Source: Octopus sinensis (Eukaryota). From it: a stretch of DNA of 11,935 nt. Shown one piece after another: positions 1-11,935 of the stretch; the stretch's first letter is position 1, and each line of letters starts with the position of its first letter. The notes beneath the pieces are model-generated. The model had not been told where the DNA came from. It worked only from the letters and a program-made list of their open reading frames with translations, and searched no databases. The stretch covers positions 1 through 11,935 of the forward strand of contig NW_021826756.1 in the NCBI RefSeq assembly GCF_006345805.1, in the 5' to 3' direction. The position numbers and the translations under genes were made by a program.

Positions 1-309
1 TAGCAGTAGTAGTAGTAGTAAATATTGTTGTTGTATAGCGGTGGTGGTCGAGGTCGTTGTCGCCGTTCTGGTAGTGGTGGTTGTCGATAACGGTGAATCG
101 TAATGGCGACAATACGTAATGCATTAAAAAAAAAAGAAAAGAGAAAGTAAAAAAAAAGCAAACAGGAATAAAATGATGACAACAACAACAAGAGTAATAA
201 AAAAGAAAAAAGAAATAACTCTCTGAGTTCGGGACATAAAAGACTTTCACTTTTTGGTCGATCTGACTGTGAGCTTTCATGCCAAAGTCTGAGAAAAATC
301 ACTCCGCGA

Positions 310-362
310 GTGCCCCAGCATGGCTGCGGTTTAATGACTAAGACAAGTAGAAGATAAAAGAT
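310..362 (+). mobile_element. SINE 3' tail fragment (Octopus-type family 'A')
   Basis: GTGCCCCAGCATGGCTGCGGTTTAATGACTAAGACAAGTAGAAGATAAAAGA matches the reverse complement of 611-665 and the tail at ~2720-2790. Confidence 0.7.
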
Positions 363-454
363 ACTCGGTTTTGCGGTTTAGGAGGACGTTATTATATCAA
401 CACCAGACCTCCATTTGTACTGTTGTTAAACTGGGGGACAAAATTTTAAAAAAA

Positions 455-560
455 ATGAAACGCGACCTCAGTAGGTATCGAACTCAGAAGTGATTAAAAA
501 AAAATGCCGCATAGTATATTCTATGATGCTTTGCGCCGATTCTCTCTGTCGACAGCTTTG
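455..560 (-). mobile_element. Highly decayed tRNA-SINE fragment (family 'B')
   Basis: CGACCTCAGTAGGTATCGAACTCAGAA...AAATGCCGC aligns loosely with 7046-7091 and 6010-6060. Confidence 0.45.
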
Positions 561-610
561 CAAAAAAGAAAGACAGTTTCTAACGGAGACACAAAACCGT
601 AAATTTTAAT

Positions 611-840
611 ACTCTTTTACTCTTTTACTTGTTTCAGTCATTTGACTGTGGCCATGCTGGAGCACCGCCTTTAGTCGAGCAAATCGACCCCGGGACTTAT
701 TCTTTGTAAGCCTAGTACTTATTCTATCGGTCTCGCTTTTGCCGAACCGCTAGGTTACGGAGACGTAAACACACCAGCATCAGTTGTCAAGCGATGTTGA
801 GGGGACAAACACAGACACACAAAAATACACACACACACAC
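611..840 (-). mobile_element. SINE family 'A' 3' half (tail TAAAAGAG repeats, internal (TG)n)
   Basis: Reverse complement is colinear with 2560-2795 (GCTTGACA.CCG/GAT...TAGCGGTTCGG.AAAAG...ATAAGTAC...AGCATGGCCACA...AATGAC.GAAACA). Resembles an abundant Octopus SINE (recalled). Confidence 0.85.
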
Positions 841-895
841 AAAACCATATACATATATATTTTTTCACATATCCCCTTTGGGAACTGGAAAATGT

Positions 896-1312
896 GAAGG
901 CGCGTGGCTTAGTGGTTAGGGTGACGTAATCACCGTTGTAAGATCTTAGTTTCGCTTCCGGCGCTTAGCGGTGCATGGTGTTCTTGAGCAAAAGTTCACT
1001 CAGCTGTATGTGAGTGATCCCCACGACGGGATGCGGCATCAGTTTGAGGTGGGATTTGTGATCTCGGTTACTCATATGCCAGGGAAACCGAGTATCCGGC
1101 CCTACGAATCCTATTTATGCCTGTGTATGGTCGAAAAAAACATACTAGCCAAGTACTGGCTCGATGTAATAGACTCGTCCACTCCCCTCAATAATTACTG
1201 GTCCTGAACCCTGCAAAGGACCGGCGTCCGATTCAAGGGAATGGTGTGATCTCACTGACTTGTAGCCATAGAAACCGGGCAACCTATGAGGACTAAGGGT
1301 AAAAAAATAATA
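896..1312 (+). mobile_element. tRNA-derived SINE, mosaic family 'C'
   Basis: Pol III A box TGGCTTAGTGG 905-915, degenerate B box GTTTCGCTTCC 949-959, CORE-like GTGTTCTTGAGCAA ~978-991. The 3' module CTGCAAAGGACCGGCGTCC...GCCATAGAAACCGGG is shared with the SINE at 4644-4943. A-rich tail. Confidence 0.7.
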
Positions 1313-1334
1313 AAATATAAATAGAAAAATACAA

Positions 1335-1601
<267 letters not shown>

Positions 1602-2400
1602 ATGAGTAAATAGTCCTCTAAATTACGCAAAAATGAAAATAACACTCACGACTCATTTTAACAAATATATTTACCAAAATTACATGAAAATATCTTGAAA
1701 TACTAAAAAGTCAATTTATTCAATAAAATCACCATTGGCTTCAACCACGGTCTCCAGACGACTTCGGAATCTCATGCAGCATTCTGGACAGTCTCCTTGT
1801 TTAAGTTGGTGAATGCTGCCAAAATCCTTGCCTTTAGTTAATCTTGGGTGTTAAAAAGATTTGTTGGTCTCTCGCTCAACTGAGCCCTCTTATATGATAA
1901 TCAAGGGGGTTGCATTCTGGCGACTTAGGTGGCCAGATTTTAGGGGTGACGTGGTTGCAGAAATTGTCTGAGAACCATAACTGGGTTCTCCTGCTCGTGT
2001 GGCATGGTCCAGAGTTCTGTTGCCTGACTCAGGGTCTTCCAGCAGCCACCCTCTTGACACATAACACGGTCTTTCCCTTGTCTTTGATGGCTTGGGATAA
2101 AAATTGGCCCTTTCTCATCTTGTATAAGGAATACCGAATGTCTTCATGCCCTACCTGCCTGATAAGAAACTCAGATACTCCCTTGTCCCTGGCGATGGAC
2201 CTAATTGACTTGGGGGGGATCATTGTCAAGAATGACCTGGATTTCACCAGCAAATTCAGGAGTTATTTTCTCATCAGAATGATCGGAGTGCGTCTTCCGA
2301 GCTGCCATAACTTCGTAACTACTATTACACTCATCCAACTCTTTTCGAATCCTCTGCATTGTCCTCAGATTGACACCCAAACACTCTGAAATGTTCATAT
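1602..2400 (-). mobile_element. Tc1/mariner DD37D (maT-like) transposon relic, internally deleted and frameshifted
   Basis: Minus-strand translation gives N-terminal HTH-like segments (ISECLGVNLRTMQRIRKEL; SIRSIARDKGVSEFLIRQV). It continues VAAGRP*VRQQNSGPCHTSRRTQLWFSDNFCNHVTPKIWPPKSPECNPLDY, with 37 residues between the QQ[D>N] and PLD positions. The C-terminus RFRSRLETVVEANGDFIE* ends at 1716-1718. The left end abuts (TA)n. Confidence 0.88.
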
Positions 2401-2409
2401 TGCAGCTTC

Positions 2410-2795
2410 CGTCGCGAATACCAGTCGCTATGAGGTACCTTAGGAAAGTAACTACTGTTATAGCCCTGAGTCAATCAAAGCCTAGTGAGAGGATTTGGTA
2501 GGCAGAAACTAAAAGAAGCTCGTTATGTATGTATGTATGCACACACATACACACACACGTGTGTGTGTGTGTGTGTTTGTTTGTTCCTCATCAATGCTTG
2601 ACAGCCGGCATTGATGCATCCTAGTAATTTAGCGGTTCGGTAAAAGGCACCAATGAAATAAGTACCATGTTTAAAAACTAAGTGTTGGGATTGATTCGTT
2701 GTACCCAAACCCTCCAAGACGGCCCTTTAGCATGGCCACAATCCAATGACCGAAACATAAAAAAATAAGAATAAAAAAAACATAAGAAATAGAGA
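2410..2795 (+). mobile_element. SINE family 'A' copy, diverged, with internal microsatellite
   Basis: ACCTTAGGAAAGT...TATAGCC...AAAGCCTAGTGAGAGGATTTGGTAGGCAGAAACTAAAAGAAGCTCGT, then (TATG)/(CA)/(TG), then a 3' half homologous to 611-840 and an A-rich tail. Confidence 0.8.
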
Positions 2796-3340
2796 TAACG
2801 TAGCGCTGCGGACGACTGGTCAAATTTCAGTATTTCCAGTTCCGGCCGGTTCTGCAGGCCGGAACTTCTCATAGATTTCATTTATTTTCCTTCCTTTTTA
2901 TATTTCGAAAAACTGAAACTGTAAAAAGACGAGCGAATCGATATACCACAGAGCAAGGCAATAACGATATCAAGTACATATTACAGGGATACGACTGATA
3001 CTAATCTCGACGCCTCCAGAGATTAAATAAAAAATGGCAACAACGATATCATTGATCTTTTTGTTATGTTATCTTTTCAAGAGAGACGACGTTTAGGAGA
3101 AGCACAAAGGTAACACCACCATAGTATATCTCATACCTTTTTATTCCTTTATTCACAGACTTATTTACGTATTTATTGAATAACCGAAGTTCAGGAAGAC
3201 AGTCTATAATTGACTTCCCACCCACCTCACATCTCTCGCCATTTTCTTCATTTTTTTTCTTCTTTTATATATTTCCTTCTTTCTTATTTTCGTACAAAGT
3301 TTCATTCTTTCCTTCCTTTTTACGTATTTTTGCCCTCACC

Positions 3341-3391
3341 TCTACTACTACTACTACCACTACTGTTACTACTACTACTACTACTATTACT
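3341..3391. repeat. (ACT)n microsatellite
   Basis: Directly visible. Confidence 0.95.
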
Positions 3392-3684
3392 GTATAAACA
3401 GACACACGCTACTTTCCTCTGTGTAATCAGACGACTGAGACGGTTTCGCGACAGAGCTGCTTAGAAGAAGCATCAACTCTATTCTAGACGCTTTCTAACC
3501 GTGGCACTTCTTACCATTTTGCTTTGAACTACGTGCTTTCCTAAACCTTCCATAGCAACTTACACTCGGCGTGGAATGATTTGCTTGCTTTCTGCTAATG
3601 TATGCCTATATGTATATACACTCACAAACATACAAAGAAAAAGATAAAAAAAAAGAAAACAAAAAATACACTTATGCACAAATA

Positions 3685-3740
3685 CGTGTGTGTGAGTAAG
3701 TGTATATAAGTATATATAAATATATGTATATATATATATG

Positions 3741-3792
<52 letters not shown>

Positions 3793-4054
3793 TATATATA
3801 TATGTGTGTATATATGTGTATATATATATATATATACACACACAGATAGATAGATACATATATATATATAATATATACATTCACACGCATCATATATAGA
3901 TCCCACAGACACACATACACACACACAATTATGTGTACATATAGATTTAGAACTATATAAAGTAAACGTTATATTATATATATACATACATATATATATA
4001 TATATATATCATATATATATATATATATATATAATATATATATATATGTGTGTA

Positions 4055-4087
<33 letters not shown>

Positions 4088-4475
4088 GTAAGCATATATA
4101 TATATGTAAATATATATATATCATATATATATGTGTATGTATTTGTGTGTATGTCTGTCTATGTACATATATATGTGTGTGTGTGTATGTATAAGTATAT
4201 ATATATATGTGTTTGTATAAAGATATAAATTTATGTGTATGTATGCGTGTGTATATATACATACACTCATATATATATGTATGTATTTATATATGCATGC
4301 ACACAATCACACACATATATACTTGCAAATATACATACATATATTCATATGCACACATCACCGACCTTTCTACACAGTTACATTTTATATATGTATGTGT
4401 TTATATGAGTATGTGCATGCGTGTGCGTGCGTATATTTATGTACATATCTGTACGGCCATATATAAATATATGTG
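3685..4475. repeat. Long degenerate (TA)n/(TG)n/(CA)n compound microsatellite
   Basis: Directly visible; source of the many YI/CV-rich spurious ORFs. Confidence 0.95.
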
Positions 4476-4643
4476 CAAGGTGTAAGCAGGTGTGTAGATA
4501 TTTCGAGAGACACAGTGATAAGAAGATGAATGTATATAAAAATATTATTTACTGTTGCATAATGTTACAGACCAAACAGTACGTTGAACATTCAGTTAAA
4601 TGTTTCTATCTAGCGTGTAATATTATTTTCTTTATTTAGTAAT

Positions 4644-4943
4644 TATTTCTTATTTATCTATGCGTTCATGGGCCTAGTTTCCCGGTTTCTATGGCGTATG
4701 CGTTCCCCCCAAGTGGACGGGACGCCAGTCCATCGCAGTGTTACTCAAGAAACAGGGAGAAAGAGTGAGAGAAAGTTGGGGCGAAAGAGTACAACAGGGG
4801 TCGCCACTACCCCTTGTCGGAGCCTCGTGGGCCTTTAGGTGTTTTCACTCAATAAACACACACAACGCCCGGTCAGGGAATCGAAACTGCGTTCCTCCGA
4901 CCGTGCGTCCGCTGCCCTGACCACTGGGCCATTGCGCCTCAAC
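4644..4943 (-). mobile_element. Full-length tRNA-derived SINE with 12-bp TSD
   Basis: Minus strand: A box TGGCCCAGTGG (4921-4931), B box GTTTCGATTCC (4877-4887), 3' module CTGCGATGGACTGGCGTCCCGTCCA...GCCATAGAAACCGGG, A-rich tail. Direct repeat TTATTTAGTAAT at 4632-4643 and 4944-4955. Confidence 0.92.
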
Positions 4944-4974
4944 TTATTTAGTAATAACTGAGATCAAATCGGGT

Positions 4975-5062
4975 ACGTACTCATTTGAACTCAGACTGCA
5001 GAGCCGGAACAAACAAGGTATTTTGTGCTACACTCTGATGATTCTACCAATCTTTCGCCTTT
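4975..5062 (-). mobile_element. Decayed tRNA-SINE head (family 'B'-like)
   Basis: ATTTGAACTCAGA (B box GAGTTCAAAT on minus) ... GATTCTACCAATCTTTCGCCT resembles 6023-6091. Confidence 0.5.
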
Positions 5063-5098
5063 TAGAGTTCATAGTCTTTACCGTGACTGCCGAATCCG

Positions 5099-5115
5099 TA
5101 ATAATAATAATAATA

Positions 5116-5154
<39 letters not shown>
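5099..5154. repeat. (TAA)n microsatellite
   Basis: Directly visible. Confidence 0.95.
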
Positions 5155-5155
<1 letters not shown>

Positions 5156-5346
5156 TTCTTAGAATAAAAAGGATGTTTACATTTTCAAATACTCAGGGAT
5201 AAAGGAAAGGATAGGTATTCACAGAAGTTGTAGATATTAAAGTTTAAAAAAAAATTAAGATGATCGTTTGTGTGTTCGGAAATTGTAGATATGTAAGTTT
5301 CCTAACTTATTTTGAGGGAGATTTAAAATACTCACAGGAAATTGTA

Positions 5347-5874
5347 GATCACATACCCGAAGGCATCATCGAAAATGATAATGTAAAGATCCTGTGGGAT
5401 TTTATGATTCAGCGCGACCATGAGTTAGAGAATAGGAAGCCAGACATAGTCTTAATTGAGAAAGAAAGCAAACGATGCTGGATCATAGATATAGCATGCC
5501 TAGCTGACAAGGTATGTGATAAGGAAGAAAGAAAAGTCGATAGATATGACAGGTTAGCTTGGGAAGTTAAGCAGTTGTGGTCGATGAAAAAGGTAGCAGC
5601 AGTACCAATAATTCTCGGAGCCCTAGGAACAGTGAACAAAAATCTCGAGAAGCACGTGAAACAAATAGGGGCTGCAATAAAGGTAGAGCACTTGCAGAAA
5701 ACAGCACTACTTGGAATCGCTCGAATACTCCGGAAGGTGCTCGAAAAATAAGACGAGGTAACCTTAGTTCACTGGTAGCGAAGAGCTGACACCGTAGTAT
5801 ATCTTCAGCGTTAGAAGCTGTGCAAAGGCAATAATAATAATAATAATATTAATAATAATAATAACAATAATAAC

Positions 5875-5910
<36 letters not shown>
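5347..5910 (+). mobile_element. 5'-truncated R4/Dong-like non-LTR retrotransposon: RLE endonuclease C-terminus (stop at 5751), 3' UTR, (TAA)n tail 5829-5910
   Basis: Open frame ENDNVKILWDFMIQRDHELENRKPDIVLIEKESKRCWIIDIA...KEERKVDRY...VPIILGALG...LQKTALLGIARILRKVL is a PD-(D/E)xK restriction-like endonuclease typical of R4/Dong. The first ~29 aa of ORF 5260 are flanking DNA. Confidence 0.9.
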
Positions 5911-6091
5911 CACAAGACCTGAAATTTTGGAGTAGGGACTAGTCGATTGCATCTACCGCAGTACTCAAGTGGTACTTATTTTACTGACGCCAAGAGGATG
6001 AAAGGCAAAGCTAACCTAGGCAGAATTTGAACTCAGAACGTAAGGCCAGAAGAAATGCTGCCAGACATTTTTTCCGGCATGCTAACGATTA
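5911..6091 (-). mobile_element. tRNA-SINE family 'B' copy
   Basis: CACAAGACCTGAAATTTTGG...AGTCGATTGCATC...GGTACTTATTTT...GGATGAAAGGCAAAG...GAATTTGAACTCAGAACGTA. Minus-strand B box GAGTTCAAATTC 6023-6034. Homologous to 6950-7122 and 7132-7269. Confidence 0.85.
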
Positions 6092-6092
6092 T

Positions 6093-6133
<41 letters not shown>

Positions 6134-6155
6134 TACTACTACTATTACTACTACT
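6091..6155. repeat. (ACT)n microsatellite
   Basis: Directly visible. Confidence 0.95.
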
Positions 6156-6264
6156 GATAATTTAGCCAACAGCTAAATTCTTCTTTCTTACATGTACCTC
6201 ATTTAGTATCCTGCTGTCAAGATACATCAGATCAGCAGTCACCCTTGAATCCGAAGGAAGGGAT

Positions 6265-6910
6265 ACGAAAGTATTAATCATCTAGCAATAAGCTAACATG
6301 AAAAGAGTATAAATGTAGACATAACTCTGCGGGTAAAAGAGTGGATTGGGATGTTAGCCGAATGTGTGACATAGAGATAACAAGAAATTGGTATGAGCAC
6401 GAATCATAAAATAAGAATTATAAAATTTTATAGGACTTCTCCAGGAAGACTGACCATGGTTTTCAAACAAGTAGACGAGATATGACTAGAGAGGGCAAAA
6501 TAGAACACAGTGTAAGATCATAAACTTTTCAACATCATACCAACGAAATTGAAACAATTGAGAAATAAGAGGTTTTAGCAAGATAATTAAAGAGGGTAAC
6601 TTTTCTGACACCTCTCGGCGGACACATAGCTCACCGCTGTAATTCGGAAAGGATCGATGGGCCACGCTTTTGCGGTCCGTATTCGTACTGAAAATCGAGA
6701 TCGAGCGAGCTTTTGCCCTTTTGCTCGACGTGTGGTTTCCGTCTATGACAACAATTATTCCTGTGATAATTGGTGCACTTGGCACAACACCAAAAATGAA
6801 AGAGTGTAAAATGGAAGCTCGCATTGTTGACGTTGAGAAAAGAACCAGCCTATATTCTGTAAGAATCCTTAGAAAGGTTCTTGAGATTTGGGGAGGCTTG
6901 TTGTCACCAA
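6265..6910 (+). mobile_element. Old R4/Dong-like LINE 3' fragment (zinc-knuckle remnant plus RLE), interrupted by an rRNA fragment
   Basis: Broken frames: ESINHL..NKLT*KEYKCRHNSAGKRVDWDVSRMCDIEITRNWYEHES*NKNYKIL*DFSRKTDHGFQTSRRDM ... IEK*EVLAR*LKR [insert] MTTIIPVIIGALG...RILRKVLEI. Colinear with the 5347-5751 protein. Confidence 0.82.
6595..6743 (-). rRNA. 28S (LSU) rRNA fragment, dispersed pseudogenic copy
   Basis: Reverse complement reads GACGGAAACCACACGTCGAGCAAAAGGGCAAAAGCTCGCTCGATCTCGATTTTCAGTACGAATACGGACCGCAAAAGCGTGGCCCATCGATCCTT...AGAGGTGTCAGAAAAGTTACC. This matches conserved eukaryotic LSU domain V motifs (AAGGGCAAAAGCTCGCTTGATCTTGATTTTCAGTACGAATAC; GAGGTGTCAGAAAAGTTACC). Confidence 0.92.
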
Positions 6911-6949
6911 ATCCCAAGATAACATTCCTGCTAATTAAAGTAGGATGTA

Positions 6950-7122
6950 ATAGGCCTAAAATTGAAGGGTGGGATAGTCGATTACATCGATCCCGATGCT
7001 CAACTTGTATAAATTTTATCGGCCCCGAAAAGATAAAAGGCAAAGTCGACCTCGGCGGAATTCAAAACGTAGGGACGGACGAAATGCCGCTAAACACTTT
7101 GTCCCTTGTGCCCTAACAGTTA
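6950..7122 (-). mobile_element. tRNA-SINE family 'B' copy
   Basis: AGTCGATTACATCGA...CCCCGAAAAGATAAAAGGCAAAGTCGACCTCGGCGGAATT...GACGGACGAAATGCCGCTAA; homologous to 5911-6091. Confidence 0.85.
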
Positions 7123-7131
7123 TAGTCATAA

Positions 7132-7269
7132 TTCTTTCTAATAAAGGCACAAGGTTTGAAATTTGGGGTGGGGGTTGCTAGCCGATTATATTGATCCAAG
7201 TTCTTGATTGCACTTACTCAATCGACTCCGAAAAGATGAAAGACAAAGTCAACCTCGGCGAAATTTGAA
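7132..7269 (-). mobile_element. tRNA-SINE family 'B' copy (head truncated), tandem to the previous copy
   Basis: TTTCTAATAAAGGCACAAGGTTTGAAATTTGGGG...CCGAAAAGATGAAAGACAAAGTCAACCTCGGCGAAATTTGAA. Confidence 0.8.
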
Positions 7270-7619
7270 AAATAGCAATAGTAATAATAAATCCTATTTG
7301 TAAACACAGTAGTGTGCACACAAGTAGGCGTGATAACCCAATATAATAATTGAAAGAAATGAAGCAGGGATGCTCTCAGCTTGGTTGGTTCGTTTCACCA
7401 CACTGGTTATCGGTAGTTTTACTTTGGCAAAAATTCAATTCACTTCGTTATAAATATTTACAGCGGGCACCAAACACAATTTTAATTTGTGCCAAAACTA
7501 AAATCGTTATAATTTTTTTTTACACTTAGCGTAAACTTATTTGTTATACAGTTTTCTTACAGAAAATTAAAAATAATGATTTCAAGAATCTTGTAGGATA
7601 CTTTTTTTTTGGTAGGATA

Positions 7620-7773
7620 TTTTCTTTTCTTGAGCCCTAGTATTCATAAGGCCAGTTTTGTATTCGTGACCGAAATCACAGCATTGGCCTTGAATGAGAC
7701 GTCGGTCTGTTGTAAGGTTCAAAATCAGCCATTTTATGAAGTTACAAGTCGATTACATCGATACCAGTACTTG
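7620..7773 (-). mobile_element. SINE family 'C' 3' fragment
   Basis: Reverse complement CAAGTACTGGTATCGATGTAATCGACT...GAACCTTACAACAGACCGACGTCTCATTCAAGGCCAATGCTGTGAT is colinear with 1150-1310. Confidence 0.7.
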
Positions 7774-7802
7774 ATACAATCATACACACAAGCATACGCG
7801 CA

Positions 7803-7934
7803 TACAAATTCACATTTATACGAATAGTAACTGGTGCACTTGATTTTGTTGGTATATGCCTTAAAGAAAATCTGGAAAAGCTAGGGTTTTCAGAAAAAGA
7901 AATCAACCAGCTAACACGCTCACCACGAATACAA
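7803..7934 (+). mobile_element. Third RLE-type LINE C-terminal fragment (different family)
   Basis: Translation YKFTFIRIVTGALDFVGICLKENLEKLGFSEKEINQLTRSPRIQ parallels the PII.GALG...LEKL RLE C-terminal motif of the other two fragments. Confidence 0.6.
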
Positions 7935-8214
7935 TGTGATTCGTTGAAAAGTCAGAGGTTGTGGTATTTCATCTGGAAAAATTCCTTTATAGACTTATTG
8001 TGTTAAAAAACACAACATACTTCAGAAATCGGCGAAAAGAAATCGTCACGGAGACAACGGCGAGAGCAACATATATGTATTTCGTCGTGGTTACGGCTTG
8101 TCAGTGTCACATATTTATTAATAGGTAAAATGGGGTAATAGGGAGTTTCCTATCGCGTACGTTCATAGATATATAAAATGAATTGTTTCTAATCTTTATC
8201 TTGTGTCGCATTTC

Positions 8215-8720
8215 AGCATAAGGCCATATTTCTTCACGGTGGATACAATCTATCAAATTTCCCAGTAATTAGCAGTTGAGCGATACTTATTTTCATAGAT
8301 TTTGGAATGATGAGAGACTTCACCAATGGAGAAGTTCTTAAGCAGATCAGGCCGAAAATGTCGCTAGAAGCTAGGATCACCAAGCATAGATTGGCATATT
8401 TCGGTCATATTATGCGGAAAAAATCCCTGGAGAAGGACATCATGCTCGGAATGGTCAGTGGCAAGAGAGGAAGAGGCCGACCAAGAACCCGCTGGCTTGA
8501 CACCATCAAGAGTGATACCGGAATGGACATAGCCAATCTGACAGAAGCGGCTCAGGATAGAACTGACTGGAGGACACTAATCAAACGAGTAACCGAGAGT
8601 CGACTTCGACTGAGCGGATAGATAGATAGAGAGACAAGGATCAACAAAAATTGGACTCAAAACATACAGGAATGTTACAAAGTAACAAAGCACATTTTGT
8701 TCCATTCTCTATTCTCTTAA
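8215..8720 (-). mobile_element. Old family-'B'-like SINE split by the RTE insertion
   Basis: Joining the flanks gives GATACTTATTTTCATAGATTTTGGAATGATGAGAGACAAGGATCAAC...AATTGGACTCAAAACATA, which parallels GGTACTTATTTT...GGATGAAAGGCAAAG...AATTTGAACTCAGAACGTA. Confidence 0.55.
8319..8628 (+). mobile_element. 5'-truncated RTE-clade (BovB-like) LINE 3' end
   Basis: TNGEVLKQI...RLAYFGHIMRKKSLEKDIMLGMVSGKRGRGRPRTRWLD...AAQDRTDWR...VTESRLRLSG* is the typical RTE post-RT C-terminus. Short (GATA)n tail; candidate TSD GAGAGAC 8312-8318 / 8629-8635. Confidence 0.9.
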
Positions 8721-9395
8721 TCCATTATTCTAAAGATCCAATATTCTCAAAGTTTCGTAGTCAACGGTAGTTTGTACATACATATTTTTTACGATATTTT
8801 TACATTTATTTTACGATATTTTTTACGTTATTTTTAATTTGTAAATTATTAATTTTTATCACTTCTAAATATTTTTCTTTTTGTATTTTGTCATTCATTC
8901 GCAATTGTGTACGTCCACTTTTCACTAGTTTTTATTCGAATATATTTATTTGTCATTGCTTTCATTATTATATCATCACAAGTATATATTTTAATTTTCA
9001 TCCCTACATATTATTAATTTTATATGAATGTTTGTAGGCATAAGTCACGTTAGAATTTAGTTTTGTAAATTTTTAATTTTTATTATAAATCAATTAAATT
9101 TTTATTTGAATTAAATTATGGCTTGTACAGTAAGGTTCGGCGAAGTTATTTGCACATACGCATATTTATCTGTTAAAAAATTAAAATATAGAATTTGATA
9201 TTGAATTATAATAAAGTTATTTAGAGACCTGACGATTGGGATTGCGTTTTAAGAAATGTTCCTGTAAAACACTGCGTGCTTAACGAACGGCAAAAGAACC
9301 TCAAGAAAGACGTGTAGCAGAAATATTTAGAAATGAGTTGTAAGCATTAAAATAAAATTCTTTTATATAGTGTGATGACGGGGACTGCTATCTCT

Positions 9396-9400
<5 letters not shown>

Positions 9401-9435
<35 letters not shown>

Positions 9436-9512
9436 TACATACATACATACATACATACATACATACATACATACATACATACATACTTACATACATACAT
9501 ACATACATATAT
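9401..9512. repeat. (CA)n + (CATA)n microsatellite
   Basis: Directly visible. Confidence 0.97.
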
Positions 9513-9714
9513 AAACATAATCAAATAGGGTAATAAAATAAATTATTATTACCAGTGGCCTAGCACAAAAGACGAATTAGTCATTAGACTATATATTTTT
9601 CGTATAGAAATATAATAAAAGGCTTCCAAATAAGGAAGCGTAGTGTTAGAACCACAAAAAGGGATAAATTCATGAAAGGAAAGAAAATTAAAAACATTTA
9701 CCATCTCAGCTATA

Positions 9715-9790
9715 TCCCAGACCGAAAGGTTTCTACCTATTTTTAGCAAACACACAGAATATATTTGCCAGGCCAGGTTCTTCAGTGGGA
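9715..9790 (-). ncRNA. Type I hammerhead ribozyme motif (left arm)
   Basis: Minus strand: TCCCA-CTGAAGA-ACCT..AGGT-A-GAAA-CC TTTC GG-TC-TGGGA. Confidence 0.72.
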
Positions 9791-9814
9791 AGCCTTCGTA
9801 AGGATACGAAGGCT

Positions 9815-9890
9815 TCCCACTGAAGAACCTGGCCTGGCAAATTATTCTGTGTGTTTGCTAAAAAAGAGGTAGAAACCGTTCGGTCTGGGA
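9815..9890 (+). ncRNA. Type I hammerhead ribozyme motif (right arm)
   Basis: Stem I TCCCA 9815-9819 / TGGGA 9886-9890; core CTGAAGA 9820-9826; stem II ACCT 9827-9830 / AGGT 9867-9870; GAAA 9872-9875; stem III ACCG-TT-CGGT; GUC triplet with predicted cleavage after 9885. Confidence 0.75.
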
Positions 9891-10001
9891 TATAGCTGAG
9901 ATGGTAAATGTTTTTAATTTTCTTTCCTTTCATGAATTTATCCCTTTTTGTGGTTCTAACACTACGCTCCTTATTTGAAAGTTTTTTATTATATTACATA
10001 T

Positions 10002-10010
10002 TATATATAT

Positions 10011-10093
<83 letters not shown>

Positions 10094-10094
10094 T

Positions 10095-10136
<42 letters not shown>
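10002..10136. repeat. (TA)n + (GATA)n microsatellite
   Basis: Directly visible. Confidence 0.97.
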
Positions 10137-10222
10137 GAATGAATAATAGTAGATGAGTGTACTGATACACTCATCTACTAATATTAGTGTCTGTACACTC
10201 ATCTACTATCATTCATTTATCT
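10130..10222. repeat. Nested fold-back palindrome
   Basis: TAGTAGATGAGTGTA (10147-10161) is the exact reverse complement of both 10166-10180 and 10194-10208. Outer arms extend through GATGAATGA/TCATTCAT. Confidence 0.9.
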
Positions 10223-10552
10223 CTCTCTACATATATATCTGTTTACGTATATATTTGCTGATCTCATTAGTTTAATTGTACCTCTTAAACACATGTTTGG
10301 TATCATTCAATAAATAGACATAATGGAGTGTTTACTGGCTGATGTTTATCAATTTTATATCCTCTCCATTTTCTTATTTGCCTTATAAGTCCTGGGTAAA
10401 TTTCCAACTTACCCCCACCCTTACCTAGTATTCAATTGCAATATTGCCATGCAATAGTAAGCACTTGGTTAAAAATACGTAGGTACATATCCAATGGTAT
10501 ATTGGATATTTAATATCCCTTAGATGGTTTATTAACCTGTAACTCATACAGA

Positions 10553-10573
10553 CATATATGCATATATATATAT

Positions 10574-10622
<49 letters not shown>
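10553..10622. repeat. (TA)/(TG) microsatellite
   Basis: Directly visible. Confidence 0.95.
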
Positions 10623-11005
10623 ATCAATAATAATAAAGGGTAAAATTAATTAATCAATTAATAATTAATAATTTTACCAAATATTTCAGTATGTTAAAAG
10701 AACCATTATCGGTAAACTTATATAAAAATTCTATAATTAAGAGCATAATTATAATTAGGGTTCAGCAAAATATGCTTCACCATATACCGAAATTTAGAAA
10801 TAGCAGTTAAAATACTATTCTCACTACCATAAGATATCTCCAAGACAGCAATACTCAACAACTCACGCAAGTAAAGAGAAAAAAAATAACGAATCCACCC
10901 GGCTCTGATTAACTGTATACGCGTTTCAGGGTTAGAGAGATGTAAAAAATGTAAAATCATATTTCTACTGTACTGACGAAGGGAATGTGTTGCTGTAAAT
11001 TTCAA
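10621..11005 (-). mobile_element. Second putative Penelope-like terminal-repeat element with 5' inversion
   Basis: Hammerhead 3' half CCCT-GAAAC-GC-GTA-TACAGT on minus (10912-10931) and matching 5' half ACTGTA-CTGACGA-AGGG on plus (10967-10983). Terminal hairpin like that of the 9515 element; flanked by microsatellites. Confidence 0.55.
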
Positions 11006-11007
11006 CT

Positions 11008-11012
11008 ACACA

Positions 11013-11060
<48 letters not shown>

Positions 11061-11140
11061 ACACATACACACACACACAATATATATATATATATTTAAT
11101 ACAGACACACGCGCACACACACACATTCACACACATGTAT
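11008..11140. repeat. (CA)n/(TA)n microsatellite
   Basis: Directly visible. Confidence 0.95.
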
Positions 11141-11253
11141 ATCACTGTATCACTATATCGATCAGACAGTCAGATATGATCATACATCGCTATTCACAAC
11201 ACGTTTCCTCACGGTAGTGTAGCTTCCGAATGACGTCAGGCGGGCAGCACCAG

Positions 11254-11302
11254 TATATGTGTGTGTGTGTGTGTATGCGTGTGTGCACGAGCGCGTATAT
11301 GT
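11254..11302. repeat. (TG)n microsatellite
   Basis: Directly visible. Confidence 0.9.
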
Positions 11303-11935
11303 GCAGTAACTAGAAAATGAGAAAGAATAAGCATTGAGAAAAACTAACAGCAAAATAGTGTAAAGCTAGGATCAATATTTATATTTATATATTTATTTCC
11401 TCCTAGTATATAGAACTTAGGAGGAAATACTAATAAGGTATGTATACTAAAATCGTGAAGCATGTTACGTAATAACAGGCTATTCAGATATGAGATAATA
11501 ACAATTCAAAGTAAATAACTCTGAAAAAAGCTTTTGTGCGTTCGCAAAGAATATTACCCTCAACAGCGCTAGTGTTGGTATATTTGGGAATAAGACACTA
11601 ACCGAAATAAGTGGATCTATTGTTAAGGAAAATACTATTTACGTGTTTAAGGGTTGTACTGGATAAATTGCGAAAATAACTCTAACAGTTCAAATACTAA
11701 GAAATAAACACACTCAATTTGATTTATACTAAATGATTTAGGAAAATAAATGGGTTATTTCCCTTGGCAGTTAAAATCTGGGCGAATGGGGGTTTTTTCC
11801 TTGGATATTAAAATGAAATATATTGGATATATATAAGGATCCCTTCCAGGGGCCCTATTATCAATATTTCTACAACCTGAGTATGCCATGAGGTTTCCGG
11901 ACATGAGCTGTACTCACGTTTCAAGTTTCAAAAAA

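Follow-up and report, generated by a model that had tools for sequence, protein, structure and literature searches.

The window analysed here, a stretch of 11,935 nucleotides of Octopus sinensis DNA, contains at positions 9609–9995 an inverted repeat that had been predicted to be a palindrome with arms of ~190 bp, ~96% identity and a 4-nt loop. The arms as measured (9609–9800 and 9805–9995) are 96% identical over 191 nt and are separated by the spacer AGGA. They differ at eight positions (five substitutions and three one-base indels), and the flanks outside them show no mirror symmetry. There is no ORF at the locus, including no RT and GIY-YIG ORF between pseudo-LTRs. The features are given below, with unit coordinates numbered from the predicted hammerhead cut and with A and B denoting the two sites at which the 3' ends of the arms lie.

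9401..9512, no strand: (AC)n/(ACAT)n microsatellite with TA at its end, putative target on the left side
9513..9801, minus strand: long arm, a partial retrozyme copy covering unit −82 to about +208 (from monomer mapping, end motif and flank)
9513..9608, minus strand: one-sided tail of ~96 nt between sites A and B, in the long arm only
9529–9553: hairpin in the one-sided tail
9715..9790, minus strand: second copy of the hammerhead motif, C3 at 9785, predicted cut between 9720 and 9719
9801..9804, plus strand: single-copy spacer AGGA at the inner junction, unique in the genome
9801..9995, plus strand: short arm, a partial retrozyme copy covering unit −86 to about +111 (from monomer mapping)
9815..9890, plus strand: type I hammerhead motif, C3 at 9820, predicted cut after C9885
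10003..10136, no strand: (AT)n followed by (ATAG)n microsatellite, putative target on the right side

The remaining anatomy also agreed with the original prediction: the motifs start 12 nt from the fold-back centre (about 10 nt expected), the minus copy runs on for 96 nt (about 95 bp expected) with the hairpin inside this extension, and microsatellites lie on both flanks. The long arm terminates 3' at site B, which points away from the centre into the microsatellite and whose exact position is blurred by a few TA bases; the short arm terminates 3' at site A, which likewise points away from the centre, into (TA)n/(ATAG)n. The AGGA spacer is part of the short arm; it has a 1-nt microhomology with the long arm and adjoins a 1-nt deletion. 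The inner junction with AGGA matched the genome once at ≤1 mismatch (control 0) and has no TA tract inside. No empty site, second allele or target duplication could be defined at this locus, both flanks of which are other repeat families with best matches of 90–92%.

The contig appears to consist almost entirely of repeats. A different repeat family with 300 candidates, a hammerhead-like core and inverted partners adjoins the left microsatellite (9012–9403, plus strand), and a 608-bp palindrome of this family (93%) lies at L200:1139–1743. To the right, a small palindrome at 10133–10222 is followed by a third repeat family at 10183–10635 (1254 candidates), which has inverted partial partners at other loci. 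The stretch 10660–10990 is weakly similar (67%, partly AT-rich) to a repeat beside the Penelope-like element in L156; inspection by eye found minimal hammerhead halves there, the 3' half at 10912–10931 (minus) and the 5' half at 10968–10985 (plus), as if inverted within the ribozyme. SINE-like repeats, which we take to be octopus SINEs, and apparent LINE 3' ends are located at 600–810, 890–1290, 4670–4940, 5150–5830 and 8320–8620.

In the plus-strand motif, stem I is formed by CCCA/UGGG, the core CUGAAGA occupies 9820–9826 and stem II is formed by ACCU/AGGU; the 3' part consists of an extra A (9871), GAAA (9872–9875) and a 3-bp stem III. The minus-strand motif has one private change, in loop III (9727). 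The hammerhead core C3-U4-G5-A6-N7-G8-A9, G12-A13-A14-A15.1 and U16.1-H17 is present in both arms as CUGAAGA, GAAA and GUC, and these elements are found in most copies of the family. A stem-checked scan of the whole window returned these two motifs only, and its predicted cleavage position agreed with the cut after C9885 that had been expected. The constrained hammerhead fold was only slightly above the minimum energy (+2.6 kcal/mol for the plus motif and +1.9 kcal/mol for the minus motif).

The motif deviates from the canonical form between stem II and G12, where 82 of 83 aligned copies carry an extra A, and the pair 10.1–11.1 does not lie directly beside A9 and G12 in this family. The stem II register with the extra A pairs in 84%, versus 56% without it. 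The proposed check with Infernal and Rfam gave no hammerhead family, either in the whole window (E up to 1) or in 9808–9910 (E up to 10); the matches were to microRNA models only, fell below the gathering scores and reflect the hairpin. The claim of a complete type I hammerhead in each arm thus holds for the core, the stems and both sets of coordinates, but the extra A at 9871 is non-canonical and Rfam is silent. The accessible text of PMC3088659 lists core insertions A6a, U13a and near C3, an extra A before G12 being absent there, and our literature search for such a hammerhead found nothing closer.

The stems were examined in eight hand-picked related sequences, in which 92.6% of the cells were paired, a value that is no probability as the sequences share kinship, and six pairs showed two-sided changes; slid controls reached at most 49%. 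Across three related families, stem I changes from CCCA/UGGG to CCUG/CAGG and GGUCA/UGACC with the core unchanged. Core changes in the young family numbered 11/938 versus 696/22,224 elsewhere; this conservation was dropped as hammerhead evidence because the exact search pattern had itself selected half of the core. Judged from the core sequence and the stem covariation across related families, the hammerhead identity is well supported and cleavage is predicted. If this extra-A hammerhead does cleave, the accepted core widens, and motif searches currently miss such families.

A search of the genome with one arm, which had been suggested as a way to learn the copy number, indeed found many loci: 874 candidates, 40 of which were scored. 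The exact 22-base core pattern occurs at least 64 times in the genome (control 0), with no long tandem array among 64 exact-pattern matches. The family is dispersed and ORF-less, and its unit is a head-to-tail monomer of 439 bp with one type I hammerhead each; the tandem spacing is 439–440 bp in L008 and L023, and in a subfamily the unit is 431 bp (L034). A short non-coding head-to-tail unit is therefore a property of the family and not of the window locus. The 439-bp unit folds strongly (z = −4.0), and the copies diverge from the family majority by 2.5% on average. This low divergence, together with the absence of an ORF and the Penelope-type signature described below, bears out the view of a young, non-autonomous, ribozyme-bearing repeat. 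Two hammerheads on the same strand, one unit apart, are present in L007/L008, L023 and L034, which are candidate source copies able to release unit-length RNA.

The same layout was found in the 431-bp subfamily and in two sister families, which are listed with their numbers of candidates.

L144:1525–1700: sister retrozyme-like family, 1473 candidates
L150:820–1045: sister retrozyme-like family, 965 candidates

One of these sister families has U for C at core position 3. In both, loop III is palindromic and the stem II junction is mostly canonical, with some A–A mismatch variants. An intron-like signal (+19 to +74) is also present in the stretch 9901–9958 on the plus strand (unit +16 to +76), where the family majority has ATG and then GT, a polypyrimidine stretch and TAG; in the window copies, A replaces the final G of this TAG (9959), and no copy spliced at the signal was found among 77 mapped clusters. 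The unit layout suggests a non-LTR retrozyme-like family, for which an RNA circle is predicted. A search of the literature for octopus together with ribozyme or Penelope, including the accessible part of PMC13282606, found no cephalopod retrozyme; subscription papers and supplements may differ.

The loci sampled, which were top matches or exact-motif matches, comprised 110 loci falling into 77 distinct clusters, of which 39 were two-armed head-to-head, 37 were single copies and one was of another kind. Their outer (3') ends mostly run straight into TA repeats and concentrate in two places on the 3' side of the predicted cut, site A at about +105 to +111 and site B at about +205 to +210. Nearly all single copies (36/37) end at one of them, 13 at A and 23 at B. 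Full hammerheads on both arms are present in eight two-armed clusters, the window included, so back-to-back hammerheads are not special. The fold points differ at every locus mapped and that of the window occurs once, its junction being single in the genome; recurrence of the fold-back at the same point, which had been proposed for examination, was not found. The copies show the Penelope-type signature of 5' truncation, an inverted 5' copy, a one-sided tail and a microsatellite target. A MITE or fold-back DNA transposon was considered and rejected, as the outer ends differ (A versus B), the fold points vary and 37 of the 77 clusters are one-armed.

The palindrome is thus two head-to-head partial copies of a dispersed hammerhead repeat. 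The fold-back, which the original prediction had taken for the element itself, is not the mobile unit: the monomer is head-to-tail and 439 bp long, and each locus has its own fold point. We conclude that the family resembles the non-LTR retrozymes and that the palindrome is probably an integration by-product, one of many.

The two arms of a pair do not combine the end sites at random. In 28 of the 39 pairs both ends lie at A or B (the other 11, with one end elsewhere, were left out of the count), and 26 of these 28 join one A end to one B end (permutation mean 14.3, p = 2e-5). In L015, one exception, the B arm is split by a SINE. The 431-bp subfamily gave A+B in 9/9 (12 new pairs, three with an end outside the sites left out), and so did a sister family that is 58% identical (four of its 13 pairs left out), both counts being made by eye from tables; the pooled value is 44/46. 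The paired arms also have derived alleles in common far more often than arms from different loci (35 vs 3.2 ± 1.7, maximum 10, between loci; 29 pairs, 300 resamplings). The window arms have three derived alleles in common and differ at one site at which both alleles are common in the family.

The inner junctions are variable across the pairs and show microhomologies or short inserts. The inner ends lie within 15 nt of each other in 5/26 A+B pairs (expected 1.7, p = 0.023) and in 1/18 of the replication sets, and are more than 30 nt apart in 19/26 A+B pairs. Only 3/115 inner ends fall within 5 nt of the predicted cut, which is about the chance level. Copies crossing the cut account for 88/115 inner ends, a number inflated by the queries, and show only that uncut or circular templates exist.

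Long RT and GIY-YIG frames of 778–923 aa are present in the genome. Pfam did not recognise these Penelope-like proteins, and they were assigned from motifs read by eye and from atlas clusters with GIY-YIG and HTH_animal. Linkage of the repeat to a GIY-YIG/RT ORF, which had been suggested as a check, was not found in the loci screened. In 49 loci from one RT query, no pseudo-LTR of an autonomous element was homologous to the 439-bp unit, the only matches in these loci being to two sister non-autonomous families, and no Penelope-like ORF or protein match was attached to the subfamily and sister-family loci. A Penelope-like element beside L008 was considered as a parent and rejected; it has a different hammerhead with (TA)n between, and was treated as a nested target. 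Outward ends on both strands were seen in 5 of the 20 autonomous Penelope-like loci fetched, and all 5 pair a short end (+55–63) with a long end (+206–219). In these autonomous elements (L143, L144, L153, L155 and L157) the one-sided tail is about 155 nt; measured from the hammerhead cut, their long end is roughly as far away as site B is in the retrozyme. That a retrozyme carries the integration signature of the autonomous elements of its genome supports mobilisation in trans.

The copy in the window is predicted to be an inert dead end. It does not have two hammerheads on one strand and thus would not release unit-length RNA. In read-through RNA of either strand, the hammerhead fold is 108–115 kcal/mol worse than the duplex, compared with 2–3 kcal/mol for the motif alone; the expectation that a read-through duplex of ~190 bp competes with ribozyme folding is in line with these energies, by which the duplex is predicted to win. 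The further idea of an ADAR/Dicer substrate found no support, since no A-to-G strand bias was seen in the retroposed copies (48 A>G vs 74 T>C, p = 0.71). The palindrome itself is probably without function.

To the observed unit, its two end sites, the A+B pairing, the common alleles and the variable junctions we add a model, whose enzyme, order of events and RNA form we infer. The palindrome probably stems from one insertion, in which a Penelope-like enzyme acting in trans primed from both target strands on a single RNA, starting at B for one strand and at A for the other. This RT/GIY-YIG enzyme would cut a (TA)n tract on both strands, and one circular or tandem RNA would serve as the template for two rounds of reverse transcription, one begun at site B (+208) and the other at site A (+111). 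The 1-nt microhomology would then link the inner ends of the two cDNAs. As the cDNAs stop only 4 nt apart (−82 and −86), the result would be a near-perfect fold-back. The RNA would be uncut or circular, because both arms cross the cut and inner ends are so rare close to it. Work with one purified Penelope-like protein, a predicted dimer, showed cleavage and extension of both target strands, two internal starts and a preference for AT-rich sequence (PMC11167929). According to the same source, the start site in vitro does not differ between strands, which counts against asymmetric double priming. The missing pseudo-LTR homologue of the unit among the 49 RT-query loci and the mild enrichment of near-coincident inner ends in the main set only also count against it. 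The single family-polymorphic difference between the window arms means that a template of one unit needs a later mutation, or else a mixed tandem template, and the alleles common to paired arms could alternatively come from later gene conversion.

Other origins of the palindrome were weighed against the same evidence. A fold-back artefact of the assembly or library in a small unplaced contig might be suspected, as the contig has only 11,935 bp and a second allele was not found. This is extremely improbable given that the arms differ at eight positions, the flanks are unmirrored, the two outer ends coincide with A and B, the end sites of the family, and a further 38 two-armed clusters could be mapped, almost all of them in large contigs; on structural grounds we take the fold-back to be real and an assembly artefact to be unlikely. 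The fold-back could also be a mobile or functional unit whose hairpin RNA switches the ribozyme or feeds ADAR/Dicer. The read-through RNA would indeed form a duplex of ~190 bp at −330 kcal/mol, but this reading is scarcely credible in view of the unique junction, the different fold points of all loci and the copies without A-to-G bias. Two independent insertions, or two RNA molecules, placed head-to-head in one microsatellite would fit a region that is a nest of repeats of similar type, as well as the one family-polymorphic site at which the window arms differ. Independent events would not, however, yield A+B in 44/46 pairs or a tenfold excess of common derived alleles, and there is no TA tract in the inner junction; we hold this origin to be very unlikely.

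Self-priming is a further candidate. A strand, either cDNA or antisense RNA, would fold at its 3' end and copy itself, and the copy would later be trimmed at A, either through the endonuclease or as it annealed to the TA target. Such self-priming has been proposed for palindromic Penelope junctions in a rotifer (PMC3846280), and resolution by the endonuclease has been put forward as the origin of the tail (PMC8557442). Self-priming would explain the common derived alleles and also why close inner ends are mildly in excess. Nevertheless, we consider it rather unlikely: the spacer belongs to the short arm and the tail to the long arm, so that each arm has a part which the other lacks and extra trimming is needed, the inner ends of most A+B pairs are >30 nt apart, and site A also ends 13/37 single copies.

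Returning to double priming on one RNA, it is quite possible, and we suggest it tentatively, that Penelope-like integration is intrinsically asymmetric, with an enzyme dimer on one RNA giving A to one strand and B to the other. If true, this rule explains why Penelope-like elements have an inverted pseudo-LTR and a tail on one side only, and the 439-nt retrozyme, with its variant hammerhead junction, is a minimal natural substrate with which to reconstitute asymmetric integration. The accessible texts of PMC8557442 and PMC11167929 state the origin of the inverted repeats and one-sided tails as open. We found no literature that states the A+B pairing as a rule or derives the inverted arm from it, though subscription papers and supplements may hold such a statement. 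The family offers a countable genomic rule, one arm from A and one from B on the same template, and a short RNA for testing that rule.

In the twin priming of L1, both target strands prime on one RNA and a 5' inversion is joined by microhomology; there, the position of the second priming varies and very little sequence is common to the two pieces. In the present family, by contrast, neither start varies, and hundreds of bases can be present in both arms.

The animal non-LTR retrozymes (Cervera and de la Pena 2020, PMC7229834; Li et al., bioRxiv 10.64898/2026.07.22.740005), as far as their accessible descriptions go, resemble the present family in the short non-coding unit, the single type I hammerhead, the head-to-tail repeats, the strongly self-paired RNA (predicted here) and the Penelope-like elements in the same genome. 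The present unit of 439 bp is slightly larger than that of invertebrate non-LTR retrozymes (170–400 nt), its copies are mostly dispersed, with fewer than two units and half of them two-armed, the stem II junction is non-canonical, and RNA circles and cleavage are predictions here.

An experimental parallel is Poseidon of Anolis, for which the tail in vitro is the stretch between two internal start sites (Frangieh et al. PMC11167929). Both systems have two internal starts 3' of the hammerhead that define the tail, cutting and extension of both target strands (proposed here), an AT-rich target and uncleaved RNA as the template (likewise proposed here). Inverted products are not a subject of the accessible text of that study, and the present start sites differ from those of Poseidon in being AU-rich and in lying farther from each other.

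With endonuclease-bearing Penelope-like elements and their pseudo-LTRs, the retrozyme shares 5' truncation, the inverted 5' copy, the tail at one end and microsatellite targets (PMC8557442, PMC3846280, PMC4209133), and unlike them it has no ORF. Hammerhead pairs 100–700 bp apart on opposite strands have been reported (PMC4209133), and the Penelope-like tail is given as 30–40 bp, optional or often at one end only (Craig et al. PMC8557442; Arkhipova et al. PMC3846280); opposite-strand hammerhead pairs and one-sided tails are thus already described qualitatively. The tails found here are longer, ~96 nt in the retrozyme and ~155 nt in the autonomous elements of its genome, and the pairing of one short with one long end, optional in the accessible Penelope-like descriptions, is counted here in 44/46 retrozyme pairs and in 5/5 autonomous loci.
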